64,000 nucleotides of DNA from IMG/VR virus record IMGVR_UViG_3300020469_004451, positions 1 through 64,000 of that record; one strand, written 5' to 3'. Positions 1 to 64,000 of this stretch are shown here, in pieces. Within the stretch, counting starts at the first letter, position 1. Each line of letters begins with the position of its first letter. The notes under the pieces are model-generated. The model had not been told where the DNA came from. It worked only from the letters and a program-made list of their open reading frames with translations, and made no database searches. A program made the translations under genes and the position numbers. Source of the DNA: a virus.

Positions 1-15
1 ATAGTGTCCGACATC

Positions 16-147
16 TCACCAATCCTTTTTCCTACAAGCATTTTTATTTTCTTCTTTCTTCTTAGAAGACACCACCTTAGTTCCCTTGTTCAATACAAAG
101 GAAGGGCCGCGACCAAAGGCAGCTTTATGCTTGAGAGGCTTGCTCAT
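16..147 (-). CDS. small basic hypothetical protein (43 aa, MSKPLKHKAAFG...ACRKKDW)
   Basis: Translated by hand; not in the ORF track. ATG lies 6 nt after a TATATT -10 box, with TTGCAA -35 at a 17-bp spacer. Confidence 0.7.
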   Translation of the reverse strand: MSKPLKHKAAFGRGPSFVLNKGTKVVSSKKKEENKNACRKKDW

Positions 148-220
148 GGTGATAATATACACTATTTAAATTTAGGTTGCAAATGATTTTTTATTCAAAT
201 CACATCACGCGATCACGCCA
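148..220 (-). promoter_or_regulatory. cassette promoter A: palindrome + A-tract + -35 + -10, leaderless
   Basis: -35 TTGCAA (177-182), -10 TATATT (154-159), palindrome core CGCGATCACG (208-217). Confidence 0.75.
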
Positions 221-235
221 ACAATGCCAAATAGA

Positions 236-320
236 ATGCCAAATAAAACAACAAATAGCAAATAGCTAAACAACAAATAGCTAAATAGCAAATAGCAAAT
301 AGATAAATAACAAATAGAAT
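236..320. repeat. degenerate tandem repeat of a ~7-bp unit (CAAATAG/CAAATAA)
   Basis: Visible directly: caaatagcaaatagctaaacaacaaatagctaaatagcaaatagcaaatag. Confidence 0.8.
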
Positions 321-332
321 GTAATATATTAC

Positions 333-457
333 ATAAGTTATTGATGCTCAACGACTTACGAGGCGGCGAGGTCTATTGTCGTAACTCACTGAGGCTTAAC
401 GACTTACGCCGACGAGAGGGGCGCGCCCCCGTAACTCGTTGACGCTCAACGGGTTAT
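333..457. repeat. three 27-bp imperfect palindromes, consensus GTAA(C/G)TCGTTGA-N3-TCAACGA(C/G)TTAC
   Basis: Copies at 333-359, 381-407 and 431-457 (48- and 50-bp period). Confidence 0.85.
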
Positions 458-633
458 GCGTCCCACCCGTAACCAGATGTTTCCTGATGCCAGTCTGCCA
501 TCTCCGCTTGGGCGACTGCGCGCTCGTCAGCCACGCCCTCGTCAAAAAACTGGAGGAAGTTGGGGGCGATCTCCTCGCGTTCGGCGGTTCCCTCGAAACC
601 TGCGTCATATGCTTTCTGCTGTTCTAATGTCAT
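454..633 (-). CDS. small acidic hypothetical protein (59 aa, MTLEQQKAYDAGF...)
   Basis: ORF track 454..666; start reassigned to ATG 633, 5 nt after TGTGG-TATATT. Confidence 0.7.
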   Translation of the reverse strand: MTLEQQKAYDAGFEGTAEREEIAPNFLQFFDEGVADERAVAQAEMADWHQETSGYGWDA

Positions 634-703
634 GCCCCAATATACCACAAATTCTGTAGCGCGCAATTCTTTTTTTGCCTGTTAGCTATACGCGATTGCG
701 TAT
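634..703 (-). promoter_or_regulatory. cassette promoter B
   Basis: -35 TTGCGC (661-666), extended -10 TGTGG-TATATT (639-649), palindrome core CGCGATTGCG (691-700). Confidence 0.75.
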
Positions 704-737
704 TAGTGCTTGGCATGGTTGCTGAAAGGCTATCTGC

Positions 738-814
738 GTAACTCATTGACCATCAGTGAGTTACGTCGGCGCGGGGGGCGCGCAGCCCTAACTCGTTGAT
801 ATTCAACGACTTAC
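738..814. repeat. pair of 27-bp palindromes with a GC-rich GGGGCGCGC linker
   Basis: Copies at 738-764 and 788-814, 50-bp period. Confidence 0.85.
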
Positions 815-1009
815 AGCGCGTTTGTCGCGGGTTGGAAACAGACTGGCTTCGGGTGCGCGGTGTGTCTCGCTGCCGTCCCAACTCGGTAACTCTAACTCTT
901 GTTTTTTTATGGTGTTGTTAGGCAACAGCGGTCTGAAGTCGCGTGGCTGTGGTGCGTTTGCTAGTGCAAGCATTGGTGACAGTGTTAGTGTTAGGAGGAA
1001 GTATCTCAT
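803..1009 (-). CDS. small protein with a signal-peptide-like N-terminus (MRYFLLTLTLSPMLALA)
   Basis: ORF track 803..1033; second Met chosen because it follows the upstream gene stop at 1018. Confidence 0.55.
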   Translation of the reverse strand: MRYFLLTLTLSPMLALANAPQPRDFRPLLPNNTIKKQELELPSWDGSETHRAPEASLFPTRDKRAVSR

Positions 1010-1017
1010 TTTGTTTT

Positions 1018-1194
1018 TTAGTATCCCGCCCATGCGCGGAGGTTATCAAAGGAAGTGAACTCAATCCAAGCTCCACGGCTCACGCCGTAAGATTCGGCTG
1101 GCTCGCTGTTGATGATGAAGAGCCTTCCATTGTTTAGGAAAGCCTCACGGCCCCAATCGTGGGACCGTGCAAAGCGTAGATGTTGTTGGTTCAT
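1018..1194 (-). CDS. hypothetical protein (58 aa, MNQQHLRFARSHDWG...LRAWAGY)
   Basis: Translated by hand; TAATG overlap with the upstream gene. Confidence 0.7.
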   Translation of the reverse strand: MNQQHLRFARSHDWGREAFLNNGRLFIINSEPAESYGVSRGAWIEFTSFDNLRAWAGY

Positions 1195-1292
1195 TAGTAA
1201 AAGTTTAGGATGACGTTAACGAAGAGAGCAATGAGAATGATGGCAAGCATACAGTAGATTCCGTGAATGGCTAGAGAAAAGATGTCTTTCAT
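1194..1292 (-). CDS. small membrane protein (32 aa, MKDIFSLAIHGIYCMLAIILIALFVNVILNFY)
   Basis: Translated by hand; single hydrophobic helix, coupled to the next gene. Confidence 0.6.
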   Translation of the reverse strand: MKDIFSLAIHGIYCMLAIILIALFVNVILNFY

Positions 1293-1305
1293 ATTTACAA
1301 GGTGG

Positions 1306-1476
1306 TTAAGCTAGGAGCTTGGCCTCTACCAGTTCCCACTGTCGCCCGTCGTGGAGTTTCACGACCGATGCCATTGCATCCCTGCAAGCGGCAAAGAAAC
1401 CCTCTCCTTCCCAGTTGAAGGTGTGAGTTTCGCCGTTGTTAGCAAGGAGGGTGATGATGTATGTTTTCTTGTTCAT
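1306..1476 (-). CDS. hypothetical protein (56 aa, MNKKTYIITLL...)
   Basis: C-terminal part of the ORF track entry 1306..1644; start fixed by promoter C. Confidence 0.7.
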   Translation of the reverse strand: MNKKTYIITLLANNGETHTFNWEGEGFFAACRDAMASVVKLHDGRQWELVEAKLLA

Positions 1477-1543
1477 GGTATAATGTAACACAGTATTGGT
1501 ATAAGTCAAATTGTTTTTGTGTGTTAGGTATGGCGCGATCACG
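1477..1543 (-). promoter_or_regulatory. cassette promoter C
   Basis: -35 TTGACT (1504-1509), -10 TACATT (1482-1487), palindrome core 1534-1543. Confidence 0.75.
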
Positions 1544-1774
1544 TTACCTGTAGTCTTGCTCCCACCACACCTTGCTGTCGATGTCCACCAAAAGCTGATG
1601 GTCGCCACCACCACCGAAGCGGCACACTTCGCCCAACTTGCCATCGTTGTTCTCGTCAGCAGCCGCTTGACGCTCTTGCGCGTTGCGGTTCTGGAATGCC
1701 TCGCTAGGGTATAGCGTAGCGATCTCGACGCACTCGACGCGCTCGCCGTTGTTATTAGTAAAGGTCTTGTTCAT
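1544..1774 (-). CDS. hypothetical protein (76 aa)
   Basis: ORF track; leaderless start 6 nt after TGTGG-TAAATT. Confidence 0.7.
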   Translation of the reverse strand: MNKTFTNNNGERVECVEIATLYPSEAFQNRNAQERQAAADENNDGKLGEVCRFGGGGDHQLLVDIDSKVWWEQDYR

Positions 1775-1845
1775 GTATATAATTTACCACATCATAAGGT
1801 AATCGCAACTTCTTTTTTATTAGATTACATGGCGTGATCGCGTAT
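1775..1845 (-). promoter_or_regulatory. cassette promoter D
   Basis: -35 TTGCGA (1803-1808), -10 TAAATT (1781-1786), palindrome core CGTGATCGCG (1833-1842). Confidence 0.75.
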
Positions 1846-1879
1846 GGTGGCTTGGCATGGTAGCTGAATCGGTATCTTC

Positions 1880-1956
1880 GTAACTGCTTAAGCGTCAACG
1901 AGTTACGCTGACGGGCGGGGCGCGCCGACGTAACTCCCTAAGCCTCAACGACTTAC
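1880..1956. repeat. pair of 27-bp palindromes with a GGGGCGCGCC linker
   Basis: Copies at 1880-1906 and 1930-1956, 50-bp period; the flank matches 708-814. Confidence 0.85.
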
Positions 1957-1980
1957 GACTTATCTTTTCTGTGCAACGAG

Positions 1981-2045
1981 ACTAGCGTTAGCACTAACAC
2001 TAGCACTAACACTAGCACTAACACTAACACTAACACTAACACTAC
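1981..2045. repeat. hexamer tandem repeat (ACTAAC/ACTAGC), about 10 units
   Basis: Visible directly in the sequence. Confidence 0.9.
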
Positions 2046-2251
2046 CGACGAACCGTAAGGTTCGCCAGCGCATCTCTCACGCCATCCGACATCTCTGGCG
2101 CGTTGCGTTGCTTGGCGCGCAAGCTATTCTTTAACTCCCACATCTGCATCTTGAGATTGCTTGGCACGTTAGAGAATCCGCGCTCGTCCTCTATCCGATC
2201 CATCTCGGACTTGAGGCGAAGCATCTTGTTCTTTACTTGTTCGATGGTCAT
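2042..2251 (-). CDS. hypothetical coiled-coil protein (69 aa)
   Basis: ORF track; co-oriented, just downstream of 2258..2473. Confidence 0.65.
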   Translation of the reverse strand: MTIEQVKNKMLRLKSEMDRIEDERGFSNVPSNLKMQMWELKNSLRAKQRNAPEMSDGVRDALANLTVRR

Positions 2252-2257
2252 ATTGTT

Positions 2258-2473
2258 TTACTTGTTAAGGCTTGCGAGATAGTCGCGTCCCTTTAGGTAA
2301 ACGCTCACGTTGAGAAGGCTATACTCCTTCTCGATTTCTACTTGGCAAGTAGCGTCACCCAATGCGTTGATATATCTTACGTGGTCGCGGTAAGAAGGGT
2401 TAACCTTGCACTGCTTCGCATAGTGCTTTGCAGCGAGTGCGTTAAACTGGTCTTGAGTCATTTCCTTGATCAT
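2258..2473 (-). CDS. hypothetical protein (71 aa, MIKEMTQDQF...)
   Basis: ORF track 2258..2488; start reassigned by promoter E. Confidence 0.7.
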   Translation of the reverse strand: MIKEMTQDQFNALAAKHYAKQCKVNPSYRDHVRYINALGDATCQVEIEKEYSLLNVSVYLKGRDYLASLNK

Positions 2474-2545
2474 GTCTAAATTTACCACAGGTTAGAGTTA
2501 AAAGCAAATTGTTTTTTATTCTGTTATATGGCGCAATCGCGCTAT
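2474..2545 (-). promoter_or_regulatory. cassette promoter E
   Basis: -35 TTGCTT (2502-2507), -10 TAAATT (2479-2484), core CGCAATCGCG (2532-2541). Confidence 0.75.
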
Positions 2546-2667
2546 TAGTTAAGGAGGGAAAAAGTCCAGTCAGGATTTAGTATGGTGCTTACGGCAACCG
2601 CGATCATCACGAAGACCACGAAGACATAGAGGAACAATTCGGACAACTCTTTTATAATTTCTTTCAT
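2545..2667 (-). CDS. small membrane protein (40 aa, MKEIIKELSELFLYVFVVFVMIAVAVSTILNPDWTFSLLN)
   Basis: Translated by hand; leaderless start after promoter F. Confidence 0.7.
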   Translation of the reverse strand: MKEIIKELSELFLYVFVVFVMIAVAVSTILNPDWTFSLLN

Positions 2668-2738
2668 GCCTAACTATACCACAGATTTATTTAATCGCAA
2701 GTTCTTTTTTATTGTATTGTATGGCGCAATCGCGCCAT
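2668..2738 (-). promoter_or_regulatory. cassette promoter F
   Basis: -35 TTGCGA (2695-2700), TGTGG-TATAGT (-10 at 2673-2678), palindrome ATGGCGCAATCGCGCCAT (2721-2738). Confidence 0.8.
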
Positions 2739-2741
2739 GTG

Positions 2742-2882
2742 CTAATCAAGCTGATCAGCGGTGGCCTCATGCTCGCCCCCGTCCTCATCGAAGAGCCATA
2801 CAGTCCCGTCTTCATCGACATGAGCCACGATAGCCCATGCGCCTTTGAAGTTTACTTGGTCATCTACTTTTAGTTCGTTCAT
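2742..2882 (-). CDS. small acidic protein (46 aa, MNELKVDDQVNFKGAWAIVAHVDEDGTVWLFDEDGGEHEATADQLD), SH3/KOW-like pattern
   Basis: Translated by hand; leaderless start after promoter G. Confidence 0.7.
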   Translation of the reverse strand: MNELKVDDQVNFKGAWAIVAHVDEDGTVWLFDEDGGEHEATADQLD

Positions 2883-2954
2883 GCTGTAACTATACCACAC
2901 CACAAGAGAATCGCAAGTTCTTTTTTATTAGATTAGCTTACGCGATCACGCCAT
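2883..2954 (-). promoter_or_regulatory. cassette promoter G
   Basis: -35 TTGCGA (2911-2916), TGTGG-TATAGT (-10 at 2889-2894), core 2941-2950. Confidence 0.8.
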
Positions 2955-3275
2955 AGACACATAGCTCTATGGGGGTGGGTTATTTAGAATGTAGGGTTTT
3001 ACGGTTATGTTAGACAATCAGGGGGGGGTGGTTCACATTGTCAACAACCCAATCTCAAAAAATTAAATTACATCCCCACCACACTCAACATACCCCCTCC
3101 CCCTTATTTAAAATCATATAATCACTAATTCCATTCCCCAAAAAAATAAATCCCAAAAAATCGGGAGCCTCACTTTGTTCGGACACTCACTTCGTTCGTT
3201 AAAGAAGAAAAGGTCTTATGTTATAGCCATAAAAAGTAAGTTGTTAGGCCGGTATTTTAGTGTATATTCTTAAAT

Positions 3276-4847
3276 ATGGGAAAGTTTTTCGTAAAAATCT
3301 TGGCGGCTGTCCTTTTATTCACAGGTAATGCTCATAGTGAGCAAGTTTCAGACGAAGTTTTATTGAGAAGGACATATTTAACTCTAGCAGGTAGAATTCC
3401 TACCTTGGAAGAGACTAAAAATTATTTACAAAGTCCTGACCATGACAAGTTAGTGGTCAATCTTCTTAAAAGCGAAGACTATGTTCAGTCTTTTTATAAT
3501 TACTATGCTGATCTGTTTAGAATCAAGGCGAACATTGACGGTGTGGGGTTTTTGAAGTTTTATCCTTATATTGATTGGGTAAAAAATAATATTAGGGAAA
3601 ATAAGCCTTACGATCAAATGGTTCGCGAAATGCTGACCGCAGAAGGCAAAATGATAGAAAATCCAGCCGCAGGTTACTATGCGCGGGACAATGGTATGCC
3701 ACTGGATAATTTTTCTTATACTATGCAAGTTTTTCTTGGCAAAGACCTTTCTTGCGCCCAATGCCATGATGATCCCTTCAGTCATTGGACTCAAATGGAC
3801 TTTTATCAGAGTGCTGCGTTTTTTGCACAAAATACTACCCGTGACCCTTCTGTTGGTCAGATTTCCAGAAAAATTGACGAAGAGGTTAAACAAATCAGAG
3901 AAACCGATAGAATAGACAACGCAATCAGACAACTTTTGCGCGGCAATGGTTATGGTAGCTTCAAAAATAAAAATGGAGTTTTAAAATTACCCCATGACTA
4001 CAGATATGACGATGCAGAGCCTAGTAGTGCCGTTAGTCCATATACCCCTTTCGGGGATGTTGTAAAGAGTGGTGACTCAGCCGTTTTTGCAGAATGGATT
4101 GTCAAACAGCACGACTTCTCAGTAGCAGCGTCAAACAGATTATGGGGCTTCGTTACTGGCGACCCACTTATCACGCCATTAGTTAACGTAGATATTGCTG
4201 AATCTACAAACGAAGAGCTTTCACGCAAGCTCGCGGTAAAATTTGAGGAATTAAATTATGACGTTCGCTTATTTTTGCACTTTTTAGTGACCTCTAACGC
4301 TTTTAAGCAAGAAAACGGTATAAAAACTAGAAGGCTTACCGCAGAGCAAGCTTGGGACTCTTTGGTAACAATCGCTGGTGGCGTTCCAGCGCCCATCGAC
4401 CGTTCTGGTTATTCTGATTTTGTAAATTTAGACTTAGCATCGTTAACTGGACAAGGCGCAATCGACGCTATGGAAGAATATAGGGATTTTACAAAAAAAA
4501 TACCACGACCAAAGCAAATAGGAAGCTTACCCATCGTCAGAGCGTCAGATTTAGAGAGACGCACCGACTTTTTGAAGAAGTTCGGGGCTTCAGAGCGGGA
4601 ACTGATTGATTCTTCCTCAGTAAATGGCTCTTCTGGTCAAGTTTTACTTCTTATCAACGGAGAGGTCACAAATTCGTTGTCTCATAAAGATTCAATCTTG
4701 ATGAAAGACCCTTCCATTGAGAATATTTTCTTATCTACCCTCACTAGACAGCCAACTCTACAAGAGAAGTCTGCTCTACGTCAACTTTCACCGGCTGATA
4801 TTGTGTGGGCGGTAATTAACTCCAACGAATTTTTATTTATACAATGA
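3276..4847 (+). CDS. DUF1549/DUF1553 (PSD1, planctomycete-type) exported protein
   Basis: Signal peptide; LLRRTYLTLAGRIPT, NKPYDQMVREML, CAQCHDDPF and RRLTAEQAWDSL motifs. Confidence 0.85.
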   Translation: MGKFFVKILAAVLLFTGNAHSEQVSDEVLLRRTYLTLAGRIPTLEETKNYLQSPDHDKLVVNLLKSEDYVQSFYNYYADLFRIKANIDGVGFLKFYPYIDWVKNNIRENKPYDQMVREMLTAEGKMIENPAAGYYARDNGMPLDNFSYTMQVFLGKDLSCAQCHDDPFSHWTQMDFYQSAAFFAQNTTRDPSVGQISRKIDEEVKQIRETDRIDNAIRQLLRGNGYGSFKNKNGVLKLPHDYRYDDAEPSSAVSPYTPFGDVVKSGDSAVFAEWIVKQHDFSVAASNRLWGFVTGDPLITPLVNVDIAESTNEELSRKLAVKFEELNYDVRLFLHFLVTSNAFKQENGIKTRRLTAEQAWDSLVTIAGGVPAPIDRSGYSDFVNLDLASLTGQGAIDAMEEYRDFTKKIPRPKQIGSLPIVRASDLERRTDFLKKFGASERELIDSSSVNGSSGQVLLLINGEVTNSLSHKDSILMKDPSIENIFLSTLTRQPTLQEKSALRQLSPADIVWAVINSNEFLFIQ

Positions 4848-6052
4848 ATACAAGAAGAGACTTCGCAAAAACTCTGGCAGCTTCTACTTTAGGGCTTACT
4901 TTTAATTCTTATGCAAGCAAGCCTACACCAAAGGTAAAAAATGTAATTTATATTTACATGAACGGGGGAATGAGTCATATCGACACATTCGATCCAAAAT
5001 CCGACGCTGAAGTTAAGGGTGCTACAGAAATCATCGACACCAAGGTTGATGGAATTAAATTCGGTCACAATTTGCCCTTATTGGCAGAACGAGCAGAAAA
5101 TTTTGCTGTGATTAATTCTATGACCTCTCAGACCGGCGCACACTCTGAGGGAAAATACTTGCACCACACAAGCTACAGAAAAGTGGGCAGTATTATACAT
5201 CCTTCTTTGGGAGCGTGGTCTAACCACCTTTTGACTAATGATAATTCATTACCTAATAATGTTTTGATAAATCCTGACCCGTCTCACCCATTGAACGGGT
5301 TTTTGCCAGCTAGAACCTCGCCCCTTCCTATCACTGATCCTTTGAAGGCTAAAAGTGCTTTTGATTTAAAATATGATGATAGGCTGTTGAACAATAGGCT
5401 AGATGCTCTTGATCTACTAAACTCTAAGTTCGAGCCAAACGATGCGGCTACTTCTTATAGAGATTTTTATGCAGAGGCTTTTAATATTCTAGATAGTGAA
5501 GACTTAGCGGTTTTTGATATCTCTCAAGAAAGTAAAGAGACATCTGAAAAATATGGGGCTACAAGATTCGGGCAAAGCCTTTTGCTTGCTCGTCGCTTGG
5601 TTGAAAAGGGAGTAAACTTCATTGAAGTCATGCATGGTGGTTGGGATACCCACACCGAAAACTTTGATAGATTAGCTACTAAGCTTCCAGAGGTAGACAA
5701 AGGTATTGCTGCTCTTATTGATGATCTAAAAGCGAAAGGTCTTTATGAAGATACAATGATCGTTGTTGCTACTGAATTTGGTAGAACACCTAAAATCAAC
5801 GTCAACACTGGACGCGACCACTACCCAAGAGCCTTCTCATGTATGATGGCTGGAGGAAAGATAGATGGTAAAGCAATAGGTAAAACAGACGATAAAGCTA
5901 TGGCGATAGAAGAGTCACCTTATCAGGTAGCAGACTTAAATGCAACAATAGCAGATGCTATGGGATTAGATATCAATCAAACACTATTCTCCCCATCTGC
6001 AAGACCATTCAAAGTCGCCCATAATGGTAAAGTAATTCCAAATGTGTTCTAA
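4844..6052 (+). CDS. DUF1501 family protein (Tat-exported, sulfatase/alkaline-phosphatase-like fold)
   Basis: TRRDF Tat motif; GGMSHIDTFDPK, GGWDTH, EFGRTPKIN and GRDHYP; 4-nt overlap with the DUF1549 gene. Confidence 0.88.
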   Translation: MNTRRDFAKTLAASTLGLTFNSYASKPTPKVKNVIYIYMNGGMSHIDTFDPKSDAEVKGATEIIDTKVDGIKFGHNLPLLAERAENFAVINSMTSQTGAHSEGKYLHHTSYRKVGSIIHPSLGAWSNHLLTNDNSLPNNVLINPDPSHPLNGFLPARTSPLPITDPLKAKSAFDLKYDDRLLNNRLDALDLLNSKFEPNDAATSYRDFYAEAFNILDSEDLAVFDISQESKETSEKYGATRFGQSLLLARRLVEKGVNFIEVMHGGWDTHTENFDRLATKLPEVDKGIAALIDDLKAKGLYEDTMIVVATEFGRTPKINVNTGRDHYPRAFSCMMAGGKIDGKAIGKTDDKAMAIEESPYQVADLNATIADAMGLDINQTLFSPSARPFKVAHNGKVIPNVF

Positions 6053-6114
6053 CCTAGATCAGAAAGGTAGTAAAGGCTTTCTTCTTTATTTTCCGTGTAA
6101 GACAACATAGATTA

Positions 6115-6417
6115 ATGTTATTCAGTATTATTGCCGCTATCGCTACGCTACTCCAATTTGGAGTTGGTTTTTTGATGTTGTGGGCTAAATATCAGCGGCT
6201 TTACACACCTTCTGGTTATTTATTTATAACAGCCTCATTTATGATGGCAGCAAGGAATCTCACTGCGTTCCTAGAAGTTGAAAACTTCGACTACACAGGA
6301 GATACATTTTGTGCTTTTTTAGATAATGTTTATTATCCTTTTGGTATCTCCGTGCTTTTGTTTGTTTCAGTTTTCCATTTTGTATCTGATCAATACAAGA
6401 AAAAGAAAGCTCCCTAG
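6115..6417 (+). CDS. 3-TM membrane protein (holin candidate)
   Basis: Three hydrophobic segments and a basic C-terminus; GTGTAA upstream. Confidence 0.5.
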   Translation: MLFSIIAAIATLLQFGVGFLMLWAKYQRLYTPSGYLFITASFMMAARNLTAFLEVENFDYTGDTFCAFLDNVYYPFGISVLLFVSVFHFVSDQYKKKKAP

Positions 6418-6449
6418 TTAAAATCAGGGCTTTCTATAAAAACGCCTTA

Positions 6450-6764
6450 TTAATCGTCGCGTTTATTTTTTTTCTCTAATTCTTCCAACCATTCATTCTG
6501 AAGCTTTGTTCTTTTTTCTGGAAGGTCAAACTGAATCAAATATCTTACGAATACAGACCAAGCTGCGAAAAATGCAGCAATAAGAGAAGAAAGGATGTAT
6601 GTAGGCTTCTGCTCTACGGCTATGAACATATATGCCATCCAAACCATTAGGATCAAATAGATATATGTAAAGATTTTACTAAGCCACCATTTACCCAATA
6701 GTCCAAAAGAATACCAACCAAAAAGTAAAGTGATTGCACCAGCTAAAAAATAAATATTAGTCAT
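6450..6764 (-). CDS. 3-TM membrane protein
   Basis: Hydrophobic segments with a charged tail; overlaps the NlpC/P60 stop. Confidence 0.6.
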   Translation of the reverse strand: MTNIYFLAGAITLLFGWYSFGLLGKWWLSKIFTYIYLILMVWMAYMFIAVEQKPTYILSSLIAAFFAAWSVFVRYLIQFDLPEKRTKLQNEWLEELEKKNKRDD

Positions 6765-7138
6765 TTTCTTCTAATTCCTATAATTCTTCTATAATGTAAA
6801 TTCATAGTTCCAACTGGTTTGCTTAATGTTGGTCTGTGAATAATTCTCTTGTCTCCGATATAAATACCAATGTGGTTATAACTACCGTTGCTTGAATAGA
6901 TAACAATATCTCCTTTTTGAATATTTGATAAGCTCACCTTTTTGCCCCAACCCAACCAAGAGGTGCATTTTTGATAACCTACTGGTGGGGTTCCTCCAGC
7001 CCTTCTTACGACTTCTCCAACAAAATCGGCACAACGCGCCGACTGTCCTCTTTTAAAAAATTTACCATTCCACTTTTGAGCCTCTTGTGAAACATCACTT
7101 AAACCAAGGATTGCTATTAAGAATAAAGTTTTAATCAT
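6761..7138 (-). CDS. NlpC/P60 (C40) cell-wall peptidase with signal peptide
   Basis: CADFV catalytic Cys, GDIVIY, HIGIY and IIH motifs. Confidence 0.8.
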   Translation of the reverse strand: MIKTLFLIAILGLSDVSQEAQKWNGKFFKRGQSARCADFVGEVVRRAGGTPPVGYQKCTSWLGWGKKVSLSNIQKGDIVIYSSNGSYNHIGIYIGDKRIIHRPTLSKPVGTMNLHYRRIIGIRRK

Positions 7139-7218
7139 ATTGGGGTTTTAAAAAATGTAATAAATGGTAATACAATTTACACATAAAGTCAAGTAAAAAA
7201 GTGTATTTAAAGATAGAA

Positions 7219-8829
7219 ATGATTACTGTTCACGAAATTCATAGCGCACCGGCGGGAGAGTTATCTAGCATTAGAAGTCGTATTGAATCAGCTTACTCTA
7301 GTGGAGTGATAACTGACAATTATGCTCAAAACCATCTTTGGAGAGAATTTAACAGACGCTGTTTCTTTGCGGGGCGTAAGAGCCTTATGTTGGTTCCAAC
7401 TTATGATGGTTTTAGACCAGTTAATCTTGATATAGATCGTATTATTCTAATTGATGGAAGCAGCGACATTCAGTTGATTGACGGGAGTGGATTTATTATA
7501 CCTCTGACTTACGAGGCTCCTAGTGGAACCTTTGGCAGCAACTCTTATTCTTTTAGTAGCTCCACTCTAGACAACCTTAGTTTTGCGAATATTAAAGAAC
7601 TGGGAAGTGCTACTGAATTTACGCTCACATGCTGGATGAAAAAATTTGGCGTAGGTGCTGGAGATAGATTCATGGTTGGTAGTATAGTAAGTCTTAGTAA
7701 TTTTGTTAGCTTGATCTGGAACGGAACAGGGATAACGGCTTCAGTTACTGCATCTAGCGGAAATACCTCTGCGTCAGGAACGCAGAACTCTTCGGGATGG
7801 GTTCATTGCGCGATGGTTTTTGATGGCTCACAAGATTCGGGAGACAGGCTTAAACTTTACGTTGATGGAGAGTTAGCCGCAAGTGGGAGCTTTGGTCCTA
7901 CAAGTTTAGATTCTGATACTTTCTCTAATTTTAATATTGGAGAAATAGGTCATAACAGTCTTTTTGGTTCTGATGGTCAAACTTGCGATGTTAGACTTTT
8001 CTCTAAGGCTTTATCATCAAGTCAAATACAATCTGTATATAATTTTGAAGATATTAGTTCTGATTTAATCGGACGCTGGATTTCTGATAATGATGACACC
8101 TTAGACTACAGCCACAAGCATAGGTCTGCAATTAAAAATAATAATCCAAGATTTGTAAATGGTGGACCCCTTAACGATCTGCCGCCTTTCGGTCATAATT
8201 CAATAGAATTAGCTGGAACAGACTCATCTCCTTTTGTGGGTTCTCAGAATAAAATTCTTGATGGGACAGAAACAGAATTAACTTTAGCTTTTTGGATAAA
8301 AAGAACACACACTGGTCGTTTTAGCATTTTCGCAATTAGAGAGGCTACAAACAATCAGACTTTTTTAACTTGGGATTTCAGAGATTTTATTATATGGGGA
8401 GCTAGGAACGGCAATCCATATTTTTACAGCGATCTTATAGCCAATACATCTACAGCTTGGAATCATTTAGCGATCACTATTGATACAAGCAAAGCCACTT
8501 CAGAAAGAGCTAGATGTTTTCTTAATGGAGCTTTTCAATCAACCGCTAGTGCTAACGATACAATCTCTGATGGTTTTCTTATGCTTGGACTAAACCATTT
8601 AAGTATTCCAAGTGATACAGATGGAGAAGGAAGGTATGCTGATTGTAGAGTATACAACAGAGCTTTGTCTGATTCTGAAATTGCAGATATTTATGGTGGT
8701 CAATTGATAGAGAATGGTTTGATTCATTGGATAGCAACCGACGATCAAGATATAGAGGATAAAATTGGTAAAATACCCATGACCTCTAGTGGGGAAACTT
8801 TTATTGCGAATGACGGTCCATTCGTTTAA
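7219..8829 (+). CDS. virion fibre/lectin protein with two LamG (concanavalin-like) domains
   Basis: FTLTCW..WVHCAMVFDG..LKLYVDG..DVRLFSKALS pattern twice; start moved to ATG 7219, after the GTGTAT motif. Confidence 0.75.
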   Translation: MITVHEIHSAPAGELSSIRSRIESAYSSGVITDNYAQNHLWREFNRRCFFAGRKSLMLVPTYDGFRPVNLDIDRIILIDGSSDIQLIDGSGFIIPLTYEAPSGTFGSNSYSFSSSTLDNLSFANIKELGSATEFTLTCWMKKFGVGAGDRFMVGSIVSLSNFVSLIWNGTGITASVTASSGNTSASGTQNSSGWVHCAMVFDGSQDSGDRLKLYVDGELAASGSFGPTSLDSDTFSNFNIGEIGHNSLFGSDGQTCDVRLFSKALSSSQIQSVYNFEDISSDLIGRWISDNDDTLDYSHKHRSAIKNNNPRFVNGGPLNDLPPFGHNSIELAGTDSSPFVGSQNKILDGTETELTLAFWIKRTHTGRFSIFAIREATNNQTFLTWDFRDFIIWGARNGNPYFYSDLIANTSTAWNHLAITIDTSKATSERARCFLNGAFQSTASANDTISDGFLMLGLNHLSIPSDTDGEGRYADCRVYNRALSDSEIADIYGGQLIENGLIHWIATDDQDIEDKIGKIPMTSSGETFIANDGPFV

Positions 8830-8933
8830 AAAATACTTTACTCAGAGCATGGGTGTATTAGCTGTCCCACCCCCTTTATAATTACTGATTTTTCTATAAA
8901 TTTACTTATATCATGGTGTAAATGGTGGTATAA

Positions 8934-9392
8934 ATGGCTACTAACTTTACTGATTTTACAAGTGATGCGTCTCCTAGTGGCAACGTTGTTCTGGTAGGAC
9001 ACAACGCTGCTGGAACAGGAGAAATCAAAACTACCATTAATCAAATCTTGTCTGCTAACGAAGTTTTAGACGAGTCTTATTTTACCCCGCAGACGCTCAC
9101 TGACGGAGCCACAATCGCTTACGATGCGAGTAACGGTGTGAACGCGAAGGTGACACTGGGCGGCGACAGAACGCTCGCTGCCATCACTAATGCCGCAGAA
9201 GGGAAAAGCGGAAGCCTCACTGTCATACAGGATGCTACAGGCGGTCGTGCTTTGACGTTAGATGCTTCTCAGATTGATGTGCTTGGAACTCTTTCTGACA
9301 TCGCTGGCATGGGAGCAAATGAAGAGTGCGAAATCGCTTGGCGCAAGACGGATTCCACTAACTGCAAATTCTGGATAACGATCTCCGCATAA
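8934..9392 (+). CDS. short fibre-type virion protein
   Basis: N-terminus paralogous to 10918; TLTDGATIAYDASNG..VIQDATGGR domain typical of phage fibres. Confidence 0.6.
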   Translation: MATNFTDFTSDASPSGNVVLVGHNAAGTGEIKTTINQILSANEVLDESYFTPQTLTDGATIAYDASNGVNAKVTLGGDRTLAAITNAAEGKSGSLTVIQDATGGRALTLDASQIDVLGTLSDIAGMGANEECEIAWRKTDSTNCKFWITISA

Positions 9393-10117
9393 TGAGCGGC
9401 ATAGCAACACAAGCCGGTATGCTTCGCGGCGGGGCTGGTGAACGAATTGTTACGTCAGGTCTTGTCTTGCACTTAGATGCTGGTAATACAAGCTCATATT
9501 CTGGAAGCGGAACCATTTGGACGGACTTGAGCGGCAACGGGAATGATGGCACTCTTATGAATGGTGTTGGGTATAGTAGCGCGAATGGTGGGACTTTAGT
9601 ATTTGATGGCACTGATGATTTTGTAACTACAAGTAATCAATTAGATCCAGACGCTTACGGATTATTTGCAGATAGCGGAAATATCTGGTCAACAAGTTCT
9701 TGGTTTAATTGTGATAGATTAAACAGAGGTATTAGCTCTATCATTGGAAAAGGTGGCGGGGCGGGATCTTTTGGAAACTATCTTCTTTATCAAGCTGGAA
9801 GTGGTCTTTTTGTAAAACTGAGAGGAGGATCTACTGATAATCGTATTGGTGATATTTCCAGCAATGTATGGCATAATATTGTTGTAACTTGGGACGGAAC
9901 TACAGCAAAATCATATTTGAATAGTGTTTTCATAAAAAATCATAATGTTGGAACTGCTTCAAAGCAACAAATGAATTTTAATATAGGATCAGTGAATAAT
10001 GGATCACTGGTGTTTTTTGAGGGTAAAATAGCACAAACTTTAGTTTATAACAAAGCACTATCAGCAGTAGAAGTTACACAAAACTACAATGCACTTAAAG
10101 GACGTTTCGGCCTATAA
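9392..10117 (+). CDS. LamG-like jellyroll virion protein
   Basis: IVTSGLVLHLDAGNTSSYSGSG..WTDLSGNGN..YNKALSAVEVTQNYNALKGRFGL. Confidence 0.8.
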   Translation: MSGIATQAGMLRGGAGERIVTSGLVLHLDAGNTSSYSGSGTIWTDLSGNGNDGTLMNGVGYSSANGGTLVFDGTDDFVTTSNQLDPDAYGLFADSGNIWSTSSWFNCDRLNRGISSIIGKGGGAGSFGNYLLYQAGSGLFVKLRGGSTDNRIGDISSNVWHNIVVTWDGTTAKSYLNSVFIKNHNVGTASKQQMNFNIGSVNNGSLVFFEGKIAQTLVYNKALSAVEVTQNYNALKGRFGL

Positions 10118-10122
10118 AATTT

Positions 10123-10587
10123 ATGAAACATCAACTAATTAAAATCAACCCACTGGAGAGGGCATCTAGTCCCATTGGCGGCTTTCCTCCTATTCGCCAA
10201 CTCGCAAAAGGTCAAGAGTTTAGTTCTCCTGATGGATATACTTACGTTCCAATAATGGAGAAACCAGAGGTTCCTGATGGCAAAGAAGTCATAAGAAATC
10301 TAACCAAAGAAAGCGACACTTGGGAGATCGTTGATTCTTCGCAAAACTTAGTTTTTCAAGAAGTTAGCCGATTACAGTTGAGGCTCGCCATTATAAATAG
10401 CGATATTTTAAATCTAGAAGATTTAGATGCAGCGATCTCATCCAAGGGAACTGAGGCTAAAGTAAGGTGGGATCACGCAGATTTTATCCCTGTCGATCAC
10501 CCTCTAGTCATTGAACTCAAGAACGACTTTAATCTTTCTGATGAGCAAGTTGACACAATTTTTATCGAAGCCTCACAAATAATTTAA
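10123..10587 (+). CDS. putative fibre-assembly or chaperone protein
   Basis: C-terminal VSRLQLRLA..W..HPLV..LSDEQVDTIF pattern; follows the fibre genes. Confidence 0.5.
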   Translation: MKHQLIKINPLERASSPIGGFPPIRQLAKGQEFSSPDGYTYVPIMEKPEVPDGKEVIRNLTKESDTWEIVDSSQNLVFQEVSRLQLRLAIINSDILNLEDLDAAISSKGTEAKVRWDHADFIPVDHPLVIELKNDFNLSDEQVDTIFIEASQII

Positions 10588-10617
10588 TTTTAAAACTAAT
10601 ATAGAAAAAGGATAACA

Positions 10618-10914
10618 ATGGCTGTTATAACAGTTGCAGAAATCCATATTGCTTTAGCGTCTGAACTTCCTGATGTAAAATCTAGAATAATAAGAGATTA
10701 CGAAAGCGGTTATATTGAAGACAATTGGGCTGCACATCATGTGTGGCGAGAATTCAATAAACGGTGTATAGTATTACAGAGAGAAGAGCTACTTAAAACC
10801 CCGCATGGCGCGGGAGGTAGACCTACTCAACCTCAACCACTTGATTATTTACGAACCATTGATGGTAAGTTTATTGAAGTGGTAGAAAACTCTGAAAAAA
10901 TTTCTAGAATTTAA
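10618..10914 (+). CDS. virion adaptor paralogous to the N-terminus of 7219..8829
   Basis: ITVxEIH..EL..(V/I)(K/R)SRI..DN..H(V/L)WREFNxRC shared between the two proteins. Confidence 0.65.
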   Translation: MAVITVAEIHIALASELPDVKSRIIRDYESGYIEDNWAAHHVWREFNKRCIVLQREELLKTPHGAGGRPTQPQPLDYLRTIDGKFIEVVENSEKISRI

Positions 10915-10917
10915 TAA

Positions 10918-12150
10918 ATGGCAGATAAAAAATTTACAGATTTCGCACAAAGTTTAACTCCAGCCACAGGAGATTTTGTGGTAGGATATTCAGCATCGAG
11001 CAATGAAGAAATCCGTGTTCCAATGAACGCTATACCTGTTTCTGGTGTAGCTGGAACGGTTCAAGGGACTGATTCAAACGATCATAATATTAGATCAAGA
11101 GATCCAAATGTATCTGGTGGTGGTCTTGGTAGTGCGCGAGGAGAATCTTCTGTAGACCTCCAAACACTCCGCGCTGCCTCAAATCAGGTTGCTGCTGCGA
11201 CAAATTCTTCTATTTTAGGAGGAGAGAACAATAGTATTATTGGTGGCGCAAACCACAGCGTTATTGCAGGTGGACTAACAAACAGTGTTGCCACTGGTGC
11301 ATTTTATTCTTTTATTGGTGGAGGCGGTTCTAACTCTGTAAACGCATCATCAAGAAATTCTGTTATTGTAGGTGGAAGGTCCAATGCAACATCTAGAGAT
11401 TATGACTTTATTGGCGCTGGAAGAAACAACAAAGTCACCGAAGAACATTCAAGTGTTGTTGGTGGAGAAAGGAATCAGGCTACTTCTAACCACATCTTTG
11501 TAGGAGGCGGCGACAACAATACTTCAAGCGGTCCTTACACGATTATAGGTGGTGGAAATACTAATAACATTACCCAAACTTACTCTTCTATCGTAGGAGG
11601 TTATGACAATACTGTTAGCAGTCAGTATTCTGCCGTGGGTGGAGGAAGAGAAAATACTGCTTCTGCACATTACTCTGCTATAGCTGGTGGCTATAAAGGC
11701 AATGCAGACAAATTTGGTCAATATGCTTTTGGAGGTGGTCTTAAAGGAGGCTTTGGACTTGGAGAGGCTCAATTTGCAAAATTTGTTATTGCTAACACCA
11801 CTTCAAATAATACTCAGACAGAATTGTTTCTGGATGGTTCTAGTGCAACGCAAAGAATGACTTTAAATGCTGGAGAAACTTGGATTTTCGTAGCTACACT
11901 TGCAGGTAGGGATGGCACAGATTCTTGCGTTTTCGAAATACAAGGTGGCATACATCGAAATGGTGCTACAACAGCTTTGATACAGACTGTAACTGAGAAC
12001 TTCCACAAAAAGACTACAGGCGCTAATACTTGGGATTTTACCTTAGAGGCAGATGATACAAATGATGCTTTGGTAGCCAAGGTTACAGGTGAGACAAGTA
12101 AAACAATCAAGTGGGTAGCAACGGTAGACGTTACTTGTGTTAAATCTTAA
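10918..12150 (+). CDS. fibre/adhesin with ~14-aa GG-x-x-N beta-helical repeats
   Basis: Repeated S-x-I-(G/V)-GG-x-x-N units; MADKKFTDF anchor-type N-terminus. Confidence 0.7.
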   Translation: MADKKFTDFAQSLTPATGDFVVGYSASSNEEIRVPMNAIPVSGVAGTVQGTDSNDHNIRSRDPNVSGGGLGSARGESSVDLQTLRAASNQVAAATNSSILGGENNSIIGGANHSVIAGGLTNSVATGAFYSFIGGGGSNSVNASSRNSVIVGGRSNATSRDYDFIGAGRNNKVTEEHSSVVGGERNQATSNHIFVGGGDNNTSSGPYTIIGGGNTNNITQTYSSIVGGYDNTVSSQYSAVGGGRENTASAHYSAIAGGYKGNADKFGQYAFGGGLKGGFGLGEAQFAKFVIANTTSNNTQTELFLDGSSATQRMTLNAGETWIFVATLAGRDGTDSCVFEIQGGIHRNGATTALIQTVTENFHKKTTGANTWDFTLEADDTNDALVAKVTGETSKTIKWVATVDVTCVKS

Positions 12151-12204
12151 TGTATTAAAAATCACCCAATCAAGATTAACATAGTGTAAGAATATAAAAA
12201 TATT

Positions 12205-12648
12205 ATGAGTTTATTAGACGATAACGACAAAGATTTGAAGAAATCCAAGAATCAGCAGAAAACACAAGCAGAAACCTCAAAAAGAGCGGTTCAGTTACTT
12301 GAAGCTCCATCTGACATCTTCCAATCTAATTTGATAAATTGGCAACTTACGATGACATCTCTTTGGGGAATGGAAGGAACTTTCCCTAGAAAAAGATGGG
12401 ATGATACAAAGAAGATTCTTAACAAGATTGGAACAGACGCTTCTGAGCTTTTCGCTAAATCTAATGAGCTTTTGCAGTTTCTGGAGTCGCAAAAAGAAGG
12501 AGTTACTTCTAGTAGAGATATTACTAATTACCTAGACCTCATGTTCCCTTACACTGTCCAAGAAGATGGATCTATCACTTTGGACGAAGACGCTAGACCC
12601 CTTTCTGCTAAAGAGCTTAGTATGAGAGAGTTTACTGACGGAGAGTAA
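12205..12648 (+). CDS. hypothetical protein
   Basis: ORF track; GTGTAA 15 nt upstream. Confidence 0.65.
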   Translation: MSLLDDNDKDLKKSKNQQKTQAETSKRAVQLLEAPSDIFQSNLINWQLTMTSLWGMEGTFPRKRWDDTKKILNKIGTDASELFAKSNELLQFLESQKEGVTSSRDITNYLDLMFPYTVQEDGSITLDEDARPLSAKELSMREFTDGE

Positions 12649-12651
12649 TTG

Positions 12652-12924
12652 TTAAAAGGGTGCTTCTAGCTCCTCAATAAGACTCCAGATAAGTTTATCT
12701 TTTTCTGTAAGAACCCTTTTTGTTTTTGCGCGAATACGCTCTTCTTTATGAGGGTGTATGCTCGCTTCGCATATCTTATCATTTTCGATGTAAACCTCTG
12801 TCCAAACGTCACACATTGTAAGTTCTGGAAAGAATTTTTGACGTAGGAAAATAGAGGTTACATCGCGGCACTCTCGTTCCGTCAAGGTAATCTTTTCCTC
12901 CTTTGTTCTACAAAAAGAAATCAT
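12652..12924 (-). CDS. hypothetical protein
   Basis: ORF track 12652..12939; start 12924 follows TTGACT-17-TATCAT. Confidence 0.6.
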   Translation of the reverse strand: MISFCRTKEEKITLTERECRDVTSIFLRQKFFPELTMCDVWTEVYIENDKICEASIHPHKEERIRAKTKRVLTEKDKLIWSLIEELEAPF

Positions 12925-12982
12925 ATTAAAATGATACATTAGTTTTATCTAGAAGTCAATTAAAAAGTGTAATTTATTATAT

Positions 12983-13660
12983 ATGCCTCAGAAATCAACC
13001 TCTAGGTCGGGCCTCAACATGAGGCACATAGAACTCACCAAAAAGCAGCATGAATTTTTTAAAATCATGTCAGACCCAAAAACAAAAGTGGTATTCCTTT
13101 CGGGTCCAGCGGGTTCTTCTAAATCTTTTCTTTCAATCTATACAGCTTTATCTTTATGGTCGGATGGAGATTGCTCTGACATTCTTTATTTAAGAACTGT
13201 CGTAGAATCTGCCGAACGAAGTTTGGGATACCTCAAAGGCGGCGAGGATGAGAAATTCAGTCCTTATCTAGCTCCTTTAGAAGAAAAAGTCGATGAGATG
13301 CTACAAGCACCAGATAAACAAAGACTTAAAAGAAGTAATGCTTTGCTTGGCTCTCCTGTCAACTTTATCAGGGGTCAGGATTGGAAACAGCGCGTTGTAA
13401 TAGCTGATGAAATGCAGAACGCAACGATGAAAGAATTAATTACGGTTCTTACCAGAATGAATAAAGGGACAAGGCTTTTTATTTGTGGAGACGCTTTTCA
13501 AAGCGATATAAAAAATTCTGGTTTTTCTCAGTTATGTAAGCTTTTCGATAGCGAGGAATCTAAGGAAAACGGTGTTTACCATTTAGCTTTCGACAAAGGA
13601 GATATTCAAAGAGATGAAGTTATTTCTTTTCTATTAGATCAAATAGAAGAAATTATTTAA
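12983..13660 (+). CDS. phoH: PhoH-like ATPase
   Basis: GPAGSSKS Walker A, LGYLKG, FIRG, IADEMQN, LTR and GDAFQSD motifs. Confidence 0.92.
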   Translation: MPQKSTSRSGLNMRHIELTKKQHEFFKIMSDPKTKVVFLSGPAGSSKSFLSIYTALSLWSDGDCSDILYLRTVVESAERSLGYLKGGEDEKFSPYLAPLEEKVDEMLQAPDKQRLKRSNALLGSPVNFIRGQDWKQRVVIADEMQNATMKELITVLTRMNKGTRLFICGDAFQSDIKNSGFSQLCKLFDSEESKENGVYHLAFDKGDIQRDEVISFLLDQIEEII

Positions 13661-13711
13661 TTGTAATAATCTTTCCAAACATTTATAATTACGTGTAACC
13701 AAAATTTTGTA

Positions 13712-14077
13712 ATGATGCACGAATTTTGCGTCCAGTGTGGACATAAAAACTTATTTGAGAGCGTTAAGCCTAAATTCTGCGCTGGATGTGGGCAACCTTT
13801 TAACGTAGGCGGTGCTATCGTCTCTAGAGCTAATTCTTCTGAAGAAGAGGTTTTAGAGCAATCTGAGCAAATGCCTCAATTAAACAAAGATAAATTATCT
13901 CAAGGCTGGTCTACTCAAGTAGACAACTCTGGCTTTCCTACATTCGGGTCCATTGCTGGATCAGATGCACCTCCCGCGCGGCATCATCGCCCCAAAGGTT
14001 TCAAGGGGAAAGATGTAGTTAAATCTACCATGAAAGAATTTGGTAGGGTGACTAAAAGCAGGGAACTCGGCAAGTGA
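13712..14077 (+). CDS. zinc-ribbon protein
   Basis: CVQCG..KFCAGCG. Confidence 0.7.
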   Translation: MMHEFCVQCGHKNLFESVKPKFCAGCGQPFNVGGAIVSRANSSEEEVLEQSEQMPQLNKDKLSQGWSTQVDNSGFPTFGSIAGSDAPPARHHRPKGFKGKDVVKSTMKEFGRVTKSRELGK

Positions 14078-14081
14078 TAAC

Positions 14082-14762
14082 ATGCGAGAAAGCTTCGAAG
14101 ATAAAATCGAAGAGATTGATCAGCTTCTCGACATAAATAGGAGTAAATGGCAATTAGATGCTATTCAATGGTTCGATTACGATGATGTAAAACAGATAAT
14201 CCGTATTCACATCAATGAGAAATGGGATTTATGGATACAAGAAAGACCGTTCAAGCCTTGGTGTAGACAGGTCGTTCAGAATCAAATTAGAAATTTAATA
14301 AGGAATCATTACCTTACTTTTTCTAAACCATGTTTGAGATGTAAGCATTATGTTTCTGAAGACGGATGCGCGTTTACAAGATCAAAACAGCAAGACGATT
14401 CCTGTCCAGATTATGCTAAGTGGCTGAAAAAGAAGAAAAAGGTTTATGACGTTAAGCTTCCTCTTCCCTTAGAAGGTAGGGTTATAACAGCTTCTACAGA
14501 TTTATATGATCAATTTGATTACGAAAAAAGCGCAGATAAATTACATGCTATAGTTCTAAGAGAGTTAAACAACGAAAGACATAAAGAAGTTTATACAATG
14601 TTGTTTCTTGAAAATAAGTCTGATGAAGAGGTCGCTTTTAAAATGGGATTTAAACCTGAGAGCGCGAAAAAGAAAAAAAGGTATAAGCAATTAGACAATT
14701 TAAAAAAGAGATTCGCTGAACTAGCCCGTGAAATACTTGATTCGGAGGATATTATTGAATAA
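14082..14762 (+). CDS. phage sigma-factor-like protein with Cys-rich insertion (candidate late sigma)
   Basis: YDDVKQ..FKPWCRQVVQNQIRNLIR resembles sigma region 2; C-terminal SDEEVAFKMG helix-turn-helix; CxxC..C..C insert. Confidence 0.6.
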   Translation: MRESFEDKIEEIDQLLDINRSKWQLDAIQWFDYDDVKQIIRIHINEKWDLWIQERPFKPWCRQVVQNQIRNLIRNHYLTFSKPCLRCKHYVSEDGCAFTRSKQQDDSCPDYAKWLKKKKKVYDVKLPLPLEGRVITASTDLYDQFDYEKSADKLHAIVLRELNNERHKEVYTMLFLENKSDEEVAFKMGFKPESAKKKKRYKQLDNLKKRFAELAREILDSEDIIE

Positions 14763-15826
14763 TGGTTGAGCTAACAGCAGAGCAAAGGGAGTCTATTAGA
14801 AATACTTTTAAAGTCACCCAAGACTTAATCGAGATTACCAAAAACGTTTTCAAAAACGAAGACCTTGATGGTAGATCGCAAGAGGGTCGTGCAGTTAGAG
14901 ATTTCCTTGTTTCAGAGGGAATGAAATATAATACAACCAAAAGCACAAAAAAAACTAACGTAGAGTTAACGGATAGTCAAAAGTCTGTCCTTATGTCTAA
15001 TCAAGTTTCATCTTCAATGACCGCTCTTGAGATTGCAAGGGTGGTATTTCAAACACCTGACGTTAAATCGTTAGATGCAAGTCATAGATCAGTTATTGAA
15101 TTTTTAGAAAAATTTAGACCAGATGTGATTGACTCAAGTGCCAAAGCCGCAGACGGAAAATGGCATTCTCCTAAGTCTCATTCTATGGCTATTAGAAGGT
15201 GCAACAAATGGTGCGCTACAAGCTTGAAGGAGAATCCTGACGAACTCCCTGCGAAGCAAAGGAAGAACACAGAGAGGCTACTTGAATATTTAAACATTCA
15301 TAAATTAATTACTACAGTTAACGCTTATCGAACAGATGCCGACAGGGATTTGTTTGAATCGGAATTTGTAAGAGCAACATGGGACAAACCAGACTTAACG
15401 ACTGACGAACTCAATCTTTATATGATGATTTGTTCTAATTTTGTCAGGGCCAAGCACATTCAAAACAGAATGGATATCTTTACTGATATGCTCGAAAACG
15501 AGGAGCTTGAGAGCCAAGACATCAATATGCGCCTTACAGAACATATTAAGGCTACCAACGATGAGTTGAATGCTTGTGAAAAAAGGATCGAAAGCTTAAC
15601 TCAAAAACTAAATGGTGATAGAGCCAAAAAACTAGAAAAGAAGGGTGAAAACACTCAAAACATTCTTTCTTTAGTAGAAGCCTTTCAAGATGAGGAAGAA
15701 AGGCAAAGGCTAGTAATGATGGCAGAACAAAGACTGTCACTCGTTGAAAAAGAGGCAGATAGACTAGAATCTTTAGACGAATACAAAGCTCGTATATTTG
15801 GAACAAGCAAAGAGGAACTCTTATGA
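14762..15826 (+). CDS. helical hypothetical protein (possible terminase small subunit)
   Basis: Coiled-coil C-terminus; position upstream of TerL is the only support for TerS. Confidence 0.4.
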   Translation: MVELTAEQRESIRNTFKVTQDLIEITKNVFKNEDLDGRSQEGRAVRDFLVSEGMKYNTTKSTKKTNVELTDSQKSVLMSNQVSSSMTALEIARVVFQTPDVKSLDASHRSVIEFLEKFRPDVIDSSAKAADGKWHSPKSHSMAIRRCNKWCATSLKENPDELPAKQRKNTERLLEYLNIHKLITTVNAYRTDADRDLFESEFVRATWDKPDLTTDELNLYMMICSNFVRAKHIQNRMDIFTDMLENEELESQDINMRLTEHIKATNDELNACEKRIESLTQKLNGDRAKKLEKKGENTQNILSLVEAFQDEEERQRLVMMAEQRLSLVEKEADRLESLDEYKARIFGTSKEELL

Positions 15827-16749
15827 GTGTTACTTGTAAGCAATGTGGCGCTACATTTAAAACATTACGTGGTCTTCACTCTCACGTTAAGGTTCATGGG
15901 GGTCAAGAGGTGTATTATCATACCCACTATCCTCGCTTGGATTTATACGATGGATCTCTAATAAAGTTCAAGAACAAAGATAGATACTTCTCTACATTTT
16001 TTAATTCATCAGAAAACAGAGAGGCTTATTACTCCTCTACTCCAGCTTCAGAATCTCGTAAAGTATATTTAGAAGAATTTTTAACTCACGCTAAATATAA
16101 AAATATAGACTTCATTCCTTGCGATAATTACTTTAAATTTAGTAAGCTCTCTGGTGTTAAGGTTATCAAAAAATTATTTGAATCTTGTGCTTGTTTTGCT
16201 GATCAATCTGATTTGAGGCAAATATATACAGAAAAATTGCCTAAGAGCTTTTGGGATAGAGACAAGGGGCTAGATGAAATGACGGTCTTTGTAGACACTA
16301 GAGAGCAAAAGCCTTTTGAATTTAAAAATAGCATTATCAATAAATTAGATTTTGGCGACTACGTTGCTTCTGGAAATTTTTTTAATAAAACTTACGTAGA
16401 CAGAAAGAGCTTGGAGGATTTTAAAGGAACATTTGGAAAAGGTTATCAAAGGTTCAAACAAGAAGCGGAAAGGGCGAAGCAGTTTGATTCTTATCTTTTT
16501 GTAGTTGTTGAAGCCAGCATAAAGCAAATAGAACAAGAAAACGAGATTTCGAAACATCCTTCTAGGTTAAATTATATTTTTCATAATGTAAGAGACTTTC
16601 TTCTTTCTTATCCAGATAATAGTCAAATTGTATTCTGCGATAGTAGAGGAGAAGCTAATGATATAACAAAACGTATATTATTTAATGGTCCTATTTTATG
16701 GGACTGCGATTTTCAATATTTTTTAGATAAAAGACATGGCTTGGAGTAA
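15823..16749 (+). CDS. C2H2 zinc finger + ERCC4/XPF-type nuclease
   Basis: CKQC..HVKVH; VDTREQKP..GDY..DRKS..DF. Confidence 0.75.
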   Translation: MSVTCKQCGATFKTLRGLHSHVKVHGGQEVYYHTHYPRLDLYDGSLIKFKNKDRYFSTFFNSSENREAYYSSTPASESRKVYLEEFLTHAKYKNIDFIPCDNYFKFSKLSGVKVIKKLFESCACFADQSDLRQIYTEKLPKSFWDRDKGLDEMTVFVDTREQKPFEFKNSIINKLDFGDYVASGNFFNKTYVDRKSLEDFKGTFGKGYQRFKQEAERAKQFDSYLFVVVEASIKQIEQENEISKHPSRLNYIFHNVRDFLLSYPDNSQIVFCDSRGEANDITKRILFNGPILWDCDFQYFLDKRHGLE

Positions 16750-18628
16750 AGGAATTCAAGGTCGCCGCATGGAATATTCTGCGAGGGCTGTAAACGAAGA
16801 GGTGTTAGAGAAAGAGGGTTTTATCCAAGAGGGTGAAGCTAAGGTTCTCTTATGTAAATTTTTAAGGAATAATATTTCATTAGCATCAGAGATGATTATT
16901 GGGATGAAGCTGTTTCCTTTTCAAGCAATGCTTATTAAGGCAATGATGATTGGCGACTTCTCAATGTTCGTGCTATCTCGCGGTATGTCTAAAACGTGGT
17001 CTGCTGCGATTTATGTGATGCTTCAATTAATATTCAGACAAGGCATAAATATTGGAGTTCTTTCTAGTGGTTTTAGACAAGCTAAATTTATATTGCAAAA
17101 ATGCGAAGACATACTCAAAAAACCCGCCGCTGCTATGGCATCTCCTATGTTTACTTTACAGAAAGGAACAGATCAATGGACTTTGAGTTGTGGAATGAGC
17201 AAAGCTATGGCGCTACCTCTAGCAGACGGTTCTCGACTCAGGGGTTTTCGTTTTTCTGTTCTACTATTGGATGAGTTTTTAAATATCCCAAAAAATATTT
17301 TTCAAGAAGTTATTCTACCTTTTCTTGGGGTTATCGACAACCCGACAGAGCGAGAGGACTTGGCATTACTAGAAGATGAATTGATTGCCAATGGAAAAAT
17401 GAAAGAAGAGGATAGGTATAAATGGATCAACAACAAACTGATCATGCTTTCTTCTCCTTCTTATACTTTCGAGTATATGTATGAACTTTATTGTCAATAC
17501 AGAGATGCTATATTAGGTGTTGATATTAGGACCGATGTAGATGAAGAGTTTGATGCAGATGCTTACAGGATTATCTTTCAGTTGAGTTACGATTGTGCGC
17601 CAAAGGCTCTTTATGACAAAAATCAACTTCAAGTAGCAAAGCAAACTATGTCTGAGGCTGTATTCAATAAAGAGTATGGCGGTCAATTTGTATCAGAATC
17701 AGATTCATATTTTAAGCTTTCTAAAATGGCGGCTTGCACAGTTCCAGACGGAGATGCACCTTTTGTTCAGATAGCGGGAAACCCTGACCGTAAGTATGTG
17801 GTCGCAATTGACCCCTCTTGGTCTGAGGATAGCGGGTCTGATGATTTTGCTATGGAAGTATTCGAATTAGATGAAAGCTCTCAGAAGGGCTGTCTGGTCC
17901 ATGCTTACGGTCTTGCTGGAACAGGACTTAAAAAACATATTCAATATTTTCATTACTTAATAACAAATTTCAATGTGCAGTGTGTCGTATTGGATTATGC
18001 TGGCGGCGTTCAGTTTGTTTCTGCTTGCAACGAGAGTGAGCTATTTAAAGAAAGCAAAATCCATCTTAGTGGCATAGAAACAGAAGGCGAGTTTGATAAG
18101 CCTGAGACATACCTTAAAGATTTAAATACCTTCAAAAGAGAGCTTGCTCCAACTCAGCATAAGTATTGTATTTTAAGAAAACCTTCTTCTAATTGGATCA
18201 GACAAGCTAACGAATTGCTCCAAGCTAACATCGACCATAAAAGAATATTATTTGCTGCTCCAGCGCATGATGAAAATTTTAATAAACAAAGAAAGAAAAA
18301 TATTCCTATTGACGATTTAAAATGGGACACAAGGGTTAAAAAACAGTCTTCTGGTGCTGCTAAAATTGATTTCTTAGATCATCAGGTTTCTAAAATAGAA
18401 CAAACAAAACAGCAATGTGCTAACGTAGAAGTGGTGACAAATCCTCAAGGTTCTCAAACCTTTAGATTGCCGCCACATATGTCTCGTCAAACTGGACCGA
18501 ACAAACCAAGAAAAGATAATTATTCTGCGCTTGTATTGGGTAATTGGGCTATCAAAACTTATTTTGACGCAATGAATACAACAGAAGAAGTCAAGACCTT
18601 TGACACCTTTACGCCTTTTGGTGCTTGA
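16736..18628 (+). CDS. terL: terminase large subunit
   Basis: LFPFQ, SRGMSKT Walker A, RLRG, LLLDE Walker B; RNase H-like AIDPS..DD..KD. Confidence 0.88.
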   Translation: MAWSKGIQGRRMEYSARAVNEEVLEKEGFIQEGEAKVLLCKFLRNNISLASEMIIGMKLFPFQAMLIKAMMIGDFSMFVLSRGMSKTWSAAIYVMLQLIFRQGINIGVLSSGFRQAKFILQKCEDILKKPAAAMASPMFTLQKGTDQWTLSCGMSKAMALPLADGSRLRGFRFSVLLLDEFLNIPKNIFQEVILPFLGVIDNPTEREDLALLEDELIANGKMKEEDRYKWINNKLIMLSSPSYTFEYMYELYCQYRDAILGVDIRTDVDEEFDADAYRIIFQLSYDCAPKALYDKNQLQVAKQTMSEAVFNKEYGGQFVSESDSYFKLSKMAACTVPDGDAPFVQIAGNPDRKYVVAIDPSWSEDSGSDDFAMEVFELDESSQKGCLVHAYGLAGTGLKKHIQYFHYLITNFNVQCVVLDYAGGVQFVSACNESELFKESKIHLSGIETEGEFDKPETYLKDLNTFKRELAPTQHKYCILRKPSSNWIRQANELLQANIDHKRILFAAPAHDENFNKQRKKNIPIDDLKWDTRVKKQSSGAAKIDFLDHQVSKIEQTKQQCANVEVVTNPQGSQTFRLPPHMSRQTGPNKPRKDNYSALVLGNWAIKTYFDAMNTTEEVKTFDTFTPFGA

Positions 18629-19138
18629 TTACTTTACGGCTTCAGTAGGCCAAGGTTTCCAGCCTATTTTATCTTTAGTGTGTTCTCTACCAAAAAAATG
18701 ATCAGCTTCATGTGAGGCGATGTATGATAAGGATTTAGGGTCATTTTGAAACCTATCCGTAATACCTACTGATGGGGGTATGATGCCCCCGCCCTTCTGG
18801 AAGTATCCATAAGTTTCACCCTTGTAATGAGGCGACCACCGTGAACCATACCTTCTTGGGAAATAACTGATTTTTAAACCTACTTGATTATCAGACTCTT
18901 CAAAAAATGTCTTATATCTATGAGCGCCTTTTGATTTGTTGAAGCCTTCGATCACACCAGCCTTGGCATCTTCTTCCCATTTAGGAACATCTCTGTAAAT
19001 GTTTTTAAAAACTATCTTTTGAACAGACACTGATTCTTCCTTTGTAATTGGGTTCTCTGGAGTTCTTTCTCTTACGCCTCCGCAACTAGAAAGAAATAAT
19101 ATTACAATTGGGTATAGCAGAAATAAAAATCTTGTCAT
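18629..19138 (-). CDS. lipoprotein with a zincin HExxH motif
   Basis: Lipobox LSSC; ASHEADHFFGREH. Confidence 0.65.
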   Translation of the reverse strand: MTRFLFLLYPIVILFLSSCGGVRERTPENPITKEESVSVQKIVFKNIYRDVPKWEEDAKAGVIEGFNKSKGAHRYKTFFEESDNQVGLKISYFPRRYGSRWSPHYKGETYGYFQKGGGIIPPSVGITDRFQNDPKSLSYIASHEADHFFGREHTKDKIGWKPWPTEAVK

Positions 19139-19184
19139 TTAAACTAATTACACATATATTGAATCGTTTAATGTGTAATTTATT

Positions 19185-19895
19185 ATGATGAGAGTTTCCG
19201 ATAAACAGTATAAACAGCTTTTGGATATTCAAAAAGCATTGGAATGGGAGGGCGTTAAATTAGACTCATTGTTAAAAGAAATGAAAGAACAAGAAGACGA
19301 GCAGCCTACTGAGCCTATTGAGGTTCCAGTTGAGCCTACTGGAAAAAAGGTAGCCATATGTGTCGGTCACAGTAGAAGTGGCGATAACGGAGCGGTTAAT
19401 ACTGACGGAGTTTCAGAACACACATACAATGGTCAAATCGCTCACAATCTTAGCCAAAAATTATCATCTCACGGTATTGAAAGTAAAGTTTTTGATTATT
19501 ACGAAGGCAGCGGTTATGGATCAGCTATGTCTTGGATAGGGGATCAGGTTAAAAAGTATGATGCTGACATAGCTATTGAACTACATTTTAATAGTGCCTC
19601 TCCAAGCGCGGCTGGTTATGAATATCTTTACTGGCACTCAAGTAGCTCGTCCAAAGCTTTAGCGGACTCTTTGCTAAAAGCTCAAGAAGAAAAGACCCCG
19701 CAAATGAAAAATAGGGGCATCAAATCTAAAACTTCTAGTGATAGAGGCTCTGGCTTCCTTTCAAAGACTCATTGCCCTTCTGTTATTACAGAGCCTTATT
19801 TTGGTTCTAATCAGGAAGAGACTACTTACTATAGAGACAAGAATATCTTGGAAGAAATTTATACCAAAGGTATTGTAGATTACTTTATAGGATAG
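19185..19895 (+). CDS. N-acetylmuramoyl-L-alanine amidase (Amidase_3), endolysin
   Basis: ICVGHS, SEH, IELHFNS and ITEPYF zinc-amidase motifs. Confidence 0.88.
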   Translation: MMRVSDKQYKQLLDIQKALEWEGVKLDSLLKEMKEQEDEQPTEPIEVPVEPTGKKVAICVGHSRSGDNGAVNTDGVSEHTYNGQIAHNLSQKLSSHGIESKVFDYYEGSGYGSAMSWIGDQVKKYDADIAIELHFNSASPSAAGYEYLYWHSSSSSKALADSLLKAQEEKTPQMKNRGIKSKTSSDRGSGFLSKTHCPSVITEPYFGSNQEETTYYRDKNILEEIYTKGIVDYFIG

Positions 19896-19898
19896 AGT

Positions 19899-20522
19899 CT
19901 AACCCAAGACTTTCTCAAAGAGTTTCATCATATTCATGTCAATGTTACTTATTTTTGACTTTGATATGATTTTTTCGGGCATTTTAGAAATAAGTTCTGA
20001 TCCGTAAACTTCTGTATAATTGTTCATCCATTTTCTTTTTAAGAAACAAAAATGGTAGTAATATAAATACAAGTTAGCCGACTTAGTATAATCCTTTACG
20101 CAAATTGGGATATCAAACTTTTTTATAAGTTTTAAAGACCTTAGCTCGCAGTCCCTTTCGACAAGTATGACATCAATAAGATCATCCCAAAGTCTTATGC
20201 CATCGTTACTTTCTTCTTTTGCGAGCCAATCCCAAAAGCGGGTTACATCAGAACCCTCTACCCATAAAGGTATTTTATCTACAGCTTGAGTAAAATGAGC
20301 GAATTCATGGACGAACACTTCCATGAACTTAGTGGATTTACCAGCTATAATTATTTCTTTTCCGTCGCAAGAGCCGCTATGCCTTCCACCGTCTGACAGG
20401 TATTTTACATTTTTAATAATTAATCGTCCGTTATTTTTTATAATGTAGTCTTGAGCATATTCAAGGAAGGGTTGGAAATCTTTTTCAAAAACAATATCTT
20501 TATGAATTCTAATGTTTTTCAT
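19899..20522 (-). CDS. zincin-like metallopeptidase
   Basis: VFVHEFAH plus downstream ERDCE. Confidence 0.6.
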   Translation of the reverse strand: MKNIRIHKDIVFEKDFQPFLEYAQDYIIKNNGRLIIKNVKYLSDGGRHSGSCDGKEIIIAGKSTKFMEVFVHEFAHFTQAVDKIPLWVEGSDVTRFWDWLAKEESNDGIRLWDDLIDVILVERDCELRSLKLIKKFDIPICVKDYTKSANLYLYYYHFCFLKRKWMNNYTEVYGSELISKMPEKIISKSKISNIDMNMMKLFEKVLG

Positions 20523-20684
20523 TTATAACTATTACACAAGTCAACGCTCGATCTTCGCTCCATGTAAGTTATAAGATTATTCTTTTAAATTGTTTTTTCT
20601 TTTTAATTTCATTAAAATACAAATAAGAAAGATATAAAAGTCAACAATTTTTTAACTTTGATGACTTTTTGTGTAAGAATAGAC

Positions 20685-22733
20685 ATGGCAAAGCGTCCCT
20701 ATAAAAAACGTAATATAGAATACTGGAACAATTTATCAGAAGGAAGACTCCAGAACCCTCCACCGACGCAACCTGTAGAGAACGTTAATACAGATTTTGA
20801 GCCGTTTACATTTGGAGATCCACTTCTAGATTTAGAATCAACCGCTAGTAGATTAAGTAATCCAAGCGGAAGAAGAAAAAGCAAGAGCAGAAACATGGCT
20901 GCTACGGGCGGCATAAGAGATCAATACGCTAATATTGACGAAGGTTTGCTTCCTTTTCAATATAGTCGTGATTGTGTTGGCGTTTCTGACGCTGTTCTTC
21001 TTTGTCAAAAAGCTTACTTTAACATTGCAGTCTTTAGAAGCACTATTGATCTTCTATCAGAATTTGCAGATGCAGAGCTTCATTTAAAAGGTGGAAACTC
21101 ATCTAGTCGTAAGTTTATTAATTCTTGGTTAAATCTTATTAGAATTCACGATCTGAAGGAACAATTTTTTAGAGAGTATTATCGTTCTGGCAATGTATAT
21201 CTATATCAATTAGAAGCAAACGTGATGCCCAAAACAATAACTAACTTTAGTCTGACTTCTCACGCAGCCAAAGAAAAAGTTCCAGTAAAATATATTCTTT
21301 TAAATCCTTCTGATATTAAGGTGGCAGATCAATTGGCTTTTGGAAGCTTTGCTTACACTAAAACACTTACGCCTTTTGAAATTGCTAGACTAAAGAATAG
21401 AGAAGATCATCCAGAGGCTCAGAACATTTACAATGGGCTTCCTGAGAGGGTAAAAAAACAAATTGAATCTTACAATGCCGTCAACACCTTGAATCAAGAG
21501 ATTCTATTAGACTTAGACGTAGAGCTTTTTCACCCTGTATTTTATAAAAAACAAGATTACGAACCATTGGCAGTGCCGATGGGCTTTTCTGTTCTTGATG
21601 ATCTAAACAAAAAGGCAGAACTTAAAAAGATAGATCAAGCTATGGCTCGCTCTATTGAAAATGTGATACTATTAATCACTATGGGTGCAGAGCCAGATAA
21701 AGGCGGCATTAACCACAAAAACGTTGCAGCTATGCGCGAGCTTCTTGAAAGCAATAGTGTTGGGAGAGCAATTGTTTCCGATTACACGACCAAAGGCGAG
21801 TTCTTACAGCCTGATCTTAAAAAGGTCATGGGTAAGGAAAAATATGAAGTTCTCAACAAAGATATTCAAGAGGGCTTGGGCAACATTCTTCTTGGAGAAT
21901 CCAAGTATTCTGATACTGAGTTAAAAGTTCAAATATTCTTTGACAGACTTGAAGAATCAAGATCAAGGTTTTTGAAAGACTTTTTACAACCTGAGATTAA
22001 TAGGGTTTGTAGAAAAATGGGTTTTAGAGAAGTTCCCAAAGCTGTCTTTAACAAAAAAGAAACGATAGCAAAAGAAAGTTCTCAAAGGCTTATTGCTCGT
22101 ATGATGGAGCTTGGCGTTTTAACTCCAGAGCAGGGAATGGAAACCATTAACAAAGGTCACTTTCCTAAAGCCGAAGAGATGGAAGCTTCTCAAAGAAAAT
22201 ATCTTAAAGCCAGAGAAAAGGGTTATTATGTTCCTGTCGTTGGTGGTCAGGCATTGATAAAAGAAGATGAGGGAGAAGACACAGAAGATGTTGAAGCTCT
22301 TTCAATTAATAAAATCTCTGATAAGAAAAAAAGAACAACTGGTAGGGATCAAAAGAAATCTGCAACTGTATCCGCTCCTTCTGGTGGCAGACCGATGGGC
22401 GCAGTTTCTTATTCCAACTCAGCTTTGATGGAAGTGGTAGAATCAGCTAAAGGTCTTGAATCTCTAGCTAAACAAATCTATAAGAAGGAACTGGGAATTA
22501 AGCGTTTCAATAAAGAAAAGAAAAAGCTTATAACTGATCTTTGTAGCGCAGTTATTATCAATTCTGATGCTACGAATTGGGAGCGGGATTTAGAAGAAGT
22601 AGTTTTAAATAACTCAAAACTTTTAACTTTAAGCACTCATCCTAGTGTATTAAGTCTTGCAGCAGAGCATCAACTCGATGACTACGCCGCTGCTCTTCTT
22701 TACCATTCCACAAAAATAGATAATGTCAAGTAA
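20685..22733 (+). CDS. portal protein
   Basis: Size and position between TerL and the protease; FRSTIDLLSEF..FFREYYRSGNVY; start after GTGTAA. Confidence 0.75.
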   Translation: MAKRPYKKRNIEYWNNLSEGRLQNPPPTQPVENVNTDFEPFTFGDPLLDLESTASRLSNPSGRRKSKSRNMAATGGIRDQYANIDEGLLPFQYSRDCVGVSDAVLLCQKAYFNIAVFRSTIDLLSEFADAELHLKGGNSSSRKFINSWLNLIRIHDLKEQFFREYYRSGNVYLYQLEANVMPKTITNFSLTSHAAKEKVPVKYILLNPSDIKVADQLAFGSFAYTKTLTPFEIARLKNREDHPEAQNIYNGLPERVKKQIESYNAVNTLNQEILLDLDVELFHPVFYKKQDYEPLAVPMGFSVLDDLNKKAELKKIDQAMARSIENVILLITMGAEPDKGGINHKNVAAMRELLESNSVGRAIVSDYTTKGEFLQPDLKKVMGKEKYEVLNKDIQEGLGNILLGESKYSDTELKVQIFFDRLEESRSRFLKDFLQPEINRVCRKMGFREVPKAVFNKKETIAKESSQRLIARMMELGVLTPEQGMETINKGHFPKAEEMEASQRKYLKAREKGYYVPVVGGQALIKEDEGEDTEDVEALSINKISDKKKRTTGRDQKKSATVSAPSGGRPMGAVSYSNSALMEVVESAKGLESLAKQIYKKELGIKRFNKEKKKLITDLCSAVIINSDATNWERDLEEVVLNNSKLLTLSTHPSVLSLAAEHQLDDYAAALLYHSTKIDNVK

Positions 22734-24261
22734 TAAATTTAAGTTAACAGGCATCGTTCGCGCTATTGATTCTTCTGATTATGAAAAGATGGGAGTATCC
22801 AAAGCAGCTTTTATATCTCAGGCTAGTAGTCTTTTTCCTAAAGAAGTAGGTGTAAGTGAATCATTTGATTTGCTTCCAGTTGTTTTTAATTTAGGCGTTG
22901 TAAATAAGTTCAACGCAAATGGAGACGGGATTGATACTGTTCGCGCAGCACAGATAATTAAAAAGTTTATACATAAGCCTTTAAATATTGAACATTACAA
23001 GCCCGATATTGTTGGGCATATTGTAAATGCGAGCTTTTCAGATAAAGAGCCAGATTACTTAGAGAACTCAGTAGAAGATTTTCTAGATAGAGATGATCCA
23101 TTCTTCATTTCAGTAGCTGCTGTAATATACAAACATGTATATCCAGATTTATCTAAAGCTATTATGAAGGCTTCTAATCCAGAAGACCCGTCTTATCAGG
23201 CTTATTCTTCTTCTTGGGAGATTGCCTTTTCAAAATACAAAGTATGTGTTGGTAGCGAGTTGTTATCAGAATGTAAAATTTATGAAGAGGGTTCCGCTGA
23301 ATATGAAAAATATGATAAGGAATTAAAATCAAGCGGTGGCAAAGGCGGTAAAAAAGATGGACCTGTTAGCAGATTATTTGATGGAAAGATAATTCCAGTA
23401 GGAGCAGCTTTAACAGAAAATCCAGCCGCTCAAGTAAAAGGAGTATATTCCTTAGTAGATTTAATTAACAAAGAAGACCAAGAAAAAACATCCAATAGTA
23501 ATAAAAAAAGTTCCGAAAACCAAGAAACTCCTGTAAACGATAAAAACGATAATAGTGATATTATGACCGAAGAGCAATTTAACGAATTGAAAAAACATAT
23601 CGAAGACCAAATTGGTGCTTTCGATATTAACGAATCAACCGCCTCTACTGTAGGCGAAAAATTTGCCACCGTTCTTGAGGACGCTGCTAAAGATTGGAAA
23701 TCTTCTAGCGAAGCTGCCAAAGAGAGGGAGGAAGACTATAAGAAAGAAATGGAAGAGCTTAAAAAGCAACTTTCTTCTGCGACCGAATCTTTGGTTGCTC
23801 TGAAGTCGGACTTGGAGATGCGTAAAGCCGCTGAAAAATACAATGGTCGCATGGAAGCTATGGCAAGCGTGTTTGAACTTAATGAAGAAGTTGAGGCAAT
23901 CGTAGCCAAGCAAATTAAAGATATTGAGACTGACGAAGATTTTGAATCTTATTTAACCGAAGCAAAAATTCTTTTTGCTGACAAAACAAAGGAAGCCGTT
24001 GCAGCAGTTGAAGCAGCAGAAGAAGCTGAAAAGAAGCACGACGAAATTGAAGAGTCCAAAGCTTCTGAGCAAGAAGGCGAAGCTGAAGAAGCTGAAGGCG
24101 AAGCTGAAGAAGCTGAAGGCGAAGAAGAAAAAGAAGGTGGGGACGAAATTGAAACCTCCGAAAGTTCCGATTCCTGTGTAACAAACAACAACGGTGACGA
24201 TTCAACTGAAGAAAATCTTTTCGACAGGCTCAAAAAGGCTGGACTTCAACTTGAAAACTAA
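22723..24261 (+). CDS. prohead protease fused to a scaffold-like acidic coiled coil
   Basis: NANGD, KPLNIEH..IVGH, SSWE, GAALTENPA; acidic C-terminal half. Confidence 0.75.
   Translation: MSSNKFKLTGIVRAIDSSDYEKMGVSKAAFISQASSLFPKEVGVSESFDLLPVVFNLGVVNKFNANGDGIDTVRAAQIIKKFIHKPLNIEHYKPDIVGHIVNASFSDKEPDYLENSVEDFLDRDDPFFISVAAVIYKHVYPDLSKAIMKASNPEDPSYQAYSSSWEIAFSKYKVCVGSELLSECKIYEEGSAEYEKYDKELKSSGGKGGKKDGPVSRLFDGKIIPVGAALTENPAAQVKGVYSLVDLINKEDQEKTSNSNKKSSENQETPVNDKNDNSDIMTEEQFNELKKHIEDQIGAFDINESTASTVGEKFATVLEDAAKDWKSSSEAAKEREEDYKKEMEELKKQLSSATESLVALKSDLEMRKAAEKYNGRMEAMASVFELNEEVEAIVAKQIKDIETDEDFESYLTEAKILFADKTKEAVAAVEAAEEAEKKHDEIEESKASEQEGEAEEAEGEAEEAEGEEEKEGGDEIETSESSDSCVTNNNGDDSTEENLFDRLKKAGLQLEN
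24077..24125 (+). repeat. 21-bp tandem repeat encoding GEAEEAE
   Basis: ggcgaagctgaagaagctgaa twice plus a partial copy. Confidence 0.85.
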
Positions 24262-24294
24262 TAACCCAAAGATTTAAAAATAAACTAAAACATC

Positions 24295-24909
24295 ATGGCA
24301 CAAGTAATTACTCGACTACTTCCTAACCGAAACTTCGACCCGAAAAGCGAAGTCAACATGTTCGCTCTGGATGCTGCATCTGGAGAAGCTGGAACTTTTG
24401 TTAAAGTCTCCGCTGCTAACCTCTCGGACGATCCTGTTGCTTACGTTAATCGACCCGACGCTTTCGCAAACAGCCTTGGCAATGCCACTTCTCAGTATCC
24501 AGAAGTTACTCGTAAAGTAACTGCTGCTGGAACTGGAGACGGTGGAGTTGTTATCGGCATGATCACTCGCGACGTTCGCGAAATTGACGAAAACGGCGAA
24601 AGCCTTCACTTCTATCCTCAGAAAAAAGAGGAGCTTCAGTGCGTTGTTTCTGGAGAAGCTAACCCTATCGTTTCTCGCGGAACCGTTGAAGTTAACGTCA
24701 GGGGTCTTGCTGGTGGAGCTACTCCTAACGTTGGTGATCTCGCTGTTCTTGCAGCTAATGGTCAAATCACTGGTGTGAGCGCAGCTTCCGCTTCTGCTCA
24801 ACAGAAAGCCGACACGGTTGGAACTATCCTTGGGACTGGTCTTCGTGTATCTCAACAATCAACAGACTCTCTTGCAGGTCCATATGCAATGCTTAAATTC
24901 TCTGTATAA
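24295..24909 (+). CDS. head decoration / capsid cement protein
   Basis: Directly upstream of the MCP, with similar biased codon usage; small-residue-rich. Confidence 0.6.
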   Translation: MAQVITRLLPNRNFDPKSEVNMFALDAASGEAGTFVKVSAANLSDDPVAYVNRPDAFANSLGNATSQYPEVTRKVTAAGTGDGGVVIGMITRDVREIDENGESLHFYPQKKEELQCVVSGEANPIVSRGTVEVNVRGLAGGATPNVGDLAVLAANGQITGVSAASASAQQKADTVGTILGTGLRVSQQSTDSLAGPYAMLKFSV

Positions 24910-24943
24910 CTTAAACCAATAAACCTCAAGAAAGACTTTAAAA

Positions 24944-26059
24944 ATGCAAATTAAACTAGATAAAACCGAAGATCAAATCGCACTTATCAAAGCTGTCGCC
25001 TCTAAGGATAGAGACGTTGCTTACGAGGCGAAGGCTACTGTTGCAGAACTCGTTGGTCCTGTTATCAGCGAAGTGATCAATAACGCTCCTAGCATTTCGT
25101 CGCTTTACACGACTGCAAGCTTCAGCGAAGATGACAACCTTTCAATGCCTCTTGATCTATTGCACGACGTAACTGACCAAGACTACATCCGTGTTCACTC
25201 TCAAACTGTTGCTGGAGGACTTAGCTCTAACGAGATGTTCCCTGCACAAGACGAACTTAAATTCAAAACCTACTCTCTTGATTCCGCTTGGAGTTTCGAC
25301 AAGAAGTATGCTCGTAAGGCTCGCGTTGACGTTGTTTCCGCTGTCTTCACTCGCATGGCACAGGAATTCCTTCTCAAGCAAGAGAAGACTTCTGTAAACC
25401 AGCTTCTCGGCGCACTTGTTGCTGCTGACACTAAAGTTGCTGGTAGTGCTGCTGCTGGAAATCACGTTATCAGCACTCTTGCTGATGATCGTCTTCAGCT
25501 TGCTGACTTCAACGCTCTCGTTACTCGCTCTAAGCGTATCTGGAGCAATTACTCCAGCGGAACTCCTGTTGGTGGTTCTATGGTTGGCGTTTCTGACCTC
25601 ATCATGTCTCCAGAGGCAGTTGAGAGCATCCGAAGCATCGCTTACAATCCTGTCAGCGAAACTCAGAGTCACGGAACTGACGCTACTGACGCAATGCGTG
25701 AGGCGCTCATGGGCCAAGGTGGTCTTCCTTCTCTTTTCGGTATCGGAATCATCGAAATTCTTGAGCTTGGTGTTAACCAGCGTTACAACGAAATCTTCGA
25801 TGCTGTTAATACCGCTGCTGGATCTCCTGTTACTTTTGATAACACCAAAGATGAAATCATCATCGGTGTTGATCGTGGAAACACTGGACTTATTCGCCCA
25901 ACCATTACGGAAGAGGGTTCGTCCACTGAGGTTACTGTTGAAGTGGATGACCAGTTCGCAGTTCGTCAGAACAAGACAGGATGGTATGGTAAGATCGAAG
26001 AAGGTCGCATCGTTACCGAAGACCGTAGGCTTTCGGGTATCGTCCTCACAGGTGCTTAA
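24944..26059 (+). CDS. major capsid protein (HK97 fold)
   Basis: 371 aa after protease and decoration genes; highly expressed codon bias; followed by a strong terminator. Confidence 0.8.
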   Translation: MQIKLDKTEDQIALIKAVASKDRDVAYEAKATVAELVGPVISEVINNAPSISSLYTTASFSEDDNLSMPLDLLHDVTDQDYIRVHSQTVAGGLSSNEMFPAQDELKFKTYSLDSAWSFDKKYARKARVDVVSAVFTRMAQEFLLKQEKTSVNQLLGALVAADTKVAGSAAAGNHVISTLADDRLQLADFNALVTRSKRIWSNYSSGTPVGGSMVGVSDLIMSPEAVESIRSIAYNPVSETQSHGTDATDAMREALMGQGGLPSLFGIGIIEILELGVNQRYNEIFDAVNTAAGSPVTFDNTKDEIIIGVDRGNTGLIRPTITEEGSSTEVTVEVDDQFAVRQNKTGWYGKIEEGRIVTEDRRLSGIVLTGA

Positions 26060-26076
26060 TAAGGACTTGTTGAATT

Positions 26077-26114
26077 AAAAAAAGCACGACTCGTTAATCG
26101 GGTCGTGCTTTTTT
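26077..26114 (+). terminator. rho-independent terminator
   Basis: AAAAAAGCACGACTCG-TTAAT-CGGGTCGTGCTTTTTT. Confidence 0.9.
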
Positions 26115-26150
26115 GCTTTAAATTAATCATTAAAAATAATATAATAGGGT

Positions 26151-26507
26151 ATGGAAAAACAAGAGGAATTTGACTTTTCAGATGGTAAAGATCGCGAAAC
26201 CAATCAGCCTAAAGAAAGAAGTCAGGCAGAATTGGAGCAGTTGCTTGATATGGGTAAGATGAATCCTTACCAGACTTTGAGCAAAGCTACATTCATTGAA
26301 AGATTGGAAGAAATGGACTTGGACGAGAAGCATAAACTGGCTATTAGAGTTGGGATTACTCCTGTCAATAACAATACACAGCTAACAGAACGTCTTGTTG
26401 ATAATTTTGATGATTTCATCTCTAAGTCTAGAATGATTCAAGGTGCTACCAGTAACGATATTGACCCTAGCAGTGAAGAGTATAAAAAAATTAAACACCT
26501 TCTCTGA
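26151..26507 (+). CDS. hypothetical protein
   Basis: ORF track; TATAAT 5 nt before the ATG. Confidence 0.7.
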   Translation: MEKQEEFDFSDGKDRETNQPKERSQAELEQLLDMGKMNPYQTLSKATFIERLEEMDLDEKHKLAIRVGITPVNNNTQLTERLVDNFDDFISKSRMIQGATSNDIDPSSEEYKKIKHLL

Positions 26508-26536
26508 ACTACTTAAAAAGTGTAACTGTAAGAGAT

Positions 26537-27037
26537 ATGAATGATTTACAGTCTCTTGCAGAAGACATCGTTACATACTCTTTTCCAGACGATACGGGAA
26601 GGTTTCCCGTTTCTTTTGTTTCGGGTTGGCTAGAAACGCACATTGGTGAACTTAACGGTTTAACTCACGAAGATTTCTTCATTAATGAAACTGGAGGTAT
26701 TGGGCCAAGCGGTCTAATGCCAGTAGAAAAGGATATCTTTAAATCCTTATACGAAGAAGAATACTACGAAAGAGCAGCTAGAGAGGCTCTGAGGGGCATT
26801 ATATGGGGTGAGGGTAATGCAGATAGCGTTACTATGGTAAAGGAGGGTGACACTACAATTCAAAAGGTAAGTAAGCACCAAATTTCTAGAACCTTTTCAG
26901 AATTCGCTGCTGCTGCTCGCGGTAATCTTGAGGATCTTTTGTTTCAATACAATATGCAGAAGTCTTCGCCAATTGGAGTTGACAGTGCCGAAGGACTTGC
27001 AGATACCGAATATAACTGTTTTAATCACGATCACTAA
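26537..27037 (+). CDS. putative head-tail adaptor
   Basis: Synteny after the MCP; VKEGDTTI strand. Confidence 0.5.
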   Translation: MNDLQSLAEDIVTYSFPDDTGRFPVSFVSGWLETHIGELNGLTHEDFFINETGGIGPSGLMPVEKDIFKSLYEEEYYERAAREALRGIIWGEGNADSVTMVKEGDTTIQKVSKHQISRTFSEFAAAARGNLEDLLFQYNMQKSSPIGVDSAEGLADTEYNCFNHDH

Positions 27038-27477
27038 TGGCATCAATATTTAACGATAGCGAAAAAAGCGCGATTGAAAGTATCTTGGACGATGTTCACG
27101 ACACTTTTAAAAAAAATATATTTGTTTATGTAGAAGAAGTTACTTCTGTTGATTTTTCAGATACTCAATTCAATCCTATTTATGGTAGGTCTTTCAATCA
27201 AGCAAAGACAGCTAAAGATAAAAAGCTGACTAAGCATACGGTAGAAGCTAGGGTATTTTATGATAGTCAAAAAGACAATGAATTTATTGAGGACATCGGC
27301 GCTGGTTCTTCGGAAAATGTAGTTCGTATTAAAGTAAATTACGACGCAAAAGAATTAATCAAGAATGCTTCAGTAATAGAAGTAGATGATGAAAGATACT
27401 CTCTAGTATCAGACGCAGAAGTTATTGGGCCTTTCAATAATCCATATTGGAAGATTTATTTAAAACGTGATGGCTAA
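27037..27477 (+). CDS. putative head closure (stopper) protein
   Basis: Synteny; beta-rich, C-terminal YWKIYLKR. Confidence 0.5.
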   Translation: MASIFNDSEKSAIESILDDVHDTFKKNIFVYVEEVTSVDFSDTQFNPIYGRSFNQAKTAKDKKLTKHTVEARVFYDSQKDNEFIEDIGAGSSENVVRIKVNYDAKELIKNASVIEVDDERYSLVSDAEVIGPFNNPYWKIYLKRDG

Positions 27478-28066
27478 AACAACTGTCCATATTGATCAAA
27501 GAAAACTTTTAGGAGAACTTAGTGCGGGTAGAAATCTAAAGGTTACGTCGAATATTGTAAAAACAGAAGTAGACAAAAAGATTAAAAAATCTCAGGATGA
27601 TCTTGTAAGAGAGTATGAAAATCACCCTATAACACAAGAGATTGATAATGGTCCTAATGCAACCAACTCATCTGGGACTTTGGGCGGGAAAGGAAATCTT
27701 TTTTCTTTTATCGGTTTTAATAGAGGTGATAATCCAACTGCTGTTGTAAAAGCAAGACTGGCGAAGCCAATAAAATCTAAAGTTTCAAAAGGTAGTTTTG
27801 GTCGTTTCAAAGTAGAAGTTGATGCGGCTACTAAACAAGAACTTGAAGAAAGCACACCTATACCGTGGAGCGTTGGAAGGAGTTGGCTTGATGGTATAGA
27901 AAAGGGCATATCTGGTTTAGGCAGATATATATTTAAAGGGTCTAATCTAAAATCTTCTCGTTCGGGAACGGCTATTCAAGTAACTAATTCAAAAGGCGGC
28001 AGATTTCAAAATACAAGTTATATTTCTAAAATGTTAAATAATTTCTACAAGCGACTTTCAAAATGA
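27470..28066 (+). CDS. putative neck / tail completion protein
   Basis: Synteny; basic protein. Confidence 0.45.
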   Translation: MAKTTVHIDQRKLLGELSAGRNLKVTSNIVKTEVDKKIKKSQDDLVREYENHPITQEIDNGPNATNSSGTLGGKGNLFSFIGFNRGDNPTAVVKARLAKPIKSKVSKGSFGRFKVEVDAATKQELEESTPIPWSVGRSWLDGIEKGISGLGRYIFKGSNLKSSRSGTAIQVTNSKGGRFQNTSYISKMLNNFYKRLSK

Positions 28067-28926
28067 AAACTCAATTTGCCCATAACTTACTTAATTCTTT
28101 CTATCTTTGGTTTGAAAGGGAGCTTCTTGGCGATAAGTCTAAGGCTTATAAAACAAATCAAAGTAATACCTTTAAGTATGTGGACTTTCCAGATGTTCCT
28201 AATTCTCATTTAGGCTATCAGGGTCAGTTTAGACAGCTTGTTGCTGATCATTGTGTAGATCAACCTAACTCTGGAATATTTATTGACGGATCTTTTGTAT
28301 CGGGAGATAGCTCTGACGTTTACATAGATTACAACGGAGGAAGGGTTATTGTTCCCGCTGCTAGTGGAACTGGTCTTAATATTACAGCAAACAATACTAT
28401 TAAAGAAGTTAACACTTATGTGTCTAGTGATGACGAAGAGCAATTACTTGTTGCTAGTGATTTTGTAGATGCATCTGATTTAACTGAAACATACCTTTTC
28501 TCTAAAGACAGTAAGCTAGACGAAAAAACTTATATTTTACCAGCTTGTTTTATTCGTTTGGTTAATAATGAAAATGAAGACTTTACTTTTGGTGGACAGG
28601 ATGAATCAATTACAAGAATTAGAGTAACTATATTAGCTACAGATAATTACTTACTAGATGGTATCGTGGGATTATTCTCTGATACAAACGAAAGATGTAT
28701 TACTCATGTGCCTTTTGAAAACTCACCATTTGGTCACTTCTATTCAATTAAGGATTACCCTTACTGTTATGAAGACCACGTTTCAAGCCTTTCTGGTAAA
28801 ACATATGTTAAAGAAGTAAAGTCTTCCAAAACAAAGAACTCCTTTAATTCAGAAAAAATAGAAAAAAATATTTATATTGGCTTTTTGGACTTTGATTTGT
28901 CCACTTACCGATACCCTAGAGTCTAA
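28063..28926 (+). CDS. putative tail terminator
   Basis: LPACFI..FTFGG..GFLDFDL; directly before the tail tube. Confidence 0.55.
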   Translation: MKTQFAHNLLNSFYLWFERELLGDKSKAYKTNQSNTFKYVDFPDVPNSHLGYQGQFRQLVADHCVDQPNSGIFIDGSFVSGDSSDVYIDYNGGRVIVPAASGTGLNITANNTIKEVNTYVSSDDEEQLLVASDFVDASDLTETYLFSKDSKLDEKTYILPACFIRLVNNENEDFTFGGQDESITRIRVTILATDNYLLDGIVGLFSDTNERCITHVPFENSPFGHFYSIKDYPYCYEDHVSSLSGKTYVKEVKSSKTKNSFNSEKIEKNIYIGFLDFDLSTYRYPRV

Positions 28927-28965
28927 AATTCGTGTAATTGTCGGTAGAACTAATTTTAAAATATT

Positions 28966-30162
28966 ATGGCACGATCTCGCGTTCTTTCACAAAGTAAAGC
29001 TGTTTACGTCACCAAAACTGGTCTTCTTGCATCATCTGATGGTGCTAAACCTTCTGGCGTAGAAGCAACTCAACTACACAGAATTGACAACCTTTCATTT
29101 GAAGTGGATATTGCTGGTTCAAGACAAGATATCCGTGAATTCGGTAAGCTTGCACGAATTGGAACACTTGTTGATTCTGATCTTAATGCTACTGCTTCCG
29201 TTGGTTATCTCTTGACCGATGGAGAAAATGAGCATCACCTTGGTTTTGAAATCAAAGAATCTCTTCAAGGAGCTTTTGCTGGTAACGTTCAAGGAATTTC
29301 TGGTTTCTTGACCGAATCAGACGATCACAAAGAGCGAAATGTTTTTATCTGCACAGTCGGAGAAGGTAAAGATGCTTTTGCTTCTGAGTCTTGGTCAGAT
29401 CGTTCAGAACATGATGTTGTCGGTCTTGGTAATGCATTCATCTCTGATTACGCAGTCGAACTTAGTGTTGGTGATATTCCAAGAGCAGACGTTAGTTTTG
29501 AAGCTAATAACCTCGTTTTTTACACAGGAGCAAGCTCTGGTCTTGCTAATCCTTCGATTGGTCTAACTGACGCTACAAGAGCCGATTCTGGTCAAGCCGC
29601 TCTCCCTATTCCTACAACTGGTGAAAGCTTTGTTGACGTTCTTCGTCATGGTCAAATTCAACTTAGCCTTCAAGATGAAACTCCTCTTGGTATGGGTGGT
29701 GCTGACTTGGCTGAATTTCACCCTCAGAGCGTTTCTATCTCTGTCCCATTGGCTCGCGAAACTCTGGAAAGACTTGGTAACGAAAGAGCTTACTCTCGTC
29801 CTTTGGGTTTCCCAATTGATGTGACACTTTCCGTTAACGCTATTGCAGCAGACCTTAAAGATGGTGAGCTTGCTACGCTTCTTACTGGTTGTGGTGGTCA
29901 AGAGAAAAGAAACATTAATGTTAAGCTCTTCGACCGTTGTGATGGCACAACTCTTCGTTTGGGATATCAACTTAAACAGGCAGTGCTTGACAGTCAAAGC
30001 TTTAGTCAAGACCTTGAAGGTAACGAGACTGTTGACCTTCAATTTTCCGCTCAGATTGGTGGAGCGACCACCACTACTGATGGTTTCTTTATGACAGGAA
30101 GCTACGACTTGGCTGGTGGAAGCCCAATCAACCCAACTCTGGTTAGTGGTCTTGCTGGATAA
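28966..30162 (+). CDS. major tail tube protein
   Basis: RQDIREFG / RETLERLG duplicated-domain pattern; biased codons; followed by a terminator. Confidence 0.7.
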   Translation: MARSRVLSQSKAVYVTKTGLLASSDGAKPSGVEATQLHRIDNLSFEVDIAGSRQDIREFGKLARIGTLVDSDLNATASVGYLLTDGENEHHLGFEIKESLQGAFAGNVQGISGFLTESDDHKERNVFICTVGEGKDAFASESWSDRSEHDVVGLGNAFISDYAVELSVGDIPRADVSFEANNLVFYTGASSGLANPSIGLTDATRADSGQAALPIPTTGESFVDVLRHGQIQLSLQDETPLGMGGADLAEFHPQSVSISVPLARETLERLGNERAYSRPLGFPIDVTLSVNAIAADLKDGELATLLTGCGGQEKRNINVKLFDRCDGTTLRLGYQLKQAVLDSQSFSQDLEGNETVDLQFSAQIGGATTTTDGFFMTGSYDLAGGSPINPTLVSGLAG

Positions 30163-30192
30163 GATTTATACCTTAGTATTGTTCATAGCATC

Positions 30193-30219
30193 AAAGGCGG
30201 GGGTTTCCCCGCCTTTTTT
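30193..30219 (+). terminator. rho-independent terminator
   Basis: AAAGGCGGGG-GTTT-CCCCGCCTTTTTT. Confidence 0.9.
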
Positions 30220-30235
30220 GTGTAATATATAATAC

Positions 30236-30733
30236 ATGAAAACCAAATCTATAGGTTATCATAATAGAAGTTTAGTTTTTTCTGCTGATATTCAAGTAAG
30301 CGCCCCCGAAAGTGGCTTTCTGTTTCAGATAGGAAGATCAGGAGATCCCGACTTTTATCCAGCTATATCCTTCTCTGGATCAGAAGGTTTTATATTCGAT
30401 CAAGAAGGTGAATTCGTTGGTGGATATAGACAAAACCAGCTTTTTAATATTTCTGGTAATTATTTTTATGGGGATCAAAGCACCTCTGGTAATTTGCTAA
30501 TGGACCATACAGGCGAAGCTAGGTTCTCTTATTTTCTAAATGGCAATCTAATTTCTAATAATATTAATGGTCAAACTGGATTTCTTCAAACGATTCGTTT
30601 TGAAGATCACGATAATCAGAATAATCTTTTCTTTGAAATAGTAAAAGAGACTGGTTCTTCTAATGTCATAAGAGATAGCGGCTCTACCTACCTTGCTTCT
30701 TCTGAAGGTCATTATCTAGGGTATTTAGATTGA
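30236..30733 (+). CDS. putative virion protein, S/T-G rich
   Basis: ORF track; GTGTAA upstream. Confidence 0.55.
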   Translation: MKTKSIGYHNRSLVFSADIQVSAPESGFLFQIGRSGDPDFYPAISFSGSEGFIFDQEGEFVGGYRQNQLFNISGNYFYGDQSTSGNLLMDHTGEARFSYFLNGNLISNNINGQTGFLQTIRFEDHDNQNNLFFEIVKETGSSNVIRDSGSTYLASSEGHYLGYLD

Positions 30734-30764
30734 TTTTTCTTAAAAAATCAATTATAATTATACG

Positions 30765-31622
30765 ATGAAACCACTTTACACTTTTAATGTAGGAGAGGGC
30801 GAAAAACAAAAAAAGGTCGCTGTATCTAAACCTACATACGCTCAAGTAGAAGCTGCTGAATTTATTTATGGGCAGCATTTTAATAAATTGATCCAAGATG
30901 GTTTTATGAGCAGAGCCATGATGGACAAAAAGTTCAATGACATTGGTGGATTGTTTTCGGAAAAAAGAACCAATGAAATATCCGATTCAGTCAAAAGACT
31001 AATGGAGGTTGGCAAAACTATTCAGTTTTACAAAGGCGCTGAAGATGAAGATTTAGATGAAGAGCAGAAAGAACAGCTTCGCATCGCAGAAGAAGATTAT
31101 TTGTCTCTTCAAAAACAAATTCTAGAAAAAGATTATAATTTAGAACAAATGTATAATCAAAGTGCTGATGCCAAATCAGAGCAGCATTTAATGAAATGGT
31201 TTACATTAGAATGCTCTTTTTACCATGAAAAAGTTTTTTCAAAGGAAGCAAATAAGATCATAGAACAAAAATTTGAGCTTTTCGAAGGTTCTAATTTTGA
31301 CGAGAGGCATAGACAATTTAACTTGTTCTTGGAAGAGATTGACGAACAAGATGATGAAGAATTGACTGATCGAAAAAAACTTATAGTAGAAGCTCTACCT
31401 ACAATAAATAAGGTTTTAAGTCTTTGGTATAAGCAGTTAGCTACAGATCAAAAGACAATAGAAAAAGCTTTAAAAGAATACTTTCCAGAGCAAGAATTAG
31501 ATGGCGAGTTATCTAGCGAAGAAGCTAAAGAAGATATAGATTTAGATAAAGATGAGGAGCCAAAAAAAAAGAAGGCAAGCAAGAAGAAGACATCTAAGAA
31601 GAAAACCACTTCAGAGAAGTGA
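30765..31622 (+). CDS. putative tail assembly chaperone
   Basis: Between tube and TMP; own TTGATT-17-TATAAT promoter (30730-30758). Confidence 0.55.
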   Translation: MKPLYTFNVGEGEKQKKVAVSKPTYAQVEAAEFIYGQHFNKLIQDGFMSRAMMDKKFNDIGGLFSEKRTNEISDSVKRLMEVGKTIQFYKGAEDEDLDEEQKEQLRIAEEDYLSLQKQILEKDYNLEQMYNQSADAKSEQHLMKWFTLECSFYHEKVFSKEANKIIEQKFELFEGSNFDERHRQFNLFLEEIDEQDDEELTDRKKLIVEALPTINKVLSLWYKQLATDQKTIEKALKEYFPEQELDGELSSEEAKEDIDLDKDEEPKKKKASKKKTSKKKTTSEK

Positions 31623-32467
31623 GTCAAGAAAATATAATTTCTGAAATTTTAGAAGGGGTTTCGCCACTTGAATATAGTGGCGAAACCATTTTTTTTAAGC
31701 ACCCAACTGTAAAAGAAAAGTTAAAAGACTTTCAAATAATAGAGGACTGCAAAAAAGATGGTGCAAAAAAAGGAATCAAATCCGAAGAACAATTGATACA
31801 AACTGCCATTCGATCTCATTCTTGGTCTGAAGAAAATGAAGATAAAATCAAAGACCTAAAATGGCTAATAGAAAAGAGCGAAACCTCTATATTAAAACTA
31901 TCAGATCCAAATCTGATTAAACATAATGAAAAAACTCTAGATGGATATAAGCAAGAATTGAATCACCTTAATAAAGGTCGCTCAAAAATAATAAATACAT
32001 CATTAGAAAATTATTCTCTATCAAGATCCCATGTAATATTCTGCCAGAGAGATTGTTATTATATAAAAAAGGGCAAGAAAAAAAACCTCACTGGAGGTTT
32101 TTCAAAACAAATTTTATGGGATTATATTCATTGCTACTCAAAACTTTCTAATAAAGAAAGCTTAATAAAAGCATCATATACCTCTTACTTTTTTGATTTG
32201 GTCTATATGTCTGAATCCCCTCTGGAGATATTTCCAGATCCCTTGAAAAATATTACTATTTTTCAAAAAGATTTATTATTTTATGCAAATATACTTTCTT
32301 CTAAACTTAAAAATCTGGAGATTCCAGAGTCGATTGTTAAAGATCCTTTAGCTCTTTATTATTTTAAACCAGAAGATAAGTCCAAGGAAAAGAAAGATTT
32401 TAAAACTAGGAATTTTGTTCAAAGTAAAGGTGGATTAGAAAAAATGAAACCAGAAGACAAATTATGA
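31619..32467 (+). CDS. putative second tail assembly chaperone
   Basis: Synteny directly before the TMP; GTG start. Confidence 0.5.
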   Translation: MSQENIISEILEGVSPLEYSGETIFFKHPTVKEKLKDFQIIEDCKKDGAKKGIKSEEQLIQTAIRSHSWSEENEDKIKDLKWLIEKSETSILKLSDPNLIKHNEKTLDGYKQELNHLNKGRSKIINTSLENYSLSRSHVIFCQRDCYYIKKGKKKNLTGGFSKQILWDYIHCYSKLSNKESLIKASYTSYFFDLVYMSESPLEIFPDPLKNITIFQKDLLFYANILSSKLKNLEIPESIVKDPLALYYFKPEDKSKEKKDFKTRNFVQSKGGLEKMKPEDKL

Positions 32468-32490
32468 GGTAATTATGTGTAATTAGGTGT

Positions 32491-35400
32491 ATGGCAAGCG
32501 CCTCCACAACAATCAATGCCAATCTGAAGATTAATCAGCCGAGTGTCAAATCGGCTCAAAGGACTGTTCAATCAGCCTTTAATAATATTAATTTAAATTC
32601 TAAGAATGTATCGCAATTTAGCAATTCTTTGGGTCGAATTACTGGTCAAGCTAGTGAATTTAGAAAATCAATGGATGCTGCTACTGCGCGTGTTTTTGCG
32701 TTTGGAGCTACAGCAGCAGTCATTAATGGTATAAGCCAATCATTTAAAGCTTTAGTAGCAAGCACAATTGACGTAGAAAAGAGATTAATTGAAATTAACT
32801 CTATTTTTGGAGCTACCGAAAAGCAATTCGCTTCTTTTAGAAAATCAATTTTTGAAGTAGCCAAGAATACTGGTCAGTCTTTCGCTGTAGTGGCTGATGG
32901 TGCGGCTGAACTTGCTCGTCAGGGTCTTAGTGCAGAAGAGACGGCGAAGCGTCTAAACGCCTCTCTGATCCTTACAAGGGTTTCTGGTCTTGATGCTGTT
33001 TCTTCTGTTAACTCTTTAACTGCTGCACTTAACGGTTTCACTTCTGCGGGATTAACCGCAGAATCAGTAGTTAATAAAATTATTGCGGTTGATACAGCGT
33101 TTGCGGTTTCAGCAAAAGACCTCGCCGAAGGATTCCAACGTGCTGGTTCTACCGCTGAAGATGCTGGCGTTTCTTTTGATGAGCTTCTTGGATTGATAAC
33201 TGCTGTTCAACAGAAAACTGCGCGTGGCGGTGCTGTTATTGGTAACGCCTTCAAATCTATTTTTACTAGACTTAGCAGAGGAACCACTATCTCAGAACTA
33301 CAACAACTTGGAGTTGAAATTGACGCTTCTCAATCTGGAGTTCAAAAGCTTCAAGCCCTCTCATTAGCTTTAGAAAAAGTTGGTGATCCAAATGTTGCTA
33401 GTAAAATTAAAGAATTGGCTGGTGGCGTTTTTCAGATTAACGTTGTTTCTGCTGCCCTAAAAGACTTATCTAGTGAGACTTCCATATTTGCCGATGCTGC
33501 CTCAAAATCAGCCGCAGCTTCTAATGAAGCTTTTAGTAAAAATGAATCTCTGAATAAAAGTCTTTCTGCTCAAATTAATGCATTAGTAGTCGGCGCTACA
33601 AATCTTGCTGAGAAAATTGGACAGATTACATTATCTCCTATTTTAACTGATTTAACAAGTTTAGCCACAAAATTTACTGATTTTTTAAGTAGTTCTTTGG
33701 ACGAAGATTCTGGCAATAAATTTATAAAAGGCTTCTTTCAAGGTATATCTAGTTTTATATCAGGTCCGGGTGTTATCTTAGTTACAACAGCGTTTTTGAA
33801 CATATTTAAGATTGTGGCTAGATTTGCTAAAGAAGGATTTCAAGACCTTCTTAGACTTGGTTCTGGACAAGAAAGAGTTAAAAATATTGAAGCTGGAATT
33901 GTTCAACTTCTTGGTCAAGATGAAGCACTTAGAAATAAAATTGCCAGCACAACTGTTACTCAAGCTCAAAAAGAACGGCTTATTATTCAGGCTATTGAAA
34001 AGGAAAACGCTTTACTTAGACAGCAACAGGCTATTATTGCTCAATTAGCGTCAGGAGCGGCTAGAGCCGGTATAACTGGCTTCGGTGCTGGAAAGGGTTT
34101 TTCTGGCAAAGGGGGTAGGGGCAGGGCTTCGGGCTTTATGCCGATTGAAGGAGCTATGGAAGTTGCCGAAGCACGTTCTCTTGGAGCGAGAGGCGCTGTT
34201 AGGCCAAAGCTTTCTCAAGGCACTATTGGTGGTCGGAAATTTGTTATGAACTCTCAGGAAACTGAGATTCCCAATTTTGGTAGAAACGGGGATTCTGCTG
34301 TTATTCCTAATTATGCAAAGGGATTTGTGCCTAATTTTAAGAGAAGAGGCGCGCCATCCAATCAACCAAGGGTTGATGAATCTACTACAGTTGAAGAACT
34401 TGAGAAGCTTTCAGACACACGATTAAAAGCTTTATCATCAAATTTTCCAAACGCAAAAAAAGCCCTCGAAAGAAAAAAAGCTGGAAAAACTCCATTAGGT
34501 TCTGAAAGCAATAGAATAAATATTAACGCTTCTCAATTTGGATTTTTAATTCCAAAGATAGGCGCGAAGCAGTCACCTCCAAAAAGGGGTCATTTTACCA
34601 CTCCTACAGGAAAAATCTTCTTTGACATGAAGGGCGTTAATGTGCGAGGACCAATTTTGCCAAGGAATGTAGGTAAAGTTCAAGATCCAGAAGCGGCTGA
34701 TTTGGAAGAAGCTATCAAAGGTAGTATGGTAGAAAAAGCAACAAAATTTGCTAAAGTTCTAAAAGGACCATCCACTAAACCATCAAAAGAGAGCGTTAAA
34801 AAAAGACTTGAGGAACAAAAGGGTGGACTTGGCGCTATTGGAGGGGCTGTAGGCGCGGCTTTTGAAGCTGGTGTAGCTACAGCGTTAGGAGTAAAGGAAA
34901 TAGATATCACTAAAGAGCAAGGCGATTTTGATTTAAGGTCTACTGACAGTGAAGGTCTTAATCCTGATATTTTTGCTTTGTTTGGTATTAAACCATTTGC
35001 TTTGGGTGAATTTAAGTCTTCTGCTTCCCCTACAAACTTAAATAGTTTTGCAAGAAAAATTGTTAAGGAAACCACAGGTAAAAGTTTTGATCTGAAGGGT
35101 AGGAAAAATTTCCCTATTGCTGCCAAAGCCGCAGGATTTATACCAAATTTTGCTAATCCATTGGGAGAAGCCATCTCAAGAGAGACTTCTGGAACTGGCA
35201 TTTCAAAAAGTCAAGTTCGTATTTCAAATGACAAAAGACTTGTCAATAAGTCCAATCCTTCGGGACTTGCTGTTACAAACACAAGAGATGAACCAAATGG
35301 TTTAAAAGATGTTTTTGCTTCTGGTTTTGTTCCAAATTTTGCTCCCAAACCTCAAGGATCAGGGAGCAATGCATCAGTAGGAGCAGCGTTAGGTCTTGGC

Positions 35401-38205
35401 CTTTCTTTTTTATCTCCTGTTCTGACAGAATTAATAGGCGCGAATACTGAAGCTGCAATCACCTCTAAGCAATTATCTAAGGAAATAGAAAAATTAGAAC
35501 AAGTATTATCAAAGTTAGATAACGAAACTGAAAAAGTTAAAATTGAAAAATTAACTGAAAAAATAGAAAAATTAAAAAAGAGTCAACAGATTGCTTCTAA
35601 AGCTGCTCAAGATTTTAATAATCAACTTATACTTGGAGTAAACAGTGTATCTGCTTTTGCTACTGTTATAGCACTTTTACCACATAAATTTAAATTAGCG
35701 TCATTAGGAATAGCGGCTGTAGTTGCCAGTCTTTTGTTGGCTCAAAAATTAAATCGAGATCAGAGGGCGGCGTTTCTTGAAAAACAAGGTAAAATAGGTC
35801 CAGAAAGTTCTAACGATTTGCAAGTAATTAGAGAATTTAATAAAAATCTTTTAGTTAGTGATAATTCTAGTGTCTTGGATAAAATACTCGCTGCAATTCG
35901 CCTTATTGATCCAACTGAAATAATTATTGCAAACGAAGCTAAAACGAACAACGATCCGTTCCTTCAAGCAAGTAAGGAATTAAACGAAAGAATAGACTCT
36001 ATACAAAGAGAGGAACTCGGTGGAACTGGTGCATTTGCTGATGTTGTAGGATTAAATAATCGGTTTAAACTTCTTTCATCTAGAATACAAGAACTTAGCG
36101 GAAATGTAGAATCTGCTGGTGGAGTTTTTGTTTCTGCCTTTCAGAGCGTAAGTGAAGGCAAAAGATTTTTTGATGACAACGTTTTTGGGGGAATAGATTC
36201 ACAAATTCAATTAGCACAAAAGGCATCTAAGTTAGATACAACTTTAGGAGACGACCCATCAGCCTCTAAAAAAAGAGCATCAATTGAAGATCAAAGAACA
36301 GCAAATATAAATGTAGCTACTAAAGATTTGGATAAAACATTTCTGGATGTAAGAGGATCAATTCAGTCAGTTTCAGATAAACAAGCGGCATCGGCTGGTT
36401 TATCATCAAGTTTTGACACATTAAATTTAGATCCTAGAAAAGATATACAAAATATTTTAAACTCTCTTGTAGCGACGGTTGCAAGTAGCGAAAAAGTAGC
36501 AGATGCGATGGAGGGAACAAGTATTAATGATGGCACAACTCCAGAATTGTTTAAAGTAAGAGATATTATTGAAGGGTTCGCGGACACTTTAAGCGGGAAC
36601 GAGTTTTTTGGTGACACTAAAATTCCCGCGAATCTACTGAGTCCCGATTTTATAAGAAAAGAGTTAATTAATACTTTTAGCAAGGAAAGCATAGGAGGGT
36701 TTGCGCCAACAAAAAACGTAGACAACGGAGGGATAAGCTTCTTTATAGATTCAGCCGTAGATGCATTGAAAAAAATTGGAGGAGAAGAAACACAGGCAAT
36801 AGTTGATAGTAATAAAGAAGCTAATAATGCTGTAGACACAATGCTTAAAATTGTAGAAAAACAAGAGTCAGGAAAATTAACATCAGAAGATATGGAGGCG
36901 TTTTTAAGTGCCAAAGATGTATTGTTTGATTTTGGCGCTCTAACTGAAGACACTTTACAAGAATTTGATTCTGATATCGCAAGCTTTTTTGGTAAAGTTG
37001 ACACAGCTAATACGGCTGCTATAATTGAAAATAAAAAAATTACCATTGACGAACTTAAAACACGAAAAAACTTAAACGATGAATTAATAAAAACGATACA
37101 AACTAATTTCGGAGAAAACTTAAAAAACACCGAAGACTTTGTTCTTGAAAAAGGAGGTCTTGGCGAATTTGAAGGTCGTGAAATTAAAGCTTTTAGTTCT
37201 GATTTCTTCAAATTTTTAAAAGATCGTGGTCTAGAAGACCGAAAAGCTGAAGAGGCTATAGCCTTAATTGGTGGGGATACAATAGATCAATTTGCAGCGT
37301 CAATTAAACAGGGAAGCGGAACTGAATTGGACAAACAAATAGATTTACTTAGTTTAGGTGTTGATAAGACTTTTACTGCTAATCAACAAAAGCAACTTGG
37401 ACTTGTTGGGGAAAACTTTTCTCTAGATGAATTTAAAAAACTTAGCGATTTTGCTACCGATGAGGATAGTGGGATTAGTGATCCAGCAAGGGGAATTATA
37501 CAAACTGCTTTAGGCGACGTAGCTAAATTAGATACTGCATTAGACAATATAACTGATAAAGAAAGTTTAGTAAACGTGCAGGAACTATTTGATACAGCTT
37601 TTGACTCTCTAGGTGCGATTGATTCAGAGGGTAATGAAGGACTAGTTGGCGCGGTTGTTGCAGGAATAACAAGATTGTTTGTGAAACAAGAAGGCTTAGA
37701 AGACGCTTCTTCCACTGCCTTAGCCACAAATCTAACAGAAGCACAGGAGCTAGATAACGCATTTCTTAAAGCAAGTGCTGATGCAGAAAAGCAAGAACCA
37801 CTAAGAGCCGGTGAAAAAGCAAGTGACGTTAGTTCACAGCGATTGCAATTTGACACAACACCTAAAGAGGGATTAGGGGAGGGTCTAAAAGTTGGAGATG
37901 TATTACAAGGAGCAGCCTTAGAAATAAAAGCATTTGCAAAAAAAATTAATGATGAAGCAAATGCTCTTGGTATTGATGTTATAGGAGAGGAAATAGGAAC
38001 TGTAGCAAACGATCTTAAAACATTAGGAGAGGCTGGTCAGACTGCCGCTAACGCTCTTAGCGAACTTGGGGGGGGAGAGGATGGACAAGAAAATCCTTTA
38101 ACCCAAGCTCAAGCAGCTTTACAAGAGGCAATGTCAGCTTTAACAGAAACTATCATAGCGGAAAAAGATAAGCTAGAAGGCATAGACAGGATCAAACCAA
38201 AATAA
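32491..38205 (+). CDS. tape measure protein (TP901-type N-terminal core) with internal inserted domains
   Basis: 1904 aa; ELARQG, DLAEGFQRAGSTA and GNAFKSIFTRL motifs; hydrophobic central segments. Confidence 0.9.
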   Translation: MASASTTINANLKINQPSVKSAQRTVQSAFNNINLNSKNVSQFSNSLGRITGQASEFRKSMDAATARVFAFGATAAVINGISQSFKALVASTIDVEKRLIEINSIFGATEKQFASFRKSIFEVAKNTGQSFAVVADGAAELARQGLSAEETAKRLNASLILTRVSGLDAVSSVNSLTAALNGFTSAGLTAESVVNKIIAVDTAFAVSAKDLAEGFQRAGSTAEDAGVSFDELLGLITAVQQKTARGGAVIGNAFKSIFTRLSRGTTISELQQLGVEIDASQSGVQKLQALSLALEKVGDPNVASKIKELAGGVFQINVVSAALKDLSSETSIFADAASKSAAASNEAFSKNESLNKSLSAQINALVVGATNLAEKIGQITLSPILTDLTSLATKFTDFLSSSLDEDSGNKFIKGFFQGISSFISGPGVILVTTAFLNIFKIVARFAKEGFQDLLRLGSGQERVKNIEAGIVQLLGQDEALRNKIASTTVTQAQKERLIIQAIEKENALLRQQQAIIAQLASGAARAGITGFGAGKGFSGKGGRGRASGFMPIEGAMEVAEARSLGARGAVRPKLSQGTIGGRKFVMNSQETEIPNFGRNGDSAVIPNYAKGFVPNFKRRGAPSNQPRVDESTTVEELEKLSDTRLKALSSNFPNAKKALERKKAGKTPLGSESNRININASQFGFLIPKIGAKQSPPKRGHFTTPTGKIFFDMKGVNVRGPILPRNVGKVQDPEAADLEEAIKGSMVEKATKFAKVLKGPSTKPSKESVKKRLEEQKGGLGAIGGAVGAAFEAGVATALGVKEIDITKEQGDFDLRSTDSEGLNPDIFALFGIKPFALGEFKSSASPTNLNSFARKIVKETTGKSFDLKGRKNFPIAAKAAGFIPNFANPLGEAISRETSGTGISKSQVRISNDKRLVNKSNPSGLAVTNTRDEPNGLKDVFASGFVPNFAPKPQGSGSNASVGAALGLGLSFLSPVLTELIGANTEAAITSKQLSKEIEKLEQVLSKLDNETEKVKIEKLTEKIEKLKKSQQIASKAAQDFNNQLILGVNSVSAFATVIALLPHKFKLASLGIAAVVASLLLAQKLNRDQRAAFLEKQGKIGPESSNDLQVIREFNKNLLVSDNSSVLDKILAAIRLIDPTEIIIANEAKTNNDPFLQASKELNERIDSIQREELGGTGAFADVVGLNNRFKLLSSRIQELSGNVESAGGVFVSAFQSVSEGKRFFDDNVFGGIDSQIQLAQKASKLDTTLGDDPSASKKRASIEDQRTANINVATKDLDKTFLDVRGSIQSVSDKQAASAGLSSSFDTLNLDPRKDIQNILNSLVATVASSEKVADAMEGTSINDGTTPELFKVRDIIEGFADTLSGNEFFGDTKIPANLLSPDFIRKELINTFSKESIGGFAPTKNVDNGGISFFIDSAVDALKKIGGEETQAIVDSNKEANNAVDTMLKIVEKQESGKLTSEDMEAFLSAKDVLFDFGALTEDTLQEFDSDIASFFGKVDTANTAAIIENKKITIDELKTRKNLNDELIKTIQTNFGENLKNTEDFVLEKGGLGEFEGREIKAFSSDFFKFLKDRGLEDRKAEEAIALIGGDTIDQFAASIKQGSGTELDKQIDLLSLGVDKTFTANQQKQLGLVGENFSLDEFKKLSDFATDEDSGISDPARGIIQTALGDVAKLDTALDNITDKESLVNVQELFDTAFDSLGAIDSEGNEGLVGAVVAGITRLFVKQEGLEDASSTALATNLTEAQELDNAFLKASADAEKQEPLRAGEKASDVSSQRLQFDTTPKEGLGEGLKVGDVLQGAALEIKAFAKKINDEANALGIDVIGEEIGTVANDLKTLGEAGQTAANALSELGGGEDGQENPLTQAQAALQEAMSALTETIIAEKDKLEGIDRIKPK

Positions 38206-38206
38206 A

Positions 38207-39739
38207 ATGTCTTTAATAGTTACAAAAATAACAAACGCAAGCTCAACTACGGAGTTCAACTATTTAAATAGTGAACACGTTTGGGGTTTAATTTTTACTG
38301 CAAATTATGAATTTTCTATTCACGATGCTAGAATGGAAGATGGTGATACTTTGCTAGAAGGTATCGAAGCTTTGCAAAATGCTTACATGAGGCCAAACAT
38401 TGCGGCTAAAATAGGCATAGATGAATTTAGGAATGGAGAGATCACTTCATTAAGCTTACCTGAGTCCAATAGAGCGGGAATAACGACTGCCAGCATCTCG
38501 ATAAGCGAAAGGGTTAAGTTGAATTCAGATGATGGAGCTTTATATGACATAACTCAAAATACTCCATCTCCTCAAGACGTTGAATCTTTCTCTGAAGATT
38601 TCTCATTTTCCAGAGACGAAAATTCTTATTCTTATCAGAGAAATTTAAATTTAAAATACAGACAAGATACTTCTAATGATTTTTTCAACAAAGCTTATCT
38701 TTTTATTAAAGGAGCGTATTTTAATAATAGACCCTCTTATGGTTTTCAAGAAGATGGTATTTCAGAAAATGCAAGATTCAACCTTGGCTTAAAACCTTCT
38801 ATTTCTGAAACATATGATATTTTAAATAAAGAAATCAGTTTTTCAGAATCATTTTCTTCTAATCGCATAGAAACAAAAAACGGAATAACTTTTTCTAAAA
38901 AATCTACTCACAGCGAATCTTTAAACAATGATGGTTATACTGAAAAAAAATTCGACATTGAGATAAAGGCTCTTCAAAAACCTATAGAAGTTAATTTGAA
39001 TTCTGGTATGCAGATAACTCTAGATGAGTTGATTTTGGAGAACTCTTCAGAGTTTGGAATACCATCTTCTATAGAAAAAAGCTTAAAAGGAGATGGAGGA
39101 TTAGGTTCTCTGTCTGTATCTTTCACTAATGACCCAAGACAAAATTCTTCAACGAACGTAAATTACAGCGCGTCCAAAAAAAATGCAGCTTTTGAAGATT
39201 ATTCTTTTTCTTTAAATGTAGTTACAAAAGCCTCAAATAAAAATGATGCGTTCAATCAATCTGTTTTATATTTGAAGAATAATCCTAACATAGCAGTAGA
39301 TAAAATAGCAATTTTGTTTCCAGAAACTGCTGATATCACTTTAAATGAAGTTTCTAGGTCTGTTTCGTTTAATCCGATTCAAAGGAGCGCTTCTCAAAGA
39401 ATTAATTTAACAACTAATCCAGATTATCTAGACGAAGCAGACGGAGTGTTAAAAAGAACGGTTTCTATATCTGATACTAATCAAGTCAACAGAGATTCTG
39501 TAACCCCTATTCTTGGTAATAAAGAAATTATAACAAGAAATGAAAATAAAACTGAAGGAAAAAGAACTGTATCTGTAAATATGGTTTCAAATGATGAATC
39601 TTTTGTAGAAGATTCTCTAACACTTGCTTCTCAAAATGAACCAGACTCTGAATACAAATATATAACATCCAAAAGGACAAGCGAAAGACCTTTGCAAAAA
39701 ACCGTTTCATCTACTTTGGAATTTACTTTTTTTGATTAA
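38207..39739 (+). CDS. tail tip / distal tail-type protein
   Basis: Synteny after the TMP; beta-rich. Confidence 0.5.
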   Translation: MSLIVTKITNASSTTEFNYLNSEHVWGLIFTANYEFSIHDARMEDGDTLLEGIEALQNAYMRPNIAAKIGIDEFRNGEITSLSLPESNRAGITTASISISERVKLNSDDGALYDITQNTPSPQDVESFSEDFSFSRDENSYSYQRNLNLKYRQDTSNDFFNKAYLFIKGAYFNNRPSYGFQEDGISENARFNLGLKPSISETYDILNKEISFSESFSSNRIETKNGITFSKKSTHSESLNNDGYTEKKFDIEIKALQKPIEVNLNSGMQITLDELILENSSEFGIPSSIEKSLKGDGGLGSLSVSFTNDPRQNSSTNVNYSASKKNAAFEDYSFSLNVVTKASNKNDAFNQSVLYLKNNPNIAVDKIAILFPETADITLNEVSRSVSFNPIQRSASQRINLTTNPDYLDEADGVLKRTVSISDTNQVNRDSVTPILGNKEIITRNENKTEGKRTVSVNMVSNDESFVEDSLTLASQNEPDSEYKYITSKRTSERPLQKTVSSTLEFTFFD

Positions 39740-41313
39740 TGATTGATATTTCTTACGGAGGATATTCTTTTCCACAACCACTTCCATTTGTAGGCCAAGA
39801 TGAAGCGCCTGTTTTTTTGAGTGGTAGAGTAGACCATTCTATAATTTCTATAGAACTTATAGGGCAATTAACCGGATGTGATTTGCCTTCATTAAAAGCT
39901 CAAAAAGAAGAAATGGTTATTGGTTTATCTAGTGGCTTTCAACAGTTGACTGTTGGAAATACTGGATTTGACTTTGCAAAGCCGATTAGCATAAGTTTTC
40001 AAGATTCTGATTTAACTAGAATATTACCATACAATGTATCGTTTGAAGTATTTCACGAAAAAGACTTTTCTAAATTTTATGGTATTCAAAACCCTGTTGA
40101 CACTTGGGAATATGAAGAAAACGAAGACAACAATACTGTCAATGTAGTTCACACTGTTAGCGCCAGCGCAAGAAAAACTTCAGGCGCAGATACTTTAACT
40201 GTCGCAAAAGAATTCGTAGAATCTCGTTTAAATGGATTTGATAATATGTCTATTTTCTTTACGGGAAATACTTCTATTTTAAAATCAAAAAATGAAACAG
40301 TAAATAGGGTAGATAACTCTTATGGCGTTACCGAGACTTATGAACTTAGCGAATCTATTGATGGTAGAGATCGGCCTGATTCAATAATTAGACCAGAATG
40401 CCAAATATCTTTTAATGCAGATTCTTCGCTTTCTTTAACGGTAAATGGAACTATTGTAGGAGGGATAAGCGGTAGCGCAGATACGGGATATTTTACTCCT
40501 GAAGATGCAACAGAATTTGCGAAAAATGCTGTTAAAAGAACTAAAATTGATTACGAAAATTCATTGTATGGTGATATTTTCCGTGAACCTGAATCATACA
40601 ATTATGATATAGACACTGGAGCGAATAGTATTTCTTTCAGCTTTTCTTTTAACGATCCCACTGATTTTAGAACAGGCGAAGTTCTAAATGACTTTTCTTC
40701 TTCACTTGAAGCATCGAAAGATCAAGGTGGAATTATAGTATCCTTAAATGGCAAATTTTATTATGACGGGACCAAAGATATATTTTTAACAGACGCTCCA
40801 GAGCAAGAACAAAGATATCAAAAAGTCGAGGCTGTTTTTAGCGGTTTCGATCCATACCCTATTGCACAATCTCATTTTGAACATTTTACTGGCTTTAGTT
40901 TAAATTATAACTCATCACCTTTAAACACTACAATTCAAGATTTTAGTATAGATAAAAATCCTCATTCTTCTGAAATTAATTATTCATATTCTTTTTCTAA
41001 TATACCAGATTTATTTTCTGGAATGATCAAAAATGCTGAAGTAACAATAGATACTCAGCATCCCATTGCTGCATATGGAATAAAGTCAACCATTGATGGG
41101 TCTTTTAGCATTCAAAACCTTTATGATACTTTAGAAAAAAAATCCGTAACTGTGAATGGAACATTAAATACAGGAATTAGCGTTGGTTCTGCCACTTCTT
41201 TTATTTATAATTATATATCACAACACTCTGGAAGTTCTTCTTCTATGGCCTCAGATACAATTCGAACTGGAAATAATACTATATCCATATCAAGAAGTTT
41301 CATAAATGAATAA
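39739..41313 (+). CDS. tail tip protein
   Basis: Synteny; ISYGGYSFPQPLP start; repeated beta domains. Confidence 0.5.
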   Translation: MIDISYGGYSFPQPLPFVGQDEAPVFLSGRVDHSIISIELIGQLTGCDLPSLKAQKEEMVIGLSSGFQQLTVGNTGFDFAKPISISFQDSDLTRILPYNVSFEVFHEKDFSKFYGIQNPVDTWEYEENEDNNTVNVVHTVSASARKTSGADTLTVAKEFVESRLNGFDNMSIFFTGNTSILKSKNETVNRVDNSYGVTETYELSESIDGRDRPDSIIRPECQISFNADSSLSLTVNGTIVGGISGSADTGYFTPEDATEFAKNAVKRTKIDYENSLYGDIFREPESYNYDIDTGANSISFSFSFNDPTDFRTGEVLNDFSSSLEASKDQGGIIVSLNGKFYYDGTKDIFLTDAPEQEQRYQKVEAVFSGFDPYPIAQSHFEHFTGFSLNYNSSPLNTTIQDFSIDKNPHSSEINYSYSFSNIPDLFSGMIKNAEVTIDTQHPIAAYGIKSTIDGSFSIQNLYDTLEKKSVTVNGTLNTGISVGSATSFIYNYISQHSGSSSSMASDTIRTGNNTISISRSFINE

Positions 41314-42697
41314 TACTCTTTCAACATTAGCCAACGCTTATTTAAATAATGGCACTGGTGCTATCATGCTGTATTATTCTATGGAGGATGAAACAACTGG
41401 CGTTGTAGGCTCTGGAGGAGAGTTTACAGGTGTTGTGATGAATGTTTCGCCGTCTTCTACTGTCGGACACACAGGGCTTGTCATAGACGCTACAGGGGCT
41501 ACAGAAGCAGAAGCTGGCTCGCGATTAGAGACTTTTTTCTTGAATGAAAAGAGTGGTGTTGATCTTAGCTTTTCAAGTATAAAATTTGATGCATTCTTAG
41601 ATGAAGGCTTCATGTCTCCAGATGATTTTGAAACTGAAACATCCTTTCTGTTTTCTTTTGAAAAAATAAAAAGGAAAAATGGTGTGCTTTTCGGTAATTT
41701 AAATAAAGAAACTTTTGACAACGGTGAAGTATCTTTTAGTTATGGTAAAGGATTTAACATAGGCATAAACGATAGAAACAAACTTTTCTTTCAAGGAATA
41801 GATTCAGAGGTGGGAGAATACGTGCTTGTGGCTGATGATTTAGAATTAGCTAACAAAAACATTTGTTCTGCTACAGTTTCACCATATCGAGTATCTTTTT
41901 CAGTTTATAATTTAGCAGATGACAATTTTGAAACCACCTCGCTAAGAACTGATAGCAAATTAGAAAATCTTGAATACACTGGCAATTTCTACATAGGAAA
42001 ATCAGACCATTATATAAGACAAGACAACAATACTTTTAGTGGATACTTAGATCAGTTTATGATGATCACAGGTGTTCATGGTCCATCTGATTTAAAATCA
42101 ATTGCATCCGGTTTTGTGGCAACTGGCTCTGCTGTTTCTGGAGCATCATACATAGATAATGTTATTACAGGGGCTGATATAAGTCTTGTTCATCCGGTTG
42201 GAATTACAGGGTATCAAGCTGTTATAACTGGCTTTCAAGAAGATTTGTTAGATAGTGAATTAATTGAATTCACTTTAATACGAAACGAATTTACTCCTTC
42301 AACCTTAAAAGATGGTGAAAGGTTTATCACTGGATACACTTTGCCAAATAACTCTGGCGTGTTTACAGAGGAGACTTCTTTTCTAATTCCAGAAAATAAT
42401 TATACGGATACCGGAGATGACGCACACGCAACTTTGGGATTAATTGATATATCTAATGTAGTTACGGATTTTAGTTTACAATCTAGTAAAACCGTAAAAA
42501 CGACAGGGATTATTCCTCTATATGATATAAGTGGAATTACTGGAATTTTGATAAATGAGCCAACTGGATATTTGAAAACATTTTTAAGTAAAGACTTCAA
42601 TAGAACTGGAACAGTGGTTGAAAACCTAATTTTTAGAGAAGGCTACGCAGAACAATACAAATATGATTACCTACACTACCTTTCTCATAGAATATGA
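41306..42697 (+). CDS. virion protein with LamG-like domain and ITG repeats
   Basis: FYIG..FSGYLDQF; many T/S-G dipeptides. Confidence 0.55.
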   Translation: MNNTLSTLANAYLNNGTGAIMLYYSMEDETTGVVGSGGEFTGVVMNVSPSSTVGHTGLVIDATGATEAEAGSRLETFFLNEKSGVDLSFSSIKFDAFLDEGFMSPDDFETETSFLFSFEKIKRKNGVLFGNLNKETFDNGEVSFSYGKGFNIGINDRNKLFFQGIDSEVGEYVLVADDLELANKNICSATVSPYRVSFSVYNLADDNFETTSLRTDSKLENLEYTGNFYIGKSDHYIRQDNNTFSGYLDQFMMITGVHGPSDLKSIASGFVATGSAVSGASYIDNVITGADISLVHPVGITGYQAVITGFQEDLLDSELIEFTLIRNEFTPSTLKDGERFITGYTLPNNSGVFTEETSFLIPENNYTDTGDDAHATLGLIDISNVVTDFSLQSSKTVKTTGIIPLYDISGITGILINEPTGYLKTFLSKDFNRTGTVVENLIFREGYAEQYKYDYLHYLSHRI

Positions 42698-43404
42698 TTG
42701 AATATATTCAAAATACTGGACTTCTTTCAAGAAAAGAGGATTACTACAATGTAGGTCAAGTTTCTAACGGGATTGGCTCTATAAATAGTAGAAACCCTTT
42801 AATTAATGATGTTTATCTAAATGGTCAAACTTTACTAGAAACAGAGGCAGATGTTGAAGTTATTGGTCAACGAGAAATTATTTCTCATACTGGAGACTTC
42901 TTTTTATCTGGTTCTTTACTTAGATCATCAACAGGGGTTACTGATCTCTTTCTTTTTGAGACAAATAATTTGAAACATGATTTTATACAAAGCGGACAAC
43001 ACCCATTTTTCTCTTCATCAGTTCATAATGAACTGATCATAGGTTTTAGTGGGGTTGCTAATGATTTATCAGGTGACTTAATTTTTCTCAATGGCGCAAA
43101 ACTTGTAAGTGGTCAAGATTATGTAGAAAATTCAAATGGGAATTTTGATTATATAGGAGACACCACCGAGACAGGCTTTCTTTTTAGAATGCCAATTAAG
43201 GAGGACGTTTTTACAAGTGGGCTTTTTGATTTAACAGGAGTCTTTTTTAATAAAGACACTACTGTTGGTTATTTAAACGGAATGAGGGTTGATGATGATG
43301 AGCTTTTAGAAACTTCGTCATTACTTCTAGATATAATTGAGACGGGATTAAATAACACTTTTGAATTCAAAATTTCTACAGAACCAAAATATATTGTCTT
43401 TTAA
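42694..43404 (+). CDS. virion protein with (V/F)(Y/F)LNG repeats
   Basis: VYLNGQ, IFLNGA and GYLNGM repeats. Confidence 0.55.
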   Translation: MIEYIQNTGLLSRKEDYYNVGQVSNGIGSINSRNPLINDVYLNGQTLLETEADVEVIGQREIISHTGDFFLSGSLLRSSTGVTDLFLFETNNLKHDFIQSGQHPFFSSSVHNELIIGFSGVANDLSGDLIFLNGAKLVSGQDYVENSNGNFDYIGDTTETGFLFRMPIKEDVFTSGLFDLTGVFFNKDTTVGYLNGMRVDDDELLETSSLLLDIIETGLNNTFEFKISTEPKYIVF

Positions 43405-43405
43405 T

Positions 43406-45898
43406 ATGGCTACAGAACATTCTAGAAAAAATTTAGGCTCTTTATTTGGGGGAGAAATTATGTCTATCAACTATAATTTCCAATCTGGTTCAGAAGCATC
43501 AACTTGCACTCTAACAATTATTAGTGAGAATAATGAATATAATGTGCCAAAGATGAATGAAAAAGTTCACATACCTCCGTTTGGTCTTGAGATGATAGTC
43601 TTAGAGACTTCTCTAAGACAAGATAGTAAATTTACTACTTTACAAGTAGAGTTGATTGATTCGATGTCAGAGATTTTAGACAGAGAAATGGTCTTTATAT
43701 GGGGAACTCATACTGACATGAGAGGAAATTTATCTTCTAATGGATATTTAATTGATAAAACACTTTTTCTCTCTCCATTAGATTATCCAAAAAACACTAG
43801 GTTTTCACGTAATCTAGCTCGTCCTACAACATCTAGAAATTTTAACAAAAATTTTGGTAATGGAGTGAATGTTATTGGATTTGGAAGGATTACCCTGAGA
43901 GAAGAAGCTTCTCGCACAATAACCATTGACCCCTCCGCAGAGCAATTAATTGATGGTAATACTTTTGTAGAAGAAAAAAGGGTGGTTATTGATGCATTCG
44001 AGTTAAATAGAACATTAACTACCGACAAAACAATGTTATTAGCAAATCACCTTCCTTTAATCTCGCTTGGTTATGATCCAGAACAAGCTGAGTTAAAGTT
44101 TGGTTATACTGCATCAGACTTATTCAAACTATTTCTTTCAAAAGGTATTTCATTTGAATCTAATGATGAGCGTTTTTTATCAGATGAAAATATAATGTTT
44201 TCCGATTCTGGAAGTTTTAGAAAAGTTTTATCAAGTGTATTATCAAAAATAGGTAGGTCTTTTTATGTAGATCCATTTACTCAGAAAATACATATTGTTA
44301 CAAATGGTGAAATAGCATCTATTAATACAAATTTAAACAATATGTATTTGAATTTTGAAAATACAGAATCCGCAGAGCAACTTACATTAACTAAAAGTAT
44401 AAAAAATGTAGAAGCAACTCATCATTTTATAAAAGGACAGGCTACTAAATTTGTAGGAGAGAATTCTTCTTCCACGTCTGTTGCACCGAAAGCAAAAAAA
44501 CATGTCTTATACAAGTTAAGTGGAGAGGAACTCTTTAAAGAGTTGGATCTAAAAGAGGCAGACATAAAATTTGCCAAAATAGTCGCACCTTTCTACAATA
44601 GAACACAAGATACAGAAGCTACAGATAAACTTGTTTTTGCTTTAGGGGAAACTAGGCCGTTTGAGCTTAATGGCACTTATTATGGACCAGATGAATATCG
44701 TTATTCGGACGTGAATCTGTTAGATAAAAACAGAGGGAACTGGTTTAGCGTTATAAATTCTGATGATAGATATAATTTCTTTGACTTCGATCCTAGTATC
44801 TCTACAGATGCTATACGATTATTAATAAATGGAAAAAATGCCATTTCTGTAAGCGAAGCCAATTATCTTGCTTTTATCGACAGTTATATGACTCTGTTGG
44901 GAGGCGTTTATATTAGCAGCCCTATTTCAAAGAGAAGATTAGATCGTAGGCAATATCTTGACACAGAGTTAAAATCAGGAGAATATGTTATAGCTATAGC
45001 AGATGCAAACGAATTCATAGATAACGTTCCCGAACTTAGTTTCTTGCAGAAATTACGAATAAAAGCAGCGAATAAAACGGGAGGTAAGATTAAAAATATT
45101 AGAGTAAAGGATTTAGCTGCAAGACTAAAAATATTACAAGGGGATGATGAAGAAGAGGATAATACATCTGATGATGAGGATGATGAAGGTAATCCTCTTG
45201 GGTCTAGATTCCATGTAATTGCAGTTAGAGATATGAAATATTTTAATGACAACGGGATATCTGAAGATGAAGGTGAAGGGTTTTCTGAAAGAATTCACAA
45301 AAACTTTTACTTATTTACAAGCACACAGGGTCGTTTTCTTGTAAAGCAAGATAATAAAAGCACTAGTAAAGCTGAAGATATAGCAAAAAGATGCGAGCAA
45401 GCATTTGATGATACTGGAGTATTAGATGGAGTAAAGGAAAAATTAATTGTAAAGTATATGGTGGTTGGAAATGATAAAAGCTCTGGTGACCAGCAAGATA
45501 CTAGCTCACCAGAAATTAATTTTCTTAGAACTGATTTGTCTAATGTAAAACAATTTGCGTCACGGCAATTCAGCGTATTTTCTTCTGAATACGAAGAAGC
45601 GAACCATTTTATTAAAAATATAAATACGATTAATCCAGAATTTGAAGGACCATTTATTACAACTGATATAAAATATTTTAGACCTCCAGAAAGAGCCGAT
45701 TTTGATATGGATAAAGGTGTTAGCTCTATTTCTGTTTCAATGGGCGCTCAAGGTATTTCTACATCTATTAGATATTCTTCAATTAAGTTCGCTCAAATAG
45801 ATACATCTTTATCTAGAGAATTTTTAGGTTCATCAACAACTGATCAAGTTAAGAGATTTTCTCAAAATGCTTTTGTTAAAAATAGAATTGGAAGTTAA
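43406..45898 (+). CDS. putative tail hub / central tip protein
   Basis: STCTLTII..RKVLSSVLSKIGRSFYVDP hub-like pattern; last gene of the late operon. Confidence 0.5.
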   Translation: MATEHSRKNLGSLFGGEIMSINYNFQSGSEASTCTLTIISENNEYNVPKMNEKVHIPPFGLEMIVLETSLRQDSKFTTLQVELIDSMSEILDREMVFIWGTHTDMRGNLSSNGYLIDKTLFLSPLDYPKNTRFSRNLARPTTSRNFNKNFGNGVNVIGFGRITLREEASRTITIDPSAEQLIDGNTFVEEKRVVIDAFELNRTLTTDKTMLLANHLPLISLGYDPEQAELKFGYTASDLFKLFLSKGISFESNDERFLSDENIMFSDSGSFRKVLSSVLSKIGRSFYVDPFTQKIHIVTNGEIASINTNLNNMYLNFENTESAEQLTLTKSIKNVEATHHFIKGQATKFVGENSSSTSVAPKAKKHVLYKLSGEELFKELDLKEADIKFAKIVAPFYNRTQDTEATDKLVFALGETRPFELNGTYYGPDEYRYSDVNLLDKNRGNWFSVINSDDRYNFFDFDPSISTDAIRLLINGKNAISVSEANYLAFIDSYMTLLGGVYISSPISKRRLDRRQYLDTELKSGEYVIAIADANEFIDNVPELSFLQKLRIKAANKTGGKIKNIRVKDLAARLKILQGDDEEEDNTSDDEDDEGNPLGSRFHVIAVRDMKYFNDNGISEDEGEGFSERIHKNFYLFTSTQGRFLVKQDNKSTSKAEDIAKRCEQAFDDTGVLDGVKEKLIVKYMVVGNDKSSGDQQDTSSPEINFLRTDLSNVKQFASRQFSVFSSEYEEANHFIKNINTINPEFEGPFITTDIKYFRPPERADFDMDKGVSSISVSMGAQGISTSIRYSSIKFAQIDTSLSREFLGSSTTDQVKRFSQNAFVKNRIGS

Positions 45899-46656
45899 TC
45901 CAACAAACCTAAAATAATTCTAGCTTCTTTTGCTGGTATATCTGAAAAAGAATCCCAAAGTGCAGCATCTTCATTTCTGTAAAGTTCCTTTTTCCAAAGC
46001 TTTCGCAAAGTTTCTTTGAAGTCTTTTAAGTCTTCAAATTTACTAGACAGAGTTTCTTGTGGGCTGAATGAAGCGGAAGATACCGTTTTAGTTTCCAATA
46101 CATCAGATTGGTCTTCTTCTTTCTTTGGAGTAGACTTATCAATTTCATCTGCACCAACAATATGAACGTTCAAGAAGTTTCTTACACAACGGACGAAAGC
46201 TCTATTAGCTGCAATTGATTCTAAAAATTTAACAGAGAAGCCATCGCAGTTATTTGAAGTGGCATTTGCTACTTCTGTAAAGTCAATAGATTTGTGATTT
46301 GTTTCATAATTAGGAGTAAATTTAACTTCACATTTAACAACCGCTCTATCGTAAGATGCTTCTATAACTGTAAAATTTACGCTCTTATAACCTCTAAGTT
46401 TCAGAAGCTCCTTGATACCAGATAGCTTGATCAAAAGTTGATGATCTTTTAAACCCTTGACTGAATCTGGAACTTCTTTGTCGAACTTCTCAAACCAACC
46501 TTTGTTGGGGTAAAGGTGTTCATCATTGATCATGGCTCGCCAATCGACAAAACCATCTTCATTGAACATATATTGAATATTTTCTAGCAGACCATTTTCA
46601 TCTCTTGAAACTTTTTTTGGTCCGATTGAGTTGTCTATTTTTTTTGCTTTACTCAT
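45895..46656 (-). CDS. putative Rad52/Sak-like single-strand annealing protein
   Basis: AVVKCEV..IAANRAFVRCVR helix pattern; TTGACT-17-TATACT promoter upstream. Confidence 0.45.
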   Translation of the reverse strand: MSKAKKIDNSIGPKKVSRDENGLLENIQYMFNEDGFVDWRAMINDEHLYPNKGWFEKFDKEVPDSVKGLKDHQLLIKLSGIKELLKLRGYKSVNFTVIEASYDRAVVKCEVKFTPNYETNHKSIDFTEVANATSNNCDGFSVKFLESIAANRAFVRCVRNFLNVHIVGADEIDKSTPKKEEDQSDVLETKTVSSASFSPQETLSSKFEDLKDFKETLRKLWKKELYRNEDAALWDSFSDIPAKEARIILGLLD

Positions 46657-46703
46657 AATCTACTACAAGTATAGATCATTAGTCAAATATAGTCAACCTT
46701 TTT

Positions 46704-48347
46704 TTAACCTTCACACGCAGAACAATTATCTTCGTTAAACTTTCTGAAAAGCTCCTGTGCTGCATTACTGCTATGTTGATAGTAAAGGCTTTTTACTCCA
46801 GATTCCCAAGCGTAAAGTGTTAGTTGATTCATTTCTTTAGCAGAAACACCCGATGGAATCATAATATTAAGGCTTTGACCTTGATCAATATGCTTCTGAC
46901 GTTGCGCTGCTTGTGTAATAATCTCTTTTTGAGAAATCTCAGCAAATGTCTTGAATACAGCCTTTTCTTTTTCAGTTAAAAAATCCAGTTGCTGAACAGA
47001 GCCATTATTTCTCAAGATAGAATCCCAAACATCGCTAGTGTTTTTATCTTTTTCTTTAAGCAGCTTTTCAAGATACTTATTTTTAATAGTGCCTTTGAAC
47101 TTGGCAATGTCCTTTACATAGTAATTACTTTTGAAAGGTTCAATGCTTTGTGATACTTGACCAAGAATAAAAGCAGACGAAGTATTTGGAGCCACAGCCA
47201 TGCGAGTAACCCATCGCTCCCCTCGACCTTCTAGCATTGGAGGCTCGCCCATTTCTTTAGCTGCTTTCTTGGATGCTTCAAGGCTTTGATTTTTAATTGT
47301 TTCAAACATTTCTGTATTCAACATCTGAGCCTCAAGAGACTCAAATGGTATCATTTTACTTTGCAGAACAGAATGATAACCTGTAGCTCCAATTCCAATC
47401 GCTCTTTGATTTATAGCAAAGTTTCTTGGTCTTTGCATAAATGAAACACCCTCTGACTTTTGGATAAATTCAGTCAAAACCGAATCAAGAAAAAAGGACA
47501 TAATCTCTACAGCGTCAGTGTCCTTCCAATCATCATAATGAAGCAGATTCATTGATCCCAAACAACAAACAAAAGATTCGTCTTTATCAGACGATAGCAT
47601 AATTTCAGAACATAGGTTTGAGCTTTTAATATCTCTGTTATTATCTTTGTAAACTTGTGGCGCAGCGTTATTTGCGTTGTCGTAAAAATAAATATAAGGA
47701 AGTCCAGTTTGTGCGCGACTCTCAAGAACCTTTGCCCAAACTTTACGCTTCTCCTTATCTCCGCTCTTCATCTCTTTAAGCCAATCATCTTTTACAACAA
47801 CACCAGTTAACAGGTCTTGAATAGGATGACCTTCTTTTCTAATATTCAAGAAGTCTTCAATATCCCCGTGGTCAATAGGCAGATATGCTGCCATCTTTCC
47901 TCTACGAACGTCTGCTTGCTTGCATACGTGGGATACTGAATCAAATAGCTGCATAAAAGTTACAGCACCATCCGATATGCCTCCCGTAGAAATAGCTGCA
48001 CCTCGCTGTCTGATTTCACCAAAGTAGCCAGAAGTTCCACCTCCCATTTTAGTCATCATCCCCACTTCGGCTGTATTGTAGAGGATTGAGTCCATAGTGT
48101 CTTCTACGTGACTGTTAAAACACGCAATAGGGAACCCCCTCTTTTTGCCAAAGTTAGCCCACACTGGAGAAGAGAGAAGAAAATGACCTTTCTCCATGTG
48201 ATAATAAAAGCGATCTGCAAAACCTTCTTTACCAAGGTAGTTCTCTGCTGCCGAAGCAATGCTTTTAATTCTTTCAATCGCGTCCTCGCCTTCTGACAAG
48301 TAGCCGTTATTAAGAAAGATTTGTGATTTTTTATTTAGCCAATTCAT
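46704..48347 (-). CDS. nrdA: ribonucleotide reductase class I alpha subunit (short, no ATP cone)
   Basis: IACF, GGGTSG, SNLCSE, VCCLGS, APNTSS, DQGQS, KSLYY and C-terminal CSAC. Confidence 0.95.
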   Translation of the reverse strand: MNWLNKKSQIFLNNGYLSEGEDAIERIKSIASAAENYLGKEGFADRFYYHMEKGHFLLSSPVWANFGKKRGFPIACFNSHVEDTMDSILYNTAEVGMMTKMGGGTSGYFGEIRQRGAAISTGGISDGAVTFMQLFDSVSHVCKQADVRRGKMAAYLPIDHGDIEDFLNIRKEGHPIQDLLTGVVVKDDWLKEMKSGDKEKRKVWAKVLESRAQTGLPYIYFYDNANNAAPQVYKDNNRDIKSSNLCSEIMLSSDKDESFVCCLGSMNLLHYDDWKDTDAVEIMSFFLDSVLTEFIQKSEGVSFMQRPRNFAINQRAIGIGATGYHSVLQSKMIPFESLEAQMLNTEMFETIKNQSLEASKKAAKEMGEPPMLEGRGERWVTRMAVAPNTSSAFILGQVSQSIEPFKSNYYVKDIAKFKGTIKNKYLEKLLKEKDKNTSDVWDSILRNNGSVQQLDFLTEKEKAVFKTFAEISQKEIITQAAQRQKHIDQGQSLNIMIPSGVSAKEMNQLTLYAWESGVKSLYYQHSSNAAQELFRKFNEDNCSACEG

Positions 48348-48349
48348 TT

Positions 48350-49336
48350 TTAGAAAATAGAGTCTTCATCGAAAGACTGATCAAATTTGTTGTAAGCAGT
48401 AGGTCTTTGATCAAAGAAGTCAACATGAACATCACTTAAAAGTTCTTCATTGAACCATTTAGTCTTTATAAGTTGGTCTTCATTCGTTTCGAAAATCGGG
48501 TCTAGGCCAATTCCAGAAAGGCTTGTGTTGAGCCTATCCTTTACAAACTCTTGGACCTGCTCTTTTTTAATAAAGTCAGTATCCCCCTCTTCTAAAATCC
48601 AATCCAAAACCTTGTTCTCTGCATCAAGAGCTTTTCTACAGTAGTTATAAATTAACGATTTGAACTCGTCGTTAAAATATTCTGGATGCTCTTCTCTGAT
48701 TTGTCTAATGATATAAGTTCCGAAAGAACCATGCAGAGCTTCTTCTTTAGAAGTTGCCGCAACAATATTATTAACAGCTTTAAGCTTCTTGCGGTGCTTA
48801 TTGAAAGACATTATGATAAAGAACTGAGAAAACAAAGATACATTCTCAATAAACAAAGAAAAGAGAACGATTGATTTTACAAAGTTTTTCTCCATTCTAG
48901 CCTGAGCAAAATCCTTATATTTTTTAAGATAGTTATGTCTATCTATAATAACTGGAATATCATAAATCTTTTCGAACTCATTATTGAGTCCCATAACTTC
49001 CAGTAGGTGAGAGTAAGCTCTTTCGTGCCTAACCTCTGACTCAGCAAAGGTAGCACCAACCATCTGCACTTCTGGCTTGGGTAAGTGTGTATGGATATTA
49101 CCCCAAAAAGTCTTTACACTTACTTCAATTTGAGAGATTAAAAGTAGGCATTTTTTAATAACCTCCTTCTGCTCTTTTGTTAGTTCGGTATGATACTCTT
49201 GAACGTCTTTCTCTAAAGCTTTACTCCACTCCGTATGGACCCAAAAGGAACGGTTAATGGCATCTGTATATTCTTCACACTCTTTGTATTCAAACGGCTT
49301 AAAATGCTCCCTTGGAGCGAAAATGTCTCTACTCAT
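48350..49336 (-). CDS. nrdB: ribonucleotide reductase class I beta subunit (class Id-like)
   Basis: QIEVSVKTFW, ESEVRHERAY, IENVSLFSQF, KEEALH and DFF..Y motifs. Confidence 0.93.
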   Translation of the reverse strand: MSRDIFAPREHFKPFEYKECEEYTDAINRSFWVHTEWSKALEKDVQEYHTELTKEQKEVIKKCLLLISQIEVSVKTFWGNIHTHLPKPEVQMVGATFAESEVRHERAYSHLLEVMGLNNEFEKIYDIPVIIDRHNYLKKYKDFAQARMEKNFVKSIVLFSLFIENVSLFSQFFIIMSFNKHRKKLKAVNNIVAATSKEEALHGSFGTYIIRQIREEHPEYFNDEFKSLIYNYCRKALDAENKVLDWILEEGDTDFIKKEQVQEFVKDRLNTSLSGIGLDPIFETNEDQLIKTKWFNEELLSDVHVDFFDQRPTAYNKFDQSFDEDSIF

Positions 49337-49808
49337 AAGATTTATCTAATTCGGCAATTTTAATATTAAAACAATCACTTCTGAAAGTAAAGTTATTACT
49401 CTCATCTTTATCGCCTTTCTTGTATTCGGTTGCTTCTGAAAAGAAATTCTTTTTAGATTTCACTCCAAGAAACCAGCCTACAGAGTAGTCATTCTTAACA
49501 CGAACGAAAGCATATACATCACAATCTTGAATTCTTGTGCTTGTAGATATAGAACAATCGTATTCTTCCAATGGTTTTACAGAGGTGCGTTTTGTCTTAG
49601 CATCAACTTTTGTTCCATCATCCAACACAAGATCGTAGTCATAAGTGTTTTCGACTTTTCCACCCATAACCTTTTGGGCGATAAATTCTCCAATGAAACC
49701 AGCAAGATTTCCCTGACCTCTTGTTATGCTTTTATAAAGCTTGCCCATTTCAACCGCCTTTTTTCTGGCGGCACAGAGCATATCGTCAGTAATCTCTACT
49801 TGAATCAT
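49329..49808 (-). CDS. PD-(D/E)xK-fold endonuclease-like protein
   Basis: GFIGE..YDYDL..VDAKTK. Confidence 0.55.
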   Translation of the reverse strand: MIQVEITDDMLCAARKKAVEMGKLYKSITRGQGNLAGFIGEFIAQKVMGGKVENTYDYDLVLDDGTKVDAKTKRTSVKPLEEYDCSISTSTRIQDCDVYAFVRVKNDYSVGWFLGVKSKKNFFSEATEYKKGDKDESNNFTFRSDCFNIKIAELDKSYE

Positions 49809-49869
49809 GTAGTAGAATCTTACACCGATAATCTAAATAAGTCAAGTCAAAAAGAAAGAAAAGAACATT

Positions 49870-50111
49870 AAAAACTCTATCCACGCTTTCTTTGGTTTGG
49901 TTAGACTAACCTAGCTACCGGACTGTATCTAATTCGGCAACATAGGTTATATGATCACTATAGGATTTATTAACTTCGTTACGCATCCTATAAGGTTAAT
50001 CTATTAACTTTCTTCTTTATTCCAGAGCCTATCCGCTGAGTTTGGTTTCCGATTTAGGCTCTTAGTGCCGCCGCTCTGTAAGGTTCAGAGATAAGCCTCG
50101 CGGCTCATTCC
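49870..50111 (-). ncRNA. candidate structured non-coding RNA (~240 nt)
   Basis: No credible ORF; at least 5 hairpins including a GCGA tetraloop; consensus-like promoter directly upstream. Confidence 0.5.
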
Positions 50112-50117
50112 GTTTTT

Positions 50118-50146
50118 ATTATAAAAATCCATCAACCCAAAAACAA
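50118..50146 (-). promoter_or_regulatory. sigma70-type promoter for the candidate ncRNA
   Basis: TTGTTT (50141-50146), 17 bp, TATAAT (50118-50123). Confidence 0.65.
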
Positions 50147-50218
50147 CCAAAAAGTGAAAAAAGTTAAAATAGTGATTTTTTAGTTGATTTTTTGAATCTT
50201 TGACTTATACTCAGTGGT

Positions 50219-50686
50219 ATGTTCGTAGAAGTTACTAATCAACAGAATATTCTGCCTAAGAATAATGGTGATCTAGGTTATGATCTTGTAGCTTCGTCTG
50301 ATCCAGTTTTTGATTACGAAAATCAATTTATAGAATACTCTACGGGAGTCAGGTTAGCACCGTTTGCGGATACAATTCACGGGTTGATTTTTCCTCGTTC
50401 AAGCATTTCTAATAAATGGTTGACTCTTGCCAACGGAGTTGGGGTTATAGATTCTTCATATAGGGGAGAAGTAAAGCTAAGGTTTCGCTATCTTTGGCCG
50501 ATGCATGAGACGATAGAAGGATATTCTAAAGTTAAATTTGATAAGATTTACAAAAAAGGAGATAAGATCGGTCAATTAGTTTGGTTTCCAGAGCAAATAC
50601 TTAGCAACTACGTTGAGGTTGACAAATTTAGTGATTGCAAAGAATCACAAAGAGGCGAAGGTGGGTTCGGCTCTACAGGAGAATAA
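50219..50686 (+). CDS. dut: trimeric dUTPase
   Basis: GYDL, PRSS, GVIDSSYRGE and RGEGGFGSTG motifs. Confidence 0.95.
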   Translation: MFVEVTNQQNILPKNNGDLGYDLVASSDPVFDYENQFIEYSTGVRLAPFADTIHGLIFPRSSISNKWLTLANGVGVIDSSYRGEVKLRFRYLWPMHETIEGYSKVKFDKIYKKGDKIGQLVWFPEQILSNYVEVDKFSDCKESQRGEGGFGSTGE

Positions 50687-50688
50687 TT

Positions 50689-51318
50689 ATGGATGATAAA
50701 ATTTACGTAGCTTTTACTGGATTCGCTCGTTCTGGAAAGGATTCTTTTTGTTTTGAGTTTCAGAGACAAGTAGAAGATTTTTCTCCTAACTTAACAGTAA
50801 GTATCTTGTCTTTTGCCGACCGCATACGCCAAGAGGTTGGAGCATTTGTGCAAGAGGAATTTGGGATATCAGCTTGGACGGAAGAGGACTCTGAAAAAGA
50901 AATCATCAGACATTTTTTACGAGGTTATGGAATGTCAAAGAGAACTAAGGATAATCTCTACTTTGTAAAAAAGCTTCAAAAAAGAATAGATGCTTTAGAT
51001 AATTTATATTCTTCGCTTAATGTTGTTCTCATATCTGATTTAAGATTCGCTCAGTTTGATCAAGATGAACTATCTTGGTTTCATAGTAAACGAAAGAATC
51101 TTCATATTCATATTTGTAGATATAAAAAAGATTCAGATGGAAAACTTCAAAAAATAAAAGCACCCAACGAAGACGAGGCTGCGAATGAAGAGAAACTAGA
51201 GGATGCAGCAGATTTAGTTATTAATCTACCTTGGGAAGATGATTTGGGTCAATTTAAAAATGTAGTAAGAGAAAAATCCTCTCAAATCCTTAAAGAAAAT
51301 ATTAATTTATTTTTATGA
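50689..51318 (+). CDS. deoxynucleoside monophosphate kinase (T4 gp1-like)
   Basis: FTGFARSGKDS P-loop, SFAD, ISDLRF. Confidence 0.75.
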   Translation: MDDKIYVAFTGFARSGKDSFCFEFQRQVEDFSPNLTVSILSFADRIRQEVGAFVQEEFGISAWTEEDSEKEIIRHFLRGYGMSKRTKDNLYFVKKLQKRIDALDNLYSSLNVVLISDLRFAQFDQDELSWFHSKRKNLHIHICRYKKDSDGKLQKIKAPNEDEAANEEKLEDAADLVINLPWEDDLGQFKNVVREKSSQILKENINLFL

Positions 51319-51902
51319 TCAAAATAGAAGATTTACAATTGGTGAGAGAGGTAAAGGAGGCGAAAAGTGAAGACGCTTTGCTTGAGCTTGTCGAAAGGCA
51401 CTCAGGTCTTTTCTATAAAATAATTTCAAAAAACTTGCCGTTTTCAAAAAATTCTTGGGATGTTGAAGAATTAGTCCAAAGAAAAGAACATTTGTTTTAC
51501 GAGGCTATTGAAACGTTTGATCCAGATAGGAATATAAAGTTTCACACTTGGCTGGCAAACAAAACTAAGTATCTTTGTCTAAGTCAAAGGTCTAAATTAA
51601 GAGACGAACCAGATTTTTGTGAGTTTGATGAGGGATTTGGTGGAGAAACGCATCTTTCTCCAGATGCCTATCTCTCAAAAAAAGAAGAGGTAGAGAGAAT
51701 TTTGTTTTTGGCTTCTAAAAGATGCACACCAAAAGCACTTGAGATTTTTGAGAAAAAATATTTTGGTGGCGATAACAGGGCGGGTTTATCCTTTACTGAA
51801 ATTGCAAAAGAAATGGAGATTAGTCCTCAAGCGGTTCAAGCTAGTCATGCCAAAACGTTAAAAGTAATAAAGAAAGCTATTTTAAATGAAAGTGTTATTT
51901 GA
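51315..51902 (+). CDS. RNA polymerase sigma-70 family factor (regions 2 and 4)
   Basis: DALLELVERHSGL, FDPDRNIKFHTW, SFTEIAKEMEISPQAV. Confidence 0.85.
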   Translation: MIKIEDLQLVREVKEAKSEDALLELVERHSGLFYKIISKNLPFSKNSWDVEELVQRKEHLFYEAIETFDPDRNIKFHTWLANKTKYLCLSQRSKLRDEPDFCEFDEGFGGETHLSPDAYLSKKEEVERILFLASKRCTPKALEIFEKKYFGGDNRAGLSFTEIAKEMEISPQAVQASHAKTLKVIKKAILNESVI

Positions 51903-52974
51903 TGGTCCAATCAACAATTTATCTTTAGGGAACGTTTCTGTAAATTTTCTTAGAGAGCTATTAAAAAAAGACGCAGTTTCAGCTATTTTTCCGGTTGGAG
52001 AAAAGGGGGATTTTGAATCTTTCGATTCCTTAGATGAATTGGTAAGGGGGCAGATAACATCACTTTCACATGGGCGTTTTAAATTTTTTGACCACAAGTT
52101 ACCAACAATCAAGTGCTGGCATATTAATGGTTCTGAAAAGAAGCTTACAAACGATCAATATCTATATACTTTTTATGAGGTAGATTCACCTACAGTAGAG
52201 GAGTATAACATTTTAAAAAATCAGACTTGGACTTTCTTCTCTTCTTCAGAGGCTGCCGATTCTTTTAAAAAAATAGGTCTAGAAAACTGTTCTTACTTGC
52301 CTCTTGGTTTCGATCCAGACTTCTACAAAAAAGATGTAGAAAATGTTGATGGAAAGCCGATCCAATTTGGATTGATTGGTAAGTTTGAAAAAAGAAAAAA
52401 TACAGAGCGAATCATAAAACTGTGGCTTGAAAGGTTTGGTAACAATCCAGATTATCAACTCAACTGCCTAGTTAATAATCCCTTTTTCCAAAAAGAAACA
52501 TATCAAAATTTGATAGGTAATATTCTTGGAGGTAAAAATTGGAACAATATTAATTTTCTGCCTCACTTGTCAAAAAACTCTCAAGTAAATGATTTGATGA
52601 ATTTTATTGATATTGATCTGAGCGGTCTGTCAAATGGCGAGGGATGGGGCTTACCAGCATTCAACTCCACCGCTTTAGGAAAGTGGAGTGTAGTTTCTAA
52701 TTGTTCTTCTCATAAAGATTGGGCCACACAAGAGAACTCTATTTTGGTAGAACCCGAAGGAAAACAAGAATGTTACGACGAAGTGTTTTTCAAGAAAGGT
52801 CATCCCTTCAATCAAGGAAGTTATTACAAAATCTCTGACGAAGCGATAATTGACGGTATCGAAAGAGCGTTGAAAAAAGTAGGGGAAAATAATATAATTG
52901 GAGAGAACCTTAGAGAAGATTTTACTTACGAAAAAACTGTAAGTGGGATTCTACAAAAAATAGAAGAATCTTAA
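51886..52974 (+). CDS. GT-B glycosyltransferase (GT4-like)
   Basis: LPLGFD, GKFEKRKN, GEGWGLP. Confidence 0.8.
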   Translation: MKVLFDGPINNLSLGNVSVNFLRELLKKDAVSAIFPVGEKGDFESFDSLDELVRGQITSLSHGRFKFFDHKLPTIKCWHINGSEKKLTNDQYLYTFYEVDSPTVEEYNILKNQTWTFFSSSEAADSFKKIGLENCSYLPLGFDPDFYKKDVENVDGKPIQFGLIGKFEKRKNTERIIKLWLERFGNNPDYQLNCLVNNPFFQKETYQNLIGNILGGKNWNNINFLPHLSKNSQVNDLMNFIDIDLSGLSNGEGWGLPAFNSTALGKWSVVSNCSSHKDWATQENSILVEPEGKQECYDEVFFKKGHPFNQGSYYKISDEAIIDGIERALKKVGENNIIGENLREDFTYEKTVSGILQKIEES

Positions 52975-52975
52975 T

Positions 52976-53419
52976 ATGCCAATTTACGTTTACAAAAATG
53001 AAGAAACAGGTGGTTTCTATGAAGTTATCCAAAAGATGACAGACGATCATGTTTTCTTCGATCCAGAGACGGGAGTTGAATGCAAAAGGGTTTTTACTGT
53101 TCCTAATGCTAGTGTAGATTCTTTTTCAAACATAAATCCTTTTGACATTAAGGAAGCTACTCAAAAAACTGCGGGGTTTAAAGGAAGCATAGGCGATCTT
53201 TGGGATATATCTAAAGACCTCTCTCAAAAAAGAGAAGATAAATTAGGTCACGAAGACCCGCACAAGCGCAAAGTATTCAAAGAATACGAAAAAAATCGTG
53301 GAGTAAAACACTTTTATGACAAACAATCCGTAAGAAGGGTTGGTGGTATAGCTTCTGTAGATTACAATGCTTCTACTCCAAATGTAAAGCTAGACAAGGA
53401 CGGTAGCACTAAGGATTAA
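52976..53419 (+). CDS. FmdB-like regulatory protein (degenerate zinc ribbon)
   Basis: MPIYVY..CKRVFTVP. Confidence 0.55.
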   Translation: MPIYVYKNEETGGFYEVIQKMTDDHVFFDPETGVECKRVFTVPNASVDSFSNINPFDIKEATQKTAGFKGSIGDLWDISKDLSQKREDKLGHEDPHKRKVFKEYEKNRGVKHFYDKQSVRRVGGIASVDYNASTPNVKLDKDGSTKD

Positions 53420-53431
53420 AATTCTTTACTA

Positions 53432-53659
53432 ATGGATTATTATTTAAAAAGAACCAAAAATCCATTAATTTTAAAAGATTTAAAAAAACAAAGTCTAGAA
53501 CTAAACGGGGGAAAGGAAATAACATGTCGATGCGAAAAGACATTTCCGATCCAAGATATGTATAGGTGCTTCTACTGTGGAGTATATTTTTGTTTAGGTT
53601 GTGCAGAAATACACTTTGGACAAAGTAGAGAAGAATATAATAAGATTAAATCATCTTAG
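53432..53659 (+). CDS. small zinc-finger protein
   Basis: CRC..CFYC..CLGC..H. Confidence 0.6.
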   Translation: MDYYLKRTKNPLILKDLKKQSLELNGGKEITCRCEKTFPIQDMYRCFYCGVYFCLGCAEIHFGQSREEYNKIKSS

Positions 53660-53662
53660 TTC

Positions 53663-54715
53663 TTAACTCCATCCAAGTAATATTCTAGCCCATGCGCTAT
53701 CTCCAGTGCAAATGTAGAAATATTGATGATCGAAAGATAATTCTCCGCTAATACCAGCAGAGTCAAAATTAGTTGGAATAGTTCTTCCAGTGTCTAATAT
53801 TAATTTATCGACATAAAATTCATCAGATAATATACCGCTAAGATTGTTTGTATGATTTGTTGAAGAAACGCCTGTAGATTCAATTATAGAACTAAGAGAA
53901 ACACCTGTAGATTCTATTAGAGAACCAAGGATTGCTCCAGTTGATCTTAAATTTAATTCAAAAAGCGCGCCAGTAGCTTCCAGAGGTTCAAAATATGAAC
54001 CGCTGATACCTGTGGCTGTATGATTTAGTTGTCCACTTGCTTCAAGTAGGGTTTGTAAATTTTGAATTGGAGAACCAGAAAGATATGATGGGCCTTTTAA
54101 GTAAGACTCTCCTGACACACAAATACCTCCTTCAAAAATACCAGAATGACCTTCTTTTACTGTAAAAGAACCATCTGAAACCTCGGTATTACCACTTAGA
54201 TAAACTGATCCGTCTACGAAAAGATCATTTAAGACAAAAGCTCCGCTGGAAAAATCAATAGTAAGAGCATTATCTCTAACAGATTCTTTGGGTCTGACTG
54301 AATTTCCATCTGCTATAATTGCAGAGCCGGTATTTTGATTTAAAACATTAGATCCAAATATTATAGCTGAATCATCAGAATCTGTTATGCGGTTCTGTTC
54401 TCCACCTAATATTGTATTATTGTTGCCCAACAAAACAGATTGATTAGAATTAATCAATGTATTATTTGAACCGCTAACAGATGCACTTATAGAATTTATA
54501 ACTGAATTGTTATTATCTTGGATTAGATTAGAAGAATCAGAAAAAATAACTTTACCATTATTAACCTGTAAAGATCCAGTAATATTAAAATCTCCAGTTA
54601 AATTTTCAAGCAAGTTACAGTTAAAAAAGTCAACGCCCTCTTCAAAAGACAGGTTGCCGCTAGGAGTATTTAACGCATACGGGTTGTATTGACGAGGATC
54701 TAGTTTATTTATCAT
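53663..54715 (-). CDS. fibre-like virion protein, very S/T-G rich
   Basis: Asn-rich beta repeats, IESTG coiled repeats, C-terminal GELSFDHQYFYICTGDSAWAR fibre motif. Confidence 0.6.
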   Translation of the reverse strand: MINKLDPRQYNPYALNTPSGNLSFEEGVDFFNCNLLENLTGDFNITGSLQVNNGKVIFSDSSNLIQDNNNSVINSISASVSGSNNTLINSNQSVLLGNNNTILGGEQNRITDSDDSAIIFGSNVLNQNTGSAIIADGNSVRPKESVRDNALTIDFSSGAFVLNDLFVDGSVYLSGNTEVSDGSFTVKEGHSGIFEGGICVSGESYLKGPSYLSGSPIQNLQTLLEASGQLNHTATGISGSYFEPLEATGALFELNLRSTGAILGSLIESTGVSLSSIIESTGVSSTNHTNNLSGILSDEFYVDKLILDTGRTIPTNFDSAGISGELSFDHQYFYICTGDSAWARILLGWS

Positions 54716-54763
54716 TGTATTTTCTAAAAAATTCCTTATACTCTTTTAGAGATATTATCAGTT

Positions 54764-55372
54764 ATGAATTACACTATTTTTTCACCAAATAAGAAAAATT
54801 CGGGAGGACTAGCTAGTTTTCGTGTATCCAAGCAGAAAAATAAGAAGGATATGTGGGAAGAAAGGCTTTTTGTAGAAGTTGTCCCGCAAAAAGAATGGGC
54901 TGGCAGTCCACAGAAAACTGGATATAATCCAGCTAATAAAAAATGTATTATGATCTCTCCTTCGGAAGCGGGAGATATTTTACATACTCTTGATACTAAG
55001 ATTCCTTTCGAGTCTTATCACAAAAACGGAGAAAGCGGAACTTGGATCAAAGCTGGTTCATTTGCTGGAAGCAGAAAATTTCGTGGTAGAGACGGACAAG
55101 AGGAGACTCACACGATTGCTAGATTTGCTTTTTCTGTTTCCTGTCCTAACCCTAAGTTTTATGTGGGTGTGGCTTTGAACCCTGCTGAAGCTTATTGTTT
55201 AAGAGTTTTTCTAGAAAACTATATTAAGGGCGCAATGGGTCTAGAAGGTGCTGAGTTGGCTAAAAAATTCAAGCAAGATCAGAAAAATAAGGAGGAAGAA
55301 CCCGAATCTAAACCCGCTAAATCTAAACCCGAAGCAGAGCTAGAGGAAGAAGACTCTGGTATCCCATTTTAG
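54764..55372 (+). CDS. putative ssDNA-binding protein (Whirly/PC4-like) with acidic IPF tail
   Basis: Two beta-sheet/helix repeats ending SPSEAG and NPAEA; C-terminal EEEEDSGIPF. Confidence 0.55.
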   Translation: MNYTIFSPNKKNSGGLASFRVSKQKNKKDMWEERLFVEVVPQKEWAGSPQKTGYNPANKKCIMISPSEAGDILHTLDTKIPFESYHKNGESGTWIKAGSFAGSRKFRGRDGQEETHTIARFAFSVSCPNPKFYVGVALNPAEAYCLRVFLENYIKGAMGLEGAELAKKFKQDQKNKEEEPESKPAKSKPEAELEEEDSGIPF

Positions 55373-55415
55373 TATTCTGATATAGACAAAATCAAATAAC
55401 TTCTTTACGACTGTT

Positions 55416-56267
55416 TTGAATAACAAAGTATTAGTAACAGGCGCTGCTGGATTTATAGGGAGTAATTTATGCTCATATTTAGAGCATCTTGGATATCAGG
55501 TTAGTCGTTTCGATATAAGTAAATCTCATCAAGATGAATTTGATAAATTATCAGATATTTTAAATCAAGATGCGGTGATACATTTGGGAGCCAATTCTTC
55601 AACTACAGAGAAGAATTTAAAAAAAATATTAAAACAAAATTTTGAGTTTTCGAAAAGACTATATGAAGTTTGCCGTGATTCTGGAATCAAGTTTCAATAT
55701 GCGAGTAGTGCATCTGTTTATGGCTCTTCTGAAACTTTTAAAGAAGATGAATTTTGTAAGCCTTTGAGTCCTTATGCTTTTAGCAAATATATGTTTGATT
55801 GTTGGTTAATGAATCAAGAATATCCATATCAAGGGTTTAGATATTTTAATGTATATGGGTTAGGAGAAGATAAAAAAGGCGAACAAGCTAGTCCTGTATC
55901 TAAGTTTATCAAACAAGCTCAAAGAAATGGCGAAATAAAAATATTTGAGAACAGTGAAAAATATAAAAGAGATTTTGTTTCTATTGATGATGTTTGTCGA
56001 ATACATTACAGAATGTTAGATTATGATGATTCTGGTGTCTTTAACGTAGGCACAGGGCAGACAACTTCATTTAGGGATGTCGCAGAAATTGTAAAATTAA
56101 AGTCTAATTCAGTCATTACTGAGATCCCAATGCCAATAGAACTAAAAGGTCAATATCAAAAATTTACAAAAGCAGATAATTCCAAACTACAAGAAGTGAT
56201 AGGCGATTATGATTGGCAGACCGTAGAGCAATATGTAAATCAAAATATAGATGCTTACGTTAATTAA
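55416..56267 (+). CDS. hldD: ADP-L-glycero-D-manno-heptose 6-epimerase
   Basis: TGAAGFIGSNL, HLGANSSTTE, YASSASVYG, YAFSK, GFRYFNVYG, KRDFV and YQKFTKAD. Confidence 0.8.
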   Translation: MNNKVLVTGAAGFIGSNLCSYLEHLGYQVSRFDISKSHQDEFDKLSDILNQDAVIHLGANSSTTEKNLKKILKQNFEFSKRLYEVCRDSGIKFQYASSASVYGSSETFKEDEFCKPLSPYAFSKYMFDCWLMNQEYPYQGFRYFNVYGLGEDKKGEQASPVSKFIKQAQRNGEIKIFENSEKYKRDFVSIDDVCRIHYRMLDYDDSGVFNVGTGQTTSFRDVAEIVKLKSNSVITEIPMPIELKGQYQKFTKADNSKLQEVIGDYDWQTVEQYVNQNIDAYVN

Positions 56268-56290
56268 ATCTATTTTAAAATTTTGATTCT

Positions 56291-58180
56291 ATGCACAAGG
56301 TTTTATTCATATCTAATTTTTCAAAAGCGGTTACTGGATTCGGAAAGAATATGAAAAATGTTCTTCGCCGCCTCCATGAAGATCCTGATATTGAAGTTGT
56401 CGAAGCGGCTAACGGCGTTCGTTTTGGAGCAGACCTAAGAACACCTTGGACATCCTACGGGACATTTCCAATCAAGCCATCTGCACTTCAAGAGATCAAT
56501 TCAGACCCGTATAAAAAGAGATTAGCTGAATATGGGAACTATACTATTGATGAAATCATCGAAAAAGAAAAACCAGATGTAGTAGTAGGTATTGAAGATA
56601 TTTGGGCTTTTGATTGGGCAAAAAAGCCTTGGATTGGCAAGATAGGTAGTGTCATTTGGACCACTTTGGACAGTTTGCCTATTCTAGATCAAGCTTATAC
56701 CGTAGCTCCATTAGTTGATAAGTTTTTAGTTTGGGCATCTTTCGCAGAGGAAGAGATGAACAAAAAGGGCTTTGATGTAGAAACTCTACATGGAGCAGTT
56801 GACTATTCTTCTTTTTATAGGTTGCCAGATGAAGAGAGGCAAAAATTAAGAGCAGATCATGGTTTAGAAAATTCTTTTGTTACTGGATTTGTTTTTAAAA
56901 ATCAACTTAGAAAGTCTGTGCCTAATTTACTTGAAGGTTTTAAACAGTTCAAAGAAAAGTGTTCTCCAGAAGATAATCCAAAACTGCTTTTACATACAGA
57001 TTGGAAGGTAGACCAAAATACTTGGGATATTGTAAAATATGTTGAAGAAAAAGGTATCGACAAGAACGATATTCTCGCCACCTACATTTGCCCTAAATGC
57101 AAAAATTTTTCTATAAGACCTTATGACGGCGAGAATCAAACTTGCGATCACTGTGGAACAAAAGATTCTATGGTAACAAAGAGCAACGCATTCGGGGTTA
57201 CAGAAGAGCAGTTAAACAGCATCTATAATATTATGGATGTCTATTGTCACCCGTTTACTAGCGGAGGTCAAGAGCTTCCAATTCAAGAAGCTAAAGCTGC
57301 GGGTCTGATCACGCTTGTCACGGAATATTCTTGCGGTTTAGACTCTTGTTATGAAAAGGATGGCGGCATACCTTTGAAGTGGGTTGAATACAGAGAGCCT
57401 ATGACAAGATTTATCAAGGCGACAACTCTTCCAGAATCTATTTGTGAAAATCTTATCAGGGTAAAGGATATGCCACAAGACGAAAAGGATTCATTGGTTA
57501 GCAAAGCTCAAAAGTGCATTAAAGATAGATTTGATGCTGATAAAACAGTAGCTAGACTTAAAGAGATTATACAAAGTTTTCCAAAGACAAATTGGGATTT
57601 TAATTTTGAACAAAAGCTGGCAAATACTGATATCGAAGTTTCTTTTGATACCAATGACGGTGTTGGTTCAAAAGAGTGGCTTATTGATATCTATGATAGA
57701 ATGTTTGACAAAAAGTTGAACGATCTATCTATAGAGATTGTAAAAGGTGTTCAAATTATCAAAGACAAGGGTAGAGGTTTTGTTTACGAATATCTTAGAA
57801 GACACGCTTTAGAAAAAAATCAAAAGATACATCAAAAACCAAAGGATATTACAGAATATTTTGAGGGAGAAGACGAGAAAAGAATTGTGGTCGTGATGCC
57901 AGAAAGCGCGGGTGACGTATTGATGATGAATTCATTGATGCAAGGATTGAAAGAGAAGTATCCAGAGTATAATATTTATTTTGTTACAAATCCAGTATTC
58001 TTTCCCATGATAGAAGACAGCCCTTATGTCCATAAGTTGCTGCCGTTCAAAAGAGAGATGGAGAATCTTCTTCTTTTAGAAGGACAAGGAGATCATAAAG
58101 GATATTTTGATATTGCCTTTCTGCCATTTGTGGGAACGCAAAAGTATCTTAATTATATGCACAACGGTCTTGATAGGTAA
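56291..58180 (+). CDS. GT4-like glycosyltransferase with zinc ribbon, fused to a GT9 N-terminal domain
   Basis: TGFG, NQLRK, CPKC..CDHC, GGQELPIQEA; C-terminal MPESAGDVLMM..LKEKYP..IYFVT. Confidence 0.75.
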   Translation: MHKVLFISNFSKAVTGFGKNMKNVLRRLHEDPDIEVVEAANGVRFGADLRTPWTSYGTFPIKPSALQEINSDPYKKRLAEYGNYTIDEIIEKEKPDVVVGIEDIWAFDWAKKPWIGKIGSVIWTTLDSLPILDQAYTVAPLVDKFLVWASFAEEEMNKKGFDVETLHGAVDYSSFYRLPDEERQKLRADHGLENSFVTGFVFKNQLRKSVPNLLEGFKQFKEKCSPEDNPKLLLHTDWKVDQNTWDIVKYVEEKGIDKNDILATYICPKCKNFSIRPYDGENQTCDHCGTKDSMVTKSNAFGVTEEQLNSIYNIMDVYCHPFTSGGQELPIQEAKAAGLITLVTEYSCGLDSCYEKDGGIPLKWVEYREPMTRFIKATTLPESICENLIRVKDMPQDEKDSLVSKAQKCIKDRFDADKTVARLKEIIQSFPKTNWDFNFEQKLANTDIEVSFDTNDGVGSKEWLIDIYDRMFDKKLNDLSIEIVKGVQIIKDKGRGFVYEYLRRHALEKNQKIHQKPKDITEYFEGEDEKRIVVVMPESAGDVLMMNSLMQGLKEKYPEYNIYFVTNPVFFPMIEDSPYVHKLLPFKREMENLLLLEGQGDHKGYFDIAFLPFVGTQKYLNYMHNGLDR

Positions 58181-58182
58181 AC

Positions 58183-59349
58183 ATGGCACATTTAGCAGAA
58201 GTATATAGGAGAGATTTAAATGTAGAGGCTAATAAGCCTGTGCTTAGACCTCATTTTTTTCCAATAGGAGATGAAAAATATATTACTATTCATAACAGTA
58301 ATAAAGTTCCAACAAAAAATTATTCTTACTGGAATGATGTAGTAAAAATTCTAAAAGTAGAATTCGATAAAAGGGGCGTTAAAATCTTTCAAATAGGAAC
58401 AAAAGAAGATCCAGTTATAGAAGGAGTCGATGCGTTTTTTAACAACACGACCTTTAAGCAGAGTTGTTACATAATTCAAAATGCTATGTGTCATGTAGGT
58501 ATTGACTCTGGACCCGTTCACATTGCTTCTGCGTTAGACATTCCTACTGTAAGCATATACGCTCATACTTATGCAGCGTCTTGCAGACCCTTGTGGAATG
58601 AAAAAAAAGCTTCGATAATCGAATCTGATAGGGGCGGTAGGAAGCCTTCTTTTTCAAATCACGAAGATCCTAAGATGATTGATCTTATTCAGCCAGAGCA
58701 AATTGCCAACGAGTGCTTCAAAAGATTAAAGTATAATACTTATCAAACCCAAGAGACTGTTTTTGTTGGCAAAGAATATACTCAGAAAATTATTGACATC
58801 GTTCCTTCTTCCATTCCAACGAAACCTGTTATCAATGATGCGGAGGTTAGAATTAGAATGGACATAACTCACAACGAACAAAATATGTCTACCCTTTTAA
58901 AATTATCGGCTAGACCTTGTGAGATAATTACTACTAAACCAATAAATACACAAGCACTTGAATTTTTTAAATCAAAAATCTCGAAAGTAGTTTATTTTGC
59001 CGAAGAGTTTTCCGAGTCTTTCTTAGATTACCTTAGAGTCTCAGGTATAGAATTTGAACTGAATTGTCTTTGTGAAGAAAAACTTTCAGAACAAAGAAAT
59101 AAATTCTTTAACTACGATATAGTATATCTAAATCCAGAAGAAGAAGCCGAGAAATTAAAAGAAGAGGAGCTAAAGGTTTTACAAGAAAAGGCCAAGGTTA
59201 ATTCTGGAAAATATTATCTGGTTGGAGATCAGATTTGTATGACTTTAGGCAAGGATCATAATGACTTAAAATTTTGGTTAGATGCTCCTCACTTTAGAAT
59301 TTATTTACCTAAGCAATTCGAAAACAAAAAACTAACAGGAATAGGATAA
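58183..59349 (+). CDS. GT9 (heptosyltransferase-like) C-terminal domain protein
   Basis: YITIH..KNY..W, GIDSGPVHIASALDIPTVSIY. Confidence 0.8.
   Translation: MAHLAEVYRRDLNVEANKPVLRPHFFPIGDEKYITIHNSNKVPTKNYSYWNDVVKILKVEFDKRGVKIFQIGTKEDPVIEGVDAFFNNTTFKQSCYIIQNAMCHVGIDSGPVHIASALDIPTVSIYAHTYAASCRPLWNEKKASIIESDRGGRKPSFSNHEDPKMIDLIQPEQIANECFKRLKYNTYQTQETVFVGKEYTQKIIDIVPSSIPTKPVINDAEVRIRMDITHNEQNMSTLLKLSARPCEIITTKPINTQALEFFKSKISKVVYFAEEFSESFLDYLRVSGIEFELNCLCEEKLSEQRNKFFNYDIVYLNPEEEAEKLKEEELKVLQEKAKVNSGKYYLVGDQICMTLGKDHNDLKFWLDAPHFRIYLPKQFENKKLTGIG

Positions 59350-64000: not shown

What the first reader, a model, noticed from the sequence alone, without database searches (positions are those of the whole stretch)
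145..2954. Array of seven self-contained expression cassettes with a palindrome a fixed 24 bp upstream of each -35
Seen: seven minus-strand units read palindrome core CGYRATYRCG, then 24 nt containing an A-tract (25 nt in unit A), then -35 TTG(C/A)NN, 16-17 nt, an often TGTGG-extended TANNNT box, 5-6 nt and ATG. Cores are at 208, 691, 1534, 1833, 2532, 2725 and 2941. The cargo genes are unrelated proteins of 32-76 aa, several of them missed by the ORF track. In units C, E and F the previous gene's stop codon lies 0-7 nt from the palindrome, so the palindrome marks the cassette junction. Established: T4-type PeSL elements and the SPO1 host-takeover region use repeated promoter modules. Inference: an early host-takeover or anti-defence cassette array. 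The palindrome is either an activator site (centre near -65) or a recombination point for shuffling genes.
Basis: partly seen in the sequence, partly recalled or inferred. Interest (0 to 1): 0.8.

Follow-up and report, generated by a model that had tools for sequence, protein, structure and literature searches.

The report
Leaderless early-promoter cassettes with near-palindrome operator
An uncultured ~100-kb marine phage drives its small early genes from at least ten copies of one compact unit (10-bp near-palindrome, A-tract, bacterial-type promoter, start codon right at the predicted transcript start); this is a new variant of the promoter cassettes known from T4-type phages, and its palindrome is never perfect in any copy seen, usually one base short.

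Summary
CGYRATYRCG occurs 7 times in the 64-kb window, all in 208-2950 (0.18 expected). Each copy lies 24-25 nt before TTGNNN, then 16-17 nt, a TRTGn-extended TANNNT box, 5-6 nt and ATG.

The window is a phage (terminase, tape measure, RNR, PhoH). The array is the start of a ~9.4-kb early region with higher GC (47% against 35%). Fifteen marine metagenome contigs carry the same modules; near-identical ones show at least 10 modules, three beyond the window's left end.

The small ORFs are real genes (pN/pS 0.13-0.34) with no known families. The core is the most conserved part of the module. It forms only weak hairpins and no U-tract follows it, so I read it as a protein operator centred near -63, not a terminator. 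The reading protein is unknown.

No copy is the perfect CGCGATCGCG; nearly all are exactly one transition away. The perfect form would contain CGATCG, which this phage lacks, along with 33 of 64 six-base palindromes.

Two gene gains or losses in relatives have chimeric modules, as in PeSL. Their crossovers lie in the A-tract/-35 or the -10/ATG, not the palindrome. Mosaic breakpoints overall are not enriched at modules.

Leaderless starts are inferred, not shown. This scan has noted similar arrays in at least 50 other genomes.

The parts
2880..2950 (-). Module G: core 2941-2950, -35 2911-2916, -10 2889-2894, ATG 2880-2882
   Evidence: core centre -63.5
2742..2882 (-). Gene G, 46 aa, acidic, starts at the module ATG
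   Evidence: pN/pS 0.16; absent from L019, L023, L025 and L028, which have a chimeric G/F module
2665..2734 (-). Module F: core 2725-2734, -35 2695-2700, -10 2673-2678, ATG 2665-2667
   Evidence: the stop codon of gene G lies 7 nt before the core
2545..2667 (-). Gene F, 40 aa, hydrophobic (membrane peptide)
   Evidence: pN/pS 0.18
2471..2541 (-). Module E: core 2532-2541, -35 2502-2507, -10 2479-2484, ATG 2471-2473
   Evidence: in L027 and L029 the divergence of the gene F 3' end stops at the base before this core
2258..2473 (-). Gene E, 71 aa
   Evidence: relatives carry a diverged 66-aa form that shares the first 16 codons
2042..2251 (-). Gene E2, 69 aa, internal, no promoter and no Shine-Dalgarno sequence
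   Evidence: replaced in L019, L021, L023, L025 and L028
1981..2044 (.). Tandem hexamer repeat (CACTAA about 9 times); right boundary of the E/E2 replacement; copy number varies among relatives
1872..1955 (.). 79-84-bp twin-palindrome element (family D2) at the end of the E unit, 36 nt before core D
1772..1842 (-). Module D: core 1833-1842, -35 1803-1808, -10 1781-1786, ATG 1772-1774
1544..1774 (-). Gene D, 76 aa
   Evidence: pN/pS 0.13
1474..1543 (-). Module C: core 1534-1543 abuts the stop codon of gene D (0 nt), -35 1504-1509, -10 1482-1487, ATG 1474-1476
803..1476 (-). Genes C (56 aa, 1306-1476), C2 (32 aa, membrane, 1194-1292), C3 (58 aa, 1018-1194) and C4 (68 aa, signal peptide, 803-1009). 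C2 to C4 have no promoter and no Shine-Dalgarno sequence.
   Evidence: pN/pS 0.18-0.34
730..813 (.). D2 twin-palindrome element at the end of the C unit, 36 nt before core B
631..700 (-). Module B: core 691-700, -35 661-666, -10 639-644, ATG 631-633
   Evidence: three alternative promoter segments head the same gene in relatives
454..633 (-). Gene B, 59 aa, acidic
   Evidence: pN/pS 0.28
334..456 (.). D2 element plus one extra arm, at the end of the B unit
223..318 (.). Tandem repeats (CAAATAG-like); length varies among relatives
145..217 (-). Module A: core 208-217, 25-nt spacer, -35 177-182, -10 154-159, ATG 145-147
16..147 (-). Gene A, 43 aa, very basic. The next gene (74 aa) starts at 14 and runs off the window.

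Best explanation
Window 1-3000 is the promoter-proximal third of the ~9.4-kb early region of an uncultured ~100-kb marine tailed phage. The host is probably a PVC bacterium.

Each unit is a strong host-RNA-polymerase promoter. It has an A-tract resembling the proximal UP subsite, a -35 TTGCNN, a 16-17-nt spacer and a TRTGn-extended TANNNT box. The promoter is placed so that transcription should begin on the A of the ATG. That would give leaderless mRNAs for small proteins of unknown function.

The 10-bp near-palindrome lies 24 nt upstream of the -35, centred near -63. I read it as the operator of a dimeric DNA-binding regulator that co-regulates this promoter class (10 promoters in this phage). 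The sign is open. I lean towards shut-off or feedback by a phage early protein. The alternative is class-I-type activation by a host factor, with the alpha C-terminal domain docked on the A-tract between the operator and the -35.

The operator never reaches perfect dyad symmetry; nearly every copy is one transition short of it. A perfect CGCGATCGCG would contain CGATCG, one of the many 6-bp palindromes this phage has purged, presumably to escape restriction.

As a side effect of their repetition, the modules provide short homology patches. Cassettes are gained, lost and re-headed between relatives at these patches, as with PeSLs.

Shown: the anatomy, its conservation, the coding status of the ORFs, the chimeric modules and the palindrome purge. 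Inferred: the transcription start, protein binding, the sign of regulation and the early timing.
For: - Phage context: terminase, tail tape measure, PhoH and RNR. GC is 45-49% in 1-3000 against about 35% elsewhere.
- The array lies next to the same DUF1549/DUF1501 genes in a relative that is 85-92% identical, so it is not a chimera.
- Fifteen marine contigs carry the module. L016 and L021 each have 10 modules.
- All 40 distinct module variants found without requiring a start codon have ATG 5 or 6 nt after the -10, none GTG or TTG. The base before ATG is C in 33 and T in 5 of the 38 variants tabulated.
- pN/pS is 0.13-0.34 for the ORF families.
- Within orthologous modules the core changes least: 0.011 differences per site. 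TGTGG has 0.022, the -35 0.037, the spacers 0.08 and the -10 0.11.
- The core-to-35 length is kept (24 nt in 33 of 38 variants) although that spacer's sequence is scrambled between modules.
- Hairpins are weak: dG is -2.5 to -11.9 kcal/mol, only 2 of 10 stand out from shuffles, and no U-tract follows. Canonical hairpin plus T-run terminators exist elsewhere in the early region.
- None of 43 distinct modules has the perfect core; 40 have exactly one transition. Nine of 11 module clusters have only single deviations (P = 0.009 under the most favourable null), and related modules carry different single deviations.
- CGATCG occurs 0 times in the window and 0 times in 69 kb of relatives. Thirty-three of 64 palindromic hexamers are absent, against 2.7% of non-palindromic ones.
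- The gene G indel is exactly one module period (216 nt), with the crossover in the shared A-tract/-35.
- An extra two-gene operon in L020 (its first gene also in L023, whose contig ends there), and the re-headed gene B in L021 and L024, have joints at the -10/ATG.
- Other early-region proteins match L5 gp82, GP88, DUF932 and DUF3846.
Against: - There are no RNA data, so the start at the ATG is an inference from spacing.
- Internal genes also lack Shine-Dalgarno sequences. The host therefore initiates without them, and the ATGs could also be read from read-through transcripts.
- No DNA-binding protein was identified. Pfam and PHROGs gave nothing. The fold of one candidate was of low confidence (pLDDT 62).
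- Relatives have the same leaderless promoter without the palindrome (L022, L026). One palindrome is kept beside a decayed promoter (L022 core 853). The palindrome is thus not needed for promoter activity and might serve the upstream gene.
- Module detection required the core pattern, which slightly favours its apparent conservation. However, no orthologous core is lost in the alignments.
- Early timing is inferred from promoter type and gene content only.
Confidence: 0.6

Rival explanations
1. The palindrome is an RNA or DNA stem-loop, as in classical PeSLs. It would act as a terminator, attenuator or 3'-end stabiliser for the upstream gene, or as the site of a protein roadblock, insulating each cassette. 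It would not regulate the downstream promoter.
For: The core abuts the previous stop codon (0-7 nt) in units C, E and F. L022 keeps a core next to a decayed promoter. Palindrome-less promoters exist. PeSL stem-loops terminate transcription (PMC2839356). Copies F and B fold significantly better than shuffles.
Against: Eight of 10 copies fold no better than shuffles (dG -2.5 to -6.7 kcal/mol) and none is followed by a U-tract. The phage uses canonical hairpin plus T-run terminators elsewhere. What is conserved is the sequence, with a mismatch-creating deviation in either orientation, rather than pairing. The distance to the -35 is fixed, while the distance to the stop codon is not. A protein roadblock is not excluded.
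Confidence: 0.15
2. The palindrome is a dedicated recombination site, analogous to integron attC or a site-specific recombinase target, at which cassettes are excised and inserted.
For: Cores sit at cassette junctions. Three mosaic boundaries fall exactly at a core edge: L027 at cores E and A, and L019/L025 at the end of core B. Gene order differs in L022 and L026, with cores at some joints.
Against: The two cleanly mapped gene-content events cross over in the A-tract/-35 and in the -10/ATG. Change points overall are not enriched in modules (P = 0.22). Other indels (the 74-aa and 158-aa genes in L017) have no module at their ends. No recombinase was seen in the early region.
Confidence: 0.05
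3. The palindrome has no function of its own. It is carried along because the whole module was duplicated and is homogenised by gene conversion.
For: Modules G, F and D are clearly paralogous. Recombination between modules does occur.
Against: The core is invariant at six positions across 43 distinct modules, while the adjoining spacer is scrambled. It is the slowest-evolving element. The exactly-one-deviation pattern, with different deviations in related modules, needs selection.
Confidence: 0.05

Closest known systems
PeSL (promoter-early stem-loop) cassettes of T4-type phages (Arbiol et al. 2010, PMC2839356; Comeau et al. 2014, PMC4122927)
   Same: A repeated sigma70-like early promoter with an AT-rich tract upstream of the -35 and a dyad element. 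The units sit between small ORFan genes in a plastic early region. Close relatives differ by a cassette, with a chimeric element at the joint, and the crossover is probably in the AT-rich part.
   Different: The dyad here is a short near-palindrome of conserved sequence at one fixed position (24 nt before the -35). It is not a GC-rich stem-loop at variable positions, and it folds weakly. There is no Shine-Dalgarno sequence; the ATG lies 5-6 nt after the -10. The phage is not T4-type (1904-aa tape measure). Mini-circles were not tested.
Class I activator-dependent and UP-element promoters (CRP at -61.5 at lac; Fis plus UP at rrnB P1); from textbook knowledge
   Same: A dyad site about three helical turns upstream of the -35, with an A-tract (AAAAAAGAA, close to the proximal UP subsite AAAAAARNR) between the site and the -35, where the alpha C-terminal domain would dock.
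   Different: The site sequence is unlike CRP, FNR or Fis sites. The centre is at -62.5 to -65.5. The core promoter already looks strong. No factor is known, and the sign of regulation is unknown.
Leaderless mRNAs (lambda cI from PRM; many actinobacterial and mycobacteriophage genes); from general knowledge
   Same: The -10 box lies 5-7 nt before an obligatory AUG, with a pyrimidine-purine step at the start.
   Different: Ten or more such units lie in a row in one early region of a phage whose host is probably not an actinobacterium. Nothing has been verified at the RNA level.
Integron gene cassettes with attC sites
   Same: Arrays of small, unrelated ORFs with an imperfect palindrome at each junction.
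   Different: Every unit here has its own promoter. The palindrome is 10-18 bp rather than a 57-141-bp attC. No integrase was seen. Exchanges map to homology patches, not to the palindrome.
Restriction-site (palindrome) avoidance in phage genomes; from general knowledge
   Same: Genome-wide loss of 4- and 6-bp palindromes (GTAC 0 against 215 expected; 33 of 64 hexamer palindromes absent).
   Different: Here the purge visibly constrains a regulatory site. The operator is never the perfect palindrome and is nearly always exactly one transition from it.

Membership tests
PeSL cassettes | sigma70-like early promoter (-35 and -10) | tested here: met
   TTGNNN, 16-17 nt, TRTGn plus TANNNT in all seven window units and 38 variants
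PeSL cassettes | [quoted passage not shown] | tested here: met
   invariant AAAAA within AATAAAAAAGAA just upstream of the -35
PeSL cassettes | stable stem-loop that acts as a terminator or attenuator | tested here: not met
   dG -2.5 to -11.9 kcal/mol; z-score not significant in 8 of 10 copies; no U-tract; no poly-G/poly-C
PeSL cassettes | Shine-Dalgarno sequence and start codon at the 3' end | tested here: not met
   ATG lies 5-6 nt after the -10, leaving no room for a Shine-Dalgarno sequence
PeSL cassettes | lies upstream of ORFans in a plastic region; differential genes flanked by elements, with a chimeric element at the joint | tested here: met
   no Pfam or PHROG hits; gene G indel and the extra operon in L020/L023
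PeSL cassettes | T4-type myovirus genome | tested here: not met
   1904-aa tape measure with PhageMin_Tail; only the terminase N-domain is T4-like; no close cultured relative
PeSL cassettes | excised mini-circles | not testable with these tools
   needs outward PCR or long reads
Leaderless mRNA genes | transcription start on the A of AUG | not testable with these tools
   no RNA data; the spacing (5-6 nt) and the Y-1/R+1 step fit
Leaderless mRNA genes | AUG (not GUG or UUG) as the start codon | tested here: met
   40 of 40 module variants, with no start codon required by the search
Class I activator sites | dyad site centred near -61.5, on the face used by the alpha C-terminal domain | tested here: inconclusive
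   centre at -62.5 to -65.5 if +1 is the A of ATG; no factor known
Integron attC cassettes | attC structure, promoterless cassettes, adjacent integrase | tested here: not met
   own promoter in every unit; 10-bp core; no integrase among the early-region proteins

The most novel reading that the evidence does not exclude
The near-palindrome is the operator of a dedicated, still unknown early-gene regulator that works through the alpha C-terminal domain docked on the adjacent A-tract. With leaderless starts, this makes a minimal 'plug-and-play' expression unit of about 70 bp. Selection against restriction sites keeps the operator short of perfect symmetry, almost always by a single transition. 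That would be a direct, measurable conflict between gene regulation and anti-restriction palindrome purging, and it may hold more widely in the many uncultured phages with palindrome-tagged early arrays.
Probability: 0.3. Interest if true: 0.7.

Novelty: new variant of a known kind. Interest (0 to 1): 0.55.

Why it matters
Promoter cassettes that both express and shuffle small early genes are documented experimentally only for T4-type coliphages and vibriophages. Here the same logic appears in an unrelated, abundant marine phage lineage, in a leaner form with no leader and no terminator hairpin. It adds a sequence-specific operator that marks one promoter class.

The units are short, strongly conserved and portable. 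That makes them good handles for finding early (host-takeover or counter-defence) genes in metagenomic phages, and for building reporters.

The operator that is never the perfect palindrome gives a rare case in which restriction avoidance can be seen shaping a regulatory site. It suggests a simple test: restore the perfect site, then measure both regulation and restriction.

Tried and rejected
The 95-kb and 82-kb relatives could therefore not be fetched.
- blastn of 1-3100 against cultured phages found no match.
- IMG/VR has no relatives of the module. Three DNA patterns and one protein query gave nothing or single chance hits.
- The strict module pattern gave 0 hits in 185,579 bacterial and archaeal genomes, so there is no host clue from MAGs or SAGs.
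- Rfam found nothing credible.
- Pfam and PHROGs found no DNA-binding protein among the early or neighbouring ORFs.
- The ESM Atlas gave nothing for the 74-aa candidate. Its AlphaFold model was too poor to search with (pLDDT 62).
- A literature search for the core sequence returned only the cyanobacterial HIP1 paper (GCGATCGC, with CGATCG and GATC methyltransferases), with no regulator.
- Terminator reading rejected.
- Dedicated recombination site rejected.
- Assembly chimera rejected.
- A regulon search for the core in candidate host genomes was not attempted, because the host is too uncertain.

Full report
**1. Observation**

Reading the minus strand of 1-3600 shows the seven units as described.
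- CGYRATYRCG occurs seven times in the 64-kb window, all between 208 and 2950. Dinucleotide shuffles expect 0.18, and none of 100 reached seven.
- The aligned units (A1) share this order: core; 24 nt (25 in unit A) ending in an invariant AAAAA within AATAAAAAAGAA; TTGNNN; 16-17 nt ending in TGTGG, TGTGT or TAGTG; TANNNT; 5-6 nt; C; ATG.
- If +1 is the A of ATG, the core centre lies at -62.5 to -65.5.
- The stop codon of the previous gene lies 0, 3 and 7 nt from cores C, E and F.
- The generic promoter scan recovers several of the units and finds no terminator-like site at any core. Rfam finds nothing credible.

**2. Context**

The window is a phage.
- It has a T4-type terminase N-domain, a 1904-aa tape measure, PhoH, both RNR subunits, glycosyltransferases and amidases.
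- There are no tRNA genes in the window and no close cultured relative.
- The array region has 45-49% GC against about 35% for the rest.
- It is not a misassembly. In L025 the array adjoins the same DUF1549/DUF1501 genes and 10.8 kb of syntenic DNA at 85-92% identity.
- The closest named relatives of the DUF1501 protein are Verrucomicrobiales, Roseibacillus, Opitutales and Planctomycetota at about 46% identity. The host is therefore probably a PVC bacterium, but this is a guess.

**3. Relatives and the true extent of the array**

A strict module pattern found 15 marine metagenome contigs.
- L016 is 99.4% identical to the window and continues 6.5 kb past the window's left end.
- L016 and L021 each carry ten modules.
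- Beyond module J the early region continues with further sigma70-type promoters that have no palindrome. Two of them are also set 6-7 nt from their ATG.
- It also holds a tRNA-Arg(TCT) gene and proteins matching mycobacteriophage L5 gp82, GP88, DUF932 and DUF3846.
- It ends about 9.4 kb from its start at a canonical hairpin plus T-run.
The record is therefore most likely a circularly permuted genome of about 104 kb, cut inside the early region.

**4. The cargo genes are real**

Every ORF family in the array is under purifying selection among relatives, with pN/pS 0.13-0.34.
- None of the ten window ORFs tested has a Pfam or PHROG match.
- F and C2 are hydrophobic peptides. C4 has a signal peptide. 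A is very basic. G, D and B are acidic.
- Internal genes (E2, C2-C4) have no promoter and no Shine-Dalgarno sequence. Nearly all other genes of the phage also lack one.

**5. Leaderless starts (inferred)**

- In all 40 distinct module variants found without requiring a start codon, ATG follows the -10 box after exactly 5 or 6 nt. None has GTG or TTG.
- The base before ATG is a pyrimidine.
- That is the normal distance from a -10 box to the transcription start, and AUG is the codon leaderless mRNAs need. The prediction is a transcript beginning on the A of AUG.
- No RNA data were available.
- The host clearly initiates without Shine-Dalgarno sequences, so translation from read-through transcripts is also possible.

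**6. What the palindrome is**

Evidence for a sequence-specific protein site:
- Within orthologous modules the core changes least: 0.011 differences per site. TGTGG has 0.022, the -35 0.037, the spacers 0.08 and the -10 0.11. Synonymous sites in the genes differ at 0.04-0.46, most families 0.08-0.28.
- The distance from core to -35 is kept (24 nt in 33 of 38 variants), although the first 12 nt of that spacer differ freely between modules.
- Symmetry beyond the 10-bp core is only partial, roughly AT(G/A)G on the left and (C/T)NAT on the right.

Evidence against a hairpin terminator:
- As RNA the copies fold weakly, at -2.5 to -11.9 kcal/mol. Only F and B beat shuffles, and no U-tract follows.
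- The same region has proper terminators elsewhere.

I therefore read the core as a sequence-specific protein site functionally tied to the promoter, not a PeSL-type terminator hairpin.
- The layout is dyad, then A-tract, then -35, which is that of a class I site. However, the core promoters already look strong.
- Relatives have the same promoter without the palindrome.
- One palindrome survives beside a decayed promoter.
- The element is thus a separable regulatory add-on. I lean towards shut-off or feedback, but I cannot decide the sign.
- No reader protein was found.
- No other IMG/VR contig carries the palindrome with this promoter geometry. That fits a lineage-specific, possibly phage-encoded, reader.

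**7. Never a perfect palindrome**

- None of 43 distinct modules has CGCGATCGCG. Forty have exactly one transition, at position 3, 4, 7 or 8; three have two.
- Those four positions are the C and G of the inner CGATCG.
- Closely related modules (G, F, D and their orthologues) carry different single deviations. The deviation has therefore moved while the count stayed at one. Nine of 11 module clusters show only single deviations, P = 0.009 under the most favourable random model.
- CGATCG is absent from the whole window (about 7 expected from base composition, 3-4 under the Markov models) and from 69 kb of relatives.
- This is part of a much wider purge. Thirty-three of 64 palindromic hexamers are absent, against 2.7% of non-palindromic hexamers. 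GTAC occurs 0 times against 215 expected.
- The simplest reading: selection keeps the operator as symmetric as possible without creating a purged site, presumably one that would be restricted.

**8. Shuffling**

Alignments of relatives give two clean gene-content events with chimeric modules.
- Gene G is missing from L019, L023, L025 and L028. The gap is exactly one module period (216 nt). The surviving module has G's palindrome and spacer and F's -35-to-ATG part, so the crossover lies in the shared AATAAAAAA(G/T)AACTTGCG.
- L020 carries an extra two-gene operon before gene B; L023 has its promoter and first gene but ends there. L021 and L024 have that operon's promoter fused to gene B at the shared -10/ATG.

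Other variation:
- Gene B is headed by three alternative promoter segments, with joints at the core and at the -10.
- The more distant L022 and L026 have different gene orders built from the same modules.

This matches the PeSL model, including the proposed crossover in the AT-rich part. Two limits apply.
- Other indels (the 74-aa and 158-aa genes in L017, and the E2 replacement) have no module at their ends.
- An HMM segmentation of pairwise alignments places 10 of 67 mosaic change points in modules, which cover 11% of the region (P = 0.22).

Modules are used for exchange but are not demonstrably hotspots, and the palindrome is not the crossover point.

**9. Comparison and verdict**

The closest known system is the PeSL cassette. 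Of its defining features:
- the promoter, the AT-rich tract, the ORFan context and the chimeric joints are met;
- the terminator stem-loop, the Shine-Dalgarno sequence and the T4-type genome are not met.

It works like a PeSL for shuffling, but it is a different regulatory unit: operator plus leaderless start. I file it as a new variant of a known kind.

This scan has already noted palindrome-tagged, near-leaderless promoter arrays in at least 50 other uncultured phage genomes, all filed next to PeSLs. What this case adds is the never-perfect operator tied to genome-wide palindrome avoidance, and the mapped chimeric joints.

Noticed in passing
window 1-64000: Extreme palindrome avoidance. Thirty-three of 64 palindromic hexamers are absent, including AGATCT, ATCGAT, TCATGA and AGTACT (about 21 expected each), against 2.7% of non-palindromic hexamers. 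The tetramer GTAC occurs 0 times against 215 expected; CCGG (17 against 72) and GGCC (27 against 72) are depleted.
   Followed up: partly
window 1-3000 against 3001-64000; L016: The early region has 44-49% GC, while the rest of the phage has about 35%. Possibly early genes are matched to a GC-richer host. Unexplained.
   Followed up: no
window 334-456, 730-813, 1872-1955; L016 (reverse-complemented) 4133, 4507, 6008, 8003, 9239: A 79-84-bp twin-palindrome family (arms GTAACTCGTTGA...TCAACGAGTTAC around GGGGCGCGCCCC) closes each multi-gene unit. In B, D and I a conserved 36-nt linker (TTCAGCNACCATGCCAAGC...) follows it before the core. The arm pairs are often not complementary within a copy, which favours a protein site over a hairpin.
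   Followed up: partly
L022 (reverse complement not needed) 571-619; L026 (reverse-complemented) 1200-1268 and 1504-1552: Relatives carry the same leaderless promoter without the palindrome. The stop codon is followed directly by ACGAAAAAAAAAC, TTGCAC, 16 nt, TGTGGTAAATT, 5-6 nt and ATG.
   Followed up: partly
L016 1110-1183 (-): A tRNA-Arg(TCT) gene sits inside the early region, just upstream of a consensus promoter set 7 nt from the ATG of a DUF3846 protein.
   Followed up: no
L016 3682-4665, 1946-2638, 2696-3172, 699-1052 (all -): Larger early-region proteins match DUF932, GP88, mycobacteriophage L5 gp82 and DUF3846. To my knowledge these families come from phage early regions and plasmid leading regions, and have no known function.
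   Followed up: no
window 3260-50000, many gene starts: Almost no gene has a Shine-Dalgarno sequence. Many late genes have GTGTAA(T) 3-25 nt before ATG. The -10 regions of modules A and C resemble this motif.
   Followed up: no
window 223-318 and 1981-2044: Tandem repeats (CAAATAG-like and CACTAA) between units vary in copy number among relatives. One of them forms the right boundary of the E/E2 replacement.
   Followed up: partly
window 3276-6052: The phage carries a DUF1549/DUF1553 plus DUF1501 gene pair. The DUF1501 protein has a 97% identical copy on a 95-kb contig. Its closest named relatives are Verrucomicrobiales and Planctomycetota at about 46% identity.
   Followed up: partly
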